Shown: positions 1 through 64,000 of the stretch, in pieces | Numbering within the stretch: the first letter of the stretch is position 1 | How the letters are laid out: each line of letters begins with the position of its first letter | Source: a virus | DNA length: 64,000 nucleotides | Direction: 5' to 3' (one strand) | Virus record (IMG/VR): IMGVR_UViG_3300045972_000807 | Location: 1 to 64,000 of that record | Position numbers and translations under genes: made by a program | The notes under the pieces: generated by a model | Told to the model about the DNA's origin: nothing | Database searches by the model: none | The model's input: the letters and a program-made list of their open reading frames with translations, nothing else

Positions 1-228
1 ATGGCACTTAACGGTGTAGCATGGACAAACGGTGTAGTTAGTTTAACGTCGGATTTGATTTTCGGCGTTTCGGTATTAGCCGAGACCGGCTGGATGCCGA
101 TAAGCCAGTTAGACAAGGACGACCTGGCTTACGTCCGAAAGCTGGTTGACCACAATACTAGCTGCCCTTTCCTTGAGGACTTGGCAGTTGCAGCAGTTAA
201 GCTAACTATTGTACCTGTAGAAGCTTAA
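1..228 (+). CDS. hypothetical phage protein (start at window edge uncertain)
   Basis: 75-aa ORF, first of a run of small + strand ORFs, followed by a hairpin. Confidence 0.55.
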   Translation: MALNGVAWTNGVVSLTSDLIFGVSVLAETGWMPISQLDKDDLAYVRKLVDHNTSCPFLEDLAVAAVKLTIVPVEA

Positions 229-238
229 CTGACCCGGC

Positions 239-260
239 GGCCCCTAGCGGGGCCTATTTC
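239..260 (+). terminator. probable intrinsic terminator
   Basis: GGCCCC-TAGC-GGGGCC hairpin followed by TATTTC. Confidence 0.55.
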
Positions 261-279
261 TAATTTTAGGAGAATCAAA

Positions 280-504
280 ATGGCTAAAGCAAAATCAAAC
301 GTTCAGGCAGTTAAGAAGATGATGGAGTTCAGTTCTGTGGGCCCTATCAAGCAAGTGTTCATCATGACTGCGCTCGAAGAGTACTCTAAGCAGATTCTTG
401 CTGACAAAAGCAAGTGGCCCGACAACTCCATGATCTCGCAAGAGGCTTGGAAGGCTGCCGCCCAAGAAACCTTGGACGATCTCAAAGCCCACTTCGGAAG
501 TTAA
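280..504 (+). CDS. hypothetical phage protein
   Basis: AGGAGA Shine-Dalgarno before ATG; 74 aa. Confidence 0.75.
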   Translation: MAKAKSNVQAVKKMMEFSSVGPIKQVFIMTALEEYSKQILADKSKWPDNSMISQEAWKAAAQETLDDLKAHFGS

Positions 505-507
505 GGG

Positions 508-702
508 ATGGCACACTACAAAGACGTTACTCGAAAGTCTATCAACGCAGAATGGGAAGACTCATTCATTACCTGCTTTTACAAAGAGGCAGACAAGGGC
601 GCAAAGATAGACTGGGAGACAGCAACCAAGCTTAGCCGCCAAGGTTGGGCGCCTAAGGACGCGGTAGCCGAGTATCTTAAACTTAAGGGAGAACCAAAAT
701 GA
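508..702 (+). CDS. hypothetical phage protein
   Basis: 3-nt gap from the upstream ORF; ATGA overlap with the next ORF. Confidence 0.7.
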   Translation: MAHYKDVTRKSINAEWEDSFITCFYKEADKGAKIDWETATKLSRQGWAPKDAVAEYLKLKGEPK

Positions 703-920
703 AGGTAACAAGCGAAAACACCGAGCCAACGCGAGGTTCGATTTCACGATTCACCGCTGAGGCGTCTGAGCTTGGTCTACCGCCAGGTCAATGGCCCAAG
801 ACGTTAGAAACAAGCTTGGGTAACGGGCAGCCCTTTGTGCTGTTCTCAGTACACGACGGAGGCACTCGCCATTACGAGCAGGACAAAGGCTGTATAACTC
901 TTTTGGTGTACAACGATTGA
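699..920 (+). CDS. hypothetical phage protein
   Basis: GGGAG RBS, translational coupling; 73 aa. Confidence 0.7.
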   Translation: MKVTSENTEPTRGSISRFTAEASELGLPPGQWPKTLETSLGNGQPFVLFSVHDGGTRHYEQDKGCITLLVYND

Positions 921-921
921 T

Positions 922-1218
922 ATGCCAAAACCTGCTAGGTGGCACAACGCGGTGATGCTAGAATCCTTCTTAGGCTTCTCTAAAGGATCTAAGATTAAGG
1001 TAAGACTAGCAGTGACTAAAAGGCCCTTAGCTGTAGGTCCCGTCTACATCTTGTTTGACGGGACTAGGTCGATAAGGGTAGTTAGCGAGTTATCAGGAAT
1101 GTTCCGGACTGCTGGAGCTTGCGATGTTTCCGAGGCGGTAACTAGAGCCTATCGAAGGTACTTAGAAAGAAATCCGCCGGGACAAAGATACACGGAGCAA
1201 GAGTATCTGTTCGATTAA
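922..1218 (+). CDS. hypothetical phage protein
   Basis: 1-nt gap from the previous ORF; ends just before the convergent hairpin. Confidence 0.6.
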   Translation: MPKPARWHNAVMLESFLGFSKGSKIKVRLAVTKRPLAVGPVYILFDGTRSIRVVSELSGMFRTAGACDVSEAVTRAYRRYLERNPPGQRYTEQEYLFD

Positions 1219-1219
1219 G

Positions 1220-1273
1220 GCAAGCAAAGACGCCTCCTAAGGAACCTAATCCTTAGGAGGCGTCTTTGCTTGC
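1220..1273. terminator. 24-bp perfect inverted repeat, probable bidirectional terminator
   Basis: GCAAGCAAAGACGCCTCCTAAGGA-ACCTAA-TCCTTAGGAGGCGTCTTTGCTTGC between convergent genes. Confidence 0.8.
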
Positions 1274-1277
1274 GGTT

Positions 1278-2540
1278 TTAGTCGTAAACTAATTCGGCTA
1301 CGTTAACCGAGTTACTACCTGGGTGTTGCGCTTCGTACAAAGCTGCTACACAATGCTCGTACAAGGATTCTAGGGAGGGGCCTCTTGAATCCATAAAGCC
1401 TGCTCTGCCGTAAGCCAGTCCTATGCTAACCGTTAACTTTAGTTCCAGCCTTGGGTTCTTGTCTGTTTCAGCAAAAACCATGAGGTAGTTAGCTAGGTCC
1501 TCGCGTATCTCTTCGGCTACCTGCATACAGCCAGGTACTGTAGTCTCCGGAAGGAAGATCGCAAACTCTGCTCCGCCTAAGCGCCCTGCAACGTCTGTTA
1601 CGCGAAGCTTGGCGTCAAGAACTCTAGCTACCCTTTTAAGTATCTTGTCGCCTATGCTGTACCCGTGCAGGTCATTGAAGGACTTGAAATCGTCTATGCT
1701 CATTATCAGTAAGCTGGAAGTTCCTTCGGTAAGCCTAGACGCCTTGATATAATCTCTATTGCATATCTTCCAGAACATGCGTCGGTTATAAAGCCCTGTA
1801 AGCTCATCTAGCTCCGTGAGTCTCTCAAGGTCGTCTCTTTGCTTGAGTAGCTTTTCATTAAGTTCTTTTAGCTGGCTATTGGTTGTCTCAGTTCTAACAA
1901 AGCTGTGCCACCTAAACGCTGATACTGCCATTGCTAATGGGGCGGACAAGACCAAGTCCATAGCCGAGTGTCTGAAATACTCCCCAACCTCAGCATTTCT
2001 TGCTAAGTAAACCCCTAGGGGAACCATCAGGTAAGCTGACCCGAACAACGGCACCGTTATGCTAGGCGGTGCATGATACGAAAGCGCAACGACAGCTAGC
2101 ACACCGTAGAAAACTAACCCACCTGTCTGCGCCCCGTTAACGATGTCCATGTACGATATGCTCAACCCGGCTATAAGGTAGACCGAGCTAACCACAAAGG
2201 CAACTAGCTGGGGATACTTATTGCTTCGCAAGGACACGGCACAAAACACCAGTAGGGCGATTGCGATGGCAAACATGTCCAGGTGTGCTTCAGCCTGCCC
2301 GCTTATAAGCTTTATCTGGGAGTCCTGAGCTTTCTTTTCTATAGCGTACCAGTAGGCCAAGTACGCGTGGGTGGGTATAAGACAGATCAGGAGAGCCAGG
2401 TAGCTTCTAACCGTAGAGATCGCCCCTAGCTCTTGCGTACTCTTGTACGTGGTTAAAGCGTCTCGTACCTTTTCGGGTATGGCCTTGAACATACCTGAGA
2501 CAATACCCTTGGTACTGTCGTAGTCTAAGATAGAATCCAT
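1278..2540 (-). CDS. membrane-bound degenerate GGDEF-domain protein (GGAEF), intact RxxD I-site
   Basis: About 6 hydrophobic helices, a coiled coil, then DELTGLYNRR, SIDDFKSFND, RVTD-VAGRL-GGAEF, TVSIG, ALYEAQ; ATG at 2540 has a G-rich RBS. Confidence 0.9.
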   Translation of the reverse strand: MDSILDYDSTKGIVSGMFKAIPEKVRDALTTYKSTQELGAISTVRSYLALLICLIPTHAYLAYWYAIEKKAQDSQIKLISGQAEAHLDMFAIAIALLVFCAVSLRSNKYPQLVAFVVSSVYLIAGLSISYMDIVNGAQTGGLVFYGVLAVVALSYHAPPSITVPLFGSAYLMVPLGVYLARNAEVGEYFRHSAMDLVLSAPLAMAVSAFRWHSFVRTETTNSQLKELNEKLLKQRDDLERLTELDELTGLYNRRMFWKICNRDYIKASRLTEGTSSLLIMSIDDFKSFNDLHGYSIGDKILKRVARVLDAKLRVTDVAGRLGGAEFAIFLPETTVPGCMQVAEEIREDLANYLMVFAETDKNPRLELKLTVSIGLAYGRAGFMDSRGPSLESLYEHCVAALYEAQHPGSNSVNVAELVYD

Positions 2541-2561
2541 ATTGTTAACCCCCAACTCTAG

Positions 2562-2762
2562 TTAGTAATGCTCACGTCTGCTATGGGTATCCCTAAAGTC
2601 GCTGTGGCTTAGCATATGAGGATCCCTCTTTTCGCTATGCCGCCTTCGTTCGGTAACTACCTTATCGGGTTTGAGCTTTCCCAAAATTTTTGGTAGTAAC
2701 AGGATAAAAATAAGAGTAACGCCTAGCACAGCAAATGCTGCGTAAATCACAAAGGGACGCAT
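2562..2762 (-). CDS. small single-TM protein with Arg/His-rich tail
   Basis: N-terminal hydrophobic helix and an ERRRHSEKR...SRREHY tail; fills the gap between the two GGDEF genes. Confidence 0.7.
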   Translation of the reverse strand: MRPFVIYAAFAVLGVTLIFILLLPKILGKLKPDKVVTERRRHSEKRDPHMLSHSDFRDTHSRREHY

Positions 2763-2821
2763 TTTTAATTCTAACCTTTATCTATAATTATAAGAGCTAG
2801 ATTTATTTAACCGATACCAAG

Positions 2822-4837
2822 CTAATTTGTACTGAAGTCCGGGTAGGCTACTTCAGATACTGCACTAATAGGAAAGCTAGCTGAATCTACAGGGCGGGAG
2901 AAATAGTACCCTTGCCCAAAGTCGCAGTCAATGCTCTTAAGAAGTTTGCCTTGTAAATTTGTCTCTACGCCTTCCGCTATAACCTTTAAGCCAAGCTTGT
3001 GGGCCATAACTGTTATGGCCTCGCACACAGACATATCGGGAGAGCCTTCATGCAAAGACCTTACAAAGCTTTGATCTATCTTGATGTAGTCAATGGGAAA
3101 CTTCTTTAGGTACGCCAAGCTAGAGTACCCAGTGCCAAAATCGTCCAGTGCTATCTCGATGCCACTAGCTTGTAGGCTATCGAGTTTATCCGCCACCGGC
3201 TCGTTGTTAACCATGATCGTGCTTTCCGTTATCTCTATAACCAGCGCATCCCCCGGGAGACCAAACTGATCTAGAGTTTCCTGTATCTTAAGCTGATGCT
3301 TGTCTAGAGACCGGAACTGGACTGCACTAACATTGACGCTCATCTTAAATTCCGGGTTTATTCTTCTCCAAGCAGCACATTGCCTTATGGCCTCATTGAA
3401 TATGAAGTCCCCAAGTTCCAAGATAAGCCCAGTGTCCTCAGCAACCGGTATAAACTCGGCAGGACTAATCTTGCCGTACCGGGGATGGGCCCACCGTACT
3501 AGGGCCTCGGCCTTAACAATCTTGCCTGTAGAAAGATCTACAATAGGCTGGTACTGCAAAAAGAACTCCCGGTTAGCCAAAGCACTATGAAAGTCACTTA
3601 TGATACGCGTACGCTTCAAGGAAGTTTCTTGCATAGCTGAGTCGTAGTAGCAGTACCTGTTGCGCCCGCTCTTTTTCGCCTCGTACATTGCTTGGTCTGC
3701 GTTCTTAAACAAGGTGGGTATGTCAACGGCATCTTTGGGATGGACTGTTATCCCTATGCTAGCTGAGACATACGCTGTGTCAGCCCCTAGCTTGAAACCT
3801 TCACTAAGGACCTTAAGTACGTTAGAGGCCACAAGGCCGGCATCCTCAGGATTAGCTATGTTATAGATAACCACGACGAATTCGTCTCCGCCTAACCGGC
3901 CAACGCAGTCTGTATTCCTAACGCAAGTCTTCATACGCGCAGCTGCCTCTACCAGAAGCCTGTCCCCTGCTTGGTGGCCGTGTGCGTCGTTAACTTCTTT
4001 GAACCTGTCAAGGTCAACAAACAATAGGCCAACCAGCGAAGTACTTCTTCCCGCAGCCACAACGTCTTCCAAGATGTTGTAAACTCTAGCTCGGTTAGGT
4101 AGTCCCGTAAGGCCGTCAAAGTAAGCACCCTTCCAGTTGGTTAAGACATTCTCGTAGTCAAGCGTGAAGCTTATAAACGCTAAAGAGGACAGATAAACCA
4201 AGGGCCCTATAAGGGGAAGATCAAGATACATACCATAGGCAAACACGTCTATCATCTGACCTGCAAAATACCAAGATAAGCAAAATAGCAGTATACCTGA
4301 CGTATGGTCCTGCTTGATTAGGTAATACTTTACTAGGTAGAACATCTGTACCAAGATAATAAAAAGCATTATTGCTTTAAACATAAGGTACTCGGGAGTT
4401 AGGACTCCCGTTGGGGATGCTGCGATGTAGTTGTAGATAGCTACGTCGCGCAGATGCATGTCTGGGCTAAACGCCTCTATGTTACCTATAGAGAGAAAAG
4501 CAAAGCACACTGCTAAGGATCCCAGAGCATAAGAAAATCCCAATGTCTTGGTATTACCACTTTTGGTGTACAGAGAGACGAACCTTAGCATCAACAGGTT
4601 AAGCAGCCCGCTGATAAAAATGCTGATAGGTAGAATGTGCCCAAACTCTTGCTGTGTGACAGCCAGCAAGAGATTCCTGTGGGTTAACCCAGACACTACG
4701 CCTACCGCGCACATTGCGGAGAACGTAAGGTTCATTTTGTCTGAGTGCCTTTGAATGCCTATCCTAGCATGGGTTAGGGAGGCATAAGCGCAAACACCTA
4801 TAAGAATATAGGTTATGCTAGTCATTATTGCGATCAT
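2822..4837 (-). CDS. 7TM sensor-GGDEF-EAL diguanylate cyclase/phosphodiesterase
   Basis: About 7 TM N-terminus; DGLTGLPNR, DLDRFKEVND, RNTD, RLGGDEF, ADQAMYEAK; EAL domain with YQP, EALVRW, VNVS, EITE, DDFGTGYSSL, KID, AEGVE, QGY. Confidence 0.95.
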   Translation of the reverse strand: MIAIMTSITYILIGVCAYASLTHARIGIQRHSDKMNLTFSAMCAVGVVSGLTHRNLLLAVTQQEFGHILPISIFISGLLNLLMLRFVSLYTKSGNTKTLGFSYALGSLAVCFAFLSIGNIEAFSPDMHLRDVAIYNYIAASPTGVLTPEYLMFKAIMLFIILVQMFYLVKYYLIKQDHTSGILLFCLSWYFAGQMIDVFAYGMYLDLPLIGPLVYLSSLAFISFTLDYENVLTNWKGAYFDGLTGLPNRARVYNILEDVVAAGRSTSLVGLLFVDLDRFKEVNDAHGHQAGDRLLVEAAARMKTCVRNTDCVGRLGGDEFVVVIYNIANPEDAGLVASNVLKVLSEGFKLGADTAYVSASIGITVHPKDAVDIPTLFKNADQAMYEAKKSGRNRYCYYDSAMQETSLKRTRIISDFHSALANREFFLQYQPIVDLSTGKIVKAEALVRWAHPRYGKISPAEFIPVAEDTGLILELGDFIFNEAIRQCAAWRRINPEFKMSVNVSAVQFRSLDKHQLKIQETLDQFGLPGDALVIEITESTIMVNNEPVADKLDSLQASGIEIALDDFGTGYSSLAYLKKFPIDYIKIDQSFVRSLHEGSPDMSVCEAITVMAHKLGLKVIAEGVETNLQGKLLKSIDCDFGQGYYFSRPVDSASFPISAVSEVAYPDFSTN

Positions 4838-4840
4838 TTT

Positions 4841-5740
4841 TTAGGTGCTCCTTGCAGCAATCAGCTTTACGCTACGCTCCACCCTGGGTAACAGTTTACT
4901 GTCCTCAGTACATATGGTTTTGTACGGACAGTAGTGGCAAAGCTCTTTTAGTTTTGGGTTATCCGAAAGACTTCGGCGCTTACTAACAACGACTTCTACA
5001 TCAGCTACGGTCTTGGCTTGTGACACAGCCAAGAACGCGCGCTTGTAACCTTCTATCCTTTTTAGGATCTTAGGGTACTCCTCCTCGAAAGTGTGTCCGT
5101 AGAACTGGGTGGACGATCTATAAACCCGTTTAGCATTGTTACGGGCTATGTAGATTAGAGTCCAGCCTTCTATGTCGTATCCTTGTTCCTTCAGCAAGGC
5201 AGCGTACGCTTCTATCTGCCTTACGTTTTCTAAATTAGGTAAGAGGCCTTTAGCCTCTAGTTTTCTCATCGACGTTGTCTTATAGTCGATGATTGTTATC
5301 TTGCCGCTCTTGAGAAGAATAGCCCCGTCGAGGTGGCCTACAACAAAGCCTTTTTTGTACTCGTGTTCTCGACCAACTACTACTTCGCTACCGCACTTTT
5401 TACATACCTTAGGCTTCAGGCAAAACTTGTGAAGTCTGCCGCACGAAAAGCATTTCCAGTCCTGAAGCAAAAATGGGCTATGGTCCAGCACCGCCTGTAT
5501 TCCGCTATGAACCGCGGTACCCACAGAGGTAAAGAACGTGCCCATGAATTTGTTACTACGCTTACCGCTTGAAGCACTTGGGTAACTTAATAACCATTTT
5601 GTTCCGCAGAACGGGAAACTAGATATACGGAGAAACCGTAACCTATCAGGGTCTAGCTTCTCCGTAACCTCGTAAGTGTCGATAGCATGTTCAATGGCCT
5701 GTTCAGCTGTCTTCACTACCGTGGGTTGCCGTAATTCCAT
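4841..5740 (-). CDS. Cas4-like PD-(D/E)xK exonuclease
   Basis: N-terminal Cys plus C-terminal CxxCxxxxxC Fe-S cysteines; GHLDG, IIDYKT, QxxxY; internal CxxC/CxxC. Confidence 0.85.
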   Translation of the reverse strand: MELRQPTVVKTAEQAIEHAIDTYEVTEKLDPDRLRFLRISSFPFCGTKWLLSYPSASSGKRSNKFMGTFFTSVGTAVHSGIQAVLDHSPFLLQDWKCFSCGRLHKFCLKPKVCKKCGSEVVVGREHEYKKGFVVGHLDGAILLKSGKITIIDYKTTSMRKLEAKGLLPNLENVRQIEAYAALLKEQGYDIEGWTLIYIARNNAKRVYRSSTQFYGHTFEEEYPKILKRIEGYKRAFLAVSQAKTVADVEVVVSKRRSLSDNPKLKELCHYCPYKTICTEDSKLLPRVERSVKLIAARST

Positions 5741-6052
5741 TTAGTGTACTGCACCTGAAGGGGTGCAGCTCATAAGCAGGTTATTCAAATCCAGAGTTAT
5801 ACGCATAACGCCGTTACCCGGGAGCTCCAACTGAGCCTCCAAGGGAAGGTGAAGCAGACTAATAGCACTTGTAACGGCGTCTTCAAGATGCTTCTCATAG
5901 GAGAACCCAGGAGTCATCTTTTCAGGTGGGACATTAGAGAGCCGAATAAGCTCTTCGGTGAACGTATGGCACAGGGCGTTGGTGTCGGAAAAATGTAACC
6001 GCACTCGAGGTGTGGTATATACTGATATGTGAACCATTATAGGTCCTTTCAT
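5741..6052 (-). CDS. hypothetical protein
   Basis: Abuts the Cas4-like gene with no gap, same strand. Confidence 0.6.
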   Translation of the reverse strand: MKGPIMVHISVYTTPRVRLHFSDTNALCHTFTEELIRLSNVPPEKMTPGFSYEKHLEDAVTSAISLLHLPLEAQLELPGNGVMRITLDLNNLLMSCTPSGAVH

Positions 6053-6088
6053 TGCCCTTACCTAAAAGGAATTATGTTATGTCGTTGA

Positions 6089-6535
6089 CTATCTGTTGTG
6101 CGCGTCCCACGCCTTATTTACCAAGTCTTCATGAGGTACAAAAGACCTTAGGTGCTTCCAACCTGCAGAGGGTCCCCAACGCTTTTCGTTGTCCTCCGGT
6201 ATCTTGGACCTGGTGTATTGTTCCACCTGAATGACCTTAGGGCCACTAAACGAGAAACAAAACTCTAGCATTACTTCAGGACGTATCTTACCTTCAGGCG
6301 TCTTGTGAACAGACGAGAAGTAAGCGTACATCTGTACCTTAGCGAATCCCCATTTGTCCACACCGTACTTGTAGGCGTGTTCATAGTTTTGATACTCCTG
6401 AAACCAAGGGTGCTTAAGCATAGAGTTGGTGCGCCCTTTGCCTAGCTTCTTTACCAAGTCTTTATCTAGTATCGGTGCCAACGGCACCTCTACAGACGAT
6501 AGGACTCTGCGGGTTCTGAGTTTACGAATAGACAC
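6089..6535 (-). CDS. hypothetical protein, possible head protein (SIRK leader)
   Basis: AAGGA RBS; N-terminus SIRKLRTRRVLSS resembles other putative head-protein leaders. Confidence 0.7.
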   Translation of the reverse strand: MSIRKLRTRRVLSSVEVPLAPILDKDLVKKLGKGRTNSMLKHPWFQEYQNYEHAYKYGVDKWGFAKVQMYAYFSSVHKTPEGKIRPEVMLEFCFSFSGPKVIQVEQYTRSKIPEDNEKRWGPSAGWKHLRSFVPHEDLVNKAWDAHNR

Positions 6536-6544
6536 GCTAAGTCC

Positions 6545-7240
6545 TTATCGGTTCCGGAACGCGTTGGTTAGCTCGGTGTTCCAGTCATGGTTGGATATGG
6601 CTGAAGGGTAGGCGGGGTCTTCCACTGCTGAGAGCTCGAAGGGTTTAATGTCGTGAACATTACGGAAGATCAGGAGCCCACCTTCTTCGTAGAACTCCAC
6701 GGGTTGCTTGGGGTTTATGTGCCGGCATTGGCCTTCAATGGCTCCGCAGCAGGAACAGCTATAGTCAGAAACCATACAGCCCATGCTCCATGTTGTCAGG
6801 TCACCCGAGACAATACGCGAGGTTACGTCTGTGCGCTTGGTTGTATCCACAGCTGCGAGTGCCATAACCTTGTAGATACGACCACCGTTGTAACCTTCAG
6901 CGGGCACAAGTGCTACGTCAGCAATGATGCCGATAGCAGCATCGTGTATCTCACTCTTGTGCTCGTAGTGCAACGGCATACCTGCCCATCCCTTGTAGCC
7001 TTGCCGGCCCAACTCTGGATTCCAGCGTACTAGCTCAGCCAAAGGAATGCCGATCCCGTTACGGTTGGGCAAGTCCGAGGTAAGAATGGGTACCACGGAG
7101 AAATGGTAATCGCTAACGTTACTGCTAAGGTTGAACGGCTTGCAGGCGAAAGGCAGGATACGCTCAAAGTCCAGAGTTTGAGCGTCGGATGCGTGAACGG
7201 CCTTAGCGGCTGCGGTGATGTTTAGTCTTTGAATTGCCAT
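6545..7240 (-). CDS. putative prohead (capsid maturation) protease
   Basis: PNRNG, PLHYEH, WSMGC followed by CSCCG...C-x-H and ELSAVEDPA, typical of herpes/HK97-fold phage proteases; lies near the portal. Confidence 0.65.
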   Translation of the reverse strand: MAIQRLNITAAAKAVHASDAQTLDFERILPFACKPFNLSSNVSDYHFSVVPILTSDLPNRNGIGIPLAELVRWNPELGRQGYKGWAGMPLHYEHKSEIHDAAIGIIADVALVPAEGYNGGRIYKVMALAAVDTTKRTDVTSRIVSGDLTTWSMGCMVSDYSCSCCGAIEGQCRHINPKQPVEFYEEGGLLIFRNVHDIKPFELSAVEDPAYPSAISNHDWNTELTNAFRNR

Positions 7241-7251
7241 GATTTTTCCGA

Positions 7252-7500
7252 TTAGGATTTAAGACGCGTGCCGTCCTTGGTATACATCTTGTACTGCTTA
7301 TTAAGCGAGTTCAGCTCAGCAGAGTCGCCTGCAAGATACGCTTTATCGGTAGAGGTCGCTTTACCATCCTTTACCTTAGCCTTGTAAGAGTTAACTGTCT
7401 CCTCCAGCTGCTTCTTACGCGGCTCATACTGGAACTTAATCCAGGATTCGATAGACGCGTAACCTCCGTAGTTACCGGCTGTTAAATTTTTTATAGGCAT
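7252..7500 (-). CDS. hypothetical protein, possible head protein (MPIK leader)
   Basis: ATG at 7500 overlaps the upstream TAA; MPIKNLTAG. Confidence 0.65.
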   Translation of the reverse strand: MPIKNLTAGNYGGYASIESWIKFQYEPRKKQLEETVNSYKAKVKDGKATSTDKAYLAGDSAELNSLNKQYKMYTKDGTRLKS

Positions 7501-7934
7501 TACTTGTATCCTAATATCTTGATTGAAAGCCACTTAGAAGGGTCTTCCGTCTGAGCTAAATTAGTTAGCTCCCTGGAAGCTGCTATGTTAACCTTAGCCC
7601 ACTCGAGGCTACTTAACGTAGCATTTTCAGAAATTCGGAGTAACCGTAGACCCAGAGCTCTTTTGTACCGGGCACCTGCGTCTGCAATTGTCTTGGCCGT
7701 TACTAGCTCATGGTTGCCCGCGTGGAAAACAGGCGAGACTATGAACTGTACCAGCCTGTCCTTAATACGCCAAGCCCGTGACCCGATGGGTGTAATCATA
7801 GCAACAGGCATGGACTCAGGATCTCTGCGAGAACCGTAGTCACTAATGAACTCTACGCTTTTAGGGGTCACTGTTTGGATTAAACCAGTGCCTTTTTGAA
7901 GCACTAGGTAGTCACCAGATTTAGGCTTGGACAT
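7500..7934 (-). CDS. hypothetical protein
   Basis: AGGA RBS; 144 aa in the head operon. Confidence 0.7.
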   Translation of the reverse strand: MSKPKSGDYLVLQKGTGLIQTVTPKSVEFISDYGSRRDPESMPVAMITPIGSRAWRIKDRLVQFIVSPVFHAGNHELVTAKTIADAGARYKRALGLRLLRISENATLSSLEWAKVNIAASRELTNLAQTEDPSKWLSIKILGYK

Positions 7935-7948
7935 TTGGCAGTTTCCTA

Positions 7949-8416
7949 CTAAACGAAAGGAGAATAGAAAAAATTTTGAGGCAACACTACACCTTGGTTG
8001 CCACTAGGCCGAACGGGAGGCATCTTGTTTAGAGTCAAGCTCATACCAGGTGGTACAACCCGCTCGTCAGACTGGCGAATAAGCTCGGGATAGTGCTCAG
8101 TGCCTTCACCGTGTGAGAAGCGGATGCCTGTGCTTTGCTGAGGACGCATGTCCTTAACAATCCAGTCTTCACAGCAGTCAGGCATAACAGGCTCTTCCTC
8201 GATGATGTAGGCGCGCCACGTAGTAGGCAAAAGACTTTCTACGCGCTTTACGCCCACAACCTTTAGCTGAGAATCAACCCATGCCGAGTCTTCGCCAGCA
8301 GGAGCTTGAACCTGGACACGCTGAAGGTCAGCACCGTCCTTTAGTGCCATAAGGTCCTTGAGCACCTGAGCCTTTAGCTCAGTATCGTACTTGTCCCAAA
8401 TGATTCCGATGTCCAT
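7949..8416 (-). CDS. hypothetical protein
   Basis: GGAGG RBS; 155 aa. Confidence 0.7.
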   Translation of the reverse strand: MDIGIIWDKYDTELKAQVLKDLMALKDGADLQRVQVQAPAGEDSAWVDSQLKVVGVKRVESLLPTTWRAYIIEEEPVMPDCCEDWIVKDMRPQQSTGIRFSHGEGTEHYPELIRQSDERVVPPGMSLTLNKMPPVRPSGNQGVVLPQNFFYSPFV

Positions 8417-8417
8417 A

Positions 8418-8672
8418 TCAGCCTCCTACGTCAATCATAGAGTCAGGCACCGCGCCAACCGCCCGGTCATCACGGCACAGGAACACAGGCTCCATCTGGC
8501 CGCTCATGGTTCGCACAGAAGAACGAACCATGGGCTTATGGCAGTAAGGGCACACCGAAGGATCAGAGTAGTCAATCTTGTCCTTGGGCTTAGGCGTCAG
8601 GAACGCTGTTTCCTTTTGAGGAGTTAGCTTGTCGAACGCGCTTGCCAGTAAGGCAGTTTTGAGGTATGTCAT
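8418..8672 (-). CDS. small zinc-ribbon-like protein
   Basis: CPYC...LCRDD; directly downstream of the portal. Confidence 0.7.
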   Translation of the reverse strand: MTYLKTALLASAFDKLTPQKETAFLTPKPKDKIDYSDPSVCPYCHKPMVRSSVRTMSGQMEPVFLCRDDRAVGAVPDSMIDVGG

Positions 8673-8676
8673 TTAT

Positions 8677-10518
8677 TTACCATCCTATTTTCGGCATTGT
8701 GCCATGCTTGGCAAGCAGTTGTTTCTTAACTTCAGCAAACCTATGTGGGTCACTCAAGGACTTGACCGCCTTAACGATCTTGTCGTTGGCCATCTGGGTT
8801 TCATTGGCCGACGCAGGAACAGGCTTGCCTGATTTGTTGTACTTGAAGTCTCCACCGAACTCGCGATCCAAAAGGCTAGGAGTGGGAGTACGCAGCGCGC
8901 TCTTCATTGGGTACGAGTCAACGTGCTTACGGAAATCATCCAGAGACATTAGAGACGCCTCTTCGGTTGTGTCTCCGCTATCGCCAGTATCTTGTCCGTC
9001 GCCAGGTTGCCCAGGTTTCTTGCTAGGGTCAGTGCCCATGAGCTTAGCTATCTGATCCCGAATTTCCTTGTCCTGTGCCAAGTCGAACAGGGAAGCACTC
9101 AGGTCGATATTGGCAGCCGCCGCCCAGGTCTTTAGTCCAACAGGGAAACCCTTTTCAGACAGCTTGTCCAAGTTCTCTAACAGAGCAGCACTGTTAGGGG
9201 TCTTCAAGTTCTTTGCCCACTGAATGGTCGGCATCTTCAGGTTCTTGGTATTCCTCATGTTGTACAGAAGACTCTCAAGCGTTCCTTTGTCCCGAACTTC
9301 CTTGGGGTCCTTGTACAGCTGATTTGTAATGGCAATCAGCGGGAACAGCTTGGAGTAGAACAGCTTGTGAGTGAGGTACTCCCGATAGCTGTCCAGGTTG
9401 TCCATGAACATAGTCAGGGACGCTTCAGCATTAGCGTAAGTCGCATCGGACGACAAGAACGCTTCTGATATTCCCAAAGCTCGCAGCTTGTAAGGCACCA
9501 GTACGTCAGCGCTGTCTGTCCACTTCCAGATTTCACCAGCGGGACGAATGTCAGACAGAGTAACGCCTTGCCGTGTAGCAACCCAAGCGCCTAAAGGATC
9601 CATATCCGACATTTGGAACTTCTGAGTGTACTCCAGCATCTCAGCCGCAGTAGGTTCCCAGTCGTCAGTACCCATCATGATCTGGGTAGTAGCCCGCTGC
9701 CGCTTTGAAGCCTCAGTCAGTGTCCCACGGAACAGAGTCTTCTCAAGCATATACATTGGCAAAAGCCGACGCAGGTAAGACACACAAGCGCTGTCTTGTG
9801 TACCCTTACGAAGAGCAAGCAACGTCGTAACCGGGTCAAGGACATTGGACCCGTTCATAAAGTTCTCAAGGATCTTAGTCGGGTAGCCGCGCAGGGTAGC
9901 GTCAGCATACGGACTATAAGATGCCATGAACTGCTTCAGGTTGTTGGCGCTGTTAACCACCACCACTGGATCAACCGAGAACAAAGGCTGCGGACTGATA
10001 GTGGAGTTAAACCGGTCATGAACCAGGACGTCATGGAAGCCGTTAGTCTTGTTGTCATACAGCAGTGTCCCAATGAAAGCGCCGTCCACCAAAAAGTTGC
10101 GGGATATCTGCGGAAGCATAATCCGCATGTCCAACCGGGCTAACGCATCAGCGTAAAGCTCAGACACCTGCTGGTCAGCACCTGTAAGAGTCCAGTTGCT
10201 GAAAGCAAGTCCACATTGTAGGTCAACGGCTGAGCCTCCTACGTTGTCGTAGTGCCAGATATCTCGCAGCAAGATTCCCAGCTGAGCATCATCGCTGGAG
10301 TTGTCAGGGATGATACCGCGGAACATCGTTGAGAATTGAACGCCGCCGAACATGCCAACGCTCATAGCCGAATCTGCGAACGCGGTCTCTTTATGCTGTC
10401 CGTTAGCTGAGCTACCTGTCCCTTTGGACAGGTACTGGGCGCGTGACCCACCAGGGTTAACTGCCTGGCTACGCTTTTGGAGTACTCCGTTTGCTACGGA
10501 CACACGGGATTTGAACAT
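8677..10518 (-). CDS. portal protein (putative)
   Basis: 613 aa directly downstream of terminase; helical core, portal-like FLSSDATYANAE segment, low-complexity C-terminal tail. Confidence 0.75.
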   Translation of the reverse strand: MFKSRVSVANGVLQKRSQAVNPGGSRAQYLSKGTGSSANGQHKETAFADSAMSVGMFGGVQFSTMFRGIIPDNSSDDAQLGILLRDIWHYDNVGGSAVDLQCGLAFSNWTLTGADQQVSELYADALARLDMRIMLPQISRNFLVDGAFIGTLLYDNKTNGFHDVLVHDRFNSTISPQPLFSVDPVVVVNSANNLKQFMASYSPYADATLRGYPTKILENFMNGSNVLDPVTTLLALRKGTQDSACVSYLRRLLPMYMLEKTLFRGTLTEASKRQRATTQIMMGTDDWEPTAAEMLEYTQKFQMSDMDPLGAWVATRQGVTLSDIRPAGEIWKWTDSADVLVPYKLRALGISEAFLSSDATYANAEASLTMFMDNLDSYREYLTHKLFYSKLFPLIAITNQLYKDPKEVRDKGTLESLLYNMRNTKNLKMPTIQWAKNLKTPNSAALLENLDKLSEKGFPVGLKTWAAAANIDLSASLFDLAQDKEIRDQIAKLMGTDPSKKPGQPGDGQDTGDSGDTTEEASLMSLDDFRKHVDSYPMKSALRTPTPSLLDREFGGDFKYNKSGKPVPASANETQMANDKIVKAVKSLSDPHRFAEVKKQLLAKHGTMPKIGW

Positions 10519-10561
10519 TGTGGTTTATCCTTAATTACAGGTTAGACCCCTGCTTTACTAT

Positions 10562-10571
10562 ATTAAAATTG
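10562..10571 (-). promoter_or_regulatory. candidate late-promoter element CAATTTTAAT
   Basis: Related sites lie upstream of other structural blocks (47536-47545, 55639-55647, 40241-40250). Confidence 0.4.
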
Positions 10572-10572
10572 T

Positions 10573-12738
10573 TCAGTACCTGCGGCGGCCGAAGCCCCCG
10601 GCAAATACCTGGGAGAAGTTGAATGAGGAATTCCCTGCCACTAAGATACCCGGATTGTCTGAAATCTCACGATCAATTTCTTTGAATTTAGACAGATACT
10701 TGGCTACCCGCTCGTTAAGAATCCCTGTTACTGCCAAGACCATCGCTCGGTGTAAGTCATCCGTATAGCGTATCCCTGAAGGAGACGCGCCCTTAGTAAC
10801 GGTACCACCAAGCTCTTGTACGGTTAGCATCTGAAGGTACAGGTGGTCAGAGGGATGATCTCGTAGCTCACGCTTGTAGTCAGTTATAAGTTCTGTCCTA
10901 CCCGGATCAAGATCTAATTTGGGCAAGTACAGGCAGCCACTCTCAACTAAGCTTACCACGTTAGTAAAATCTCCCATTTTTACGCTGTACTGCTGAGATT
11001 TAAGATCCTTAACGTCGTCTTGTGCCTGCTGTAGAATCTGGAGAGAGTTCCAACGGTCTGACAGGAGTGCTTTAACGTTACACTCTTTACAGATAGGCAG
11101 AATAATCTTTTGGTACATCGTAGGGAAATGAATTACCTTTCCCGGTTGAGGAACTACCTCAATAAGAACTGGCACCCTAATGTCACCGCCCATCCGGTAA
11201 GATAGTGCTAACGAAAAAGCGTTATCGGTGGAACCTGCGTCAAGTGCTAGTATCGAGGGTGGATGCTTTGCTGACTTGTATTTACGAACAGCCCTTGCTA
11301 CTGTATGCTCAGAACTAGCTTCATAGGCTACACCGTACCACGGTTCGATTTGAAAGCACGCAAGCGCGCTATCCCGTTGGTAAAAGTCAGAACCAATCTT
11401 AGGAGGGTTAGCCCCGTAATCTCGTTCTGCCTTCTTAGCATTACGTCTGTACGCTGCAACAATGGTGGGATGCTCACGTGGGAACATCGGTGTTATTTCC
11501 CACGTGGGCTGCTTAACACAGCACGCATTCGGGTTGTCGTTATTCTCTAGGTACAGGCGACAGATCTTATCCATCCAAGAGAACGGACTACTGATGTTAA
11601 AGTTGATGCCTTGGCAAAGGTGCTGAATGCCTTTTTCCCGGGCGGCAATAATAGCACCCTGCACAGTAGTCAAGCTATTGGATAGTGACTGGTGAACTTC
11701 GTCTGCATTTGCCCGTTCACGGTCATCGCCATCCCCATCCTCGGACTGATCCGGGTTGAATGGAAACAAACCTAATTCGTCGGTAACTGCTGCGAACCGC
11801 GTATCACCGCGAAGTGTTCTCTTAGCTGGGCCTGAGGAATACAGGTCCAAGTTTCTATGGAACAGGCGTAGGTACAAACCATTGACCTGCTTGAACTGGT
11901 AAAGCTCTTTTCCTGTCTCTAAACGCTTGGCGTCCAGAATTTGGAACAGCTCTTTGTACCAGGTAGAGCTAGCAATAAGCCGTCTGAACGGTGACCAGAG
12001 AGTCTTAGCTGCCTGGTGGGATGTGGTGGCAACCATAGTACACGTAAGCGGAGAGAACTCCTGAATACCGCTATACATAGAACTTAGCTTAGGGCTCTTA
12101 AGTAGCACATGAGTAACGTAGGCTATTAGCATAACGCTAACAGTGGACTTGCCTGACCGCTGCCCAGCGATCATAATCAATTCTGTCTTGTCGTGTAGCT
12201 CGCCGGAAGCCACAAGCTCGTGCTTGGTGGCCTCGCAGTACGGGCAAATCCCGAACTCAAGGAAGGCTACCTTCTTACGAAAATCCTTTGGATCCATGTC
12301 CACAGGGATGTTCATAATGTCCTCGTACCAGAAAGGCTTGGTACACCTTGGGCAGAACTCAGCCAGCAAGACATACGACATGTACATCTGACGAGCAAAG
12401 GGCATCTGTCCTGTACCGATAACCCTAACGCAGAAGTCAAAGAAGTTCTTAGCCATTGGGAGGCTAGAGTCGTCTACCCGCAGATCGCGAACTGTATTGG
12501 TTTCGGGATCATACGCCTTTGCCATTGCATTGGCAACAAAGTTGTCATCAGCATCGTCGGGTAACAATTCCTCAACCGTGGAAACCCATTCCACTTCTCC
12601 ATTAGGAAGTAGCTCAGCATTTACGGGATGATCTTTAACTATACGCTTCCACTTGTCGCAGGAGTACCCTACTATCTTGACCTTCTTAGGATCAGGACAG
12701 GTAAGAAACTTAGCACAGTTAAGACACTTTTTAGCCAT
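10573..12738 (-). CDS. terL: terminase large subunit
   Basis: Walker A GQRSGKS, Walker B AAVTDE, coupling motif ISSP, RNase H-fold LALDAG and DDL; N-terminal Cys clusters. Confidence 0.88.
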   Translation of the reverse strand: MAKKCLNCAKFLTCPDPKKVKIVGYSCDKWKRIVKDHPVNAELLPNGEVEWVSTVEELLPDDADDNFVANAMAKAYDPETNTVRDLRVDDSSLPMAKNFFDFCVRVIGTGQMPFARQMYMSYVLLAEFCPRCTKPFWYEDIMNIPVDMDPKDFRKKVAFLEFGICPYCEATKHELVASGELHDKTELIMIAGQRSGKSTVSVMLIAYVTHVLLKSPKLSSMYSGIQEFSPLTCTMVATTSHQAAKTLWSPFRRLIASSTWYKELFQILDAKRLETGKELYQFKQVNGLYLRLFHRNLDLYSSGPAKRTLRGDTRFAAVTDELGLFPFNPDQSEDGDGDDRERANADEVHQSLSNSLTTVQGAIIAAREKGIQHLCQGINFNISSPFSWMDKICRLYLENNDNPNACCVKQPTWEITPMFPREHPTIVAAYRRNAKKAERDYGANPPKIGSDFYQRDSALACFQIEPWYGVAYEASSEHTVARAVRKYKSAKHPPSILALDAGSTDNAFSLALSYRMGGDIRVPVLIEVVPQPGKVIHFPTMYQKIILPICKECNVKALLSDRWNSLQILQQAQDDVKDLKSQQYSVKMGDFTNVVSLVESGCLYLPKLDLDPGRTELITDYKRELRDHPSDHLYLQMLTVQELGGTVTKGASPSGIRYTDDLHRAMVLAVTGILNERVAKYLSKFKEIDREISDNPGILVAGNSSFNFSQVFAGGFGRRRY

Positions 12739-12753
12739 ATCGGAAATCCAAAC

Positions 12754-12788
12754 AAAAATGGCCCGTACACCGTTACCAGCGCCGGGCC
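12754..12788 (-). terminator. probable intrinsic terminator
   Basis: Minus strand GGCCCG-GCGCTG-GTAA-CGGTGT-A-CGGGCC followed by ATTTTTG (GNRA loop, G-U pairs). Confidence 0.55.
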
Positions 12789-12794
12789 CCTACG

Positions 12795-13061
12795 TTACCT
12801 GATTAAGTCTAAGAGTTCGCCATCTTCACCACGCAGGTAGTAGTGCGCGTGAAGGACGGTTAGGCGACCTACCCCATCCACAAAGTGTACCGTGTCCTCT
12901 TTAAGGAGGTCCAGCTCTTCTATGGGTGTAGTGTGCTCTAACCGTACCGTTAAGATTGTTACGAAGTCTTCTACCTTCTTGAACACAGAAGAAACTGTGC
13001 CCAAGTCAGCGTCAGCATAGTCCTCAATCGGCGTCGTCGTCCGCGTCGTCGTCTGAGTCAT
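12795..13061 (-). CDS. hypothetical protein (start uncertain)
   Basis: Only sizeable ORF between recA and terL; its 5' end overlaps the recA tail. Confidence 0.45.
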   Translation of the reverse strand: MTQTTTRTTTPIEDYADADLGTVSSVFKKVEDFVTILTVRLEHTTPIEELDLLKEDTVHFVDGVGRLTVLHAHYYLRGEDGELLDLIR

Positions 13062-14553
13062 CGGCTGCTTTAGCCTTCGCATTCCCCTTCGTTTGCTTAG
13101 CTTCCCAGTATAGTGCATCGAGTGCCCCCTTTTTGGATAGGTTTATTAGGCCGCGGCGCAAGTTGACAGGCTTGTACCCTAATGCTTTGCAGACTTCCGC
13201 CCGCTGCTCAGGTGTGCCGATGATTAGCTTCTTGAAAGTAAGCCAGTCAATGTTCTTTTTAGCTTCGCCGAGACCCGGAATGTTTAGCCGCATACTGCTG
13301 CGCTTGCCAGTAATGATGCCGCACAGGAAACCGGTATAGAAAGTGTCCCACACAAGATCATAACCGCGTGCTTCGCCGGTTGAATCAGAAACCCACAACC
13401 GTAGCCACATTTCCTGTTGTGGCGTACTGAGTTTGTTCTTGATCGTCTTGCAGTGGATGTAGCGATAGGTATCTTCACCGCTGCCATCAACAGAAGGCTC
13501 CTTTTCGATCATGCCCTCACCCTTCGGGTGGAAGGGAACACCTGACAACGCACGTGGGTAAACCCGCATACGCTGATCGCTGTTGAACTTGAGTGCTTCG
13601 CCGCAAGGCTCACGCTCAGGGCTTCCGAACATCGCACCCGGGTTCAGACGCAGCTGGTTGATACCCAGCAACGCGATACGCTTGGCCCGTACAAAGCCCT
13701 TGACGCGAGGCAGGTGCAGCGAGAACATACGCGCCTGCACAGCCATAGCCTTCGTGTGCTCATCATTGTCCTGAGCTAACGGCATCAACGACGGATAGCT
13801 ATCAACGATGATAACCGCCTGCAAGCTATCGTCCTTGGCCGGTACCCAGATGCCATGATTGGCTTTGCTCATTACCTTGTCGGCATGAGCCAAATACTTG
13901 GCCTGGTTTGGCTTTGTGTTCTCGTACACGTACCACCAGCGGTCATTGTCGTACCGCTTGTCGGGCAAACGCTTGAGTAGCGCATGAAGCCAGTTAAAGA
14001 AGTCCTCGCCCACCGCTGAGTCTTGGTAGTACACAAGCGGCTTAACCGTATATACTCCTTTCTTGCGAACGCCAAAGATTTCCTCAAACGGCCGGTGAAT
14101 GCCTTGCTCGTTCAGAATATTCTGAATGTAGTCAGAGCTACTACCGGAAGATTGCTCTGCGTCCCACAGCGTAGATATAGGTACGCCCTGGTTGATTGTT
14201 GCCGCCATGATCGTGATGGCCAGCGTTGTCTTGGCTGATTGCTCCGGGCCGAAGATGGTACACATCGTTGGGCCTATGCCACGACCTAGAATCAGGTCGA
14301 TGCCTAGCAGGCCGGAGTGCATACGCGATTCTTCTGATAGCGATATGCTGTTGAGCTTTACAACGCCTGAAACTTCTTCCAACAAACCCAAGTAGTCCAT
14401 CTCGCCGGGAGACGTCTTGACTTTAGAGGACTTAATCTTTTTTACGGGAACGTCTTCTACTTCTTGTTCTACTACCCTACGTACCTTGGCCTTGCGGACT
14501 GGCACTTCTTCCTCAACCTCTGCTGCTTTTCGTTTTGATGCTGCTGTTACCAC
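13024..14553 (-). CDS. recA: RecA/UvsX-like recombinase
   Basis: SGLLGIDLILG, Walker A variant GPEQSAKTT, WDAE, IIVDS, QARMFS, INQLR, PCGEALKFNSDQR, KNK; carries an insertion and a charged N-terminal extension. Confidence 0.9.
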   Translation of the reverse strand: MVTAASKRKAAEVEEEVPVRKAKVRRVVEQEVEDVPVKKIKSSKVKTSPGEMDYLGLLEEVSGVVKLNSISLSEESRMHSGLLGIDLILGRGIGPTMCTIFGPEQSAKTTLAITIMAATINQGVPISTLWDAEQSSGSSSDYIQNILNEQGIHRPFEEIFGVRKKGVYTVKPLVYYQDSAVGEDFFNWLHALLKRLPDKRYDNDRWWYVYENTKPNQAKYLAHADKVMSKANHGIWVPAKDDSLQAVIIVDSYPSLMPLAQDNDEHTKAMAVQARMFSLHLPRVKGFVRAKRIALLGINQLRLNPGAMFGSPEREPCGEALKFNSDQRMRVYPRALSGVPFHPKGEGMIEKEPSVDGSGEDTYRYIHCKTIKNKLSTPQQEMWLRLWVSDSTGEARGYDLVWDTFYTGFLCGIITGKRSSMRLNIPGLGEAKKNIDWLTFKKLIIGTPEQRAEVCKALGYKPVNLRRGLINLSKKGALDALYWEAKQTKGNAKAKAADDSDDDADDDAD

Positions 14554-14571
14554 GGTTTTATTCCTTTAAAT

Positions 14572-14605
14572 AGGGCCGTCCGACATTAGCCGGCGGCCCT
14601 TTTTT
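14572..14605. terminator. probable terminator downstream of the SSB gene
   Basis: AGGGCCGTCCG...CGGCGGCCCT hairpin flanked by T/A runs. Confidence 0.65.
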
Positions 14606-14628
14606 AGCTCCTGCAGATTACCTGAGTG

Positions 14629-15903
14629 TTAAAACTCGTCGTCTTCGTCGTCGTCAACCGCAGCCTTTTTCTTGGCTGCTGGTTTCTTGGCAGCCGCAGC
14701 TGGTTTCTTTTTCGGAGGAGGAGCGTCGTCTTCATCCTCGTCCTCGTCTTCATCGTCGTCAACCACGGCCTTCTTCTTGGCAGCAGGCTTGGCTTTGGCC
14801 TTGGCCTTTGCCGGTGGCTCGTCATCTTCGTCCTCTTCATCTTCGTCGTCTTCATCTACGACAGGCTTTTTCTTTGCGGCCGGTTTCTTCTTGGCAGGAG
14901 GCTCATCTTCGTCCTCGTCGTCGAAGTCATCGTCCTCATCGTCAGCCGCCGGCTTCTTCTTGGCAGCTGGTTTCTTCTTCGCCGGTGGCTCGTCGTCCTC
15001 ATCTTCGTCGAAGTCGTCATCTTCGTCATCGGCGGCTGGCTTGGCCTTAGCCTTAGCAGCAGGTTTCTTCTTCGGCGGAGGAGTATCGTCCTCGTCTTCT
15101 TCGTCTTCTTCATCGTCCTCGTCGGCGACTTTCTTCTTGCCCTTGGCCGCCGGTTTGTCTTCCATGAAGCCCATGCGCTTGGCCCACTTGGCGTACTCGG
15201 CCTCGGCTTCCTTCTGCGTGGGCGTAATCATCAGTGCTGACAAATCCCAGATCAGGTACGTGCGCTCTTCCTTGGTCAAAGGAGCCTGGGTGCCCATCTG
15301 CACTTCGTACATTTGTGCAGGTGCCACTGACTTGTCACGCTTGATGCTGACGTCTGCGCCGTAACGTGGATGTGCAACCGAGTAGTTGACTGTTTCGCCT
15401 TCAGCGTTTTCAACAGTGTTGAGCTGCTTCAGATCTTGCAGGCGGCGGAGAACCGAGCCTGTCAAGCGAACTGCCTTGACCGGAGTCCAGCTTTCACTGG
15501 CCTTCGACTTGTAACCTGATTCTTGCTCTTCAGCAGTGGCCTTGATTTTGACTGGTTTGTTGGCCTGGTCTTTGCGGTGAACCGCATTGATGAAGTAGTC
15601 CATAGCGAACCGAACGTGGCCGCTTTCGTCGTCGCACCACGGGCAATGCTTCGTGCTGTCCTGACGACCTGTTTCAATGTCGAACGCTGCACATGGGTAA
15701 TAGAAGTTACCCTTGCCGCCGTCCTTCTTCTTCGTTTCAATCCAGTGACCGCCATAAGCGTGAACTGAACCGAACGGGCGGAGCTTCACAAACTTCTTGT
15801 CGGGCAGATCATAGAGATCAACCACGTCAGCGGGCTTGCGAATATCGCCTTGACCTTTAACCTGGACATCGTCCATGTCAAAACCTGTTTTCTTCGTAAC
15901 CAT
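14629..15903 (-). CDS. single-stranded DNA-binding protein (gp32-like) with long charge-block tail
   Basis: His/Cys Zn-type motif (GHW...YPC...CPWC), YGADVSIKR, adjacent to recA, acidic DDEF C-terminus. Confidence 0.7.
   Translation of the reverse strand: MVTKKTGFDMDDVQVKGQGDIRKPADVVDLYDLPDKKFVKLRPFGSVHAYGGHWIETKKKDGGKGNFYYPCAAFDIETGRQDSTKHCPWCDDESGHVRFAMDYFINAVHRKDQANKPVKIKATAEEQESGYKSKASESWTPVKAVRLTGSVLRRLQDLKQLNTVENAEGETVNYSVAHPRYGADVSIKRDKSVAPAQMYEVQMGTQAPLTKEERTYLIWDLSALMITPTQKEAEAEYAKWAKRMGFMEDKPAAKGKKKVADEDDEEDEEDEDDTPPPKKKPAAKAKAKPAADDEDDDFDEDEDDEPPAKKKPAAKKKPAADDEDDDFDDEDEDEPPAKKKPAAKKKPVVDEDDEDEEDEDDEPPAKAKAKAKPAAKKKAVVDDDEDEDEDEDDAPPPKKKPAAAAKKPAAKKKAAVDDDEDDEF
14632..15160 (-). 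repeat. coding repeat of alternating D/E blocks and PPxKKKPAAK blocks
   Basis: Six acidic tracts separated by Lys/Pro/Ala tracts; tcgtc/tcttc-rich DNA. Confidence 0.9.
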
Positions 15904-15938
15904 AGAACACTCCTGTTAAAACTGTACTGCACCTACTA

Positions 15939-16970
15939 TTAAAAGTTTTTCGATCCAAGTAGCTTTTTTTCTCTTATGGATAGAATCTCTTCAATGCCTA
16001 ACGTCTTCCTAACCTCGCCTTTAGGGTCTGCTAGCTTAGCCAGAAATCTAATGGTCGACGGGGACTCGCCTTTTATTAAACCTACGTCCACTGCATCTAC
16101 TGAAAGTTCAGCAGACCCAGCCCTAGTATCATCGTCCCCGGAGACCCAGTTAGACTCATCGTCACCCGGCAGAACAGATTCGTTCCTGCCGGTGTCATAT
16201 CTTGTGGCGCAATGCTTGCGCGCTGTAAAAAACCAGTTGCGTATATGCGTTGTTAGAGGTCCTTTCTCGTAATCACATTTATCAATCGCCCTTGCGGACG
16301 CCAAGATGTACTCACCGCACATATCGTTGAGGCTAATGCGGCAATCAAAATACTGGACGTAGTCCCGTTGCGCCGTCATGATCGACAGGCGTATGTACTT
16401 GCTGAGGATAGCACCTCGGTACTCAGCCGCCAGCGTAGCCTGGTGCCTCACTAAGGTAAGGCAGTGAAACAGATTACCACCTGGCACTAGCAGGCGCTTT
16501 TCTGTCTCTGAAACAATACGCAGGTGTTCCTGATTCTCTATGCTGCGTAGCTTAGAAAGAGCTTCGTAGTCTTTGCACTCGTCCAGGAACGAATGGCAAG
16601 CAAGTAAGGCGACGCCCCTATCCAAGCGCAAGGTGCCTATGGTCTTAACCTTCTCCGCCCTAGGCTTTAGTATCCAAGTTATGGCTGCTTCAATGAACTG
16701 CCGCTTGGACAAAAGAGAAACCCGTCTCCGGTAGTTCTCTTCTTGCCAGCCTATGAGCCCCGTAACGACCACGTCTAAGTATCGAGTGTTCTCTACGATG
16801 CATTTCAATGCGCCGTTTAGGTATCGGTCCAAAGTCTCTAGGTATTGAGATGTGGTCAAGTTACCATCCATCTCTCCGCTAGACGCCTTTAGTATTCCGA
16901 AGACCCAAGAGTTCTCGTACTTGCTGTTGGTTTCTTTTGTACGGTTTGTTCCGCCAGTGCCGGTAGCCAT
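15939..16970 (-). CDS. phage sigma70-family RNA polymerase sigma factor (region 2 recognisable)
   Basis: ILSKYIRLSIMTAQRDY...SLNDMCGEYILASARAIDKCDYEKGPLTTHIRNWF aligns with sigma70 regions 2.1-2.4. Confidence 0.7.
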   Translation of the reverse strand: MATGTGGTNRTKETNSKYENSWVFGILKASSGEMDGNLTTSQYLETLDRYLNGALKCIVENTRYLDVVVTGLIGWQEENYRRRVSLLSKRQFIEAAITWILKPRAEKVKTIGTLRLDRGVALLACHSFLDECKDYEALSKLRSIENQEHLRIVSETEKRLLVPGGNLFHCLTLVRHQATLAAEYRGAILSKYIRLSIMTAQRDYVQYFDCRISLNDMCGEYILASARAIDKCDYEKGPLTTHIRNWFFTARKHCATRYDTGRNESVLPGDDESNWVSGDDDTRAGSAELSVDAVDVGLIKGESPSTIRFLAKLADPKGEVRKTLGIEEILSIREKKLLGSKNF

Positions 16971-16992
16971 TTTTTGCCCCTAGTGTGTTTTG

Positions 16993-17406
16993 CTAATCTT
17001 TGAATGAAAGGTCAGCGTTCAGGAAACCCTTCTCGAATAACGACTTGAAAGTCATTACCAAGTGCTTACAGCACGCAGGTTTACCTGGGGTAACAGGAGC
17101 CTCACCGTTGCAATAGTGAATGTCAGCAGCGCCCTTCTGCCAAAGCCTATATTCCCAACGGTACATAAAGTCTGAGCAACTGCACGAAACCTTCACGTTG
17201 CTCTTCGCGTCTATCTGGGTAACAGCGCAGGCGTACACGTAACCTTTGGGGTCACCCTGCTTCTTGCTATAGGCTTTAGATATGGCTTTGAACAGCCCAG
17301 TGGACTTAGACACGCCTGTCTTAAGCCCTGTAATGCGAACGTACTCAGCTCTTTCGTGCCGACCAAAATCGACATTTTTCAGAATACGCATAGGTGTCAT
17401 TGGCAT
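16993..17406 (-). CDS. SWIM zinc-finger protein
   Basis: VSCSCSDF...CCKH. Confidence 0.8.
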   Translation of the reverse strand: MPMTPMRILKNVDFGRHERAEYVRITGLKTGVSKSTGLFKAISKAYSKKQGDPKGYVYACAVTQIDAKSNVKVSCSCSDFMYRWEYRLWQKGAADIHYCNGEAPVTPGKPACCKHLVMTFKSLFEKGFLNADLSFKD

Positions 17407-17432
17407 ACAATTCCCTTTCAAGGATCTCTTAA

Positions 17433-18449
17433 CTAATCAGATTTAGATCCGTAGTCTCTACCCTTGTTGCCGATAGCGTGCTGAACGGTTTCCTCGACTA
17501 GCCTTACGACTATCTTCGGAAGCGTTACCCCAGTCATGTAGAGCGCCAAAGCTTCTGCAAGAGTTTCCTGCACGTTCTTTGTAGCGTATTCCGTGATGAT
17601 CGGGTTAAGATCAGTGCTATGAAGATCCTCAGTGGGCCACAAGCCTTTAAGGATATCAAATTCTTCGGCAGCTATTAGGACGTTAATGTCCCTCGGCCCT
17701 AACTTATGAGACTGCTTTATGGATCGCAGTATTAAATTAGTCTTAGCTTTTTGAGTGTCATCCTCAAAGGCACTCTTCCAGTTCCCAATGGAGTCGGACG
17801 CCTTGAACGGCTTCCACATAGCCCGAGCTTCCTCCAAGGTTACCGTAGTGGGTTGGACGCTTCGCATGTAGAGCTGAACCCACTCGGCCCGAAGTTTCTT
17901 GCTGTTAAGCAAGTAATGGTCCAAAGCGTGGGCCATCTCATGCAGGATAACGTAGCTGTTAAGCTCGATCTGCGTGGTGTCGGCGGTGCACAAGGTAACA
18001 CGGGAAACTTCTTTACCCGGCTTAAACCACCCAGCGTACTTGCTGACCTTGTGTTTCAGTTCGTAAACCACAGGCATCTCAAGCATGAACAGCAGCCCAT
18101 GATGCTTTAGAACCTTAATGGCTGCCTTAGTTCCTTCAACCGCTGTGGCCTCGGCTTCCTTCGAGAACTTGGAGAACTTGTGGAACTCAATACCCATGCC
18201 GGTGTCCACAGCACCCCGGTACAGGTGCGTGAGGTTCTGACCGTACACAGTACCTGGCTCAGGATCACTGCCCAAGTTAAGGACGATTGAGTCTTTGGGA
18301 ATCTCAACCCGCTTGGGGCTAAAATGCCGATCCTTTTCAAGGTCGACCAAGATGCCTTCACTGGTGGGCTTAACCGCCTGGCCCAAATGGTAAACCGTAT
18401 CCTGGTTCTCCCGAAAGGTCTTGAATACAAGGTAATCGTTCTTTTTCAC
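17433..18449 (-). CDS. zincin-like metallopeptidase domain protein
   Basis: VILHEMAHALD and downstream EYATKNVQETLAEA. Confidence 0.7.
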   Translation of the reverse strand: MKKNDYLVFKTFRENQDTVYHLGQAVKPTSEGILVDLEKDRHFSPKRVEIPKDSIVLNLGSDPEPGTVYGQNLTHLYRGAVDTGMGIEFHKFSKFSKEAEATAVEGTKAAIKVLKHHGLLFMLEMPVVYELKHKVSKYAGWFKPGKEVSRVTLCTADTTQIELNSYVILHEMAHALDHYLLNSKKLRAEWVQLYMRSVQPTTVTLEEARAMWKPFKASDSIGNWKSAFEDDTQKAKTNLILRSIKQSHKLGPRDINVLIAAEEFDILKGLWPTEDLHSTDLNPIITEYATKNVQETLAEALALYMTGVTLPKIVVRLVEETVQHAIGNKGRDYGSKSD

Positions 18450-19120
18450 TTTGCTCTTCCTTTAGTTAAGATAGCCACCTGAATTAGGCTAGCTCTTTTG
18501 TCTACTTCATTCTGCACAATGACCTGAGCCATTTCACGGTTACCTGTCTTGCACAGGCAAAGGGCTTTGAAGGATAAGCCCGCCTTCAATTTGGCTAGGC
18601 GACGGAAGGCCGCACCGTGGTAACGCTTGAGGTCTGCCAGTTCTATCTTGTGGCCTATGCCCAGGATCATTAGAGCCAGCATCTCTACGTTAGCAGTCTC
18701 AGCAGCAGTCTTCACGAGTTGAAACTTAACCTCGTCGCCTGTCTCACGATCAGGGTGGTAGTATTGCATTAGCCGTCGACGGTACCGGTCAGCTATTTCT
18801 ACGTCTAGCTTCTCGAATACGGGATTACCTTCCCCGTCTAAAAGCCAGCGTAACCGTGTATCCCCGGCTGTAGAGAAACGCTTGTCGGGCGTGGACTGTT
18901 CCTCGAGTGCGATAGCCGCCGCCTCAGCAGAGACTAGCTCTTCGTAATCCTTAGCAACAGAGTTTAGCTTGTCTAGGTTAACGTTAAGCCCCGCTAGTTC
19001 GGTGTCAATCTCTTTAGTGAGTTTGCTGTAGTCGTCACACAGGTTTATAAGATCAGACTGAACCAGGGCTTCGTGGATCAACGCCTCAGAGATCTGGCTT
19101 GTCAGTTGGTTCTGGTTCAT
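18446..19120 (-). CDS. J-domain (DnaJ-like) protein
   Basis: YRRRLMQYYHPDRETGDEVKFQLV after an N-terminal coiled coil. Confidence 0.75.
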   Translation of the reverse strand: MNQNQLTSQISEALIHEALVQSDLINLCDDYSKLTKEIDTELAGLNVNLDKLNSVAKDYEELVSAEAAAIALEEQSTPDKRFSTAGDTRLRWLLDGEGNPVFEKLDVEIADRYRRRLMQYYHPDRETGDEVKFQLVKTAAETANVEMLALMILGIGHKIELADLKRYHGAAFRRLAKLKAGLSFKALCLCKTGNREMAQVIVQNEVDKRASLIQVAILTKGRAK

Positions 19121-19337
19121 CTTTAGAATTCCGGTTGAACAGGGCCTGCTCTATGAGGATTGTGGTCTCTACTAGGATAGCCCCCATTAGAGTATCCACA
19201 AACCGGGACATAGGTAGATCGGGGTTAAGGTAACCGCTGCGACCAACTACCTCGCCCAGTATGCGCTTGGCATCAACACGTTTCTGTGCTGCCAGTTCTC
19301 GCAGGGTGTCTAGGCGATCCTCAAATTTGGCGTCCAT
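19086..19337 (-). CDS. hypothetical protein
   Basis: Abuts the folE stop; 83 aa. Confidence 0.6.
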   Translation of the reverse strand: MDAKFEDRLDTLRELAAQKRVDAKRILGEVVGRSGYLNPDLPMSRFVDTLMGAILVETTILIEQALFNRNSKDEPEPTDKPDL

Positions 19338-20006
19338 TTAGTTCTTCCCAGAGTTATGATGGTAACTCAGGAACTCAGCACGAACAGGAGACGCTAAGAA
19401 GCTACCGCCTAAGCGAGCAGTTACAGTAGAAGAGTTAACGTCCCTAACGCCCCTAGCTTTTACGCAAAAGTGCTCAGCGTCTACGATTACTGCTACGTTA
19501 TCTGTGTCTAAGATAAAGCACAGGGCGTGAAAGATCTGCTCTGTTAACCTCTCCTGGATCTGAGGGCGTTTAGCAAAGAAATCCACGATACGATTTATCT
19601 TGGAAAGACCAATTACCTTAGTTTTTGGAATGTAAGCAACCGTGGCCTTACCTGAAATCGTTATGAAATGGTGCTCGCAGGAGCTTTGAACCGTGGCGCG
19701 AGTTAAAACCATTTCGTTGTAGTGCATCTTGTTGTCCACTGTGGTGCACTTTGGAAACAAGTTATAGTTAAGACCGTAGAAGATTTCGTCTACGTACATC
19801 TTAGCAACACGCCTAGGTGTGTCAATAAGACTGTCGTCGGTTAAATCTAATCCAAGGGCTTTCATAATCTCAGCAAAATGGCTCTCAATAAGAGCCCTTT
19901 TAGAAACTTCTGTTTCAGTGTTACCTTTGTCCATTGGAGTTTCAACTCCGATAGATGCCAAATGAGCGTGAACGGATGCTCCGAGAATAGAATCTACTTG
20001 TGCCAT
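19338..20006 (-). CDS. folE: GTP cyclohydrolase I
   Basis: [43 protein letters not shown]; ATG at 20006 has an AAGGA RBS. Confidence 0.97.
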
Positions 20007-20016
20007 AATGTTTCCT

Positions 20017-20895
20017 TTACTTTGTAAAATGTTTGTTACCTGCGAGTTTAGCTTTTCGGCGTACCCAGGCATCACGCAGCTTTTGCTTAACTTCTTCGGT
20101 ACGAACTAAACCCCGGTTTAGAGTATGTCCGGGTTTACCTCTATGCCCGTCGCCTATTGCTTTTCTAGCCTCTTCAGATACTGAATGCCCCATTAGTGAC
20201 ACTGACCTCTTTTTCTTACCTTCCTCCCAGCGTTGTTCTCTTCCAGCTTCCCAAACAACCCGGCGTTCGTGTCTAAGCTTTCGGCTAGCGAGCTTGTTGA
20301 AGTACCTTACGTGCCTTTCAATTTCTTTTTTCCTAAGCGTATCTTCTCTTAACTGTCGCTTAGCTTCTACGCGTTTGTTTATTGCGTCTCTACGTTCAGC
20401 TACCTTAACCGCTGAGGCTTCTTTTTCGTGATCTCTAGAAGCCGGCCAACTCTTTCCTTTGTTATGAGAAGGTCTTCCAGCGTTAGCCAAACCTATCTTA
20501 ATCTTGGTTTCAGGAGCTATAGCTCCTCTTGAGCCACCACCGTCTCTTATGTTTACGCAATTTTCTGGAATTCTCTTACGCAGGTGTTCCACAGCAACTG
20601 ACTCAAATAAGTCTAGTTCTGTTTTAGACCTGGCCCAAAGAACCCTCTCGGTTTTAATACACTTACGCCCGTACTTTTGCTTGAAGCGTCTAACAATTAA
20701 ACCTGAGCCCACGTAAGTAGGAGAGAACTCGCTACCTATGTGCAAACCTGTATAAAACCTTTTAGCGTTAGTCTTAGGGCTGGTTAGAGTTGTTAGGTAT
20801 AGGTAACCTATGCCTCTATGCCTGAGCGGTCTTTCGGTTTTGGATAGAACTGCTTTAGCTAAAGCGTTAGAGGTTATACTGAAAGGGTTTTTCAT
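20017..20895 (-). CDS. free-standing GIY-YIG homing endonuclease with NUMOD3-like C-terminal motifs
   Basis: GYLY...FYTG, YVGSG, conserved E and NIRDGG; SEEARKAIG and [12 protein letters not shown]-binding motifs. Confidence 0.8.
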
Positions 20896-21479
20896 TAACC
20901 TTTCTCCCTAGGGTTTCGCTCCCTTACTGAATTTGTTTCACGGTTTAGTTGTGCCATCTGCTGGCGCTTTAACTGTCTAGCATTGGGCCCAGGACGGACG
21001 TCTTGGTTGTTACCCATCGGAGTCTTAGCGTCACCGCCTAACTCTTTTATAAGGTCGGCTATATTCGGTTTCTTGTCCTGATCTTTTCTTAGAGTCAAGT
21101 CCAGGAATAGCGTTCGCTCCTCAGCAGTTAGATCACACTGTTGGGCAATGAACGATGCCATCTTGATCTTTAAAGCCTGATCTAGCATGGCATGAAGCGT
21201 ATGAAAGTATTTACCGGCCTGCGGTTCCTCTTCCATAGCTAAGCGTAATACTTCTACGCCGTCCTGCAATCCGTTATCTAGTGCTAATAGTTTAGGCGCG
21301 ATAACGTTAATCAGGAAATCTCTAGCAGCGTTTATTCCAGGGGCTAAAACCAATGGGGTACCGGCTTGGTAGGTCTTGCTAAGGTCTACCAGAGCCTGAT
21401 TCATAGGTACCTGGGGCTTACCCGGTATGTCAGCTCTTACCGACGCAGGCTTTAACTTAGCTCTGCTTTTGAATCTCAT
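20895..21479 (-). CDS. hypothetical protein
   Basis: Stop/start coupled on both sides; 194 aa. Confidence 0.7.
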   Translation of the reverse strand: MRFKSRAKLKPASVRADIPGKPQVPMNQALVDLSKTYQAGTPLVLAPGINAARDFLINVIAPKLLALDNGLQDGVEVLRLAMEEEPQAGKYFHTLHAMLDQALKIKMASFIAQQCDLTAEERTLFLDLTLRKDQDKKPNIADLIKELGGDAKTPMGNNQDVRPGPNARQLKRQQMAQLNRETNSVRERNPREKG

Positions 21480-21760
21480 AGACCTACCCAGCTAGTTAGC
21501 AGATAGAAAGGCCACACCTTCTCCCATAACAGGTGCTCCAGTGGGAACCCCATAGTAAGGCCTACCCAAAAGCGCCAGTCAGTTAGAAGGCTTCTGGCTT
21601 CATGGTAACACTTTACCAGTGTACCCAACTCATTAAAATGAAAGTGAGGTTCAGTCCGTTTACGCGGCGGCACAAAGAGTTCGGGGTGATCTTCTACCTT
21701 GTAATCCTCAGCGGCCTTAAAAGGCTTGAACCCTGGCCTGTGGTTGGTTTTTAGAGTCAT
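21476..21760 (-). CDS. small hypothetical protein with hydrophobic C-terminus
   Basis: ATGA overlaps at both ends; GAGGAG RBS. Confidence 0.7.
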   Translation of the reverse strand: MTLKTNHRPGFKPFKAAEDYKVEDHPELFVPPRKRTEPHFHFNELGTLVKCYHEARSLLTDWRFWVGLTMGFPLEHLLWEKVWPFYLLTSWVGL

Positions 21761-22773
21761 GCGGCTATTGCTCCTCGTTTGGCTATCAGCTCTCGGTTAG
21801 CACGTAAAACTGCTTTATGCAACTTGGGATCTACCTTTTCAGAAACCATCCAGTCGCTAAGTGCTTGCTCGATGTTAAACTTTACGGCGCTGCTGTGATC
21901 GTCAATCACAAAGTCAGACATAACGAGTGCCTCGAGTTCGCTCTTGGTAGTGAACGTATTGTGCTTCACCACGTTGGGATGCTTATCCAGAACGCCGTCG
22001 TGTAGGGCAACACCTGCCTTAACAAACAGCTTGCAAAGGATATTTGGGTCGCTAGGTATAAGGTCTTCTATGTCTGAAGGCTTCTCGATGACGATGTTCC
22101 TTAGGACATACTGCGGGCTGTGCTTTACGTTCTCAACAGTACGTGCTTCAGCATCGACCAAGTGCCAATACTTTCCTTCCTTCTCCCCAAAGTACGTCTG
22201 ATACAGGGTACCGGAATAATGAACGTTCTTTCCCGCCTTGTGCATCGTGTGCAGATGACCTGCTACACAAAAGCACTTGGGACTTATCTTGGTTCCCACA
22301 TTGAACGGCCTGCCTGAGTCCATGAAGGAGCCTGCTACCTCAACGTGAATGACGTTAGTGGCACCAGCTTCTACTTCCTTGTAGAAGGGCCAAGGCAAAA
22401 GGTTGATAGGATGATCTGTGTCCCTAAAGATCATTGTAGGCTTTGACAGTATGATCTTCACGTTGGGCTTCCTCATGTGAAACAAAAGGTCTAGCCCAGT
22501 GTGGTGAACATCAAGTCTATCGTGGTTGCCTGAGATCATCACAAACTTCATCTCAGCAAACTCATCGAAGAGGTCAATGAGCAGCATGTGTGCTTCGTAA
22601 CTCAAGACGGGCTTGTCGCCTATGTCCCCGTAGAACACAACCAGACGACAACCCTTCTTCCGAGCTTTAGCTACGACGCTGCGAACTTCCTGGATAATAT
22701 ATTTATTTAGTTCGGGGATGTGTTTTGACAGTCGTCCGTCAAAATGCAAATCGCCTATCCCACAGAATAACAT
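21757..22773 (-). CDS. sbcD: SbcD/Mre11-like metallophosphoesterase nuclease
   Basis: GDLH, GDIGD, GNHD, GHLH, YSGT. Confidence 0.88.
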   Translation of the reverse strand: MLFCGIGDLHFDGRLSKHIPELNKYIIQEVRSVVAKARKKGCRLVVFYGDIGDKPVLSYEAHMLLIDLFDEFAEMKFVMISGNHDRLDVHHTGLDLLFHMRKPNVKIILSKPTMIFRDTDHPINLLPWPFYKEVEAGATNVIHVEVAGSFMDSGRPFNVGTKISPKCFCVAGHLHTMHKAGKNVHYSGTLYQTYFGEKEGKYWHLVDAEARTVENVKHSPQYVLRNIVIEKPSDIEDLIPSDPNILCKLFVKAGVALHDGVLDKHPNVVKHNTFTTKSELEALVMSDFVIDDHSSAVKFNIEQALSDWMVSEKVDPKLHKAVLRANRELIAKRGAIAA

Positions 22774-22818
22774 GAACTTTGCCCTAAGGTAGATTACAGT
22801 TTAAAGCGTTAACCACAG

Positions 22819-22844
22819 GTACCTAGCGTACATGAGCTAGGTAC
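22819..22844. terminator. intergenic hairpin
   Basis: GTACCTAGC-GTACATGA-GCTAGGTAC between primase and nuclease genes; no clear U tail. Confidence 0.4.
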
Positions 22845-22876
22845 TTATCTCACAAGAGTGGGTTACGGCACACAGG

Positions 22877-23821
22877 TCACGTAGACGCAACGCTTTGGTA
22901 TAGCTGATGGAGTTTGCGAACTAACGATTTAGGCATATTAAACGGGTCGTATTCGCCTTCCCACTTATACAACTCGAAATCGTATATGTTGAGGTAACCG
23001 TCACAGGCTTCCTTTAGCATCATTGACGCTGTGTGACCTGCCTCGTCTCCGTCCATACACAAGATAAGATTCTCTATGCCGGCCAACTCTATAAGCCGGC
23101 GCTTAGCGTCCGACCACGACTGAGTTCCCAGCATCGCCACCGCAGGTAGACCTTCTTGCATTAGCCTCATAGGGTCCCTGGGGCCCTCAGTAAGGATAAG
23201 AGTACTGGACCCATTGGCTACTTCAAGTGCTTGGTCAAATAAGAACAAGCCCTGTGTCTTGCTCCACAACCCAGGCTTGTTAAGGTACGATGGAAACTTC
23301 TTGCTCTTAGGTTTTTCCTTCTGAGCCCGAATGTACCCGACCTCTTTATGGTTAACCATAACCGGAAAGTACAGGCTACGGCTGTCAACTATCTTGGCTC
23401 CCACAGTCTCCCTGAGGAAGTCGATCGGTACGCCGCGCCAACCGTCCTTGATACCCAAGGTAGTCACGTTCTTTGCCGACATAGACTTTAAAGTAGCCGG
23501 GTCAATTATTCGATCGTCTACGTCTGTCGAATGAACATTGAAGAATGCTTCATAGGGCTCTGTGTCAATTGGGGGCGTGGCTTCTGACCCTGCTTCAATG
23601 CCAAGCTTTTCAGCTAGTTTGCTAAAAGCACCTTTTGCGCCACACGACCAACACTTGTAGAACCCTTGGTACGGTGGCCTAGCCTTAACACTACAACTGG
23701 GGTTGCTATCAGCGTGAAAGGGGCAAACGATGACGGTGTATTCACCTTGTCGCTTGCCCTTCAGGCTGTTTAGGATTCCCTCTATGTCGTAGTTATTTTT
23801 GTAAGTAGGCGCAGTGCTCAT
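22877..23821 (-). CDS. dnaG: DNA primase (CHC2 zinc finger + TOPRIM)
   Basis: CPFH...CWSC, LTEGPRD, MDGDEAG, YDP. Confidence 0.92.
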   Translation of the reverse strand: MSTAPTYKNNYDIEGILNSLKGKRQGEYTVIVCPFHADSNPSCSVKARPPYQGFYKCWSCGAKGAFSKLAEKLGIEAGSEATPPIDTEPYEAFFNVHSTDVDDRIIDPATLKSMSAKNVTTLGIKDGWRGVPIDFLRETVGAKIVDSRSLYFPVMVNHKEVGYIRAQKEKPKSKKFPSYLNKPGLWSKTQGLFLFDQALEVANGSSTLILTEGPRDPMRLMQEGLPAVAMLGTQSWSDAKRRLIELAGIENLILCMDGDEAGHTASMMLKEACDGYLNIYDFELYKWEGEYDPFNMPKSLVRKLHQLYQSVAST

Positions 23822-24126
23822 GATGCAATTGTGAACCGATCAACAATCTCGTCTTCCTCTGGACCGTAGTCCTCGAGAGGATATAGGAACCGGGCTATGT
23901 TACCAACCCGGACTTCAACCCAGTATGTTTTGGCACCATTACTTTGCTTCTGCTCTCGATAAAGTTTTAGGGCTTCCTCAAGGGACTCATTTTGAGGGAG
24001 TGCAACGAAGTCGCCTTCATACGGCCAGTGGTAAGCCACGACGAACCGTACTTGTTCTTTGGAGGCATTAGCCACCAGGTTGGCAATGTTTATTATCTGC
24101 CCCGGCGATGTAGAGATCATTTTCAT
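23818..24126 (-). CDS. hypothetical protein
   Basis: ATGA overlaps with both pol and primase; AGGAG RBS. Confidence 0.75.
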   Translation of the reverse strand: MKMISTSPGQIINIANLVANASKEQVRFVVAYHWPYEGDFVALPQNESLEEALKLYREQKQSNGAKTYWVEVRVGNIARFLYPLEDYGPEEDEIVDRFTIAS

Positions 24127-27100
24127 GCTTTGCTCCTAACTAGGTTTTGCTCTTTCAACATTAAAAGGATCTGGCCCTTAACGTCGTCGTACGGTACGCC
24201 CAGGATAGGGTAGTTCTCGAATAGGTATTCGCGTTCTCCCTTGTCAAGCCAGCACCAGAAGATCTGCCTCATGGCTTCGTCCACATCATCGCAAAGCCCC
24301 ATAGCTTTTTGGTCTTCAAGGGACTTACGCATGATCTTGCCCAGTTCAGGGATCTCATAGTTCCATTTATAGACAGTGTCCTCGCGAGCACACAACTCTA
24401 ACTCTACCTCAGGCGCAGCCAGCATCTTGAATCCAAAATGCTTTTCATAGTAAGCCGCAGTGCCTAGCGTAGAGCTCCAGAGTCCAATTTGGATCTGAGG
24501 CAATACCAACTCATAGGGCGTAGAGTAATAAGAAGCATCGTGAACCAATCGACTGATACGGGAGAACGCTTTGTTACCTCCGAGTGGGCATTCCTCTAAT
24601 GCTTCCTGTACTCTTGGGCGCTTGCTATAGAGATACGTGTTGGTATAGCTTAGGTAACCGCTAACTACACCTACCTCAGACGCTATACCCTGAACCGGAG
24701 AGTTCTTAGCACGCCGACCAGCGTCACCGATCGACTTGCCCAGTTTGGTAACTGCGCGCCACAACCTACGGGGGCGACCAATTGGAGACATAACGCAGAA
24801 GTCTTTTTCGATCTGAGCCTTCATGCGAGCAAGCCATTGCATACCCTTAGGCATGTCTTTTTCCATCTTGGCCAAGATGGTTTCGGCTTGCTCTACAAAC
24901 GGATCAATGTCCATCGCAAGTTCTAAGTCTTCGAGAAGCTGTGCCGTGTCACCACCAGGTGGTACCGCCTTCAAAAGCTTCTTCAATTCAGCTATGCGGC
25001 TCTTCTGCAAATCTCGGCCAAGTGTCCTAGGTGACTTACCGTACACCACACCGAACACCACGCTCTTAACAGCCTCGCGCATCGGGTCTTTCTTCTCAAT
25101 CCACTTACCGAAGAACCGGAACACGTTTGCAATGTGCGCGTCGCCCTCCTTCTTTAGCCTCTCACGAATTTCATCCGTGGGATTGGCAATAAGTAAGCGT
25201 CGTAGGCGTAAGCCTGCATTGAAGGACTCTGCAATGGCCTTGTCGTATGCGACGTTGCCCCACATCCGAATCTCGTGAGCACTAAAGTCCCAACGGGGGC
25301 TAAGCGTATGCCTGCGGCTTATAAACATCCTCTTGATTAGTTTGGCTAACTTCCCACGGTTGGGAACGTTCTGCAAATTGGGATCAAAGGAGCTTAACCG
25401 GCCTGTAACCACGCCGAAGAAGTCGAATGAAGGTCGTAGGCATCCGTCTAGTTGCCCATCTTTGCTAGTCAGGATGGCGTCTCGCCAAGAACCCACGTAG
25501 GTACTCAGCAGTTTGCGGGCTTCACTGTACTCGGAAAGCAGCTGTGCTTCCTCATACGTGTCCTTGTACTCAGCCAAGAACGCTTTGTCCACTGAAGGTG
25601 TACCTGTGGGCGTAAACGATGTAGGCTTTAGCTTGAGAACCTGAAAGAACAATATCTCAAGATGCTTGGGCTTGATCTGAAAAGCCGATACGTCAGCACT
25701 TACCTTGAACAGCGTGTTGTTAGTGCGACCTGTGCTCTTGTTTAGAAGTTTTGTAGCATCAACTACCGACTCAAGGCTAAGCAGCTTGCGCTTCAATTGA
25801 GCCATAAGCGGAATCAGCTTGGAAACCTTAGGGTCCAAGAGTGACTCGCAATACTCCATGTCCACATAAGTACCGTACTCCTCCATCAGGGACAGAGTCT
25901 TACTGGTGATACCCATCTGGTGGATAACGTGCTTAATGAAGTGCGGGTAGAACGATACCAGTTGTCCCTTGTCATCGCGAACCTTAGTACGCTTGGCCTG
26001 AGCGCACTGACCCAGGTATAGGCCGAACGTAGCACACGGATCAAGAGCGCAATAGTCTTGTGCCCCCGTGTGTTCCATGATGTTGACCGCACTGATGGTG
26101 TCCCGTTGCTCCTTAGAGAACGGCATCGTGTAGTAACTGTCATTGCCGTAGAGGCAGAACATATTCCGCAAGTTGCCCATGCGGGGTTTAACCGGAGTAG
26201 ACTCTAGTCCGCGGAACGACGAGGTATTCAGGATACCCAAGTTTTCGTCTAGCAAATGCTCACCGGCTTGAACCTCGTACACATGATGGTGTACTGCTGG
26301 TATCTTTAATTTGGATCGCAGTATGCGAAGGTCGAACTTGCCGTTGAAGAACACAATACGCTTGAGCATCTCTGGTTTAGAGACAGCCCAGAACTTTCGT
26401 AGTTCCCGCTTGATGTATCTTTGTTCTTCAGCATCAAAGGGAGAGTTCTTGTGCTCGATCGGAAGGATGTAACCCTTCTCTGTGTCGAAGGCAATCTGGT
26501 ATGTCAGTATCTTGTTGCGGTAACTGCTCAGGTTGTTGGTTTCCAAGTCACAAGCAAACTCAGCAGCCTCACGCTGCTTCTCCATTAGCCTATCAAACTT
26601 CTCTATCGTGTCCACAATCACCGGCTTGGCCTTTATGCCAGCCAAGCTCTCAGGATTGTGCCCACGCACCAAGTTAGAGGCGTTACGTGCCACAAGATAC
26701 AGCAAGTCAGACAGAGACGCGTCCTTGTCGCTGTTGTCAGCCTTGTATAGCAGTTGGTCCAGCGGTAATGTCTGGCAATACTTGATACCTTCATGCTCTA
26801 CTGGGTTGCCCAGCATGTACCGCATGTACGGTAAGTGAGGCAACATCAATGAGCTACAACGGAAGCCACTCAGCAGTATCTTAGTGGGCTTCAGTTGATC
26901 GATTGTTTCTTTCCACGTAGCCGAGGAGAACACCGCAACCGCAAACGCGTGAGTGTTCTGGGCTTGTAGATTGTCTGTAAGGGCGTGGCCCAAGATGGCC
27001 TGTATAGAGTTGCCGGTGACGTTGACCACCATGTTTCTGCCGGAGCCCTCATCCGGAGACATTAGCTTGTGGTTATCGTGGTCTACCTTGTCGGCTTTTT

Positions 27101-27203
27101 CAATCAGAACTAAGAGTCGTTCCTTGGCCTTCTTCCATCCGGAAGTAACGACGGGCCCTAGCCGCTCACTAGATGAGAAATTGTTAAATTCAAGTTGTTC
27201 CAT
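24123..27203 (-). CDS. polA: family A DNA polymerase with 3'-5' exonuclease
   Basis: Exo motifs DLET, NGKFD, YCALD; TGRLSSFDPNLQN; motif A DFSAHEIR; motif B RxxxKxxxFGxxYG; NSPVQG; motif C LVHDA. Confidence 0.95.
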   Translation of the reverse strand: MEQLEFNNFSSSERLGPVVTSGWKKAKERLLVLIEKADKVDHDNHKLMSPDEGSGRNMVVNVTGNSIQAILGHALTDNLQAQNTHAFAVAVFSSATWKETIDQLKPTKILLSGFRCSSLMLPHLPYMRYMLGNPVEHEGIKYCQTLPLDQLLYKADNSDKDASLSDLLYLVARNASNLVRGHNPESLAGIKAKPVIVDTIEKFDRLMEKQREAAEFACDLETNNLSSYRNKILTYQIAFDTEKGYILPIEHKNSPFDAEEQRYIKRELRKFWAVSKPEMLKRIVFFNGKFDLRILRSKLKIPAVHHHVYEVQAGEHLLDENLGILNTSSFRGLESTPVKPRMGNLRNMFCLYGNDSYYTMPFSKEQRDTISAVNIMEHTGAQDYCALDPCATFGLYLGQCAQAKRTKVRDDKGQLVSFYPHFIKHVIHQMGITSKTLSLMEEYGTYVDMEYCESLLDPKVSKLIPLMAQLKRKLLSLESVVDATKLLNKSTGRTNNTLFKVSADVSAFQIKPKHLEILFFQVLKLKPTSFTPTGTPSVDKAFLAEYKDTYEEAQLLSEYSEARKLLSTYVGSWRDAILTSKDGQLDGCLRPSFDFFGVVTGRLSSFDPNLQNVPNRGKLAKLIKRMFISRRHTLSPRWDFSAHEIRMWGNVAYDKAIAESFNAGLRLRRLLIANPTDEIRERLKKEGDAHIANVFRFFGKWIEKKDPMREAVKSVVFGVVYGKSPRTLGRDLQKSRIAELKKLLKAVPPGGDTAQLLEDLELAMDIDPFVEQAETILAKMEKDMPKGMQWLARMKAQIEKDFCVMSPIGRPRRLWRAVTKLGKSIGDAGRRAKNSPVQGIASEVGVVSGYLSYTNTYLYSKRPRVQEALEECPLGGNKAFSRISRLVHDASYYSTPYELVLPQIQIGLWSSTLGTAAYYEKHFGFKMLAAPEVELELCAREDTVYKWNYEIPELGKIMRKSLEDQKAMGLCDDVDEAMRQIFWCWLDKGEREYLFENYPILGVPYDDVKGQILLMLKEQNLVRSKA

Positions 27204-27226
27204 TATCTACATTAAAAAGAACAAAG

Positions 27227-27264
27227 CAAAATGGACGGCTTAGTTGCCTAAGCCGTCCATTTTG
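27227..27264 (-). terminator. 17-bp hairpin with GCAA loop and U-rich tail
   Basis: CAAAATGGACGGCTTAG / CTAAGCCGTCCATTTTG; minus strand continues CTTTGTTCTTTTT. Confidence 0.7.
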
Positions 27265-27272
27265 TTAAAAAG

Positions 27273-27300
27273 GGTAGCTGAGGGAATTCCCTCAGCTACC
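27273..27300 (-). terminator. 28-nt perfect palindrome with U tail
   Basis: GGTAGCTGAGGGAATTCCCTCAGCTACC; minus strand continues CTTTTT. Confidence 0.7.
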
Positions 27301-27386
27301 AACTCTAATGTAGAGTCCCACCTAATATCCAACTACTGGATGGGTACGGCAGGAGCAACCGTCACTACACGAGAGGCATTTAAAAC

Positions 27387-27728
27387 CTATTCAAGTCCAA
27401 TATGCAGCTCACCTGGGCTGTTGAACTTGATCCGCATCGCTGCGAAGGTTTTGTTGAAAGACGTAATTGCCTTTACAGGTACCGTGTTGACGTCCCACAA
27501 GATTGATGCTTGAATCACAGGATCCTCATCGAGGGCCTGTGACGTTGGGCTCAAGGTGAAAGACACTTCAACAGCTACGTTAGCCTGAAAAGCCAAGTTA
27601 CGAACGTGTCGCGCAAGCTTGCCGAAGCCAGATGCCGACAAGAAAATTACGCCAGGCGCACTAGCGTAGACGTGTGTGGTAAGCGTGTTGTTTACGTCGT
27701 CCGGAAACGATCTTACGTTAATGGCCAT
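27387..27728 (-). CDS. hypothetical protein, possibly virion-associated
   Basis: 113-aa ORF in the operon after the SNF2 and Ala-rich genes. Confidence 0.65.
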   Translation of the reverse strand: MAINVRSFPDDVNNTLTTHVYASAPGVIFLSASGFGKLARHVRNLAFQANVAVEVSFTLSPTSQALDEDPVIQASILWDVNTVPVKAITSFNKTFAAMRIKFNSPGELHIGLE

Positions 27729-27734
27729 GGGCTG

Positions 27735-28199
27735 TTACTCTTGTGTTGCGGGTTCTTTGGCGGCCAAGGCAGCCGCGTCAGCTGCAGCTTGGTCAGCGGC
27801 GGCGGCATCGGAAGCAGCTTTGTCCGAGGCGGCCTGCGCTTCAGCCGCAGCAGCTTCTTCAGCTGCCTTAGCTTCCTCAGCAGCCTTAGCGGCGGCCGCT
27901 TGCTCAGCAGCCAAGGCGTCAGCAGCGGCCTTGGCAGCTTTGTTTGCCTCAAATGACGCTGATTCCTGAGCAGCAGCCTCGTCGCCCAGGATTACCCGAA
28001 TGTGCTCGATAACGTGGGCACTGACCAGCTCCACGTTATCGAGAACGCGCAAGAGCCAAACTTTGGACTCGCCGGTCTTGTGGTGCACTTCTTCTACAAA
28101 GGCATTGAACTCGGCTTGGGTAAGTGCCTCGGCGTCCGATACGGTTTTGCCGATCTTGACCAGGTAAGCACGAACTACTTCAGTAGATATATCCAGCAT
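27735..28199 (-). CDS. Ala/Glu/Lys-rich helical protein
   Basis: AAGGAG RBS; C-terminal half of AAAE/AAAK repeats. Confidence 0.75.
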   Translation of the reverse strand: MLDISTEVVRAYLVKIGKTVSDAEALTQAEFNAFVEEVHHKTGESKVWLLRVLDNVELVSAHVIEHIRVILGDEAAAQESASFEANKAAKAAADALAAEQAAAAKAAEEAKAAEEAAAAEAQAASDKAASDAAAADQAAADAAALAAKEPATQE

Positions 28200-28211
28200 T
28201 TAATTTACTCC

Positions 28212-31200
28212 TTATTGACCAAAAAATTGTTCCATCGACTTCTTAGTAGCCTTTGGAATCTCGCGGCGCAGGGCGCCGAAGCTCTTGTGCAGTTCAGCTT
28301 CGTTGGTAAGCACCAGTCCTGACGCGTCCAACTTCTTCAGGAAGGCCACAGCCTCCATTGGAGAGTTGAAGTAACGAGTTAACTGCGGCTTAGCTACATA
28401 AAACTTAACACCTGAGACCTGAACGTTGCGAACTGCTGTAGTGTTACCTTTGTTGCCCATGGATGGCAGACGCAAGTACACCACACCGTTTTCCGTCGAG
28501 ATGAAGGCGTTAACCATCTTCTTATCGGGGTTAGGCTTATGCGTCAACAGATAGAAGTTCTTCTGCTGAGTAGCGTTTGCCATACCAAACAACGACGTAG
28601 CGTTTGCTCGCATGCCCAGCCACTTCGTGTAGAAGTTAGCAAGCAGTTCGCTTTGCTGTTTAGGCATCGTGTAACCGGATGCCTGCAGCTTCTTAAAGAA
28701 GCGCAGCATTGTCTGAGGGTTCAGAAGCTTGGCGTAGTAGTTCGGTGGCGTAGGAACAAACTTCATTGCCTCCAAAATCTTAGCCGTCTTCTTATCCGAA
28801 GCTGGGTCCTTGAAGGTCAAGCCGATGATATCGTTGTTGACCAGCAGGTCCAATGCCACGTAAGCGTGCTTGTCCACTGTTTCCTGTTCGACGACTTCCT
28901 TGATGACCTTCTTGGAAGGCATAACCTTCTTAACGTCAGGCACATCGATCGGTGTGTCGATTGGGATGCTACCTGACATTTTTGCCAGGGCACCGCGAAC
29001 GTCACGACCAGAAGTTTGAGGCTTGGTGATAACGAAAGTGCTCAGGATAGAAGCGTAAACCACTTCACCCGTAGAGAGCTTGACACGGACTTTGCCCACA
29101 CGGAACTTAGCACCGGTGATCTCGCCTTCACCTGCGTCGATGTGAACCTTTAGGCCCAACACCTTGCCCATGAACTCACGGCGCTTGGTCAAGGCAGCAT
29201 CTTCTGCCTCGTCACCTGTAGAGACTGGGTTTTCGTCTTCCTCGCTCTCGCTTTCATCGCTCTCCACAGCCACTTCGTTCAACTGCAGGTACTGGTCAAG
29301 GCGAACCAAGCCCAGCTGATCCGCACCGTACAGGTTCAAGCCCGGCACGTAGGGAATCCGGCGCATGATAGCGCTACCCGGCAGGTCAGCACCCTTTTCC
29401 AGCTTAACCATCTTCAATCGGCCAGCAGGGTCGAGCAGGTGCTTGTTCTGATTACGGAAGGTATCGTAGTCATCCTTCTCGCACATCAAGAACTTACGAT
29501 ACATACCGTCAGGTCCGAGGTACGGCGCCAGTGCTTCCTTGGTGTTGTTCTCGCGGATGTTATCCAGCGAAAGATTGAACAGTTCAGGAACTTCCAAGTC
29601 CGTGTATGCTGGGTTAGCAGCTTCTTCCACAGAGGCAATACGCACCTTCTTGGTCAACAGGTAGGCAACCTTCGTAATGTCGATGGTACCTGAGCACAAG
29701 ATCCAGTCGTAGTAGGTAGCGGGACGAGTCTCAGTGGCCTTCACGTTAGGACGGCCAATACGCGAGTTACCTTGCTCCAGAGCGCCAGGGCTCATAACCG
29801 TTTCGCAACGGATAAGGCGCGAGCAGAACTGGAGATTCAAACCGGTGTCCATACTCTGCGACACACCAATCATCATGTCCTTTTCAGGATTGGTCGCAAA
29901 TTCAGCGCCACATGCTTCCTTCTGGCCGGCCGTGTATGCAATAGTGCGAGCCTTCACATCAGCAGGAAGTGCGTTGTAGAGCTCTTCGGCGGAAGCTGTC
30001 TGGTTGGTGAACACCAGAATCTTGCCTGGGATCTTGGCGCCTGTATGCTCGCGGAAGATCTTGACCAACTCAGCTACCTTAGGCGAATTGCGGTCATCGC
30101 CTTGCAACGATGCGCCCAGTTTATCCCGCGAAGGAGCCACAAGGAACTGCTCCAGGCGAGCCAAGTAAGGACGCAGCAGTTCGTCAAGTCCACCGGACAT
30201 TTCAGACGTTTGATCTTCATCGTCCAATTCGTCCAAGGTTTCTTCGCGTTCTTTGCTGTCCATGTTGGAGAACTGGCCCACGCCCAGCAACTTAGCCAAG
30301 TCCTTGTTCTTTTCAGCGGCCTTCATCAGCTCTTGAATAGAGATATTCAAGATGGAGTCGTACACTTCTTTCTGAGCATGGCTCATTTCCACAAAGTGAT
30401 CCATGGACTCAATACGCGGTGGCAACACAGCAGCCCACTCTTTACGCTTCACGGAAACGTAGCGGCAATTGTCTTTCAGCTTACGCAAGATGTCCAGTTC
30501 AGCTCCGGGCTTCATCTGACGAATCTTGCCAGGTGTGCCGTTGGCGCTGTACTGGGTGTTGAAGTTTTCAACTGAGCCGAACACCGTAGGATCCAACAAA
30601 GAGAACTGGCCTGCGATGTCGGAAGGACTATTGTCCATGAACGTACCCGAGGCAAGACGCTTCTTGGGAATGTCAATCACCAGTGTTGAAATGGCTTGCG
30701 TCTGAGTAGCGCTGGGGTTCTTGACCTTGTGCGACTCGTCCAGGGCAGCGTACTGGAAGTTAAACTGCCGTAGGAATTCGACCACCCGGAATACTTGCGT
30801 AGACGATGTACCGTAGCCGATGTTGAGGGTCTTGCTACCTTTTGCCAAGTTGTAGTCAGCAATAACGATAGTGTTGATTGGCGCAGCCTCAATCATCTTT
30901 TCTAGGCCGGCGTAGCCAATGTTCTTCAGCGTGTAGTGGTTAACCGCTACCACGTTGACCTTACCGTTGGTGAAGTAAGTGAACTCTTGGACGTACTGAG
31001 AGACCAAGTGAGCTGGGCAAAGAACCAGGAAAGGTCCTTTAACGCCTTGAGCCATTTCCTTCAGGATGTCAGTAACGATGATAGCGGTCTTACCGCCACC
31101 GGCCTGCACAGCCAAGATAGCGTTATCCGGGCTATCACGCAGCATGTTACCAACGTTGTGCTGGTGAGGCATCAAGCCGCGTGCATCTGCCATGTAGGGC

Positions 31201-32822
31201 AAAGCAGGTGCTTGGTACGCGGTGTCGATAGGCGCAGCCATGTACTTAGCACGAGCTTGACGATCAGCCTCGATGATCTGCATATGCTGACCAGCGTACT
31301 CGGTGAACACAATACAGGCAGCCAGGAAGCTGGAGATCGTCAACACGGAGTAGATAGCAAAGTAAGCGTCTTCGTTCTTCTTGATGTCAGTAACCAGCTT
31401 GGCCACAGTATCGCAGAAGTGTTGGAACTGAAGCAGTTCCTTTTCCTTTGCTTCCCACTGAGGATTCGTCTTGCATTCCTTCCACATCTTAGCCAACTCG
31501 TAGACGTGGTAGAGTGCAAACTCGGCCAGGAGCGTGCCTTCGTAGTCGGGGTTCAGGTTCAACAGGCGAAGGCCATCGGATACAAACATCGCCAAAGACG
31601 AGAACGAACTGCCGCCTACCTTGCCCGACAAGGAGGAAACACGGGTCATGAAGTTCTGCAGCTTGTCATTGCCCATCATGGGGCTCATGATGAAGCCACG
31701 AATCTGGGTAACGTTCAAAGGCTGGGCGCGTGACAGGTCACGGATTTCCAGATTGCCTTCACCGTTAACATAGCTCCACTTCTTGTTGACCCAGTCAATC
31801 AAGACGTTTTGCATACCTGGAAGCTTCTTGACCTTGTCTTCATAAGCCTGGCTCATTGAGCCGTCAGGGTTCAGGAGCTCGGTAGCCATCGCAATGTCGT
31901 AACGGCTAATGTTGTTGACTTCCTTGGGAAGATACAGCAACGTAGCGTCAGTGTCGATCAGGATGCCGTCCTTGTTGGTACGAGGCTCACCGCCGACAGG
32001 GATAGTAGCCGCGATGTCGGCGAGGGGCTTGGTTGTCTTGGGCAGGTCAATAGACGCGTTGGTGCGGCCTTGAGCCCAGGTACGGACAAGGCCGTACAGG
32101 TCAATCACACGGACGTTATCGAAGTCAGTGTTGCACAGGTAGGCTACTTGCTCGCGGTTCAGAGTAACCTCAATGAACAGGCGATACATCGAGCCAGACT
32201 GGACAATACGGAACTTGCCGTGCAGGGCGCGCAAGATGTTGGCGTCTTTGCCTTCAACGTAGGCGAACTTCAGAGCGTCGGTAGAGACTTCTTTCTCTTC
32301 AACCGTAATGGAGTTGTTGGTAAAGAACTGAGTGGCCGCGTCCTGCGACGTAGACACAGCGCCCATCATCCGAGCCATGTCGGTGGTGAACGAAATAACG
32401 GGGATGGAAACCTCGGCGCCTGTTGCTGTAAGGGTAACCTTAGCAAACTTGGCAGCACCCAGAGATTCCGTAACAGCCTTGGAGATAACGGGCAGCATTT
32501 GACGATGCTGCTTCATTACCTTTTTGAGGTTGTTAAACGGGAATTCAGGCTTGAGGACTTCGGTTGTCACCGCGCTCCACAGCTGGACATCGCGCCAGCT
32601 TTTGGAACCCATCTTGAACAGCGCAATAAGGCTGGTAACGTTGGACTTTGCCAGCGGGTAAACCTTGGTGTCCAACAGATTGGACATAGGACGCTTAGGC
32701 TTGCCTGAGCCGTTGAACAGAGATAGCACAACGCCAGTGCGGGCTAACGCAGGGCCGGCCTCTACCGTGTGTGCCATCATGTTGACGGCAGGCTTTTTGA
32801 AAAGGTTTAGTGCTGTAATCAT
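28212..32822 (-). CDS. large SNF2-family helicase/ATPase
   Basis: LMPHQ, AGGGKT, LCPAHL, LDESH, ASGT, SPKV, KILVF, TGLNLQ, QGNSRIGR; long N- and C-terminal extensions. Confidence 0.9.
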   Translation of the reverse strand: MITALNLFKKPAVNMMAHTVEAGPALARTGVVLSLFNGSGKPKRPMSNLLDTKVYPLAKSNVTSLIALFKMGSKSWRDVQLWSAVTTEVLKPEFPFNNLKKVMKQHRQMLPVISKAVTESLGAAKFAKVTLTATGAEVSIPVISFTTDMARMMGAVSTSQDAATQFFTNNSITVEEKEVSTDALKFAYVEGKDANILRALHGKFRIVQSGSMYRLFIEVTLNREQVAYLCNTDFDNVRVIDLYGLVRTWAQGRTNASIDLPKTTKPLADIAATIPVGGEPRTNKDGILIDTDATLLYLPKEVNNISRYDIAMATELLNPDGSMSQAYEDKVKKLPGMQNVLIDWVNKKWSYVNGEGNLEIRDLSRAQPLNVTQIRGFIMSPMMGNDKLQNFMTRVSSLSGKVGGSSFSSLAMFVSDGLRLLNLNPDYEGTLLAEFALYHVYELAKMWKECKTNPQWEAKEKELLQFQHFCDTVAKLVTDIKKNEDAYFAIYSVLTISSFLAACIVFTEYAGQHMQIIEADRQARAKYMAAPIDTAYQAPALPYMADARGLMPHQHNVGNMLRDSPDNAILAVQAGGGKTAIIVTDILKEMAQGVKGPFLVLCPAHLVSQYVQEFTYFTNGKVNVVAVNHYTLKNIGYAGLEKMIEAAPINTIVIADYNLAKGSKTLNIGYGTSSTQVFRVVEFLRQFNFQYAALDESHKVKNPSATQTQAISTLVIDIPKKRLASGTFMDNSPSDIAGQFSLLDPTVFGSVENFNTQYSANGTPGKIRQMKPGAELDILRKLKDNCRYVSVKRKEWAAVLPPRIESMDHFVEMSHAQKEVYDSILNISIQELMKAAEKNKDLAKLLGVGQFSNMDSKEREETLDELDDEDQTSEMSGGLDELLRPYLARLEQFLVAPSRDKLGASLQGDDRNSPKVAELVKIFREHTGAKIPGKILVFTNQTASAEELYNALPADVKARTIAYTAGQKEACGAEFATNPEKDMMIGVSQSMDTGLNLQFCSRLIRCETVMSPGALEQGNSRIGRPNVKATETRPATYYDWILCSGTIDITKVAYLLTKKVRIASVEEAANPAYTDLEVPELFNLSLDNIRENNTKEALAPYLGPDGMYRKFLMCEKDDYDTFRNQNKHLLDPAGRLKMVKLEKGADLPGSAIMRRIPYVPGLNLYGADQLGLVRLDQYLQLNEVAVESDESESEEDENPVSTGDEAEDAALTKRREFMGKVLGLKVHIDAGEGEITGAKFRVGKVRVKLSTGEVVYASILSTFVITKPQTSGRDVRGALAKMSGSIPIDTPIDVPDVKKVMPSKKVIKEVVEQETVDKHAYVALDLLVNNDIIGLTFKDPASDKKTAKILEAMKFVPTPPNYYAKLLNPQTMLRFFKKLQASGYTMPKQQSELLANFYTKWLGMRANATSLFGMANATQQKNFYLLTHKPNPDKKMVNAFISTENGVVYLRLPSMGNKGNTTAVRNVQVSGVKFYVAKPQLTRYFNSPMEAVAFLKKLDASGLVLTNEAELHKSFGALRREIPKATKKSMEQFFGQ

Positions 32823-32827
32823 AGGAG

Positions 32828-33529
32828 TTAGAACAGTTTTTTAACGCCGTTAAAAGGGTACTTGCGAACCATTGGTGTCCAGATCTTTGTCTCAATGTGC
32901 TTTGCGAGCGCCTTATGAGTTTTCTTTCCGGAGACGATGGGCAGGGAGTGGCAGTAGATACTGAGGACTACAGTCGCTGCTGAACTTCCTATAAAATTGA
33001 TCACTATTGACGTTGCCGCGTTGATCTCTTTCTTGTATGATCTTTCTTCTATCTTGGTGAAGCCAGGTAGCGGATTACCTAATAGCCACTTCTCAAGCGT
33101 GGGATCCTCATTCGCCTTTAGGCGCGCGGTATTCACCACATGAAAGTTACGCTCAGCCTGGCCGGCGACTGCGGCCGTCCGGGTGGCTGAGGAGATCGTG
33201 AAGAACTTGAAGAGCTCTGTGTCGTTGCAGTATTTAACTGCCTTGACTCGATTGGATTTTAACCAATCCTCGATGCCCTTATTCACAGCCTTGGCGTTAG
33301 CATGATCGAACGGGTCAATGTCAGCATCCTTGCAGATCGAAAGGAACTGGCGAATGGTTTTCATCCAGGTATCCAGGGTATCGGTTCCCTGCGGAGTCTT
33401 TTCCAGAGCCTTCACCCAGTGCTTGAGTGCTTTATGGTTATAGGCTTTGGGGTACCTGGATACGGTTGGATTCAAGTGGCCGTCCACGCCAAGCAGTGTT
33501 AGACTTTCATTTGCGATTTTTGCTACCAT
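32828..33529 (-). CDS. hypothetical protein
   Basis: 233-aa ORF directly upstream of SNF2. Confidence 0.75.
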   Translation of the reverse strand: MVAKIANESLTLLGVDGHLNPTVSRYPKAYNHKALKHWVKALEKTPQGTDTLDTWMKTIRQFLSICKDADIDPFDHANAKAVNKGIEDWLKSNRVKAVKYCNDTELFKFFTISSATRTAAVAGQAERNFHVVNTARLKANEDPTLEKWLLGNPLPGFTKIEERSYKKEINAATSIVINFIGSSAATVVLSIYCHSLPIVSGKKTHKALAKHIETKIWTPMVRKYPFNGVKKLF

Positions 33530-33576
33530 GGCAGTTCTCTTTGTGCTTGTTGGAATGTGTATTAAAAGGTTTCAGG

Positions 33577-34263
33577 CTAACCCAAGGATTTAACGACTTG
33601 CTCAGACACGTCTCGGTATTGTGCCATCATGTAGTCAGCCATGCCCTTCTTGGCTTGCTCTACGGTAACACGGAATTCCTTGAAGTCTTCCTTGTCCATA
33701 CGGCCCTTAGCAGACTCTTGGACTAGCGTCATGCTAGTAACCAGCTGAGAAGCAATGTCCATGTAGGAAGGGCGAATGGTGCGATCAACGATAGACTGGC
33801 CTAGGTTGGCTTTGTCCTTCAACACCTGTAGGTCGCCCAGCAATTCGCGTACCGTGCTTACCAAGGTATTGAAACCGTAGATGCCTTTAGTGGATTTTGA
33901 TTCGCGGATGTGATGCTCGGCCATAGGCAGAACTTCGCATACGGATTGGATGAGTGCCTTAATGATTAGGCTGGACGCTCCATCTGCGTTGCCCATGCTA
34001 ATCATTTCTACAATCGTATCCGCCTGCGTACCGAACCGTGAGTTCAGAGCCATGACCACTTCCGGGTCTTTTATGGCTACAGGTTTGTTTCCGTTAACCG
34101 ACACCAAGGCAAGCTCAGTGCCTGTCTTGGTCTTCAGCTTAGTGGTTGGTTTCTTCTTGAGCTCTTTTGTCTTAGTGTCCACGTCCTTTGCCTTGATAGC
34201 ATCGGACTTGGGCACACGGAGTTTAGGCTTAGGAGCCTGACTAGGTTTAGTTGCAAATCTCAT
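33577..34263 (-). CDS. hypothetical helical protein with Lys-rich N-terminus
   Basis: 228-aa ORF. Confidence 0.75.
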   Translation of the reverse strand: MRFATKPSQAPKPKLRVPKSDAIKAKDVDTKTKELKKKPTTKLKTKTGTELALVSVNGNKPVAIKDPEVVMALNSRFGTQADTIVEMISMGNADGASSLIIKALIQSVCEVLPMAEHHIRESKSTKGIYGFNTLVSTVRELLGDLQVLKDKANLGQSIVDRTIRPSYMDIASQLVTSMTLVQESAKGRMDKEDFKEFRVTVEQAKKGMADYMMAQYRDVSEQVVKSLG

Positions 34264-34268
34264 TTTGT

Positions 34269-35045
34269 TTAGTGCTTTACCAACACACGGAACTGGTTAG
34301 GCAACTCCTGGATTAGCATGTAGGAATCTTGGAACATATGGCTGCGGTCGCCTACTTCTTCGTACCCAGCTTTGTCGGCTACGTGCCGTATGTCATTGAA
34401 AAAGTTAGTCAAAGCGCCCTTGGGATCCTTGGGATTGTCTTTGACCTTAAAGAGATAGTTCTCTTCATGCGTAGACGGCTGGGTAACCTTGTAGCACTCA
34501 AGGTAGAACATGTCTGAGTAATAGCCGATAGGACTTTGGGCATCGTAATGCGGGTTAGCGGCTTCTTTGAACTCTTTAGGCAGTGCTCGGCACAGGCGTG
34601 TAAAGAAGTCCATACCTGTTACAGCTTCTACCTTGATCCTTTTAGCTTTAACCTTGGACTTTACCTTGTCCACTGGGTAGGAAGCCACCACGGTTATAAG
34701 CTCTTCGCCGTAACCATTGAAGTTGCTTACGACCCCTTTTATCATGGGCATAACGTGGGCTCTTGTAAACACTAAACCGGTGTGCAACTTACCCAGTTTG
34801 TGAGCAGAGAACTCCTTAGGAGTCTTGTCCTTAGCTTCCCTTGTGAGATTAAGGTTAGGCATCTCACCGTAGATGTTCCACACTATACCGATAACCTGTT
34901 TTACCATCAGGCCTTCAGACTTACCGTCCCAGCCTTCGTTAACGGCCAACCGCTTTACTCGGGCTTCTGACACCTTGGTAGTCTCAAGTATCGCATGAAG
35001 CCAGCAAGGCATCTTCCACGGGGGTACGTATGGTTTAATAGGCAT
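34269..35045 (-). CDS. hypothetical protein (MPIK leader)
   Basis: 258-aa ORF in a tight operon. Confidence 0.75.
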   Translation of the reverse strand: MPIKPYVPPWKMPCWLHAILETTKVSEARVKRLAVNEGWDGKSEGLMVKQVIGIVWNIYGEMPNLNLTREAKDKTPKEFSAHKLGKLHTGLVFTRAHVMPMIKGVVSNFNGYGEELITVVASYPVDKVKSKVKAKRIKVEAVTGMDFFTRLCRALPKEFKEAANPHYDAQSPIGYYSDMFYLECYKVTQPSTHEENYLFKVKDNPKDPKGALTNFFNDIRHVADKAGYEEVGDRSHMFQDSYMLIQELPNQFRVLVKH

Positions 35046-35048
35046 GAT

Positions 35049-35435
35049 TTAGTTGTCCTGATCTAGATAGTCCATAACAGCTTGGTACTCTTTTGGATTA
35101 GAGACCTTGCGGAATTGTAGTGCGTAGTCATCGTTGTCTTTGACCATCTGCAGTATTGAGTCTTGCGCCCCAAGCTCTTGCATTAGCTTGAGTGCTTCCT
35201 GCTCGTTACCTTTGGTGTACTCTTTAAGGAGCCCCTGGAGTAACCTGTTAGCCTTAGTTGACATTGTTTTAACTACGTTCCTAGGCGCCGGGTTACCGTC
35301 AGCCATATTGAAAGTGGAACGCCGCTCGCTAAGGATGTCTTCCAGAAGCATTGTCTTGTCGTACGCTTTAACTATAACCGAAGGCAAGGTATAGCGGTGC
35401 ATGTTTGCCATAACCCCATACTTCCGAATGCTCAC
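35049..35435 (-). CDS. hypothetical protein (SIRK leader)
   Basis: GTGA overlap with the Nudix stop; GGGAG RBS. Confidence 0.7.
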   Translation of the reverse strand: MSIRKYGVMANMHRYTLPSVIVKAYDKTMLLEDILSERRSTFNMADGNPAPRNVVKTMSTKANRLLQGLLKEYTKGNEQEALKLMQELGAQDSILQMVKDNDDYALQFRKVSNPKEYQAVMDYLDQDN

Positions 35436-35938
35436 AGTGTTCTCCCAAACTTCACCATAGCCAAAGTAGCCAACAGAAGCGCGTCTTCTGTTTTAAGAAG
35501 GTCTTCCAGGGAGTGCCATCGAACGTAAGCGTTCTCTTCCACCTCGCTACCGTCACCCACCGCCTGAGTAAATCCGCAACCGGCAAGGTCAGCGGAGAAC
35601 GAATGCGTTACCTTGGTGCACCCCTTGTAGGTGTACACTGGACCGTGGTAGGTCACAGCTTCTTCTAGCACAACAGCGCCAGCCTCTTCGCGAAGCTCCC
35701 TCAGGCAAGTCTGCATAGGAGTCTCGCCTGGGTCTATGGAGCCTGTTAAGCTACACAGCTTAGGCTTGTTTGAAACCGTAGCGCTCATCTGCTCGTGCAA
35801 TAGCAAAAAAGGACGGCCATCAGTGCGTGTTGAGTCGTAGCACAAGCAGGTGATGCCATCGTGGTTCTCAGCCAGGTACTCGATGCCTGAGTCTGTTATG
35901 TTGTGGCTGAACCAACCACCGTCGTAGAGTTTAGTCAT
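35432..35938 (-). CDS. Nudix hydrolase
   Basis: Nudix box GSIDPGETPMQTCLRELREEAG. Confidence 0.9.
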   Translation of the reverse strand: MTKLYDGGWFSHNITDSGIEYLAENHDGITCLCYDSTRTDGRPFLLLHEQMSATVSNKPKLCSLTGSIDPGETPMQTCLRELREEAGAVVLEEAVTYHGPVYTYKGCTKVTHSFSADLAGCGFTQAVGDGSEVEENAYVRWHSLEDLLKTEDALLLATLAMVKFGRTL

Positions 35939-36750
35939 TTTGTCGCAGTACCGTAAGCAGGCAAAAGTGGAGGTTTATTTGCTGTCAAAATCTTTGAGAT
36001 TGTCTTGTCAGCCAATAGCTTGTTGGTTGCGTTAAGCATAGGCCTGTAAAGATGCATGTTCTTGCTCTTGCGGGAAAACCCAAAGCCTATGAAAGCGTCT
36101 TTTATGCTTCCTGCGTACTTAGGTCCTCTAATGCTTCCCTGCGAAAGCATAAAATCCCCAGCGTCCTTATTAACAACCACCGCGACCTTAGTTCCCTTGG
36201 GAGACATTATCAAATTCTGAAACGCCATGATATTGCTCGAGGACAATACAACGCTTTTGGGCTTTGTTTCTTGTGCTACCAAAGAGGTTGCAGAAGGTCC
36301 AAAAGAGTAAATCGTAAAGTCACTTATTTCGTCTGAACCGGTGTCCCACGTCCAACGAGAGTCGTACGGAACAAAAAAGGCGTAAGACGAACGGACGATG
36401 GGCGTTGAGGCGTAAAGGATCTTTTCGTTACGCTCTTCCGGGTCTTCGTTAACAGTAAGCGTGAAGATTACATCCGCTTCCCCTGTGGCTACAAGCTGCA
36501 TCGACTCTTGAAAAGAATGCATCTCAGTCGTACACGAAATCTTAGCTTCAGAACAGATCGCGCTCATAACCTTAACAAGAGCCCCATCTATAACCCCGTT
36601 ACTCTTATAGGAGAACGGTGGGTATACGTGAGACACTAGCTTCAGGCTTTCCGTAGGAGCAGGCTCTTTGCTCTTTACGGGTTTACCGGCCGATACTGCG
36701 GCGATTACGATCGTCAGCAGTATGCCGCTTACGGCAAGTTTCTTAATCAT
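35935..36750 (-). CDS. periplasmic solute-binding protein (family 3 / PBPb-like)
   Basis: Signal peptide MIKKLAVSGILLTIVIAAVSA; YPPFSY...IDG...; LVATGEADVI; ER...TPI; GFGFSRK; ATGATTAA overlap with the upstream gene. Confidence 0.8.
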   Translation of the reverse strand: MIKKLAVSGILLTIVIAAVSAGKPVKSKEPAPTESLKLVSHVYPPFSYKSNGVIDGALVKVMSAICSEAKISCTTEMHSFQESMQLVATGEADVIFTLTVNEDPEERNEKILYASTPIVRSSYAFFVPYDSRWTWDTGSDEISDFTIYSFGPSATSLVAQETKPKSVVLSSSNIMAFQNLIMSPKGTKVAVVVNKDAGDFMLSQGSIRGPKYAGSIKDAFIGFGFSRKSKNMHLYRPMLNATNKLLADKTISKILTANKPPLLPAYGTATK

Positions 36751-37204
36751 ATTCGGTAGTCTCAAAGCAGATGTCGTCCACAGACATTGTGAACTGTCTC
36801 TGGGACAGAGTGGGCCACCAGCTGTACTCTACAGCAACACACCATTCACCCTGGACTATCTTGGGTATTATGGTGGAAGAAGCTACTTTGAAATCTTCAT
36901 CAACTGAGCTAAAGGACGTTCCGTCAATCAGGAGGTAGTCCTCAGGATGACCTTTACGGTACAGCTTGTGTGCAGAGCTTATGACTGACTTTTTAAGCCC
37001 CTTCATAGTCCTTACTTCCATAAGGATAGACGTATTCTGGGACTTGTTATGATTTACGATCACTATAGCCTCTTTTTGCCTGAAGGGAACCTCAGACACA
37101 AAGGATACCATCACGATGTACATAACTAGGAACACAAGGGCTGCTACGAGTAACCGTAGCACCCAACTGCTCACTTCCATTAGTCGCTCACTGAGCGTGC
37201 TCAT
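36743..37204 (-). CDS. single-TM protein with probable periplasmic beta domain
   Basis: N-terminal TM helix, two Cys in the C-terminal domain; coupled to both neighbours. Confidence 0.75.
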   Translation of the reverse strand: MSTLSERLMEVSSWVLRLLVAALVFLVMYIVMVSFVSEVPFRQKEAIVIVNHNKSQNTSILMEVRTMKGLKKSVISSAHKLYRKGHPEDYLLIDGTSFSSVDEDFKVASSTIIPKIVQGEWCVAVEYSWWPTLSQRQFTMSVDDICFETTEYD

Positions 37205-37770
37205 TTTCCAGGCTCCTTAGTCGAGTGCTCGCTAACAGGGGCTGCTTTAGCAGCTCTTTCTGTTATAGCTTTATCGACCCATTCGGCAAATTGGGACTTT
37301 AGACCCAATAGCATAATGGCAACCAATGCCATAAATATACCCTGAACCACAGTCTTGATGAACTTTTCCTTCAAGTCCTTTTTGAGCTTCTTGTCTTCAG
37401 CTTCTTTCTCACGTTTGATCTTAAGCTGTTCAGCATACTGATCGTGATGCTCGTGATGCTCGTCTGCACTCTTTCCCGGGAGAGACTCCACAATGCTTTC
37501 GACGTGCCGTTTTATGTGCCTAACGTCGGTCTCTAGCCTAGTTAACCTATGCTCGTGTACCTGCAGAGCTGGTTGGGAAGACGCGGGGATAACAGGCGGA
37601 GTCTTGTATTCACGGCGTACAGAATGTTCCAAAGGGACAGGTTCAGAGTCTACCGGGCCATAGCCTCCCAAGGGAGCTAAGTCTGAATCTGGCGGGAACT
37701 CTTTACGCTTGTTAACGGACGGCGGCAGATCGCGCGGACGTTTAGGTTCGTTGGACTGGTCGTCGGTCAT
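37201..37770 (-). CDS. coiled-coil protein with C-terminal TM helix (holin-like candidate)
   Basis: GAGG RBS; EHRLTRLE coiled coil, His cluster EHHEHHD, one TM helix. Confidence 0.65.
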   Translation of the reverse strand: MTDDQSNEPKRPRDLPPSVNKRKEFPPDSDLAPLGGYGPVDSEPVPLEHSVRREYKTPPVIPASSQPALQVHEHRLTRLETDVRHIKRHVESIVESLPGKSADEHHEHHDQYAEQLKIKREKEAEDKKLKKDLKEKFIKTVVQGIFMALVAIMLLGLKSQFAEWVDKAITERAAKAAPVSEHSTKEPGK

Positions 37771-37814
37771 AAACACCTCATAGTTTGGATTAGGCTAGCT
37801 GAGGTTTAGTTATT

Positions 37815-38027
37815 TTATCTCCCTTTGCTAACTAACTTATCGTAATCGTCCCTACAGTCTGAATCGCAAAACCTAGGATTCATACTGCCCTCCTCGATGG
37901 GCTCTCCGCAAGCCAAACAGTACCCATTGCCTACTACAGGCTTATGCAGGTTAGCTGTTATGGCGTTAAGCGCGTCAGTCATTGAGCGCTCGTAATGGTC
38001 AGTGGCTAAGTCTACAATATCTACCAT
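37815..38027 (-). CDS. TraR/DksA-like C4 zinc-finger protein
   Basis: N-terminal DxxDxA (DIVDLA), CLACGEPI...RFCDSDC; 70 aa; GAGGT RBS. Confidence 0.75.
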   Translation of the reverse strand: MVDIVDLATDHYERSMTDALNAITANLHKPVVGNGYCLACGEPIEEGSMNPRFCDSDCRDDYDKLVSKGR

Positions 38028-38030
38028 GAT

Positions 38031-38528
38031 TCACCTCGCAACCTTGAACAGCTCTGGTTGCCCTTTAGGGGTTATAACCTTGGTACTCTTTTCAGCACAC
38101 ATTCCGTCTTGCATACACTCGATAATGTCTCGAGTTATATGCCTAGCCCTGAGATGCTTCACAAGAATGTGAGTCTCAATAGGCACATCGCCTTGAATTT
38201 CAATCGCCGCTAGCATACGATGCCGGCCTTCATGCCCAGTGATCTTAGCTACGCCTTCAAAATTTCCTTCTTCCCAGGCCTCTGGCACGGTTACATCAAG
38301 GAAAGGAGCACCGATAGTGCCACCCGACTTTATGTGATCCACAATCAGTTGAACCTTGTCTTTTTCCCCGTCCAAAGGAAGGGCTAAGGACAAAAACACT
38401 GAAGGTTTCATCAGTACCTGCAATCCAAAGTAGTCTATATCCGCGTTATACGGAACAGCACCCCAGCCACTTTTGTTGTCGATGGTTACCTTGGCAGTTA
38501 CACGATTTGCAATTTTGGTTATTGGCAT
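38031..38528 (-). CDS. ParB/Srx-like domain protein
   Basis: IGAPFL...ITGHEGRHRMLA; MPITKIANRVTA leader. Confidence 0.6.
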   Translation of the reverse strand: MPITKIANRVTAKVTIDNKSGWGAVPYNADIDYFGLQVLMKPSVFLSLALPLDGEKDKVQLIVDHIKSGGTIGAPFLDVTVPEAWEEGNFEGVAKITGHEGRHRMLAAIEIQGDVPIETHILVKHLRARHITRDIIECMQDGMCAEKSTKVITPKGQPELFKVAR

Positions 38529-38561
38529 AGTTTACGCTCCCGGCAGGGATAGATAGCACTC

Positions 38562-38587
38562 AGGGAGCCTCTAAGTAGAGGCTCCCT
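38562..38587. terminator. intergenic hairpin/terminator
   Basis: AGGGAGCCTCT-AAGT-AGAGGCTCCCT. Confidence 0.6.
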
Positions 38588-38595
38588 TGAACTTC

Positions 38596-39393
38596 TTAGG
38601 ACAGACCCATCTCTTCGATTTGGGTAATAATCTTGTCCACGTACTCTTGCTGAGCCGCGTCGCCGGGGCCGGTACCGTCTTGGTTACCGTAGGCCAGCTT
38701 GTAGTAGTCCTTCATCGTGTTGATGGGTTCATTGAACACGGTGGACTTGACTCCCTTTTTGACCTTCATGTTGTCGTCTTGGTAGGCGGCAATGATGAAG
38801 TCGCTCTTGACAGTTTGCTTGCCAGCGTCAGTGATGACGATAGCGTCGCCGGTAGCGTTGGAGGACAGGCAGAATCCGTAGTCCACGTCTGTAGTCCAGG
38901 GGCCTTGTTTCACGAATGCTACCAGGTCATGGCGTTCCACGGAAGCCATGGACACACGGTTCAAACGGGGGATAGAGCCTGTGGGGCTCACGCGGGATGC
39001 TTGCACCAGGGATTCGAGATCGTCAACGCCGTTACGGGCCAGGTATTTGCCTGAGGCGCCTTCCTTCATTTCCCAGAGGGTCTTGTCATTGTTGTCCAGG
39101 TACATATTGCTGGACAGGACGCGGAAGTCCTTTGCCAGGTCAGCAATGCTTTCCACTGGGCGGGTTTCGCGGGATGCGGCAACGTAGCCAATGATTGTCG
39201 TATCGTTCAATTTGCGGAACGATGCGGCAATGGGCGCGCCGGCGCTTTTGAGAGCAGCCGTGATCGAGGCCAGGATGGACTCGCGCTTGGCGTTGGGTTG
39301 AATGGACGCAGTGACCTTAGCCAGGCTAGGGGTAACCATCTTGTATTCATGGATGGTTGCTGCGCTTACGGTGATGGGAGCTTGGTGTTTCAT
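38596..39393 (-). CDS. probable abundant virion/head protein
   Basis: 265 aa, AAGGA RBS, strongly C-ending codons, own downstream hairpin. Confidence 0.6.
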   Translation of the reverse strand: MKHQAPITVSAATIHEYKMVTPSLAKVTASIQPNAKRESILASITAALKSAGAPIAASFRKLNDTTIIGYVAASRETRPVESIADLAKDFRVLSSNMYLDNNDKTLWEMKEGASGKYLARNGVDDLESLVQASRVSPTGSIPRLNRVSMASVERHDLVAFVKQGPWTTDVDYGFCLSSNATGDAIVITDAGKQTVKSDFIIAAYQDDNMKVKKGVKSTVFNEPINTMKDYYKLAYGNQDGTGPGDAAQQEYVDKIITQIEEMGLS

Positions 39394-39413
39394 TTTGAAA
39401 GTTTCCTTGTGAA

Positions 39414-40217
39414 TTACATTAGACCGTCGTCGTTGATAGAACGATTGTTTACTTCAGTGATCTCGTCGTTAAGATCAACGACTCCATCGTTAATAAGAGC
39501 TTGCTGCTCTGCGTCGTCACCCTCCGTTACCGGAGCTCCATCGTCTATCCCGGTCCTAGTGTTCCGGGGCGTAGAGTCGGAAGTAACCACATTTGCTGTA
39601 GTCATGTCGTCCATGGATGACATAGGCATCAGAAAATCGTCTACTTCCTCGGGATACGGAGCAGGTATGTTAGCTACAGCAGGGGCGGTAGCGATAACCT
39701 GCGCGGGTGGTGGTGCAGAGGCTGCTACAGCCATACCCACAAAAGGATCGGCGTCTGTTCCGATCTGATCGGCCTCAAGGGTAGAGCAAAGCTCAATTAC
39801 CTTTTGAAGGTCGACCACAGGGGCGTCTAGCGCGTCAGCTAACTTGCTAACCTGCTCAACCGTAGGCATCGGAAATACCACCAGGTAAGCCTTCACCAAA
39901 GTCAGGATAGCGTCCTCAATAAAGAGGTCGTTAACTGGCTCAGGGTTTAAGAACTCGTCCCAGTTAACCGTCGAGGCCGTCTTAGGCTTGGCAGGTTCTG
40001 CTGGCTTTGCCGGTTCGGCCGGTTCAGCGGGCTTGGCTGGCTCAACAGGCTTAGAAGGTTTGGCAGGCTCTGCAGGTTTAGCTGGCTTAGTCGGCTCCTC
40101 CGGTTTAGAGGGCTTGGCAGGTTCAGCCGGTTTAGCAGGTTCTGCTGGCTCCTCAGGCTTCTGTTGACCAGAAGGGCCTTCCGCGGCCGTTATAGTTCGT
40201 AACTTAATTATGGGCAT
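39414..40217 (-). CDS. acidic protein with PAE/PAK repeats (MPII leader)
   Basis: GGAG RBS; (PAE/PAK/PSK)n tract. Confidence 0.75.
   Translation of the reverse strand: MPIIKLRTITAAEGPSGQQKPEEPAEPAKPAEPAKPSKPEEPTKPAKPAEPAKPSKPVEPAKPAEPAEPAKPAEPAKPKTASTVNWDEFLNPEPVNDLFIEDAILTLVKAYLVVFPMPTVEQVSKLADALDAPVVDLQKVIELCSTLEADQIGTDADPFVGMAVAASAPPPAQVIATAPAVANIPAPYPEEVDDFLMPMSSMDDMTTANVVTSDSTPRNTRTGIDDGAPVTEGDDAEQQALINDGVVDLNDEITEVNNRSINDDGLM
39984..40160 (-). repeat. 9-nt coding tandem repeat (Pro-Ala-Glu/Lys)
   Basis: KPEEPAEPAKPAEPAKPSKP... tract. Confidence 0.85.
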
Positions 40218-40240
40218 CCTAATTTCTCCATCTTACTGAA

Positions 40241-40250
40241 TATAACATTG
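40241..40250 (-). promoter_or_regulatory. candidate late-promoter variant CAATGTTATA
   Basis: Intergenic, upstream of the 40217 start; resembles the CAATTTTAA sites. Confidence 0.3.
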
Positions 40251-40265
40251 ATCTCGCAGCGTTAT

Positions 40266-40523
40266 TTACCGCATATGCGGATGGCGTCTTGTATGACACG
40301 ACTCGCATAGCGTCATTAAATTTGCGTTGGACGTTAGACCTCCTCGGTTAAGAGACCGTATGTGGTGGGTGTGTAAATGCTGGGTTGAACCGCAGTCCAA
40401 GCATTTGTTACCGTCCCGGTCTTGGATCTCCTTTACCTTCTGGTACCAGTTCTTGCCGTAAGAGTCCCGGCGTATAACCGTTCCTCCTGAGCTGCCTTTT
40501 CTCCTGGAATTTGACAGGGCCAT
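40266..40523 (-). CDS. small HNH endonuclease
   Basis: RDGNKCLDCG...HTHHI...GG...NLMTLCESCH; AGGAG RBS. Confidence 0.9.
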   Translation of the reverse strand: MALSNSRRKGSSGGTVIRRDSYGKNWYQKVKEIQDRDGNKCLDCGSTQHLHTHHIRSLNRGGLTSNANLMTLCESCHTRRHPHMR

Positions 40524-40872
40524 TATCTGCGCTCCTAACTATGAGTGTCTTTGTTATTGGTTCGAGGGTCCACACATAATGCTGATCGCTTAGCACAGCA
40601 CTACCTGCCAACAGAGGGAAATTAGACGCCAATTCAGGAATCATAACTTCCACAACTTCCTTGAAGATTTCTCTGGGTAGTTGGCGTTGCAGGGATATGC
40701 TAGTTGTGCCTTGAAACTGATAGCTTTTCTTCTTACGGGTCACGCGTATCTTAACGTGCGCCAGCAGCCCTGAGTCATCGGCCACTACCCGCAGGACAGA
40801 TAGGTTAAGCCGTTGTGCTAAGGTTTTTAGGATCAATAGCAGGTTTGTCTTGGGTGGGGTAAACCTAGGCAT
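40408..40872 (-). CDS. hypothetical protein (3' end overlaps the HNH gene)
   Basis: ATG overlaps the upstream stop region; fills 40523-40865. Confidence 0.55.
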   Translation of the reverse strand: MPRFTPPKTNLLLILKTLAQRLNLSVLRVVADDSGLLAHVKIRVTRKKKSYQFQGTTSISLQRQLPREIFKEVVEVMIPELASNFPLLAGSAVLSDQHYVWTLEPITKTLIVRSADNGPVKFQEKRQLRRNGYTPGLLRQELVPEGKGDPRPGR

Positions 40873-42118
40873 AGTTGTCACCCAGCCTAGCTTGTATCAG
40901 TAGCACAGTAGACACTGTCTTTTCAAGATCTTTCTTGCCGAACAGGTAAGGCTTTATCTTGTTAGCAATGCCCATTTTTCCTGCATGAGCCAAACCGGTG
41001 TACACCAAAGCCAAGCACAGGTTAAGAGCAGTTACTACGTCAGCGCTGTCCTGTACCAAGTGCCCAAGCCAGCTTATGCCGGTATTTAGTCCCGCCATTC
41101 CCGAGATGCTCAGGATTACGCCAGTGAGACCTTCAGGATCAGCGAACAGGTCAGCAACATCGAAGTGACCTTTGAGGGCCATAACAATGGACGTCATGTT
41201 CAAGTCAGTGTTGGGGTGTCCGGTAAAGGAAGCATTGATCCACAGGTACAGGAGCAGAGCAGCTATAACTACACCGCCTACCTTAGTAAGGATGGGGTGA
41301 GCGTGAAGCACGTCGTCTACCTTGGCTGCACCGGACTTGATCTTGTCCAACCAGCCTTCTTCCTCAAGAGACTTTAGGGTCTCAATTAGCAGTTTAGGTC
41401 CAGCGTGTGCCAGCTTGACAAACGCGTTAACCAGAACCTTGAGGTTGAAGCCTATGCCCTTGAGTAGAGCGAAGATGTCCTTTTGCTTCAAGGCAACGAT
41501 GACATCCTTGATACCAATCTTTAACCCATCGACCAGCTCATGGGTAAGTTCCTTGAGATGGTCCATTAGGGCGCCCAAGGGACCCGGAATACTGAATGCT
41601 GTCTGGACACTTGGGTCCAGCGTATCAATAGTGGAACAGTAGAGCTCGTAGGTTATGTCGTTAGCTGACATAACAGGGTAACGCTTGATACTCTTTGCCA
41701 TACTGCTATGCACAAGGAACTGAGCATTAAGGCCAAGCTCTTTTAGGCACTCGTTAGCGTCAAGGCCCTTGGACTTGGCGTACTTACGAAAGATTTCAAG
41801 AACCTTTTCACAGTCCTCATAGGCCTCAGGAGCATCCTCACGAGTGATATGCTCTTCAGCAATGTAGTTCAACTGCTCAATGGCTTCCTTAGCCTTACGC
41901 TGAACAGCCTCAGGGAGCTTATGGAGTCCAGCACCACCTGTAAGAGGCTTAAGCTCAAAGTCCTTAACTTCCTTTGGGGTGAGTTCATGGTCGTAGGTCA
42001 ACACGCCGTGCCTAACACCATCAATGCCTTGGTTGCTTGGATCGTAATGCACGTAACCTTTAGGTACTGCGCCGAGTCCGGGCGGCCTGTACACTAGGCC
42101 GTATTTGAATTCTGCCAT
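40865..42118 (-). CDS. multidomain protein with N-terminal DarA C-terminal-like domain and hydrophobic C-terminal domain
   Basis: YGLVYRPPGLGAVPKG...RHGVLTYDHELTPKEVKDFELKP matches the DarA_C signature as I recall it; GGAG RBS. Confidence 0.65.
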   Translation of the reverse strand: MAEFKYGLVYRPPGLGAVPKGYVHYDPSNQGIDGVRHGVLTYDHELTPKEVKDFELKPLTGGAGLHKLPEAVQRKAKEAIEQLNYIAEEHITREDAPEAYEDCEKVLEIFRKYAKSKGLDANECLKELGLNAQFLVHSSMAKSIKRYPVMSANDITYELYCSTIDTLDPSVQTAFSIPGPLGALMDHLKELTHELVDGLKIGIKDVIVALKQKDIFALLKGIGFNLKVLVNAFVKLAHAGPKLLIETLKSLEEEGWLDKIKSGAAKVDDVLHAHPILTKVGGVVIAALLLYLWINASFTGHPNTDLNMTSIVMALKGHFDVADLFADPEGLTGVILSISGMAGLNTGISWLGHLVQDSADVVTALNLCLALVYTGLAHAGKMGIANKIKPYLFGKKDLEKTVSTVLLIQARLGDNYA

Positions 42119-42124
42119 TGTTAT

Positions 42125-43618
42125 TTATCTCCGAATTAGTCCGCCGTTACCCCAACCGTACGGGGTAGCTGGAGATATAGAAAGGCCAATAGGTCCTGTT
42201 GAACCGTAGCGCCCAGCACCTGCTAGGGAACCATCACCGCCAGTTAGGCCCTTAATCAGCAGGTTGCGTTTGACTTGCTTAGCGTCAGCGTCCGCAGCAG
42301 TCTTTATATCGTTAGCAAGGCTCTGATAGAACTGCGTACGATCAACTTCCAAGCTGATTGCTTGACCGGAGAAGTTGTAGGCTTTTTCGCCTTCCAATAG
42401 GTACTGTGCTTGTAGCAATTGGACTTCGGTGTACTTCAACCACAACTCCCGGATCATCGCATCCGCGTTTGTCATATTAAAAGTTGTGAACAGGCCGCCA
42501 GCACCGTTGAAAGTGTCTCGCCCACGGGCCAGCATGGTAACGATCACTGGTACAGAGAACAACTCGTCTTGGAAGCCCATGAGCGTTGTCTTAGCCTTGG
42601 AGATCATAGCCTCAACGCTCTTTACTGCCCTAAGGATAGAAGCGTTAACTACAAACAGCTGACCTGTATCGCGGTAGGCAGTACCGATTTGGTTCTTGTA
42701 CTTCCAAGAAATGATGTAGGGGTCCAAAGACGCCGCAACAGAGTTGGTATCAAAGGCAGCTTGGTAGTACCAGCCCGACGACACACGCTTGCTCTGGTTG
42801 ATCTTAATATCTTTAGCCAGGAGTGTATTGCCTACAGAGGCGTAGACATCCGCGGAGACAGAATCCCAAGCGCGATCAAGAACAATGTCGAGATAAGCCA
42901 AATCACCCACCATTTCGACAGTATCCTGCGCACCCAGGCCCACAGTGAAATTTTCGGCGACGCGGAGGTTCTCAAACGCATATTGGTTTACCGTGTTGTT
43001 AAGGTTAAGTTCCCAGCGAAGCTGGTACGTGTCGTTGGACTCAGAAGGCTCAAGCGTAGACGGAGTGTTGACTACCGCGTGGGCTTCCACCGCAACGGAC
43101 GTAGACGAAGTCGAAATCGTAAAGTCGTAGGCATTGCCGGTAGCATAAACCGTACCGCGTTTGTCCAACAAAGACCAGGTAACGTAGCCGCTGGTGACGT
43201 CTGTACCAGCAGGCAAAATAAAGAATGCCTTGCCAATCGCCGCGCCACCAATATCAATGGTGTCCATCAGAGCTTGGAAGGCAAAAGGGTTTGTATCCTG
43301 GAACTTAACAGCTATGTCTTCGCGAACTGAAACGGCTACGGTAAAGTTGTAATGGATGCCGTTGGAGTCGATGATAGCCAAGCCTATGCCGTAGCTGGTG
43401 CCGTCTAGTCCGCCCGTTACCTGCACGTCCACGATAGCCCCGTTGAGGGCCAACACCGAGAACACCAACGGTGGGTTAGTGGTAGGCGCAAGCGTGTAAG
43501 GCGTGGCGCTTGCGACACTGCTATTTGGGCCAAGTAGCGCAGACAGGTCAATCGGAACTGACCTGTCTTGCCATTGGCTCTTAACGATAACAGCTTGGGT
43601 TTGTGGGTTGTCGATCAT
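42125..43618 (-). CDS. putative virion structural protein (head/neck)
   Basis: 497 aa, beta-rich N-terminus, helical C-terminus with Gly-rich tail; structural-block context. Confidence 0.55.
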   Translation of the reverse strand: MIDNPQTQAVIVKSQWQDRSVPIDLSALLGPNSSVASATPYTLAPTTNPPLVFSVLALNGAIVDVQVTGGLDGTSYGIGLAIIDSNGIHYNFTVAVSVREDIAVKFQDTNPFAFQALMDTIDIGGAAIGKAFFILPAGTDVTSGYVTWSLLDKRGTVYATGNAYDFTISTSSTSVAVEAHAVVNTPSTLEPSESNDTYQLRWELNLNNTVNQYAFENLRVAENFTVGLGAQDTVEMVGDLAYLDIVLDRAWDSVSADVYASVGNTLLAKDIKINQSKRVSSGWYYQAAFDTNSVAASLDPYIISWKYKNQIGTAYRDTGQLFVVNASILRAVKSVEAMISKAKTTLMGFQDELFSVPVIVTMLARGRDTFNGAGGLFTTFNMTNADAMIRELWLKYTEVQLLQAQYLLEGEKAYNFSGQAISLEVDRTQFYQSLANDIKTAADADAKQVKRNLLIKGLTGGDGSLAGAGRYGSTGPIGLSISPATPYGWGNGGLIRR

Positions 43619-43821
43619 AGGGTTTTAAGATGCTCTTGCATCTGCTCCAGCGACCACTGAGCGTGGTGCGTGAGGACTCGGCATGTTTCTTTAGCAGTAG
43701 CATCAAGCCCTGAGCCAGAGTTAACTAGAGAGCCTATACGTTTAACGATAAGCTCCAGCTTTTTGGCTTCAGAGAAAATGTCTGAAGCTGAGCTAGCTGT
43801 TTTAAGGTGCTTGATAGGCAT
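43615..43821 (-). CDS. small hypothetical protein (MPIK leader)
   Basis: AGGA RBS; ATGA overlap downstream. Confidence 0.7.
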   Translation of the reverse strand: MPIKHLKTASSASDIFSEAKKLELIVKRIGSLVNSGSGLDATAKETCRVLTHHAQWSLEQMQEHLKTL

Positions 43822-43834
43822 TTTGATTCCTAGA

Positions 43835-44839
43835 TTACAAAGCTGGGCACGAAATTATGGTCTTACGTTTATCAACAAACACCTGTACTAGGGTTTTGTC
43901 GTCGCCGGTAAAGTTAATGTGTCCTTTGAACTGCTTTTGGTCTCGGGTCAAGCCAGAGATCTTAGAGGTAAGCAGTTTAGTCACAGTGTCGGTAGACTCT
44001 CCGCATTCCCAGGCAGTGACCGGATAACCCGGGTTCATTAGCGTCCACGTCTTACTAGTCGCGTAACCTAATTCTTGCATTACCTTTTCAAGCTGTTTGA
44101 AAGTTTTGGAAAGCTTAGGCTTAGCAGCAGTCTCAACCGAAGCCTGGGCAGGTTTGCACTTCTTAGCCAGGTACTGAGCAGTAGGAAGGTCGCAAGTGTA
44201 AACCTTATTGGGGCCGTCCTTCTCTGTAATCAAGCGAATCTTCTTACCGTCAGAAGATTTGCGGACGCCGAACCTGTCCCCAGTCTCCAGGGACACAGTG
44301 CGCTGAGCTTCGTTCATGCCGTCAAAGCCTTTGCCGGTAAACGTGAACCAAGCGTAATCTTCGTTTGGCTTAATTCGAGATTCAATCTCAGCTGAAGAGT
44401 GCACCAGCTTCAGCTGGTTAAGCGTGTACTTTTCAGTCGACCCGTCTGCGCCTTTAGTAACCGCCCAGGGATGACCTGCAGGCTGCTTAGTCGTCTTGGA
44501 AATGTCGGTCATGAAGTCAAGAGCCTCATTCCGAGTCATAGCCTGAGGAGACTTCTGCTGCTTGCTGCCTTCAAAGTAATACACGACGTATTTACCCGGG
44601 ACGCCCGCAGCTAGGATGGGGTCGTTTAACCTGGCCTCGATAAGAAAAGCAGCTGTAAGCACAGTGCCTTCGTCCTTGTCAGAGTCCCACACGCCGTACG
44701 AGCGATCCTTGCCAGGGATCTCAGCAGAGATCGTGTCCTTGCCTTGCTCAATACGACCCTTGAACTGGATCTTTGAAGCTTCGTCCGGGTAGGCCTTCTT
44801 TACAGCAGCTTCCCACTCTTCGTAGTTCTTGATTGGCAT
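43835..44839 (-). CDS. modular hypothetical protein (MPIK leader), possible processed internal head polyprotein
   Basis: Junction motifs VLTAA-FLIEARL, LVHSS-AEIESRI, VETAA. Confidence 0.7.
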   Translation of the reverse strand: MPIKNYEEWEAAVKKAYPDEASKIQFKGRIEQGKDTISAEIPGKDRSYGVWDSDKDEGTVLTAAFLIEARLNDPILAAGVPGKYVVYYFEGSKQQKSPQAMTRNEALDFMTDISKTTKQPAGHPWAVTKGADGSTEKYTLNQLKLVHSSAEIESRIKPNEDYAWFTFTGKGFDGMNEAQRTVSLETGDRFGVRKSSDGKKIRLITEKDGPNKVYTCDLPTAQYLAKKCKPAQASVETAAKPKLSKTFKQLEKVMQELGYATSKTWTLMNPGYPVTAWECGESTDTVTKLLTSKISGLTRDQKQFKGHINFTGDDKTLVQVFVDKRKTIISCPAL

Positions 44840-45334
44840 TTACTTCACCTTGTTCTGTTGAACAGCAGCGTAGAGAGCCTTCATGGATTGGAAGAAGTTC
44901 TCAGCGAACTCAGCTTGGTCTCGCAGAGCTTCTTCCACATAGGCCCGATGTTTGTCCAAGCCGTTGGACCATTTCTCGAATTCCTTAACGGTCTTGGCTT
45001 TCTTGATATTGGAGAAGTCAGGCGCAGCGGGGCCGTCAGCCAGATATTCCATACGTGGGTCAAACGTATCGTGACCCAGGCTATCGAAGTCCACACGGTT
45101 ACCGTTAAGGTTTAAGGCAAATGCCTCTTCCTCGCCGCTGACAGGGTTCTTAAAAGAGAACACCAGGTTTTCACCTGTGCCGTCTACAGCGTTTTTGTCC
45201 ACCTTGAGCTTGATACCGTTGTCAGCAAAGATGCCCACAACAAACTTGCCGGCGTCTTGTGCGTTCATGTCGGCCACGACAGGATTTAAGCTACGAGCCG
45301 CAATTTCCTTCAAGGCGATGTTCTTGATTGTCAT
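44840..45334 (-). CDS. hypothetical protein (MTIK/IAAR leader)
   Basis: AAGGAG RBS; zero-gap operon. Confidence 0.75.
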   Translation of the reverse strand: MTIKNIALKEIAARSLNPVVADMNAQDAGKFVVGIFADNGIKLKVDKNAVDGTGENLVFSFKNPVSGEEEAFALNLNGNRVDFDSLGHDTFDPRMEYLADGPAAPDFSNIKKAKTVKEFEKWSNGLDKHRAYVEEALRDQAEFAENFFQSMKALYAAVQQNKVK

Positions 45335-45718
45335 TTACTTGACTCCTTGGTTGTTCATAACGATACGGCCCCGGTAAAGAACTTTTCCAGGTTGCCTGGA
45401 CGATACCGGAGAATTGAATTCGGTGTAAGGCTCTTTGCCTTTGTTGGGGAGCTTCAGTGCTTCCCTAATAGAGTTTTCACCCTGGCTATAAAAGTCTTTG
45501 GAGAGCACTCGGTCAGCCGTAATCTCCACGATGTAAACAAACTTCTTTGTCCGTACATTTTCAGGATAGACAGCGAAGGTACCACCCAGGGCCTTAACGA
45601 TCTTAGCTAGTGCCTTCTCTATGGGCACTACTAGGGCGATAGTTGCCTCTTGATCTGCGGGAGTAACTACCGGAGCCGACAGGACTACCCGTTTGGCGAT
45701 TTGTTCTATTGCGGACAT
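45335..45718 (-). CDS. hypothetical protein (IAKR leader)
   Basis: AAGGA RBS; zero-gap operon. Confidence 0.75.
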   Translation of the reverse strand: MSAIEQIAKRVVLSAPVVTPADQEATIALVVPIEKALAKIVKALGGTFAVYPENVRTKKFVYIVEITADRVLSKDFYSQGENSIREALKLPNKGKEPYTEFNSPVSSRQPGKVLYRGRIVMNNQGVK

Positions 45719-45985
45719 TTAGTCTTCCTTGTTAAGTAAACGGGCTGCTATTTCTCTTAGTTTAGCGCTTGCACTAGCCTTGTACAGCGCCCCAGCACCT
45801 GATTGCCTAACTGCCTTGTAGCCTAACTGCCTTAAAGTGTCCACAGCATCTGCTAAGGTAGCCGTATAGAACAGGTTACCTCCGTCCGTGATGGTAACCC
45901 ACGGTGCCGTGGCGTTAGACCTATGCTCTACTGCAGGGAGAAGTGAGCAGGCATCGTAGCCTGCTGGGACTTTAGGAAGAGACAC
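45719..45985 (-). CDS. hypothetical protein
   Basis: GTG start; C-terminal EIAARLL. Confidence 0.65.
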   Translation of the reverse strand: MSLPKVPAGYDACSLLPAVEHRSNATAPWVTITDGGNLFYTATLADAVDTLRQLGYKAVRQSGAGALYKASASAKLREIAARLLNKED

Positions 45986-46000
45986 AGTATTAGTCCCGTA

Positions 46001-46276
46001 TTACAGGTATTCAGAAGCTAAAGCCTGCAGCTCAGCTTTAGACAGAGTAAAGTCTTTTCGCGAGCCTTTTTGTACAGCTGATAACTGTATGCTGTTACCC
46101 ACTTTTTTAGCAAGCCCCTTATTGAGTGCCACTTTACCTGGCTCCTCAAAGGTGTCTCCTAGAGAGAATTTTTCAAGAGAAACACCCTTGGGTGCTTGTA
46201 GCTTTGTACTCGTCCAGTTCGTAGAAGTTACTAGACGAGAAGAGATAGCACTAATGGTCGTTTTATTGAAAGTCAT
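46001..46276 (-). CDS. hypothetical protein (ISSRL leader)
   Basis: AAGGA RBS. Confidence 0.7.
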   Translation of the reverse strand: MTFNKTTISAISSRLVTSTNWTSTKLQAPKGVSLEKFSLGDTFEEPGKVALNKGLAKKVGNSIQLSAVQKGSRKDFTLSKAELQALASEYL

Positions 46277-46281
46277 TTTGG

Positions 46282-47505
46282 TTAGTCCTTGTTGATGTTG
46301 ATTAAGATTTGGTTAACAGCTTTGTCTGAGAGGTTGAAGCGTTCCTTGAGGAAGTCCAAGTCTTCTGCTGAAGCCGCGGGGGCATCTGTGCCGCGAAGGA
46401 TAAAGAAGCTAATGCAAGTAGACTTAACTCCCTTGTATTCCTTCTCGGTGATTGCGGCACGCATACGAGCCCGGGTTTTAACCACGAGGCCCTTAACGTC
46501 CAGGTAAAGCTGTTGCTGAATCTTGTCCACCAAAGCCTTATCACGCACGGTGGGCTTGAGGAAGAAGTTCAACTGCTGCTCTTCGCTGTTGCTTTCCACA
46601 GCCGCAATGTGCTCGCTAAACGAGAACAACTCGCGCTTGATGCTCTCAGGCGAGATAAGCAAGTCGATTTGGATACGCTTGATGTTGTTGGCGAAGTGGG
46701 AGATTTGCAGGAGGTCGCTAAGCTCGTTGGCTACGGTTGCCAACTTAGCTGGATTGATCTCGCTGGTCAGCAAAGCATTTGAAGGAGGCTCGAACTCGTG
46801 GAGCACATCCATGAAGTAGGTCTTCTTGCCCATCAGGCCTGAGCCCAGAACAAAGGACACCACAATGAACAGCTGAGGAATACGCGATCCCTTTTCGTCG
46901 ATAACGTCCTTCAGCTCGATGTACGAGCAGTAGCAAAGGTTGTCACCGTCAGGGAACAGGTAGGAGAACGTTGTGGTGTCACCGTAGGCGATTGCACGGC
47001 TAACCAGCTTTTGAATGTTCTTGATAACCAACGCAAACTCTTCAGGCATAGTTTTAGCAGCCTGATTAGAAAGGAAGTTACCGGCATCGGCCAAGCCCTG
47101 AGTGATTTGCTTGCGGACTGAAGCGATACCGGCCAGTGCTGTATTGGAGTCAGCACCCAGCGCCTTGCTCATACGGAGCTTGGCTTCGAGGGCGCCTAGG
47201 GCATCTTTGCTTTCCCAGAGGGACCGTACGATGGCAAAGTTCTTTTCCAAGTTCTTTACCAGTGACGGTTTGAGATTAGACTTGCCCGTAGGCGAGTTCT
47301 TAACATCGGGAGTGCTGAGATCGATAACAAAGTTGTTAGCAGTAGCAATTTTCTTCTGAAAGACTTTCAAAAGGCTAAGGCTGTCCGACACCGACTCTGA
47401 TATCTTAGTGAGGTCGGTTTGAACTTGCTTGAGCGTTGTGTAGGAACGCTCAGCAAACTCTTGTGCTGCGATCTCGCTGTGTGTCTTCAATTTTTTAACG
47501 GACAT
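46282..47505 (-). CDS. putative virion protein
   Basis: 407 aa; first gene after a candidate late promoter. Confidence 0.6.
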   Translation of the reverse strand: MSVKKLKTHSEIAAQEFAERSYTTLKQVQTDLTKISESVSDSLSLLKVFQKKIATANNFVIDLSTPDVKNSPTGKSNLKPSLVKNLEKNFAIVRSLWESKDALGALEAKLRMSKALGADSNTALAGIASVRKQITQGLADAGNFLSNQAAKTMPEEFALVIKNIQKLVSRAIAYGDTTTFSYLFPDGDNLCYCSYIELKDVIDEKGSRIPQLFIVVSFVLGSGLMGKKTYFMDVLHEFEPPSNALLTSEINPAKLATVANELSDLLQISHFANNIKRIQIDLLISPESIKRELFSFSEHIAAVESNSEEQQLNFFLKPTVRDKALVDKIQQQLYLDVKGLVVKTRARMRAAITEKEYKGVKSTCISFFILRGTDAPAASAEDLDFLKERFNLSDKAVNQILININKD

Positions 47506-47535
47506 AATGTTCCATGCCTTTTATGGGATATACGA

Positions 47536-47545
47536 TTTAAAATTG
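47536..47545 (-). promoter_or_regulatory. candidate late-promoter element CAATTTTAAA
   Basis: Intergenic; matches the site upstream of the portal. Confidence 0.4.
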
Positions 47546-47551
47546 AACATG

Positions 47552-48877
47552 CTAGTATCTCTTATCAGTGTTTGGGCGTACCATCGAAGGTGTATTTGCC
47601 GAAGCCTGGGGGTTCCGCTTAGGAAGAATTATGTAGAGCTCTTGAGGCTGGCAGGGACGTACCTGGCACTCCCAACCTAGGACCGCCCTACGTTTATCGT
47701 TCCACCAATTGGAACTCGTAACCTGAAAAACTTTACCGTAAGTGCTATCGGTAATAATGTCGCCAGTGTCTACGTAGGGAATAGCAGGGGACATTACGAT
47801 CTGAAACGGGTCCGTGTTCTCAAGCTGAGTTTCCAATGAGGTTTGGTTTAGCTTGGGAAACTCGAACAGAGTCTGATTGTTGGATTGGTTGTACTGAATC
47901 TCAGCGTGTGTTGCGCTTGCGGTATCGGGATCACCTGGGAGCACAAAGGAAAATACGTGGGCGCGGCCGTCGCAGAACCGCTTCAGTTGCGATTCGTCTG
48001 TTAGACGGATTTGGTCTACAAAGATCTGGGCCGGTATAACCTTGTTACCGTTATAGAGGCGTACGCTGTCAATGCTTATTGCACCCATAGGCAGTATGGT
48101 GGGCTTGAAGGTAATAGTGCCGCCTTGGATAAGGGGCACAAAGGGCTCCATGTCTATCAATGCGTTACCCTTTACAGTGGAGTCCAGCATTTGCGATTCA
48201 AGAATAATCCGCACGCCGTTATGCACTAAAAATCCGCCTACATGGCCTGTACCGAAACAGATAGGGCAGGCTACGTCTGTAGAGACATCAAAGCCGAAGT
48301 CCATACCTGTGCCCAATACGTGGTCGAACAGCTCACGAGCAACCGTGCCTTCTCCGCTGACAGGGCCCGCGTCTGAGAAGCCGTCAGAGATTACAACGTC
48401 CGAGTTGGACGTAGCAAAGTCGTCCTCCTCAATAAAGCCTGTACCGGGGCCGCCCGAGAAGGGCTTGCTTATTAAGGGCTCTTCAGTATCGTACAAACCC
48501 AAGGGAGCCAATTGAACTCCGCCTCCACCACCGCCACCAACCATAGGGCCAAATACAGTCTTGTTGGGCACGGCGCCGTAAGGCATCGTACCAAACTGCT
48601 GACCAGTAAGGAGTTGGTTGATAACGCCCGGGCGCGCGTCGCCGTTCTCGTCCAACAGAGTTTTAGGGACCTTGCTGGCCTTAGACTGGCACGCACAAAT
48701 TATGCCGCACTTCATCTTAGAGTACAAGATAGAAGGGAAGCCTTGTACCTGAAAAGCATTGTCGTAACGGCGTGCTTGCGTGCTGACAATTCGATCTATG
48801 GATTGCCTAGCAACGTCTACAGCCCGAGTGTTAGTCGGGAGGATGCGGTTGTTGGTGGGGCGGTTTACGATTGGCAT
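47552..48877 (-). CDS. putative head-completion/neck protein with Zn motif
   Basis: CAC...CPICFGTG-x-VGG split zinc motif; C-terminal GDIITD beta domain. Confidence 0.55.
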   Translation of the reverse strand: MPIVNRPTNNRILPTNTRAVDVARQSIDRIVSTQARRYDNAFQVQGFPSILYSKMKCGIICACQSKASKVPKTLLDENGDARPGVINQLLTGQQFGTMPYGAVPNKTVFGPMVGGGGGGGVQLAPLGLYDTEEPLISKPFSGGPGTGFIEEDDFATSNSDVVISDGFSDAGPVSGEGTVARELFDHVLGTGMDFGFDVSTDVACPICFGTGHVGGFLVHNGVRIILESQMLDSTVKGNALIDMEPFVPLIQGGTITFKPTILPMGAISIDSVRLYNGNKVIPAQIFVDQIRLTDESQLKRFCDGRAHVFSFVLPGDPDTASATHAEIQYNQSNNQTLFEFPKLNQTSLETQLENTDPFQIVMSPAIPYVDTGDIITDSTYGKVFQVTSSNWWNDKRRAVLGWECQVRPCQPQELYIILPKRNPQASANTPSMVRPNTDKRY

Positions 48878-48885
48878 CTTTAACC

Positions 48886-49728
48886 TTACGGGGATGTTGG
48901 TGAAGGCGTTTCTAGGGCCTTATTCAGTGCGGGCATAAACGGCGCGCTACCCGGAATTAAAGCTGGTAGCAGTAACGGGGCGATTGAGAGTACGCCGTCC
49001 TTGATCTTACTAACTACAAGGAGTGGCGTACTTTCCTCTGTAGACACTGTTGTGGGGTCGATAGAGGTATCGTACAACAATGTCTGTAGCTCAGAAGCTG
49101 AAGCCGGTGTAATGCTACACCCCACGATGCGAACAGAGTTGTAGGCGTCTATGAGGGCGTTCAATTGCCGAATAGCGTCGTCTCCATCCTGTGCTATTGC
49201 GTGGAGAGATTGTTGAGTCGCGTCGTCAGGTCGGCATTGCGCTTGGTTCCCAGTTCCACCGGTAAGGGCGGGATCACTGTTGCCTTGTACACCGTCGGCG
49301 GGATGTTGGACGAGTTGACCACTGGCGGTTTGGTTGTTGAGCACGCCGACATTAGCAGCAGGCTTGCTATGAAAAACGAGCGGTTTGTTAGCTGTGGGAT
49401 TCTTGTGTGCATACTGATTCTCCTGTTTGAGGTTACCTGCGATATTATTAACATTATCCTGAAGGACTGTGCTGTTGCCCTGGGCTATACCGTTGGCAGT
49501 AGCCGCAGCTACGCTGTAGTCGCTCTTGAGTTTGTCGACTACCTTTTGGTCTTCAACAACCTTTGCGGCTAAGGCTGCGTCCCCCTTACGGGCTGCCACA
49601 TAGTAACCTGAGCCATAGATACCAATTGCTATCGCAACAACCGTTACTATCTTTGCCAGAAGGATATACGGTGTCGCGGGATTAGCTACGGGAATTACTG
49701 CGGCTGCTATTTCTGATTCTATACTCAT
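48886..49728 (-). CDS. Rz: i-spanin (Rz-like) with C-terminal extension
   Basis: AGGAG RBS, N-terminal TM helix, coiled coil, AIAQDGDDAIRQLNAL motif, embedded lipoprotein gene. Confidence 0.8.
   Translation of the reverse strand: MSIESEIAAAVIPVANPATPYILLAKIVTVVAIAIGIYGSGYYVAARKGDAALAAKVVEDQKVVDKLKSDYSVAAATANGIAQGNSTVLQDNVNNIAGNLKQENQYAHKNPTANKPLVFHSKPAANVGVLNNQTASGQLVQHPADGVQGNSDPALTGGTGNQAQCRPDDATQQSLHAIAQDGDDAIRQLNALIDAYNSVRIVGCSITPASASELQTLLYDTSIDPTTVSTEESTPLLVVSKIKDGVLSIAPLLLPALIPGSAPFMPALNKALETPSPTSP
49194..49412 (-). CDS. Rz1: o-spanin (Rz1-like lipoprotein) embedded in the i-spanin gene
   Basis: AGGAG RBS before ATG 49412; lipobox LMSA-C; Pro-rich mature part; alternative frame inside Rz. 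Confidence 0.85.
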   Translation of the reverse strand: MHTRIPQLTNRSFFIASLLLMSACSTTKPPVVNSSNIPPTVYKATVIPPLPVELGTKRNADLTTRLNNLSTQ

Positions 49729-49865
49729 TTTGATCTGCTCCTGTCTGTATCTACCTAAAAACACCCATTTCTAAGTGCGCCTGAAAGTACCTAAAATAGC
49801 CGGGGAATCTACCTGTACCTAGTACAGTGTACCGTTATCCACTCTTGCCATCTACCACCTGTTCT

Positions 49866-49894
49866 AGCCTACGCTAGTGTACCTAGCGTAGGCT
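49866..49894. terminator. intergenic hairpin/terminator
   Basis: AGCCTACGCTAG-TGTAC-CTAGCGTAGGCT. Confidence 0.6.
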
Positions 49895-49905
49895 GTTTGC
49901 CTCGC

Positions 49906-50718
49906 CTATTTGTTTATGACCCAGGCGTCGGAAGTAAGGCGCATGTTGGTTACGTAGGCGTAAGGAACGCTGAAGTACCCACCAATGCCCCACTCGGGAC
50001 CCCAGCTGTTTCTGAAAAGGAAACGCTGAACCGTATCGTTGTAGCCAACCATTAGGACAGCGTGCCCACCCACGCACTTTTCTCCGGGTTTGGGCATCTG
50101 AACCTGGCCGGTGTGAGCAACCTGAGGGCCTTCAAAGGATTCGTAAAGCTGAAGTCCGCATACGATAGGAAAACCTGATGCCAAGGTTTGTTTAACCTGC
50201 AGGGGGTCCGTGTTGATGACCTGAGCAAACTTGCTTATCTTTCGAGTGGCAGCGTCAGCGTACGCAGCGTCATGAGGCTTTTGGGTAACCTTGGTAACGT
50301 CATAGGGCCATACGAGCTCTTGGCAAATACCGTAGGTGCTGAGTGCCTTGATGCCGTCATGGATGAAAGCCCCAGCGTCTTGCCCTGTTGAGTTTTCAAG
50401 AATACGTTCGTTGTAGTACGTGAAAAGCCTACTTACCTCAAAGTAAGAACCCTTTTGAGGATTGAAGGCTCCCTGCGTGTTTTCAAGATACTCAAGCGCT
50501 CCGCTGAAAGCGTGACCACTGCATGAACCAATAGGTCCCTGGTTCTCTACAGGTGAGCACCCTGGGCGCAAGTCCACAATTGGGGGCAACGAATTAGGAG
50601 CCACCAGCATAAAGTGCGGCGATGCCACCACGTCGAGGTGCGGAGCTCTGTGTGAGCGGGTTGACGCCTTAAGAGCGTAGGTATGACCTTTGGGTTTGTG
50701 TGCGGTTATCGTTGCCAT
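49906..50718 (-). CDS. papain-like cysteine protease (C1A)
   Basis: VDLR, QGPIGSC, GGHAV, RNSWG-x-x-WG-x-x-GY; no signal peptide. Confidence 0.93.
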   Translation of the reverse strand: MATITAHKPKGHTYALKASTRSHRAPHLDVVASPHFMLVAPNSLPPIVDLRPGCSPVENQGPIGSCSGHAFSGALEYLENTQGAFNPQKGSYFEVSRLFTYYNERILENSTGQDAGAFIHDGIKALSTYGICQELVWPYDVTKVTQKPHDAAYADAATRKISKFAQVINTDPLQVKQTLASGFPIVCGLQLYESFEGPQVAHTGQVQMPKPGEKCVGGHAVLMVGYNDTVQRFLFRNSWGPEWGIGGYFSVPYAYVTNMRLTSDAWVINK

Positions 50719-50741
50719 GTTCTTACTCTCAAATAGGGTTG

Positions 50742-51758
50742 TTATGCGTAGAAACTGGGAGCCTTGTTCTTTGTGGCTATGTTAGTGCTTTGGTAGTGCA
50801 AGTCCACCGAGTGGATGAATGGCTGTGTTCCCCCAGTGTTGGCACTTAACACAATTCTTGCAAGTATGAGCGAATCCACTTCCAGGTTAGCCAGTGGTAT
50901 AAGAGAGCCTCCAGTTATCTGGACTTCAGCAATCATGTGTTGGTACTGAGTCGTACTAGACGCCTGTACCCACGTAACAGACACAGGAGCCGTGAAAGCA
51001 GCTTGGTTAAAGCCTTTAGCCTCCGTGAGGTACGCCGTGAAGCTTACTGTCTCGTTTACGCCTGAAGCGTTCAGACTCCAGTGAACGTGAATGAATATGT
51101 CGGTGCCGGGTGCCCAGTCGTGTGGTATGTGGTAGTTGAATGACAGTTCATCGTTTATTCCAAACTGGTACTGGCTTATTGCTCCCCTGTAGGTATTCCA
51201 TGTTGGGGCAGAGCCTCCTCCGCGTACAACCATAGAGCCAATAATGTCGTGCCATCCCCAGGTTGGAGTTACCGTGTCTACCTTTATGCCGTAGCCTGAT
51301 GCCTTGTTGATAACCACGTAGTTAAACAGGTTGCTACTGCTACCTGCTACGTTGACCCAGTTAGTTCCGTCAAACTGCAAAATGTTACCTGTGGCGGGAG
51401 AGGTAAGCACCACATCCGACAATGCACTAATAGACGAGGTAACAGTAACAGGAGAACCAGTAGACGTAATTCTTCCCTTTGCGTCTACAGTGAAAGGTGT
51501 AATCTGTGTACTTACGTTGTTGTAGGTACCTGCTGTAACGCCTGAGTTAGCCAGAGTGAAAGCACCTGCGCCCCTGGACAGGCTTCCCGTAACGTCCCCG
51601 GTTACCGTAGCCGAACCTACCTCAACCACGGTGGTTCCCTTAAGGGTAAATAGCACGCCGTCGGCTGTGTTAACCGCTACCTCCCCAGCTACAAGCTGTA
51701 GGTTGGTGGGTACCTTATTCGCTACCGAAGATTTCTTCAATAGAATTGTTTGTGCCAT
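50742..51758 (-). CDS. tail fibre protein
   Basis: N-terminal ILLKKS...VP...L..GE..VN..DG domain; SGVTAGTY-TVDAKGR repeat; LSDV...GNILQFDGTNWVN. Confidence 0.8.
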   Translation of the reverse strand: MAQTILLKKSSVANKVPTNLQLVAGEVAVNTADGVLFTLKGTTVVEVGSATVTGDVTGSLSRGAGAFTLANSGVTAGTYNNVSTQITPFTVDAKGRITSTGSPVTVTSSISALSDVVLTSPATGNILQFDGTNWVNVAGSSSNLFNYVVINKASGYGIKVDTVTPTWGWHDIIGSMVVRGGGSAPTWNTYRGAISQYQFGINDELSFNYHIPHDWAPGTDIFIHVHWSLNASGVNETVSFTAYLTEAKGFNQAAFTAPVSVTWVQASSTTQYQHMIAEVQITGGSLIPLANLEVDSLILARIVLSANTGGTQPFIHSVDLHYQSTNIATKNKAPSFYA

Positions 51759-51760
51759 GT

Positions 51761-52189
51761 TTATTTACCGTAGTTAGATTTAGGTAAGAAACAGAGTAGG
51801 TTGTACAGACTGTTAGGGCTGTATATAGCCGGGCTAGGGATAAGCAGGGCAGTAGCACACCACTCAGAGCAAAAGCTAGCGCCTTTTGGTGCTAGGTTAA
51901 AGTTGAAGAACTGATCCAAGAGAAGGAGGGCAACAGAGTACTTTGTGCCTTTAGTATCTGCAAAGTACGTTTTAACTTCCACAGCCTGAGCCCAAGGAAC
52001 TTCTACTAGGTCCCAGGTTTCAGTATCGTTAAAATCTATTTTCTTACGCCGAACTCCTCCGTCGCGTGCTGTAGACGTGTAGCCTTCGCCGTCCATAACT
52101 ATCTCACAGTGGCTATAAGGGCCGTGGGTAAACCTGCGGATAAGACTGTCTACCCAGTTACCGGGTGCTTTGTAAAAGGCTACTTGCAT
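51761..52189 (-). CDS. permuted papain-like (YaeF/YiiX-type NlpC/P60) protein
   Basis: YSHCEI precedes FCSE (His before Cys); GGAG RBS. Confidence 0.75.
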   Translation of the reverse strand: MQVAFYKAPGNWVDSLIRRFTHGPYSHCEIVMDGEGYTSTARDGGVRRKKIDFNDTETWDLVEVPWAQAVEVKTYFADTKGTKYSVALLLLDQFFNFNLAPKGASFCSEWCATALLIPSPAIYSPNSLYNLLCFLPKSNYGK

Positions 52190-52203
52190 TAGGTGTTCTC
52201 CAA

Positions 52204-52749
52204 CTAAAAGATTATTGCGTTTGGGTAAACATCCGTGTACACCAAGGGCCACATAGGTACAACGGCAACTGAGTAAAAATCGTAGTTACCTGGGTCACTC
52301 GATGCCAGCATGTTAGCATGGTGAGCCTCGGCTATTCCAAAAGTTTGCATGTCCTGAGTAGCTACTTGCATGAACACACCCAAAGCTAGTTCGGGTGCCA
52401 TCGCAACAAAATCGCCTGTCATAGTTTTCCACATGATACCGGAAGGCATGCTAGCGCCCATCATAACTAGTCCGAGGTATTGGATACGCGAGCTATTGTC
52501 GGTGTGAAACCAGTAATCTCCTACTTTTACGCCAGAAAATTTACGAAGGTCTCTATCCACTTGAATAGATTTCCACATCTGTTGTTTTACCATTTCCAAG
52601 CAGTCAGCGTCTAGCGTTTCTTGCGAGGGGAGGGCATCCCCTGAAACCCACACTAGGTTTTCGTAAACCGAGCCGTCACCCGATGACTGCACAAGAACTG
52701 TTGGGTACTTTTCAGAGATAGCCTGTATATACGTGACTGTTATAGCCAT
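52204..52749 (-). CDS. tail fibre assembly chaperone (DUF4376-like)
   Basis: WKSIQVDRD...GVKVGDYWFHTDNSSRIQ...WKTMTGDFV; follows a fibre gene. Confidence 0.7.
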   Translation of the reverse strand: MAITVTYIQAISEKYPTVLVQSSGDGSVYENLVWVSGDALPSQETLDADCLEMVKQQMWKSIQVDRDLRKFSGVKVGDYWFHTDNSSRIQYLGLVMMGASMPSGIMWKTMTGDFVAMAPELALGVFMQVATQDMQTFGIAEAHHANMLASSDPGNYDFYSVAVVPMWPLVYTDVYPNAIIF

Positions 52750-52758
52750 TTTGCATCC

Positions 52759-53535
52759 TTAAGAAAATTCTTGAACCGTGATGCCGTTACGTGCCAGCAT
52801 ACCGTTAAACATCGCGTTCTTACCCTGGTTAACGTACCAGGTACCTGAGGCACTTGCGCCTACGTAAAGCGTATAGGTAACCGCTGAAACTGTAGAAGGA
52901 GCATCGTTAATGGTAAATGTCATAGGCACAGGTTGTCCAGACTGCCAACAGGTATTGCAGAACACGCCAATGCAGGTTGTACCTCGAAATAAAGAGGCGT
53001 TAAGTTGTCTACCACTCTGGTTGTGGTCGAACGTAAATGAGCCAGAAATGTTTATTCGGCTAGCTGTAGCGTTTGGTGTTATTACCTGGGACCAAATAGC
53101 TGTCCCTGCTGTTGATGTTGTTGGTGTACTGTTGGATATAGCTAGAAGTGTATTGCCGCTCTGTGCTGCAATTACAGATGTTTGCGACTGTAGGACAATT
53201 CCTGAACCGAAAGATACTGCTACGTTAGTTACTGAGACTATACGGCCCTTAGCGTCTACAGTGAACTGTGGAATTTGTGCTGCACTACCGTAAGTTCCAG
53301 CTACTGCGCCTGAAGCGGCTAAGGTAAGTGTTCCCGCCTGCCCTGAAATAGTGCCTGTAACGTCACCAGTAAGAGTGGCTGCGCCTATCTCTACTACCGA
53401 TGCAGTTCCGTTATTTTTTGAAAGGTAAAGCTTACCGTCGTAGGTATTTACGCCTAGTTCACCCAGTGCTAGCTGAACCGTGGTTGGCACTCGGGCAGGT
53501 ACTGACGAGCGTTTAAGAAGAATCTGTTGAGTCAT
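52759..53535 (-). CDS. tail fibre protein
   Basis: Same N-terminal domain and TVDAKGR repeat; C-terminal beta domain. Confidence 0.8.
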   Translation of the reverse strand: MTQQILLKRSSVPARVPTTVQLALGELGVNTYDGKLYLSKNNGTASVVEIGAATLTGDVTGTISGQAGTLTLAASGAVAGTYGSAAQIPQFTVDAKGRIVSVTNVAVSFGSGIVLQSQTSVIAAQSGNTLLAISNSTPTTSTAGTAIWSQVITPNATASRINISGSFTFDHNQSGRQLNASLFRGTTCIGVFCNTCWQSGQPVPMTFTINDAPSTVSAVTYTLYVGASASGTWYVNQGKNAMFNGMLARNGITVQEFS

Positions 53536-53563
53536 GTAATCGTCCTATATAGGAAAAGGAAGG

Positions 53564-53585
53564 AGGCCCGCTATATAGCGGGCCT
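53564..53585 (-). terminator. 22-nt palindrome, probable terminator
   Basis: AGGCCCGCTATATAGCGGGCCT followed on the minus strand by CCTTCCTTTT. Confidence 0.6.
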
Positions 53586-53604
53586 ATTGTCGGTCAACTA
53601 AAGG

Positions 53605-55365
53605 TTAAAAGCTTCCGCCGTCGATGGTGTCGGTGTTACGCAGGCCGTCGGTAATACCGTAGCCCGTGATAGTGGTCGGGGTACCAGTGATGGAGCTAAA
53701 CGCTGGAGTGATCGTTGTAGCCGAACCGGCAGCGGTAACACGACCCTTAGCATCCACCGTGAACGAGCTATGCTGGGTAGCAGAGTTGCTGTAGGTTCCA
53801 GCAGTTACGCCGGATGCCGCCAGGGTTACAGCAAAGCTGCCTGTGCCTGTACCGGTAGCATCGCCAGTCAGCGTGATCGTTTGATCGCCGCTGTTGGTGC
53901 CTGTCAAACCCAGGTCAGTCTTGAGCGTAGCCAGCGTGTTGACTTCAGGCGCGCCGGTACCCGCTGTCTTGCGATAGATCAGGCTGGCGGTTGCCATGTT
54001 AGCCATCTTGGCCAGAGTCACTGCACCTGCAGCAATAGTACCTGTGATTGCTGTAGTACCTGTACCAGTAACGTCACCACCCAAGGTAATTGCCTGATTG
54101 CCAGTGATGTACGCACTGGAGTCAAAAGAGGCAACACCGTTGGTCAGCTTAACCAGGCCAGTGGACACGCTGGACAAAGCCGCAATGCTTGTGAGCTTTG
54201 CGTTGAGTGCTTGCGCGTCGGTGACACCATAGCCGGCCAAGGTTGTTGGGGTACCGGTAATGGAGCTGAAAGCTGGGGCAATGGTTGTGGGGGCGCCCAC
54301 GGAGGTAATTCGGCCCTTAGCATCCACAGTGAACGAGCTATGCTGAGTTGCGCTGTTGTCGTAGGTACCTGCGGTTACGCCCGAGGCTGAAAGCGTAAGC
54401 GCGATAGAGCCTGTGCTGAGGGCTGTTGCAGACGCAGTAGCGTCACCGGTTACAGCCAGTGTCTGCGTAGAAGCCAGTTGGGCTACGTTGGTAACGTTAC
54501 CCAGGCCTACGTCTGTGCTTGTGAGCACAACAGTGCCCGATCGGCCAGCAACGCTGATTACTTCGTTGGCAATGCCGTCGATCTTGTCCCATGTAGTTCC
54601 GTCAAAAACAACAGAGTCACCAACGTTCCATTGGCTGAGTCCGTCTAAGCTAGTTGCGCCAGCAGTAGCTACCTTGTAGTAGTAACCTTTGGTTCCCGTG
54701 CTAGATACAAGCGCAGGGATATTGGTTGTAGCGTTCCACGTACCTTGGTAGTTTAATCCACCAATCAACGATGACGGGATTTGGGCTGTGGTGAGCTTAC
54801 CAGTGCCGTCCAAGGTAGCAACACCTGAAGCTGCGCCCAGTTGCGTGGTGGAGACAGCGCCGATAGCCGCAGGTGTGACGTTAACCGCAGTAGCGGAAGT
54901 AACGCGGCCCTTGGCGTCCACAGTAACCTGTGCAACTGCTGAGCTTGAACCATAGGTACCTGCGGTAACACCTGATGCTGCCAAGGTAAGAGCCACCGAA
55001 GTAGAGCCTGAACCTGTTGCGTCGCCTGTGTAGGATATCGACTGGTTGCCGGTCAGGTAGGCGCTTGTATCCAGAGAGGCCGCGCCTGCGGTCAGCTTAA
55101 CCAAGCCTGTGCTGGAAGTAGACAGGGCGGCGACAGAGGTTAGAGTAGCATTAGAAGCCTGCAGTGCGTCGGTGATACCGTAGCCAGCCAACGTTGTTGG
55201 CTTATTGAACACGGTAGCCCAATCGTTCAAAGCTACGATAGCGCCAGCCAGGTTCTTGAAGAACAGCTTGCTGTCAGCGTAGTTGATTGCTATTTCGCCG
55301 AATGCCAATGAGGGAGGTACGTTTGTGGCTGTGCCTGATTTTTTGATAAGAATTGTCTGAGACAT
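53605..55365 (-). CDS. long tail fibre protein with internal repeats
   Basis: Shared N-terminal domain; KPTTLAGYGITD repeats; three TVDAKGR repeats; YQGTWNA...GDSVVFDGTTWDK; ends IDGGSF. Confidence 0.85.
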   Translation of the reverse strand: MSQTILIKKSGTATNVPPSLAFGEIAINYADSKLFFKNLAGAIVALNDWATVFNKPTTLAGYGITDALQASNATLTSVAALSTSSTGLVKLTAGAASLDTSAYLTGNQSISYTGDATGSGSTSVALTLAASGVTAGTYGSSSAVAQVTVDAKGRVTSATAVNVTPAAIGAVSTTQLGAASGVATLDGTGKLTTAQIPSSLIGGLNYQGTWNATTNIPALVSSTGTKGYYYKVATAGATSLDGLSQWNVGDSVVFDGTTWDKIDGIANEVISVAGRSGTVVLTSTDVGLGNVTNVAQLASTQTLAVTGDATASATALSTGSIALTLSASGVTAGTYDNSATQHSSFTVDAKGRITSVGAPTTIAPAFSSITGTPTTLAGYGVTDAQALNAKLTSIAALSSVSTGLVKLTNGVASFDSSAYITGNQAITLGGDVTGTGTTAITGTIAAGAVTLAKMANMATASLIYRKTAGTGAPEVNTLATLKTDLGLTGTNSGDQTITLTGDATGTGTGSFAVTLAASGVTAGTYSNSATQHSSFTVDAKGRVTAAGSATTITPAFSSITGTPTTITGYGITDGLRNTDTIDGGSF

Positions 55366-55398
55366 GATACACTTTCTAAGGGTTGAGGTTGCAAAAGG

Positions 55399-55605
55399 TT
55401 AAAAAATTCCGCCGTCCATAACTAAGGCTTCGACGAACGTAGCAAGTTCCGTGGTGGGTAGGTTTGCCATTGGGACTAGCCCTGAGTCATCCAATGGTGC
55501 AATGCCTCCCGGCATGCCCTTCTTTTCGGAAATATCAGTTTCCACCTCGGTTTCGGTAGCTAGGGACGTATCTAGCTGGCCGGATCTTACTACGGTTCGT
55601 GCCAT
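55399..55605 (-). CDS. small fibre-associated protein
   Basis: GIAPLDDSGLVP motif resembles GVATLDGTG in the next fibre; ends MDGGIF. Confidence 0.7.
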   Translation of the reverse strand: MARTVVRSGQLDTSLATETEVETDISEKKGMPGGIAPLDDSGLVPMANLPTTELATFVEALVMDGGIF

Positions 55606-55638
55606 GGTTTATTACCTGTTTAGTTAATTAGAGTTCCC

Positions 55639-55647
55639 ATTAAATTG
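55639..55647 (-). promoter_or_regulatory. candidate late-promoter element CAATTTAAT
   Basis: Intergenic, upstream of the fibre operon. Confidence 0.35.
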
Positions 55648-55663
55648 AATTTGAAGAATGCGG

Positions 55664-56599
55664 CTATTGGTTAGGGAATGGAGAACTTGTAACTGTAAAG
55701 TTTGAGGTATACCTGGCAACTCCGCTAGTAATACGCAAATCGTCCAGATAGTCCTGTGCGTAGCCGTTAGAGAACCCGCCTATGGTAAGGGGTACCGCGG
55801 CGTTGTACTGAGGTGTTCCATTCATAGTCGCAGTTCCGTCCAAAACACCATCTAGGAATACTCTAAGAGTTGTTCCCTGCTTGGTCATTGCAATATGCCG
55901 CCAGCCACTTCCTACGGCTACTGTTGTTGCCCCGGCTAGTGCGTTTGTGGTACCGTTGAAATAGAACCAAACTACGCGTCCCGTAGACCCAATACCGAAT
56001 GACCAGTAGTCACTGCCGCCTGTTGCGGTCATGTGTCCAACCTGGATTGGCTGGGTAGCAGTCCCCTTAGCCAATTGATGGTTAATCCACATTTCGATAG
56101 TGAAATCAGACTGTGCCCAGTTAGTCAATGCTGTGGTGTACGGGAACGTTGCGTAACGCGCAGTTCCGTCCATGTTCAAACTTTGGCTAAACTTTGCACC
56201 CGAACTAAAGTAAGCCATGCTATGGTTAGTAGCAACGTTGCCCTTTTGATCTGTAAGATTACCATCAAAGTGGCATAGCAAGGCTACGTTTGCAAAGTAC
56301 GGATCTGAAGCGGGTGGCTGGACCGTACAGTTAGCTGATGCCTGACCTTGGCCGTTTAAGGGGCTCCAAGGTTGCGTAGCCGTTACCGTGCAACTTCCCG
56401 CGGCAACTACAGTGGCAGTCGAACCTGCTATTGAAATAATACCCGAGTCGCTAGAGGTATATGTCCACGACGTAGTCAGAGTTGACGAAGGGGGAGTTAT
56501 AGTAAAAGGTGCATCACCAAAAGTCTTGGTGGGCATTGAAAATGTACCTAGTACAGGCATAGTATCGCCTAGGTACCCCTGTGAAGATATTATAGACAT
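55664..56599 (-). CDS. Ig-like + LamG (ConA-like) virion adhesin
   Basis: N-terminal Ig-like segment; DPYFANVALL; DFTIEMW...WRHIAM...LDDLRITSGVARYTSNF. Confidence 0.8.
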   Translation of the reverse strand: MSIISSQGYLGDTMPVLGTFSMPTKTFGDAPFTITPPSSTLTTSWTYTSSDSGIISIAGSTATVVAAGSCTVTATQPWSPLNGQGQASANCTVQPPASDPYFANVALLCHFDGNLTDQKGNVATNHSMAYFSSGAKFSQSLNMDGTARYATFPYTTALTNWAQSDFTIEMWINHQLAKGTATQPIQVGHMTATGGSDYWSFGIGSTGRVVWFYFNGTTNALAGATTVAVGSGWRHIAMTKQGTTLRVFLDGVLDGTATMNGTPQYNAAVPLTIGGFSNGYAQDYLDDLRITSGVARYTSNFTVTSSPFPNQ

Positions 56600-56608
56600 T
56601 TAGTTTCC

Positions 56609-57850
56609 TTAAAACAAGCCCACGCCAGTAGCTAGCCAAGTTGTGGCGTTGACTCGCTTCATTAAGGTAGCTAAACCGTTGACTGCCAGCGTGCGCGTGC
56701 CAGTTGTAGCGGTGCCCACAAGCTTCATGGTGTCGGTAGTAACCGTGATCGTTATAGGCGAGGCAGACGTATTCAAAATCTGAATCACGGTACCAATTGG
56801 GAATGCCACGGCGCTGTTAGCTGGAATAGTGATGTTGCCCGATGCTTCTAGGCAGGTACCTCGGTCAGCTAAAGCTAGCGTGTACGCGCCTACTATTGTT
56901 TGGGGCACATCGCGTAGACGATCAACAAATGCTGTAGAAGCTATCGTAGTACCTGCGGTACCCCACACTTGAGTTGTGGTAGAGGTTACACTGATAGCTG
57001 CCGTACCTGCCAAGGTAATACGTCCTTTGCTGTCTACTTGAATCTGAGGAACGTGCGTAGCGTCACCGTAGTTACCGGCTGTAACGCCGGAGGCCGCTAG
57101 CGTAAGCGCGATAGTACCTGTACCTGAACCTGTGGCATCCCCTGTATAGGTGGTTGAAGGTGGCGTGGATGCTATAACGCTTAGCCCAGTTACACGTCCT
57201 TTGGCGTTAACCGTAATTTGAGGCGTGTTAGTAGCGTCTCCGTAGACACCTGGCGTAACACCTGTATTAGAAAGTGTAGTTGCTATTGTTCCGTTAGCCA
57301 ACGGAGTAGATGCTGCGGTAATGTCTCCGCTAAGTGCTAAGTTTACAGCACCAACATCGGCAATAGCCCGGGCTGCTGTGTAATATTTGTTTACCGTACC
57401 CTCAGTAAGGTTATCGGTGGTAGACCCAGACCAAGTACCTGTTGCTCCCTGAGGTCCTGTAGCTCCGGTTGCCCCGTTAGTCCCTATGTATCCGTTAGCT
57501 CCGGTGGGTCCTTGGGGCCCAGCTGGTCCGTCAATGCCTTGTAAACCTCGAGGGCCTGTAGCACCCGTAGCACCGTCTGACCCAACGTATCCGTTAGCGC
57601 CTGTGGGGCCTGTAGGTCCCTGAGAGCCAGTAGGGCCCTGTGGTCCCTGAATGCCAGGTATACCTTGGGGGCCTGCTGGGCCTGTTGGGCCTGTGGCCTG
57701 TTTAGCTGCCAAGTCTTGCTGAATGCCGTAGATGATACCGTCAAGCTGGACTAGGGCAGCCAGTACGGCGTCAATGTCGCCTAGACGGGCATCGTAAATT
57801 GTTCCGCCTGGTATAGGCATGTTCAAACGGGGTGTGGTACTAACGCTCAT
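56609..57850 (-). CDS. collagen-like tail fibre protein
   Basis: 29 consecutive Gly-X-Y triplets; [14 protein letters not shown]; two TVxxKGR-type repeats. Confidence 0.85.
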
Positions 57851-57875
57851 GATAATTTCCTTGGTTAAAAGTCTT

Positions 57876-57907
57876 AACTAGGCCTAAGAGATTTCTTAGG
57901 CCTAGTT
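57876..57907. terminator. 14-bp hairpin, probable terminator
   Basis: AACTAGGCCTAAGA-GATT-TCTTAGGCCTAGTT. Confidence 0.65.
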
Positions 57908-57917
57908 TGTTGCTACG

Positions 57918-60900
57918 TTAGTTAGTAGGGAACGCTGCGGTGGGTACTGCAAAGTCTGCGGTATACCGGCCAGTGCCCTTAGTTATACGCAGGTCATCAA
58001 TGTATCCAGCGTAGTAGTAAGTTCCTGTTCCAGCATTGTCGAATCCCACGGTAACGCCACTTGCACCTATCGTGTAGTTGGTTGTGTCTGCGTAAGAAGA
58101 TCCAACCTGAACACCGTTAACGTACATCTTAGTCACGCCGTTGACGCGGGACAGAGCGATGTGGTACCAAGTGTTTACTGCCAATACAGGGCCTGTGATA
58201 CGCGCTGCTGTGCTAACATAGTAGGTCAAGGTAGTACCTGAAGCCAGGTACAGCCAAGGGTACGTGCCGTTAGCACCCGCTGGGCGGAAGCCTAACAAGG
58301 TAGCAAACCCGTTAGCCAACGCGGTGGGATAAGTCCAGAACTCCATAGTGAAGTCACCAGTGCCCAAGGCAAGGTTGGCCGAGGAAGGTATCGTTGCGTA
58401 GTCGTTAGCCCCGCTAAGATAAAGCGATCCGTTACCAAACTTGCTGAAGCTGCTGACCTTAGCATTACCTGCCAGAACAACATCGTTAGCACCTGAGGTG
58501 TCTGTCGCCGCACCGTTGGTACCGCTAAGCAGCAACTTGGCATTACTAACCGCGGTTAGCGGGGTGGTAGAGGGCGTGAAGTTAGCTGGGTATTGAGCCG
58601 AGCCTTTAACGATACGCAGGTTGGAAATGTATCCGTTAAAGTAATAGGCTGGCGTAGTAACTACAGGGTCTGTCCTACCTACAGTGGCGCGATACGAGGC
58701 GGACCTAGTGCCAAAAGTGCTTATAGATCCTGACCCTGAAGCGATCCCGTTTATGTAGAAGGTTAAAACTCCGCCGCTAGCCACAAGAGCTATGTGATTC
58801 CACGTATTGACTGAGATAGTGGAAGTAGAACCTAACTGAGAAGCTGTATTACCTACCCCAGTGGCGTACTCAAAGTTAATAGCCCCTGTGGTAAGAATAC
58901 TTACGTCACACTGATGGTTTGCCCAGTTATTAGCCCCGCCGTCACTCAGGAAGACAATCTGTTGAATAGCAGCTAACGAGTTTGTATAAACCCAAGCTTC
59001 AATAGTGAAATCCCCAGCATTGAAGGTCGACAAAGAAGTTCCAGAGTTAGACGCAACTAAGTAATCTGTAGTTCCATTGAAGTAGATAGAGCCACCTTTT
59101 GTTTCGGCGTTGTTTCCAAACGGGCTAAACGTGCCTTGCGTTGGGTTACCTGTAGCTGTAACTGCCAAGGAGTTGGCGCTACTGTCAAGGAATACCTTGT
59201 TGGTAGACACATTCTGGGTAACGTTCTGGATGTCACCTTGTAACAACAAAGAGTTAAAGCTGAAGTACGGGTCAGTAGCACTGCTATCAGGCAATGCAGC
59301 TGTCGGTGCTGTAAAGTTGGCAGTGTACCGAGCTAGGCCGTTAGTGATTCGCAGATCGTCGATGTAGCCAGGAAAGTAGTTAAGTGCACTTGGACCGTAT
59401 CGACCTATAGTAGCCGAGCGTGCCGCGCTAGACGTATAGGTTGAGGTTGCGGTTGCGCTAGCTACACCATTAACGTACACTGTTACGGTGGTACCTACTT
59501 TGCACACAGCCACGTGTGACCAGGTATTCAAAGCAACTGTTGCCGAGCTTGTTATGTTTACCGTGCCGTCAAAGTAGCTAACCGTGTTAGCGGGCAGCAA
59601 CAAAAACTCATCCGTATTGGCAAAACTCACGATGCGTGATGTGCTGGCAGCTGTAGGATAGACCCATGCTTCAATCGTGAAGTTCCCACTGAAAGCTAAA
59701 CCCAGGCTTGGCGACGTTACTAGGTAGTCTGTGCTTCCGTTGAACTTCATAGCGCCTGTGCCGTACTTGACCACCGACGTTTGGGTGGCCGCACCGCTAA
59801 CGGTAACGATAGCGTTCTTACCAGTGCCATCCACAATGCCTGCGCCTACGCCGTTCAGCAAAAGAACCGTGTTGTTCACCGGAGCCAAGGGACCTGTGGG
59901 CACTGCAAAGTTGCTAGTGTACAAAGCTGTACCGTTAACAACTCGAACATTGCTAAGGTAACCGTTGACCAAGCCTGTGACGTCGTTCCGCATACCAATA
60001 TACATTACTGCATTTTGGCCTATCGTTGCAGCCACATTGCCAACGTAAACAGACACACCGTTAACAAAAGCGCGCAGGACGCTGCTTGAGCGAGACACGG
60101 CCAAGTGTGTCCATGTGTTGATTGGAATGTTGGCAGTAGTAGTGAGGTAACCCACTGCAGCGTAACCCCAAGCTATCTTGCCAGTTCCAGTCCCAGGAGT
60201 AATCAGGAACTGGTCACTAGAACCTGAACCGCCGGTGCAGACAATCTCCATGTCACCTGTAGTCTTAGGATAAATCCAAGCTTCAATAGTGTGGTCCCCA
60301 GCAAATATCCAGTTGCTGCTTGCAGGGGCAGTAAAGTAGTCTGTTGAGCCATTGAAGTACAGGGAGCCGCCGTGAACAGCCGGGTTGTAGGTTACGGACG
60401 AGAACGGAGAAAACGCCTGAATACTAGGAGTTCCCGAGGGAGTCAAAGTAAAGTTGCTGGCACTGTTATCCTTGAAACGGTTGCTCTGAAGAGCAAGTAC
60501 GCTTGTACCGGCTACAGCAGTCAAGGGACTTGTAGTAGGCGTGAATCCGGCCGAGTAGAGCGCTGTACCTTTTACAAGGCGGAAGTTGCTCATGTAACCT
60601 GTGAGGGGAGCCCAACCTGGAAATCCACCAAGGTTCAAAGGTTGTGAAACCGTATTGACTTCCATGGAGCTTGTATAGCCTGTTCCCGAAGCAAGAGTCT
60701 TGGACACACCGTCTATGAACAGCAACCAAGTTCCCGAAGACCGAACTACAGCAATGTGCTGCCATTTATTGGCAACTACGGCACCAGTAGGTCCTGAGAA
60801 GTAGTTGAACGCACCGCCGCCGTCAGAGCCTGCCAGTATGAAAGCACCGGTGGCGTCAACAGAAACGTACCATTGGAAGTTAGCCCAGCCACTACCCGAG

Positions 60901-63900
60901 CTGTTCTTCATGATGGGTTGGTATGCTGAGCTGACAGTGGAGTACTGCCACCATTCCATCGTGAAGTCGCCTGTACCCAGAGTGAGAGCGCTAGCTGAAG
61001 CTAAGGGCACAGTAACGTAGTCGGAACTTCCGTTAAACAGGCTGCTCCAGCTTGCTGTGGTGTACGGAGAGAACGTTGCTTGCGTAGGTGTGCCTACCCG
61101 GGTTATAGTGGCTGCGTTATAGCTGCTATCCACAACAAGGTTGTTGTTCATAGCCGGAGCTGAGTAGCTAGTGCCGTCAGCGTGCAGCAGCAAACTTACT
61201 TGATTGAAGTAAGGGTCTGCGGAACTGCTATCACCGAACGTCTGTACTGGCGGCACAAAGCCTGACCAGTAGCGTGCGTAGCCCTTGGTGAATCGGAAAT
61301 CGTCAATGTAGCCTTGGAACGCGTAGGTCGTGTCTGCCTGAGCACTACCCACAACAAAGGGCAGACTGTTGTCGTACACCGAGCCCGCCAGAGTAGCGCT
61401 TGCTCCCAAGGCACCGTTGACAAACAACGAGAAGGTATTACCCTTACGCGTCATCGCTACGTGTGCCCAGGTGTTGGCTACAAGGCTTATTGAACTCGAA
61501 AGGTTTATACCCCAGGTAGTTCCGTTAACCGATACAACCATAGCAGGGGCCAAAGGATTGAGAGTCAACTCGATGCCGTAGCCATTTACCGTCTTCTTAG
61601 CCCACACACCGCAGGGGTTGATAGTTCCAGGAGTGTTGATCCAGCACTCCACCGTGAAGTCACCGCTGCCGAAGACCAGGTTGGGGTTATGCGGGATGGT
61701 AAGGTAGTCTGTTGTACCGTTGAAGTACATGGACTTACTACCAAACTTTTTCTGGACAGTAGAGGTACGCGCACCCGCGATGGTGTTAACATCGTTCTTA
61801 CCAGTAGCGTCCACAATAGCCAGGTTAGCGCTAGTCAACAGCAGCGCGGTGTTGGCATTGGTGGTCAACGGTGTAGTAGGCACGGCGAAGCTGCCTGTGT
61901 ACCGTGCAACACCCTTGGTGATACGCACTTCGTCGATGTAGCCTGTGAAGTATTGCGAGCCCGTGCCCGTAGCGTAGTAGCCTATTCCAGCTACAGTGTT
62001 ATCGACCAGAGAGTTAGCCCAGGCAACGCTGCTATCTTTGTATCCGTTAAGATACACTGACACAACACCGCTTGTCTTAACCACAGCCAAGTGAGTCCAA
62101 GCATTCAGGGCAAGGATACCTGTAGTGGTAAGCTTCTGTGCTGTCGTGTCTGCCAAGTAAACTGTGCCGGTTGTGTTAACCGTTATCTGGATACCGGACG
62201 TAGACCCGCCCAGCACCATAGCGTACAGCGTACCCACAGTCCGTCCTGTAGGGTAAACCCACATTTCAATCGTGAAGTCACCAGTATTAAATACCAGTGC
62301 GGTGTTAGCCGGCATGTAAAAGCCGTCTGTAGTTCCGTTGAACTGCATTGAAGCACTGCCAAACTTAGATACAGCAGTGCTTAGTTTAGCACCACTGGTG
62401 GTCAACAGAACGTTCTTGCCCGTGTTGTCTACAATACCCGCGTTGGTTCCGCTCAGCAAAAACGACGTATTGGTAATTGCGGTCAGCGGTGCAGTGCTAG
62501 GAACAAAGCTAGTCGTGTAGACAGCAGACTTAACTATCCGAAGGTTGCTAAGGTAACCAGGGTAAAGCTGACCACCGGCACCTTGCGCGCCTACGTACAG
62601 TGTACCGCTGAAAGCGTCAGCCGTGTTGTAGCTGATTTGAGTAACGTTAACGCCGTTAACGTAAAGCACGCAGTTGTTAGTGCCAGTGCCTTGACGGACA
62701 ATTGCAATATGGTTCCAGGAATTTACAGGCAGGTAAGAGCTTGTAGCCAAAAGCAAGCTACCGTTTATAACAAAGGCTACTCCGGATGTTCCCGTGCCCC
62801 GGTTAACCAAAATAGCCCAACCGCTTCCCGAACCTGCGTAAGTGCCGGCGACCTGATACCCGTAAGTCGTGCTAGCACCGCTGGTATTAACCCAGCACTC
62901 CAGCGTGAAGTCACCTGCGCCAAGCATAACATTGGTGCTTGCAGGTACGGTCAAGTAGTCGGATGTTCCGTTGAAGTACAGGGAGCCACCGTTGACTGAA
63001 GAGTTGTAGGAACTGCTAACAGGGAACGGTGAACCTTGCTGCACGCTGGGAGAGCCGGTAACAGTGATAGCCAGGTTGTTTGCACTGTTGTCTTTGAAGC
63101 GTGAGCTTTGGAACAACAAAGCACCTGTGCCTGATACTGCGGTTAGCGCAGAAGTAGGAGGTGCAAAGTTGGTTGTGTAAAGCGCAGTGCCTTTCAGGAC
63201 ACGGGCGTTAGACACGCTAATGCCGGTACCGTTGAACGTAGCACCGCCTGAAGTCCAATAGCCAGAGTAAACACCAAAAGTAGTGTCTGATATTGCACCA
63301 GCAGTCGTAGCTGACCCGCCTAGCACTCCGTTGTAGAAGGCTCGAACTGTGTTACCTTGCCGGGTTATAGCAAAATGATTCCAGGTGTTATAGGAAATAG
63401 TACCTATGGTCGTGTTCATTACGTCCCAAGTGCTACCGGTTGTAGAGATATAGACGTTTACGCTTCCGGAGCTTACCGCAATAAGCCAGCTATATCCGTT
63501 CTTGGAAAGGACGGCTACGTTAGCCGGAACTGTTGTGGGCACATAAGCCCAGCACTCAATAGTGAAGTCGCCTGTACCAACCTGGGTAGCTGCTGTGTTG
63601 GCTGTGCTAACGTAGTCCGATGCTGTCGGGAAGTTAACGTTCCAGCCAGAATTGCTAAACGGGCTCTTAGAACCTTGGCTAGGGCTACCGACCTTGGTCA
63701 GCGTAAGGTTGTTGGCACTTGAGTCTACAAACACGTTGTTTTGAGCCGCATTAGCGCCGTCAGCGTGCAGCAACAGGGAGTCGTACTGGAAGTACGGGTC
63801 GGTTGAAGACACGTCTGGGAACTGAGCGTAAGGCACTGACAGTGCAGTGTAGAGGGCACTACGCGACACCCGCACGTTAGCCAAGTAACCGTTAAGATAG

Positions 63901-64000
63901 AACGGTGTGGACATTACGCCCATTGAGATACCGTTCTGACCCAAGGTGTAGTTGTTACCGGATGAGCCTCCGGTCATCACTCCGGCAACGCCGTTAACAA
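57918..64000 (-). CDS. giant LamG/ConA-like repeat virion protein (5' end outside window)
   Basis: Nine complete (D/N)(F/H)TxExW...WxH...R modules plus a partial one; frame stays open to the window edge. Confidence 0.9.
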   Translation of the reverse strand, partial: VNGVAGVMTGGSSGNNYTLGQNGISMGVMSTPFYLNGYLANVRVSRSALYTALSVPYAQFPDVSSTDPYFQYDSLLLHADGANAAQNNVFVDSSANNLTLTKVGSPSQGSKSPFSNSGWNVNFPTASDYVSTANTAATQVGTGDFTIECWAYVPTTVPANVAVLSKNGYSWLIAVSSGSVNVYISTTGSTWDVMNTTIGTISYNTWNHFAITRQGNTVRAFYNGVLGGSATTAGAISDTTFGVYSGYWTSGGATFNGTGISVSNARVLKGTALYTTNFAPPTSALTAVSGTGALLFQSSRFKDNSANNLAITVTGSPSVQQGSPFPVSSSYNSSVNGGSLYFNGTSDYLTVPASTNVMLGAGDFTLECWVNTSGASTTYGYQVAGTYAGSGSGWAILVNRGTGTSGVAFVINGSLLLATSSYLPVNSWNHIAIVRQGTGTNNCVLYVNGVNVTQISYNTADAFSGTLYVGAQGAGGQLYPGYLSNLRIVKSAVYTTSFVPSTAPLTAITNTSFLLSGTNAGIVDNTGKNVLLTTSGAKLSTAVSKFGSASMQFNGTTDGFYMPANTALVFNTGDFTIEMWVYPTGRTVGTLYAMVLGGSTSGIQITVNTTGTVYLADTTAQKLTTTGILALNAWTHLAVVKTSGVVSVYLNGYKDSSVAWANSLVDNTVAGIGYYATGTGSQYFTGYIDEVRITKGVARYTGSFAVPTTPLTTNANTALLLTSANLAIVDATGKNDVNTIAGARTSTVQKKFGSKSMYFNGTTDYLTIPHNPNLVFGSGDFTVECWINTPGTINPCGVWAKKTVNGYGIELTLNPLAPAMVVSVNGTTWGINLSSSISLVANTWAHVAMTRKGNTFSLFVNGALGASATLAGSVYDNSLPFVVGSAQADTTYAFQGYIDDFRFTKGYARYWSGFVPPVQTFGDSSSADPYFNQVSLLLHADGTSYSAPAMNNNLVVDSSYNAATITRVGTPTQATFSPYTTASWSSLFNGSSDYVTVPLASASALTLGTGDFTMEWWQYSTVSSAYQPIMKNSSGSGWANFQWYVSVDATGAFILAGSDGGGAFNYFSGPTGAVVANKWQHIAVVRSSGTWLLFIDGVSKTLASGTGYTSSMEVNTVSQPLNLGGFPGWAPLTGYMSNFRLVKGTALYSAGFTPTTSPLTAVAGTSVLALQSNRFKDNSASNFTLTPSGTPSIQAFSPFSSVTYNPAVHGGSLYFNGSTDYFTAPASSNWIFAGDHTIEAWIYPKTTGDMEIVCTGGSGSSDQFLITPGTGTGKIAWGYAAVGYLTTTANIPINTWTHLAVSRSSSVLRAFVNGVSVYVGNVAATIGQNAVMYIGMRNDVTGLVNGYLSNVRVVNGTALYTSNFAVPTGPLAPVNNTVLLLNGVGAGIVDGTGKNAIVTVSGAATQTSVVKYGTGAMKFNGSTDYLVTSPSLGLAFSGNFTIEAWVYPTAASTSRIVSFANTDEFLLLPANTVSYFDGTVNITSSATVALNTWSHVAVCKVGTTVTVYVNGVASATATSTYTSSAARSATIGRYGPSALNYFPGYIDDLRITNGLARYTANFTAPTAALPDSSATDPYFSFNSLLLQGDIQNVTQNVSTNKVFLDSSANSLAVTATGNPTQGTFSPFGNNAETKGGSIYFNGTTDYLVASNSGTSLSTFNAGDFTIEAWVYTNSLAAIQQIVFLSDGGANNWANHQCDVSILTTGAINFEYATGVGNTASQLGSTSTISVNTWNHIALVASGGVLTFYINGIASGSGSISTFGTRSASYRATVGRTDPVVTTPAYYFNGYISNLRIVKGSAQYPANFTPSTTPLTAVSNAKLLLSGTNGAATDTSGANDVVLAGNAKVSSFSKFGNGSLYLSGANDYATIPSSANLALGTGDFTMEFWTYPTALANGFATLLGFRPAGANGTYPWLYLASGTTLTYYVSTAARITGPVLAVNTWYHIALSRVNGVTKMYVNGVQVGSSYADTTNYTIGASGVTVGFDNAGTGTYYYAGYIDDLRITKGTGRYTADFAVPTAAFPTN

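Follow-up and report, generated by a model that had tools for sequence, protein, structure and literature searches.

Close to the start of the window, by which we mean the whole 64,000-nucleotide stretch analysed (positions 1 to 64,000 of IMG/VR record IMGVR_UViG_3300045972_000807), lie three genes that we interpret, with a probability of about 0.72, as a phage-owned, vertically inherited membrane module for c-di-GMP signalling, in which gene 1 would be an inner-membrane enzyme whose seven-helix input gates a GGDEF cyclase and an EAL phosphodiesterase, gene 3 the module's c-di-GMP reader or a sink, and gene 2 a small membrane modulator. The original prediction had read the cassette as the phage's own c-di-GMP circuit and is partly supported: the three open reading frames it described (7TM-GGDEF-EAL protein, 66-aa peptide, membrane GGDEF protein) agree in coordinates, Pfam matches and hydrophobic segments, and their composition as sensor-enzyme, small membrane peptide and candidate receptor is supported by motifs. 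The features of the region are as follows.

1..228, plus strand: 75-aa ORF at the record's cut end, 66% identical to a 77-aa ORF of the related assembly L005 (12123-12356)
922..1218, plus strand: convergent 98-aa ORF, 62% identical to the same-position ORF in L005 and L007
1220..1273, no strand assigned: perfect hairpin with a 24-bp stem and a 6-nt loop (RNAfold dG -48.4 kcal/mol)
1278..2540, minus strand: gene 3, 6TM protein of 420 aa that also contains a coiled linker and, at nt 1311-1811, a degenerate GGDEF domain (Pfam GGDEF E 1.6e-29)
2562..2762, minus strand: gene 2, single-pass membrane peptide of 66 aa whose only hydrophobic segment covers residues 5-23
2822..4837, minus strand: gene 1, 671-aa 7TM-GGDEF-EAL protein (Pfam GGDEF E 1e-44, EAL E 4.5e-72), with the 7TM part in residues 1-235 (nt 4133-4837), GGDEF at nt 3656-4126 and EAL at nt 2891-3592
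4841..5740, minus strand: Cas4-like PD-(D/E)XK nuclease gene (Pfam PDDEXK_1 E 1.6e-10; phrog_1706 E 4e-21)

The nuclease gene, in whose translation Cas4-typical cysteines are seen and which shares 76% identity with its L005 counterpart, is the last recognisable member of the TerL-portal-protease block; the cassette's strand carries, directly upstream, the genes for protease, portal, TerL, UvsX and SSB (PHROG E 6e-62 to 1e-155). Between the last base of the nuclease stop codon, at 4841, and the gene 1 ATG at 4837 there are 3 nt, and AGGAG lies 10 nt ahead of that ATG. Of the claim that the cassette ends the head operon, the 3-nt gap and the upstream packaging/head block hold, whereas the sharing of one operon is something we infer from gene order and spacing. 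At the other end, the hairpin said to close the block is indeed a perfect 24-bp stem and occupies the 59-nt gap left where the converging reading frames end (stop codons at 1218 and 1278). Its structure is kept in L005, L006 and L007 with changes on both arms that preserve pairing, the stem in L011 is identical to that of the window, and the element is likely, by prediction, a bidirectional transcription terminator. Sites returned by a consensus promoter and terminator scan were no commoner than in shuffled sequence. The 98-aa ORF matches no Pfam or PHROG family, and the record start coincides with the ATG of the 75-aa ORF.

Gene 1 scores 152.6 bits for GGDEF (PF00990, cut-off 23.8) and 242.7 bits for EAL (PF00563, cut-off 31.3), and its residues 238-662 align to the P. 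aeruginosa tandem proteins MorA (PDB 4RNH, E 7e-101) and PA0575 (5M3C, E 1e-99). As had been claimed for the catalytic motifs, none of the residues checked in the GGDEF, I-site and EAL motifs is missing from the MorA alignment: the cyclase motifs DLDRFKEVND, GD, RLGGDEF and EAKKSGRN are intact, the D of GD, the Asp by which canonical c-di-GMP cyclases contact guanine, is retained, and the EAL motifs are complete (EALVRW, N, ExxE, DDFGTGYSS of loop 6, KID, EGVE and QGY), with both sets of motifs invariant in P0005, to which gene 1 is 78-79% identical. RNTD forms an RxxD I-site five residues before the GGDEF motif, the spacing being that of WspR. The protein is predicted to be an active cyclase with a feedback I-site joined to an active EAL phosphodiesterase. 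It shares with MorA and PA0575 the I-site, the GGDEF site and the EAL catalytic and loop-6 residues, but its input is a 7TM module without PAS, and it is phage-borne and sits on a long, separate branch. Seven hydrophobic segments fall within residues 1-227, and residues 1-240 gave no Pfam match at E up to 10. Among 1.84 billion representatives, HMMER found four marginal relatives of the 7TM module (E 3e-5 to 9e-4), two of which score below the HisKA_7TM (PF16927) cut-off of 28.6 bits, at 25.2 and 20.3, and the other two of which have a 7TM-PAS architecture and include one full histidine kinase; a language-model look-alike (score 0.86) likewise points to HisKA_7TM. These matches weakly suggest a resemblance to the 7TM region of sensor histidine kinases.

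Gene 3, originally described as a second membrane GGDEF protein, does belong to the GGDEF family (103.2 bits for PF00990, same cut-off) and has six hydrophobic segments, but by motif it is not a cyclase. The A-site reads RLGGAEF, the AKxxGRN of active cyclases (AKNNGRN in WspR) is replaced by AQHPGSN with the phosphate-binding K changed to Q and R to S, and GY replaces GH, so that neither the A-site nor the phosphate contacts are those of an active cyclase. An RxxD I-site is kept as RVTD, five residues before GGAEF and again with the spacing of WspR. RVTD-x5-GGAEF, AQHPGSN and GY are invariant across three lineages, and the domain is 84-92% conserved, which equals the conservation of the active domain of gene 1. 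Because the site has become GGAEF and two phosphate-binding residues are lost while RxxD is kept, gene 3 is probably a c-di-GMP binder and not a cyclase, and is likely to bind through the I-site, although I-site retention by itself is no proof of c-di-GMP binding. PelD, PopA and CdgI/YeaI are degenerate-GGDEF c-di-GMP receptors that bind through their I-sites; gene 3, predicted to bind in this way, likewise combines a dead A-site with an intact RxxD placed five residues ahead of that site in a membrane protein, but it has no GAF or receiver domain and its 6TM part has no homologue outside the phage clade.

The longest ORF for gene 3 runs from a TTG over 1278-2555 on the minus strand; since the ATG at 2540 follows a GGGGG Shine-Dalgarno-like run by 9 nt and the three homologues are 420 aa long, the gene most likely spans 1278-2540. 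In a word-indexed search of 5.8 billion proteins the N-terminal 245 residues had no homologue outside the phage clade, and Pfam at E up to 10 held nothing meaningful for the membrane module; a language-model search likened it to MASE-type cyclase input modules (0.92-0.96), which is a lead only. An AF2 model of gene 3 from a three-row alignment was unusable (mean pLDDT 41, pTM 0.23), and a complex prediction of gene 3 with gene 1 residues 1-240 and the 66-aa peptide, at a score of 0.00 without controls, counts neither way.

In gene 2 the N-terminal hydrophobic segment (Kyte-Doolittle mean 2.83) is accompanied by a basic, Arg/His/Ser-rich C-terminal tail, and no Pfam (also at E up to 10) or PHROG family was matched. 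Homologues of 67-69 aa occupy the same position in L005, L006, L007 and L011, share the motifs RRRHSE.R and HSDF..TH.RR..Y and evolve with a dN/dS of about 0.08. Upstream lies a conserved Shine-Dalgarno-like AAGG/GGAG with an A-rich spacer; the spacer before the gene varies in length, with the ribosome-binding region conserved and no conserved promoter-like block. An RRxxxR-like run in the tail resembles the first PilZ motif, the window copy ending in K, and the second PilZ motif is absent from gene 2. Across the whole 171,756-bp record PilZ (PF07238) had no match, and a c-di-GMP riboswitch is absent from the window, since no Rfam family matched there.

Because both GGDEF and EAL are catalytically complete by motif, gene 1 would be able to shift the c-di-GMP level of the infected cell in either direction, and may do so on a membrane or periplasmic cue. 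The peptide of gene 2, its basic tail cytoplasmic, would modulate the gene 1 or gene 3 protein or a host cyclase. The original prediction had invoked PB1-like phages here, and rightly: their YIP peptides in Pseudomonas act on the transmembrane helices of YfiN and raise c-di-GMP (PMC8085984). YIP is also a small phage peptide tied to a membrane diguanylate cyclase; gene 2 is likened to it by size and context, not sequence, and, unlike the case of YIP, this phage supplies the enzymes too. Its apparent co-transcription with the packaging and head genes makes it probable that the cassette acts late in infection. In the reading that we prefer, the module would reset c-di-GMP outputs (pili, flagella, exopolysaccharide), leading to superinfection exclusion or progeny release; enzymatic activity, gene 3 binding, timing, sensed signal, net direction and benefit are all things we infer. 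Many tandem GGDEF-EAL proteins are phosphodiesterases only, and for that reason the phrase 'signal-responsive circuit' used of the cassette may overstate a plain c-di-GMP drain.

A more elaborate version, which we hold to be rather unlikely, is that the circuit is internal to the phage: gene 1 would turn an envelope or membrane cue into a local c-di-GMP pulse, which gene 3 would read via its I-site and, with the 66-aa peptide, convert directly into a phage-specific event at the membrane late in infection, for instance the timing of lysis or superinfection exclusion. If true, writer, eraser and reader would all be viral and the circuit self-contained, which goes beyond the perturbation of host signalling.

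Counter-defence is an improbable alternative, in which EAL would destroy, and the degenerate GGDEF sequester, cyclic dinucleotide immune alarm signals in the manner of an anti-CBASS device. A jumbo-phage survey predicts phosphodiesterase families, including HD-GYP, as counter-nucleotide defences, and its text lists no GGDEF or EAL proteins (PMC7824862). Those enzymes are likewise jumbo-phage genes acting on cyclic nucleotides, but the cassette should additionally be able to synthesise, and probably to sense, its nucleotide. The distant jumbo-phage record L044 carries a PAS-GGDEF-EAL gene adjoining an HD_5/HD-GYP gene, and gene 3 could serve as a sponge via its I-site. EAL domains, however, act specifically on c-di-GMP, a molecule that CBASS does not typically use as its signal; under strong constraint, gene 1 retains a complete cyclase site and I-site that a pure degrader would not need, together with the guanine-contacting Asp, and both large proteins bear elaborate membrane input modules.

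GGDEF catalysis takes a dimer of two active domains, and a dead gene 3 subunit might on that ground pair with a host membrane cyclase and block it while gene 1 works mainly as a phosphodiesterase, so that c-di-GMP collapses without any reader. The MASE-like membrane part of gene 3, as a lead, and the net phosphodiesterase activity of many GGDEF-EAL tandems would suit such a takeover, but no bacterial sequence homologue of the membrane module is detectable, contrary to what one would expect if it mimicked a host subunit, the I-site of gene 3 is invariant and gene 1 has lost nothing of its cyclase site; we consider such a takeover quite improbable.

The cassette, bordered by the nuclease gene and, at its opposite end, by the convergent small ORFs, also occurs in L005, L006, L007 and L011, independent assemblies that with the window make up three sequence lineages. 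Between the window and L005 the two GGDEF genes share 76-79% amino-acid identity, and the neighbours have diverged with them (nuclease 76%, protease 78%, portal 85%), synonymous sites being saturated in all genes compared, cassette and neighbours alike. Values of dN/dS against L011 are 0.026, 0.079 and 0.036 for the three genes, and 0.06-0.07 for both GGDEF genes between L005 and L007, indicating strong purifying selection (about 0.03-0.08). The cassette's GC, GC3 and codon-usage distance fall within the range of the phage's remaining ORFs, which bears out the phage-like codon style noted before. The top bacterial proteins are at most 56% identical to gene 1, in the GGDEF-EAL part only, and the tree places the phage pair on a branch of 1.28 substitutions/site outside all 44 sampled bacterial homologues, among which it identified no donor lineage; a near-identical bacterial locus was not found. 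A relative with 57% portal identity has no cassette at the corresponding position, so the cassette is accessory.

IMG/VR labels the source record as a 'provirus' cut that starts exactly at the ATG at window base 1, the public pipeline having trimmed off the original contig about 58 kb adjoining the cassette. This trimmed part is judged solely via the homologous flank in L005, which consists of ORFans, a phage-type HNH endonuclease and a hemerythrin gene. The claim of phage genes on both flanks stands for the upstream block and for the small ORFs conserved beside the cassette in relatives, but the low-coordinate flank in the window amounts to just 1.2 kb. No integrase or resolvase was found in the 171 kb that remain in the public record after trimming. 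With the portals of phiRSL1 and BcepSauron the phage's portal shares 39% identity, and by this protein its closest cultured relatives are jumbo phages about 220-265 kb in size. Adjacent hallmark genes, no integration genes and large relatives describe a virulent jumbo myovirus, not an integrated prophage, and the clade that carries the cassette is a small group of uncultured jumbo myoviruses, distant kin of Ralstonia phage phiRSL1 and Burkholderia phage BcepSauron. Megablast of window positions 1-8000 against GenBank phages gave zero matches, and searching IMG/VR with single queries (gene 1, gene 3 or the portal) returned no close relative, the window's own record possibly having been left out.

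That bacterial genes flank a prophage or were joined to the phage by misassembly, as the 'provirus' label, the 1.3 kb to the cut end and the position of most viral-collection GGDEF-EAL matches at record ends or in contaminated records might suggest, is largely refuted and very improbable in view of the four further assemblies with both flanks, the co-divergence with portal, protease and nuclease, the codon use, the missing integrase, the missing close bacterial homologue, the phage-like L005 flank past the cut, and the jumbo phages that are the closest cultured relatives by portal. Judged by these comparisons, the cassette is phage-owned, as the original argument against host contamination had it, and neither contamination nor a chimera is supported. 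Decay of recently captured, functionless passengers, to which the lost catalytic residues of gene 3 might point, is hardly credible against dN/dS of 0.03-0.08 with saturated synonymous sites, five copies without a single stop or frameshift and a degenerate domain 84-92% conserved.

Other phage records with GGDEF or EAL comprise Bacillus phage G gp350, Citrobacter phage Chris1 and Bordetella phages MW2 and CN2 (75-aa GGDEF fragments), all single domains or fragments with at most 38% identity to gene 1. Among the matches listed, no isolate phage covers both the GGDEF and EAL parts, no paired degenerate GGDEF occurs, and the records covering at least 80% of gene 1 are only unannotated faecal fragments or misfiled bacterial contigs. 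The novelty originally asserted holds in that we found no characterised phage-encoded diguanylate cyclase or EAL phosphodiesterase in a literature search that left most subscription journals outside and does not prove absence, but it was somewhat overstated: PHROGs has GGDEF and EAL families, all of 'unknown function', and two further uncultured jumbo-phage records carry internal GGDEF-EAL genes, one adjoining an HD-GYP gene, so that phage-borne c-di-GMP enzymes recur.

c-di-GMP governs pili, flagella, exopolysaccharide and biofilm, and with them the surfaces that phages have to get across and the communities through which they spread. Phage interference with this messenger is known, as far as the literature searched goes, solely via small peptides acting on a host cyclase. 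If our reading is true, viruses would be able to import a whole second-messenger module, consisting of a membrane enzyme, a non-catalytic binder and a partner peptide, under selection, and the GGDEF-EAL genes of the two other jumbo-phage records suggest that this may be a wider, so far undescribed habit.

The cassette ends a block of packaging and head genes that lie tightly packed on the minus strand from TerL to a Cas4-like nuclease (PHROG E-values 4e-21 to 1e-155), with the UvsX and SSB genes farther upstream. The IMG/VR record that carries it, with the window as its initial 64 kb, measures 171,756 bp, is labelled 'provirus' and has a CheckV completeness of 65%. The relevant features of the window are as follows.

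10573–12738, minus strand, TerL (PHROG/Pfam match)
8677–10518, minus strand, portal (PHROG/Pfam match)
between portal and prohead protease, minus strand, several small ORFs
6545–7240, minus strand, prohead protease (PHROG/Pfam match)
between protease and nuclease, minus strand, two further small ORFs
4841–5740, minus strand, Cas4-like PD-(D/E)XK nuclease (PHROG/Pfam match)
2822–4837, minus strand, gene 1, 671-aa ORF
2562–2762, minus strand, gene 2, 66-aa ORF
1278–2555, minus strand, gene 3, GGDEF ORF with a TTG start in the ORF listing; ATG at 2540
1220–1273, perfect 24-bp hairpin with a 6-nt loop, dG -48 kcal/mol
922–1218, plus strand, convergent ORF, 98 aa

These coordinates agree with the anatomy given in the original prediction, namely three genes that follow the nuclease after a 3-nt gap and are closed by a 24-bp hairpin. 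The gene 1 ORF opens 3 nt past the nuclease stop codon and is preceded by AGGAG within the nuclease gene. Because all three homologues of gene 3 are 420 aa long and the ATG at 2540 has a GGGGG run 9 nt before it, this ATG, not the TTG, is almost certainly the true start. In the nuclease itself (4841–5740), an N-terminal cysteine and three C-terminal ones (C-x2-C-x5-C) resemble the Cas4 Fe-S cluster, and there is also an inserted, zinc-ribbon-like CxxC...CxxC segment.

In gene 1, seven hydrophobic segments (residues 1–227) are followed by GGDEF (Pfam E 1e-44) and EAL (Pfam E 4.5e-72) domains, and the stretch from residue 238 to 662 can be aligned, with no large gap, both to MorA, a bifunctional protein (PDB 4RNH, E 7e-101), and to PA0575 (5M3C, E 1e-99). 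In these alignments the I-site RNTD lies five residues ahead of RLGGDEF, the cyclase contacts are kept (DLDRFKEVND, GD, EAKKSGRN) and the EAL set is complete (EALVRW, N, EITES, DDFGTGYSS, KID, EGVE, QGY). All of these motifs are invariant in the homologue P0005, which is 78–79% identical. Judged by its sequence, the gene 1 protein could work as cyclase and as phosphodiesterase, and the net effect could go either way. Pfam gives no match for the 7TM part, and among 1.84 billion representatives a complete HMMER search returned only four relatives, all marginal (E 3e-5 to 9e-4). Three of the four are 7TM proteins running into PAS domains, two of the three being histidine kinases, and two of the four score slightly below the HisKA_7TM threshold. 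A language-model look-alike search with the 7TM part also led to the HisKA_7TM family (score 0.86). We call the module HisKA_7TM-like, a candidate rather than an assigned member of that family.

Gene 3 opens with a conserved N-terminal tail of 38 residues; six hydrophobic segments come next, then a long helix (predicted) and the GGDEF domain (Pfam E 1.6e-29). The structures of PleD and WspR have established that the third GGDEF residue and a Lys/Arg pair are required for metal and phosphate binding, and that RxxD binds c-di-GMP. Aligned to WspR, gene 3 reads RLGGAEF for RYGGEEF, AQHPGSN for AKNNGRN and GY for GH, with RVTD (R313 and D316) at the I-site position. The degenerate A-site, RVTD and the other altered positions are invariant across three lineages, and the domain as a whole is conserved at 84–92%, matching the active GGDEF domain of gene 1. 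Gene 3 is therefore best read as a predicted c-di-GMP-binding, non-catalytic protein. For its membrane half, a word-indexed search found no homologue beyond the phage clade, and a language-model search gave only a generic likeness to MASE-type modules. The cytoplasmic N-terminal tail (residues 1–38, window 2427–2540, MDSILDYDSTKGIVSGMFK...) ranks among the most conserved parts of the protein, with 82–90% identity and the first 19 residues invariant, which hints at a docking motif. Gene 2, with no family match in Pfam and PHROG searches, has a single strongly hydrophobic N-terminal segment followed by lysines, so that by the positive-inside rule its 40-residue, Arg/His/Ser-rich tail is predicted to be cytoplasmic.

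The 'provirus' label raises the question of whether the cassette is host DNA. The record is a provirus cut: it opens exactly at an ATG (window base 1), and its other end (171756) runs through an ORF. According to the cluster record of the gene 1 protein, the source contig measures 229,765 bp; therefore, about 58 kb beside the cassette was trimmed by the public pipeline. This trimming as 'host' took place on one side of the record only. The cassette is present, with both flanks, in four other assemblies from other samples (L005, L006, L007 and L011), whose sequence data have the accessions SRR29454058, SRR29454057, ERR10509555 and ERZ27300165. On the 19,981-bp contig L005, the order is TerL, portal, protease and nuclease, after which come a GGDEF-EAL gene (676 aa), a gene for a peptide of 69 aa, the GGDEF gene (420 aa) and convergent small ORFs. 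Between the window and L005, the cassette has diverged together with the core genes (gene 1 78%, gene 3 76%, nuclease 76%, protease 78%, portal 85% identity), synonymous sites being saturated in all compared genes, and the far-side ORFs of 98 and 75 aa are 62% and 66% identical, respectively. Against L011, dN/dS is 0.026 for the EAL end of gene 1, 0.079 for the peptide and 0.036 for gene 3, rough values given that dS is near saturation; between L005 and L007 it is 0.06–0.07 for both GGDEF genes. The codon style had been described as similar to that of neighbouring phage genes, and GC, GC3 and codon-usage distance all fall within the range covered by the other 106 ORFs of the phage. Among 5.8 billion proteins no bacterial one is more than 56% identical to gene 1, with matches that span the GGDEF-EAL part only. 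Tree analysis places the phage pair outside every one of the 44 beta- and gammaproteobacterial homologues sampled, on a branch of 1.28 substitutions per site. Past the cut point of the window's record, the flank in L005 contains ORFans together with a hemerythrin gene and one for an HNH endonuclease of phage type (phrog_8048, E 9e-28), and no bacterial hallmark gene was found there. No integrase or resolvase was found in the 171 kb record, and the portal relatives belong to jumbo phages (220–265 kb) of Ralstonia, Burkholderia, Achromobacter, Xanthomonas, Erwinia and Dickeya, so the label most likely reflects a false trim of a jumbo-phage contig. The expected host is a betaproteobacterium. Cumulatively, recurrence with both flanks, co-divergence, purifying selection, composition, the lack of a close bacterial homologue and of integration machinery, and the phage-like far flank make a host origin very unlikely and uphold the original prediction that these are phage genes.

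The hemerythrin-domain gene of L005 (16460–16861, 133 aa) lies about 5 kb past the cassette, in the region trimmed from the window's record. Since diguanylate cyclases commonly have hemerythrin domains as O2/NO inputs, a functional link with the cassette is conceivable.

The 59 nt separating the gene 3 stop (1278) from the stop of the convergent ORF (1218) are nearly all hairpin. In L005, L006 and L007 several stem positions, in both arms, are changed relative to the window, yet 25 perfect pairs remain, and the stem of L011 is the window's; the hairpin is conserved as structure. Its location between convergent genes suggests a two-way terminator. While the stems stay unchanged, the 6-nt loop is reversed to its reverse complement among close relatives: GTTTGT in L005 (hairpin 11264–11321) vs. 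ACAAAC in L007 (4149–4206), and, with one mismatch, TTAGGT in the window (1244–1249) vs. ACCCAA in L011 (about 2413–2470). The loop looks as if it had been repeatedly inverted by the palindrome itself.

In a more distant relative, L093 (a 176-kb metagenome contig, 57% portal identity), the order TerL, portal, protease, nuclease is kept; after the nuclease gene come unrelated ORFs without a Pfam family, with no GGDEF within 7 kb. The cassette also has no tblastn match in GenBank relatives, and thus is an accessory block, fixed in one sub-clade. In L093 (7014–9563) and another distant relative, L094 (10001–13321), a gap of about 0.4 kb splits the TerL match and one of about 1.5 kb the portal match, a pattern that points to insertions (intron, intein or homing endonuclease) in core genes.

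Beyond this clade, PHROGs includes GGDEF and EAL families, all annotated as 'unknown function', and GGDEF/EAL matches in 50,697 GenBank phage records are mainly contaminated or fragmentary entries. Isolate phages show single domains or fragments only (Bacillus phage G gp350, Citrobacter phage Chris1, 75-aa pieces in Bordetella and Pseudomonas phages). In IMG/VR, tandem GGDEF-EAL relatives occur at 183 loci, mostly near record ends; among the best 80, 12 are 10 kb or more away from either end. Two of the loci checked are convincingly phage. One, L044 (IMGVR_UViG_3300035182_000466, 170 kb), is a distantly related jumbo-phage record with five proteins in common with the window phage. At 9353–12221 it has a PAS-GGDEF-EAL gene (638 aa), with an HD_5/HD-GYP gene (313 aa) right after it and then a glycosyltransferase/methyltransferase gene, amid virion-type genes and ORFans; by its predicted domains this stretch represents another phage c-di-GMP block, one of a different build. 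The other, L068 (IMGVR_UViG_3300044960_000113, 184 kb), has a GGDEF-EAL gene of about 715 aa at 9173–11314 whose neighbours have PHROG matches of E 1e-76 to 8e-203. A survey of 224 jumbo-phage genomes lists HD-GYP and other phosphodiesterases, its text naming no GGDEF/EAL proteins (PMC7824862), and no characterised phage-encoded cyclase or EAL enzyme was found in the literature searched. The earlier statement that a phage with its own sensor-enzyme plus a candidate receptor is not well described somewhat overstates the novelty, given L044, L068 and the PHROGs families. The arrangement of 7TM enzyme, peptide and I-site-only GGDEF is confined to the window phage's clade.

As far as sequence can tell, the products of the cassette are a complete cyclase/phosphodiesterase bound to the membrane, a membrane protein with a non-catalytic, I-site-bearing GGDEF domain, and a small membrane peptide. 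Selection maintains all three genes, which close the packaging and head gene block at its 3' end. The cassette would be co-transcribed with that block, which makes late expression probable. Gene 1 would then set the c-di-GMP level of the infected cell in answer to a cue sensed by its 7TM module, and gene 3 would bind c-di-GMP as reader or sink. Gene 2 may modulate the product of gene 1 or gene 3, or a host cyclase, by analogy with YIP, a small peptide of PB1-like phages that targets the YfiN transmembrane helices and increases c-di-GMP (PMC8085984). The pay-off would likely be control of phage-relevant c-di-GMP outputs, that is pili, flagella and exopolysaccharide, some outputs being phage receptors; N4, for instance, needs a c-di-GMP-dependent glycan (PMC8669472). 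Counter-defence, or dominant-negative poisoning of host cyclases, would be alternative roles that are also compatible with the sequence. Considering that other phage records carry GGDEF-EAL genes and that the literature searched yielded no characterised case, phage-borne c-di-GMP enzymes are a recurrent yet essentially undescribed accessory function. Rather than forming a new category, the cassette extends known themes: host takeover by phage genes, and second-messenger enzymes carried by mobile elements.

Follow-up and report, generated by a model that had tools for sequence, protein, structure and literature searches.

A membrane-anchored GGDEF pseudo-cyclase conserved in a clade of jumbo phages

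The first 64 kb of a 171.7-kb IMG/VR record (this 64-kb stretch is referred to below as the window) contain a gene for a GGDEF protein that has lost catalytic residues and retains the RxxD motif of the I-site, which raises the question of whether the phage carries a decaying cyclase or a protein selected for a role other than catalysis. A previous inspection of the DNA without database searches had favoured selection, for a c-di-GMP receptor or sponge or for a poison subunit of host cyclases. The record carries genes for a terminase, a portal protein, a UvsX-like recombinase, SSB, a sigma factor and a DNA polymerase, and its terminase shares about 34% identity with the corresponding proteins of Burkholderia, Ralstonia, Achromobacter and Erwinia jumbo phages. 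IMG/VR labels the record as a provirus; location of the gene in a host flank is argued against by synteny, GC content and the absence of an integrase. The genes are in the same order on L003, a related phage contig of 20 kb, whose sequence extends past the first position of this record by more than 5 kb; the GC content is uniform (45–52%), and no tyrosine integrase was found in a search of the 171-kb record.

The gene is an intact ORF (Table 1), as initially reported, and is located on the minus strand; a plus-strand gene in the same interval was ruled out, since the frame is full of stops. The start codon is the ATG at position 2540, with a Shine–Dalgarno-like GGGGG run 8 nt 5' of it, and the N-terminus MDSILDYD is the same in two relatives. 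The sole Pfam match of the product is GGDEF (E 1.6e-29, 103 bits with a cut-off of 23.8; span 249–415 as numbered on a translation starting at TTG), and a Pfam search of the first 245 residues matched no family. A structural model obtained with AF2 from a 93-row alignment (pLDDT 92; three sequences alone gave a pLDDT of 41) comprises six transmembrane helices at residues 39–68, 76–106, 110–134, 140–154, 159–182 and from 186 onward, a stalk and a complete GGDEF fold, with a single unbroken helix extending from residue 186 to 243. The profile match and the alpha/beta fold together place the protein in the GGDEF superfamily (PF00990).

Table 1. Positions of the pseudo-cyclase gene, its domains and motifs, and neighbouring features in the window
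Feature	Positions	Strand	Evidence and remarks
Hairpin, perfect 24 bp	1220..1273	.	Between convergent stop codons 1218 and 1278
Degenerate GGDEF gene	1278..2540, stop codon included	-	ORF and translation, Pfam; product 420 aa, membrane-anchored
GGDEF domain, active site degenerate	1296..1808	-	Residues 245-415; Pfam, PDB sequence matches, Foldseek
YEAQHPGSN instead of YxAKxxGRN	1311..1337	-	Gln405 and Ser409; both phosphate-binding basic residues gone
GGAEF signature	1563..1577	-	Ala324 at metal-binding acidic third residue (PleD E370)
RVTD, RxxD I-site motif	1593..1604	-	Upstream of signature; RxTDV invariant in all four phage lineages
GYSIGD	1647-1664	-	Translated from coordinates
FND	1671-1679	-	Translated from coordinates
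SID instead of DxD	1692..1700	-	Ser281 at metal-binding Asp (PleD D327 position)
Arg269	1734..1736	-	Aligns with helix alpha-1 Arg of WspR; invariant in phage clade
Stalk/signalling helix	1809..1895	-	Residues about 216-244; joins last TM helix to GGDEF
N-terminal integral membrane domain	1896..2540	-	Residues 1-215; six predicted TM helices (AF2)
66-aa protein	2562..2762	-	One N-terminal TM helix; basic, His-rich tail; between two GGDEF genes
GGDEF-EAL membrane protein, 671 aa	2822..4837	-	Catalytic motifs of both domains intact (translation, Pfam)
PD-(D/E)XK (Cas4-like) nuclease gene	4841..5740	-	Pfam, PHROG, synteny

The six-helix N-terminal domain resembles MASE-type sensor domains, and the protein atlas leads for it were MASE-like only. 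PDB sequence matches of the GGDEF domain include GcbC (the best, 5euh, E 6.5e-23), ImcA, WspR and PleD, and Foldseek comparisons with isolated GGDEF domains gave target-normalised TM-scores of 0.8–0.9. The top full-length Foldseek match, over 398 aligned columns, was ImcA (8wcn), a 6TM-GGDEF cyclase of Pseudomonas aeruginosa that forms a homodimer and whose membrane domain mediates partner binding (PMC10904736). ImcA shares the arrangement of six transmembrane helices, stalk and GGDEF domain, but it is an active GGEEF cyclase with only 21–22% identity to the phage protein and a query-normalised TM-score of 0.38; the model therefore points to a common architecture, by which family membership is not established.

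To assess the state of the active site, the protein was compared with the 120 nearest bacterial GGDEF domains, considering columns conserved in at least 90% of them. It departs from the consensus at S281 (Asp in 98%), Y294 (His in 99%), A324 (Glu or Asp in 98%), C338 (Ala in 92%), C397 (Ala in 90%), V398 (Asp in 99%), Q405 (Lys in 99%) and S409 (Arg or Lys in 100%). Residues D245, LTGL, R254, D283, F285, K286, N289, D290, G293, G297 and D298 are kept in the N-terminal part of the domain, as are R313, D316, R320, the GG pair, E325, F326, S372, G374, Y402, G408 and N410 in the C-terminal part. As equivalents in PleD we take D327 and E370 for the Mg ligands, K442 and R446 for the phosphate ligands, and N335 and D344 for the guanine-binding residues. 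The SID, GGAEF and YEAQHPGSN motifs named in the sequence-only reading are all present at the expected codons, and its statement that the guanine-binding ND and GD are kept holds for this phage (N289 and D298). The residues that it listed as lost are indeed lost, but the list was incomplete, the His to Tyr294 and Asp to Val398 replacements having been missed. The pattern of losses is targeted rather than random, with metal- and triphosphate-binding residues gone and fold-defining ones kept. Because both metal ligands and both phosphate-binding residues have been lost, together with another two residues that are nearly universal, the protein cannot plausibly make c-di-GMP. Altered product specificity of the Hypr or another type is unlikely, since the ligands for metal and phosphate have been lost, not swapped.

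A search of 5.8 billion clustered proteins gave only two close homologues, P0003 (89% identity) and P0004 (76%), and all degenerate residues are identical in both. When 1.84 billion representatives were searched with a profile built only from the membrane domain, ten proteins were retrieved. Three of these are encoded on phage contigs (one of them 209 kb long), P0123 and P0124 with E-values of 1e-31 to 1e-30 and P0126 with 4e-7. The gene is thereby found in four diverged phage lineages sharing 30–40% identity. Its locus is constant, at the end of a terminase–portal–PD-(D/E)XK nuclease block and after the nuclease in all four lineages, and in the other three the nuclease gene directly precedes it, with an overlap of 1–8 nt at the nuclease stop. 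The six phage proteins form one clade in a maximum-likelihood tree (support 99/99), apart from the bacterial clade. The protein under study has the homologous N-terminal domain, the degenerate A-site, the RxTDV motif and the post-nuclease position of this 6TM pseudo-GGDEF phage family, and the pseudo-cyclase gene has been conserved and passed on vertically within a jumbo-phage clade. Neither the single protein nor the clade alignment retrieved a further member from IMG/VR (L012–L014 are unrelated GGDEF proteins), a word-indexed search with the clade profile gave no new members, and no close relative emerged from 50,697 phage records searched at the DNA and protein levels, the GGDEF matches there being generic, at most 37% identical and in many cases located on bacterial contigs filed as phage.

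The active site has been damaged in its own way in each phage lineage. This phage and its two close relatives have SID, FK, ND, GY, GGAEF and AQ..GSN; L007 has SID, LE, QK, GD, the signature RVSDDLL and AK..GCTN; L009 has DLD, LS, NE, GV and GSDEF; and L011 has DVD, LQ, NT, GF and GGDVF. The guanine-binding Asn (N289) is replaced by Gln in L007, and its retention is thus not general in the clade; K286 is replaced by Glu, Ser or Gln and E325 by Leu or Val in other lineages, and His294 is gone from all of them. Among the 38 columns conserved in at least 90% of the bacterial domains, 21 are missing from one or more phage lineages, among them all the known catalytic or substrate residues tested (D281, K286, N289, G322, G323, E325 and K405), while 16 survive in all lineages, R313, D316 and R320 among them. 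Given 16 survivors of 38, inertia alone would leave both R313 and D316 in place with a probability of roughly 0.2, which is not improbable.

Synonymous and nonsynonymous differences between close relatives were calculated by the Nei–Gojobori method. The values of pS were 0.69–0.82, near saturation, and those of pN 0.066–0.158; comparison with L005, the closest pair, gave pS 0.69, pN 0.066 and an omega of 0.036, and comparison with L003 gave pS 0.82 and pN 0.147. Omega was of similar size for the portal (0.049) and nuclease (0.072) genes. Constraint is stronger on the GGDEF half of the protein than on its transmembrane half. Neutral decay is rejected by a dN/dS of about 0.04 with saturated synonymous sites: the gene is under strong purifying selection although it is catalytically dead. 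The initial proposal of selection rather than decay is thus upheld both by dN/dS against close relatives and by the syntenic position in four lineages, with an RxxD that is invariant and catalytic losses that are lineage-specific.

Where selection acts on the protein is suggested by the I-site region. The RxxD motif had been placed five residues before GGAEF, and exactly five residues do separate D316 from G322; it is invariant in all six phage proteins. The densest invariance in the clade falls on residues 313–320 (R-x-T-D-V-x-x-R) and on helix alpha-1 (R262, D263, K266, R269 and G273): in the segments 313–320 and 262–273, 10 of 20 positions are invariant, versus 27 of 156 elsewhere (Fisher p 0.002 for this post hoc comparison). 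Arg269 sits in a phage-specific conserved stretch, R262-D263-x-x-K266-x-x-R269, and we infer from its alignment that it is probably a secondary I-site Arg equivalent to R313 of PleD and R198 of WspR. Some of the phage-invariant residues are scarce in bacterial GGDEF domains, namely D263 (4%), K266 (3%), K299 (1%) and F329 (3%). The alignment thus indicates that constraint is focused on the I-site face.

The claim that the I-site is retained stands for RxxD but overlooked the third primary position, occupied by PleD R390 and PelD R402, which is Glu344 here, a basic residue being absent. This equivalence with PleD R390 was deduced from an ungapped alignment, the residue lying 20 residues after the third signature residue. 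The position is Ser, Ala or Lys in other phage lineages and Lys in the bacterial kin, and just 57% of the nearest homologues carry Arg or Lys there. Because of Glu344, binding of c-di-GMP in the canonical manner cannot be taken for granted, and the presence of RxxD alone is weak evidence because 97–99% of the nearest active bacterial relatives conserve it too. The prediction of a complex of two protein copies with two c-di-GMP molecules scored 0.01 and is counted neither for nor against binding.

The nearest non-phage clade in the tree consists of 6TM-GGDEF proteins of Comamonadaceae (the P0125 family; loci L015–L018). Their membrane domain is homologous to that of the phage protein (profile E 7e-8 to 5e-4) and their length and layout are alike, with an overall identity of 25–30%; the polar residues R45, H58, D132, S207 and W211 are common to the phage and bacterial membrane domains. 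P0125, P0127, P0128 and P0130 keep canonical DxD, FK, ND, GH, GGEEF or GGDEF, and AKxxGRN motifs and are presumably active cyclases. The exceptions among the bacterial matches are P0129, which is itself degenerate, and P0131, which consists of the membrane domain alone.

In this phage, the gene forms part of a three-gene c-di-GMP cassette that is specific to its subclade. The genes for the 66-aa protein, which is conserved in two close relatives only and has no Pfam family, and for the GGDEF-EAL protein were recently inserted between the nuclease and pseudo-cyclase genes, in this subclade only. The 671-aa enzyme is 50–55% identical to beta- and gammaproteobacterial enzymes (Methylophilaceae, Rhodoferax, Paraburkholderia and Methylomonas), and its capture is therefore far more recent than the pseudo-cyclase. 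A different GGDEF-EAL, 39% identical to that of this phage, is encoded together with an HDOD protein 3 kb away from the gene in L011. Taken with the 50–55% identity of this phage's own enzyme to bacterial proteins, this implies independent captures in two lineages, both of complete enzymes and both within a few kb of the pseudo-cyclase gene. No c-di-GMP enzyme was found within 10 kb of the gene in L007 and L009, and since two of the four lineages are without such a neighbour, the link between the pseudo-cyclase and the phage GGDEF-EAL is secondary.

Altogether, the conservation pattern speaks for a role other than catalysis, with the I-site face at its centre. In Caulobacter, PopA combines two Rec domains with a degenerate GGDEF domain that has a dead A-site and a functional I-site serving as ligand sensor; the phage protein is alike in its dead A-site and its I-site, whereas PopA has a soluble response-regulator architecture and is neither membrane-bound nor viral. 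Degenerate GGDEF receptors are well established (PMC7288161, PMC12564702), and PelD of Pseudomonas aeruginosa is a membrane-anchored one that binds c-di-GMP (PMC7112168, PMC8461298). Like PelD, the phage protein would be a non-catalytic inner-membrane protein with a degenerate GGDEF domain and a retained RxxD. It is not a member of the PelD family proper, in which a GAF domain lies between the membrane helices and GGDEF, the gene belongs to the pel polysaccharide operon, and the I-site includes the third Arg, R402: Pfam detects no GAF domain in the phage protein, the stalk joins the six-helix domain to GGDEF directly, and its phage-borne gene adjoins the nuclease gene block, with the nuclease, GGDEF-EAL and small phage ORFs as neighbours.

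By these likenesses, we tentatively favour a membrane c-di-GMP receptor acting as a non-catalytic signalling subunit, a reading to which we would give somewhat less than an even chance. The dead GGDEF pseudo-enzyme would be anchored in the inner membrane by the six-helix domain, and its working surface would be the I-site face formed by RxTDV, Arg320 and helix alpha-1 with Arg269, with c-di-GMP as the most likely ligand by analogy with PelD and PopA. The protein could then read the host c-di-GMP level, which in this phage may also be set by the neighbouring GGDEF-EAL, and relay the signal along the stalk helix, with the membrane domain or a bound partner as recipient. The conserved face could instead be a protein interface: the I-site of GcbC of P. 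fluorescens, an active cyclase that differs from the phage protein in its periplasmic CACHE sensor, is reportedly required for physical contact with its effector LapD (Dahlstrom et al. 2016, as cited in PMC10904736). Glu344, the occurrence of RxxD in active relatives, the lack of a PilZ domain or other c-di-GMP effector in a search of the 171-kb record, and the two lineages without a nearby c-di-GMP enzyme also speak against a receptor.

A cyclase requires two GTP-loaded GGDEF domains, and a mixed dimer with the phage protein would therefore be inactive. The protein could thus be a poison subunit or decoy that forms inactive heterodimers with a host 6TM cyclase or the phage GGDEF-EAL, and the retained I-site might help to lock the mixed pair through c-di-GMP cross-linking. 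Such a role would agree with the homology of its membrane domain, including the shared polar residues, to that of canonical GGEEF cyclases of Comamonadaceae (Rhodoferax, Ca. Aalborgicola), and with the stalk helix kept in the AF2 model. It would also fit the rate of evolution, faster than that of the nuclease by about two times, as expected of a host-interacting protein (between lineages the pseudo-cyclase is 37% identical and the nuclease 69%, the latter compared with its L007 orthologue). However, identity to the bacterial family is just 25–30% and the phage clade is separate from it, no host 6TM cyclase can be named as the cognate partner, heterodimer specificity is doubtful across such divergence, and two lineages have no nearby phage cyclase to regulate. 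We consider a poison subunit rather unlikely.

About equally improbable is a ligand-independent scaffold, in which the membrane domain would sense a membrane or periplasmic cue and the dead GGDEF domain would serve as an interaction module, binding a phage or host protein through the face formed by R262, D263, K266, R269, K299 and RxTDV. The phage-invariant D263, K266, K299 and F329, rare in bacterial GGDEF domains, are in line with such an interface, as is Glu344, which weakens the canonical I-site. The partner could be the PD-(D/E)XK nuclease, given the translational coupling suggested by the short gene overlap in three lineages. Nevertheless, overlapping genes are common in phages and the overlap says nothing on binding, the strictest conservation falls on the c-di-GMP-binding RxxD and Arg269, and the repeated capture of GGDEF-EAL enzymes near the gene points to c-di-GMP.

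It is very improbable that the protein is a sponge, lowering free c-di-GMP by binding it stoichiometrically. The I-site is retained, but an intact phage EAL phosphodiesterase would remove c-di-GMP catalytically, and a membrane protein with six helices would not usually be expected to be made in large amounts. Phage sponges exist for other cyclic nucleotides (Acb2; PMC10312549), but the known ones are small, soluble and abundant. Residual or altered catalysis, with another nucleotide product or metal geometry, deserves still less credence: K286, N289, D298, R320 and E325 are kept in this phage and an AGDEF enzyme is known to be active (PMC3974145), but both metal and both phosphate ligands are absent, and K286 and E325 are replaced in other lineages.

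For the clade as a whole, an ancestral membrane pseudo-cyclase may be envisaged that either reads the c-di-GMP state of the host (biofilm versus motile) or jams host 6TM cyclases, and that couples this state to a phage decision, possibly via the PD-(D/E)XK nuclease or the membrane domain. We regard this wider scenario as doubtful. If the receptor reading is true, the virus would encode its own second-messenger receptor, something that the literature searched does not describe for c-di-GMP; binding of c-di-GMP would mean that large lytic phages monitor a host lifestyle signal, and poisoning of host cyclases would constitute a new viral strategy against biofilm formation.

Phages destroy or soak up cyclic nucleotides related to defence. 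For c-di-GMP, indirect perturbation through YfiN-binding peptides has been described (PMC8085984), and these peptides were all that surfaced on phage-encoded cyclases in the literature searched, which also revealed no phage-encoded c-di-GMP receptor or pseudo-cyclase. A jumbo-phage survey names GGDEF in its reference list only. Phage GGDEF domains appeared in this literature only inside polyvalent proteins of phages and plasmids (Iyer et al. 2017, PMC5512222), where they are presumed active and are embedded in giant multi-domain, probably injected proteins, whereas the protein described here is a stand-alone membrane pseudo-enzyme. What is new is therefore that a phage lineage conserves a free-standing pseudo-cyclase with a membrane anchor. 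The same dead enzyme has been kept in phages diverged to about 35% identity, with selection on the allosteric face and not on the active site, which makes the clade a natural experiment on what remains important in a GGDEF domain when catalysis is no longer needed.

A further feature of the locus is the hairpin downstream of the pseudo-cyclase gene. Its predicted fold has an energy of -48.4 kcal/mol (z -12), it parts the gene from convergent small ORFs, and it is likely to be a bidirectional terminator.

Upstream of the catalytically degenerate GGDEF gene (the pseudo-cyclase), the phage carries an intact membrane GGDEF-EAL enzyme with 50–55% identity to enzymes of Methylophilaceae, Rhodoferax, Paraburkholderia, and Methylomonas. 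Given this level of identity to bacterial proteins, the gene is a recent capture by the jumbo phage, and the same relatives suggest that the host may be a freshwater beta- or gammaproteobacterium. The two GGDEF genes are separated by a gene for a small membrane protein, the tail of which reads ERRRHSERR..LSHSDF..THSRR; this position between both GGDEF genes is kept in three related phages, and a search for a family match to the window protein returned none. The hairpin listed in the table lies exactly between two convergent stop codons and is probably a bidirectional terminator.

Features in the window and in other contigs
Sequence	Positions	Strand	Feature	Details
Window	1220-1273	none	Perfect 24-bp hairpin	-48.4 kcal/mol
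Window	2562-2762	-	66-aa protein	One TM helix; basic His-rich tail
Window	2822-4837	-	Membrane GGDEF-EAL protein	Cyclase and phosphodiesterase motifs complete
L011	3641-6650	-	HDOD-domain protein adjoining cytoplasmic GGDEF-EAL enzyme	3 kb from L011 pseudo-cyclase
L007	1-4198		Terminase/portal region with inteins	Intein_splicing, LAGLIDADG
P0124-encoding contig (22,720 bases, sample ERZ1426850)			Terminase/portal with inteins	Intein_splicing, LAGLIDADG
L003	16460-16861		Hemerythrin-domain gene
L007	17851-18764		Hemerythrin-domain gene
L007	16235-16444		crAss001_48-family gene	Small
L011	7565-7768		crAss001_48-family gene	Small
L013 (IMG/VR contig)	4704-15116		Polyvalent protein, >3,400 aa	GGDEF domain (RRGGDEF)

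In the diverged relative L011, the HDOD protein and its neighbouring enzyme constitute a second, independently acquired c-di-GMP module. Small genes of the crAss001_48 family, which carry the precomputed Pfam label 'Sequestin', occur near the pseudo-cyclase in L007 and L011, and none was found in the whole record (G000). Hemerythrin-domain genes lie a few kb past the pseudo-cyclase in both L003 and L007; the matching region falls outside G000, being cut off at the record start. Terminase and portal genes of related phages contain inteins; in the window, neither the terminase (721 aa) nor the portal protein (613 aa) has one.

The 'provirus' label assigned to G000 in IMG/VR looks like an artefact, since no integrase was found in the whole record, its GC content is uniform along its length, and phage synteny in the close relative L003 runs on beyond the record start. 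The giant GGDEF-containing protein of L013, an unrelated contig, agrees with the class of polyvalent proteins described by Iyer et al. 2017 (PMC5512222).
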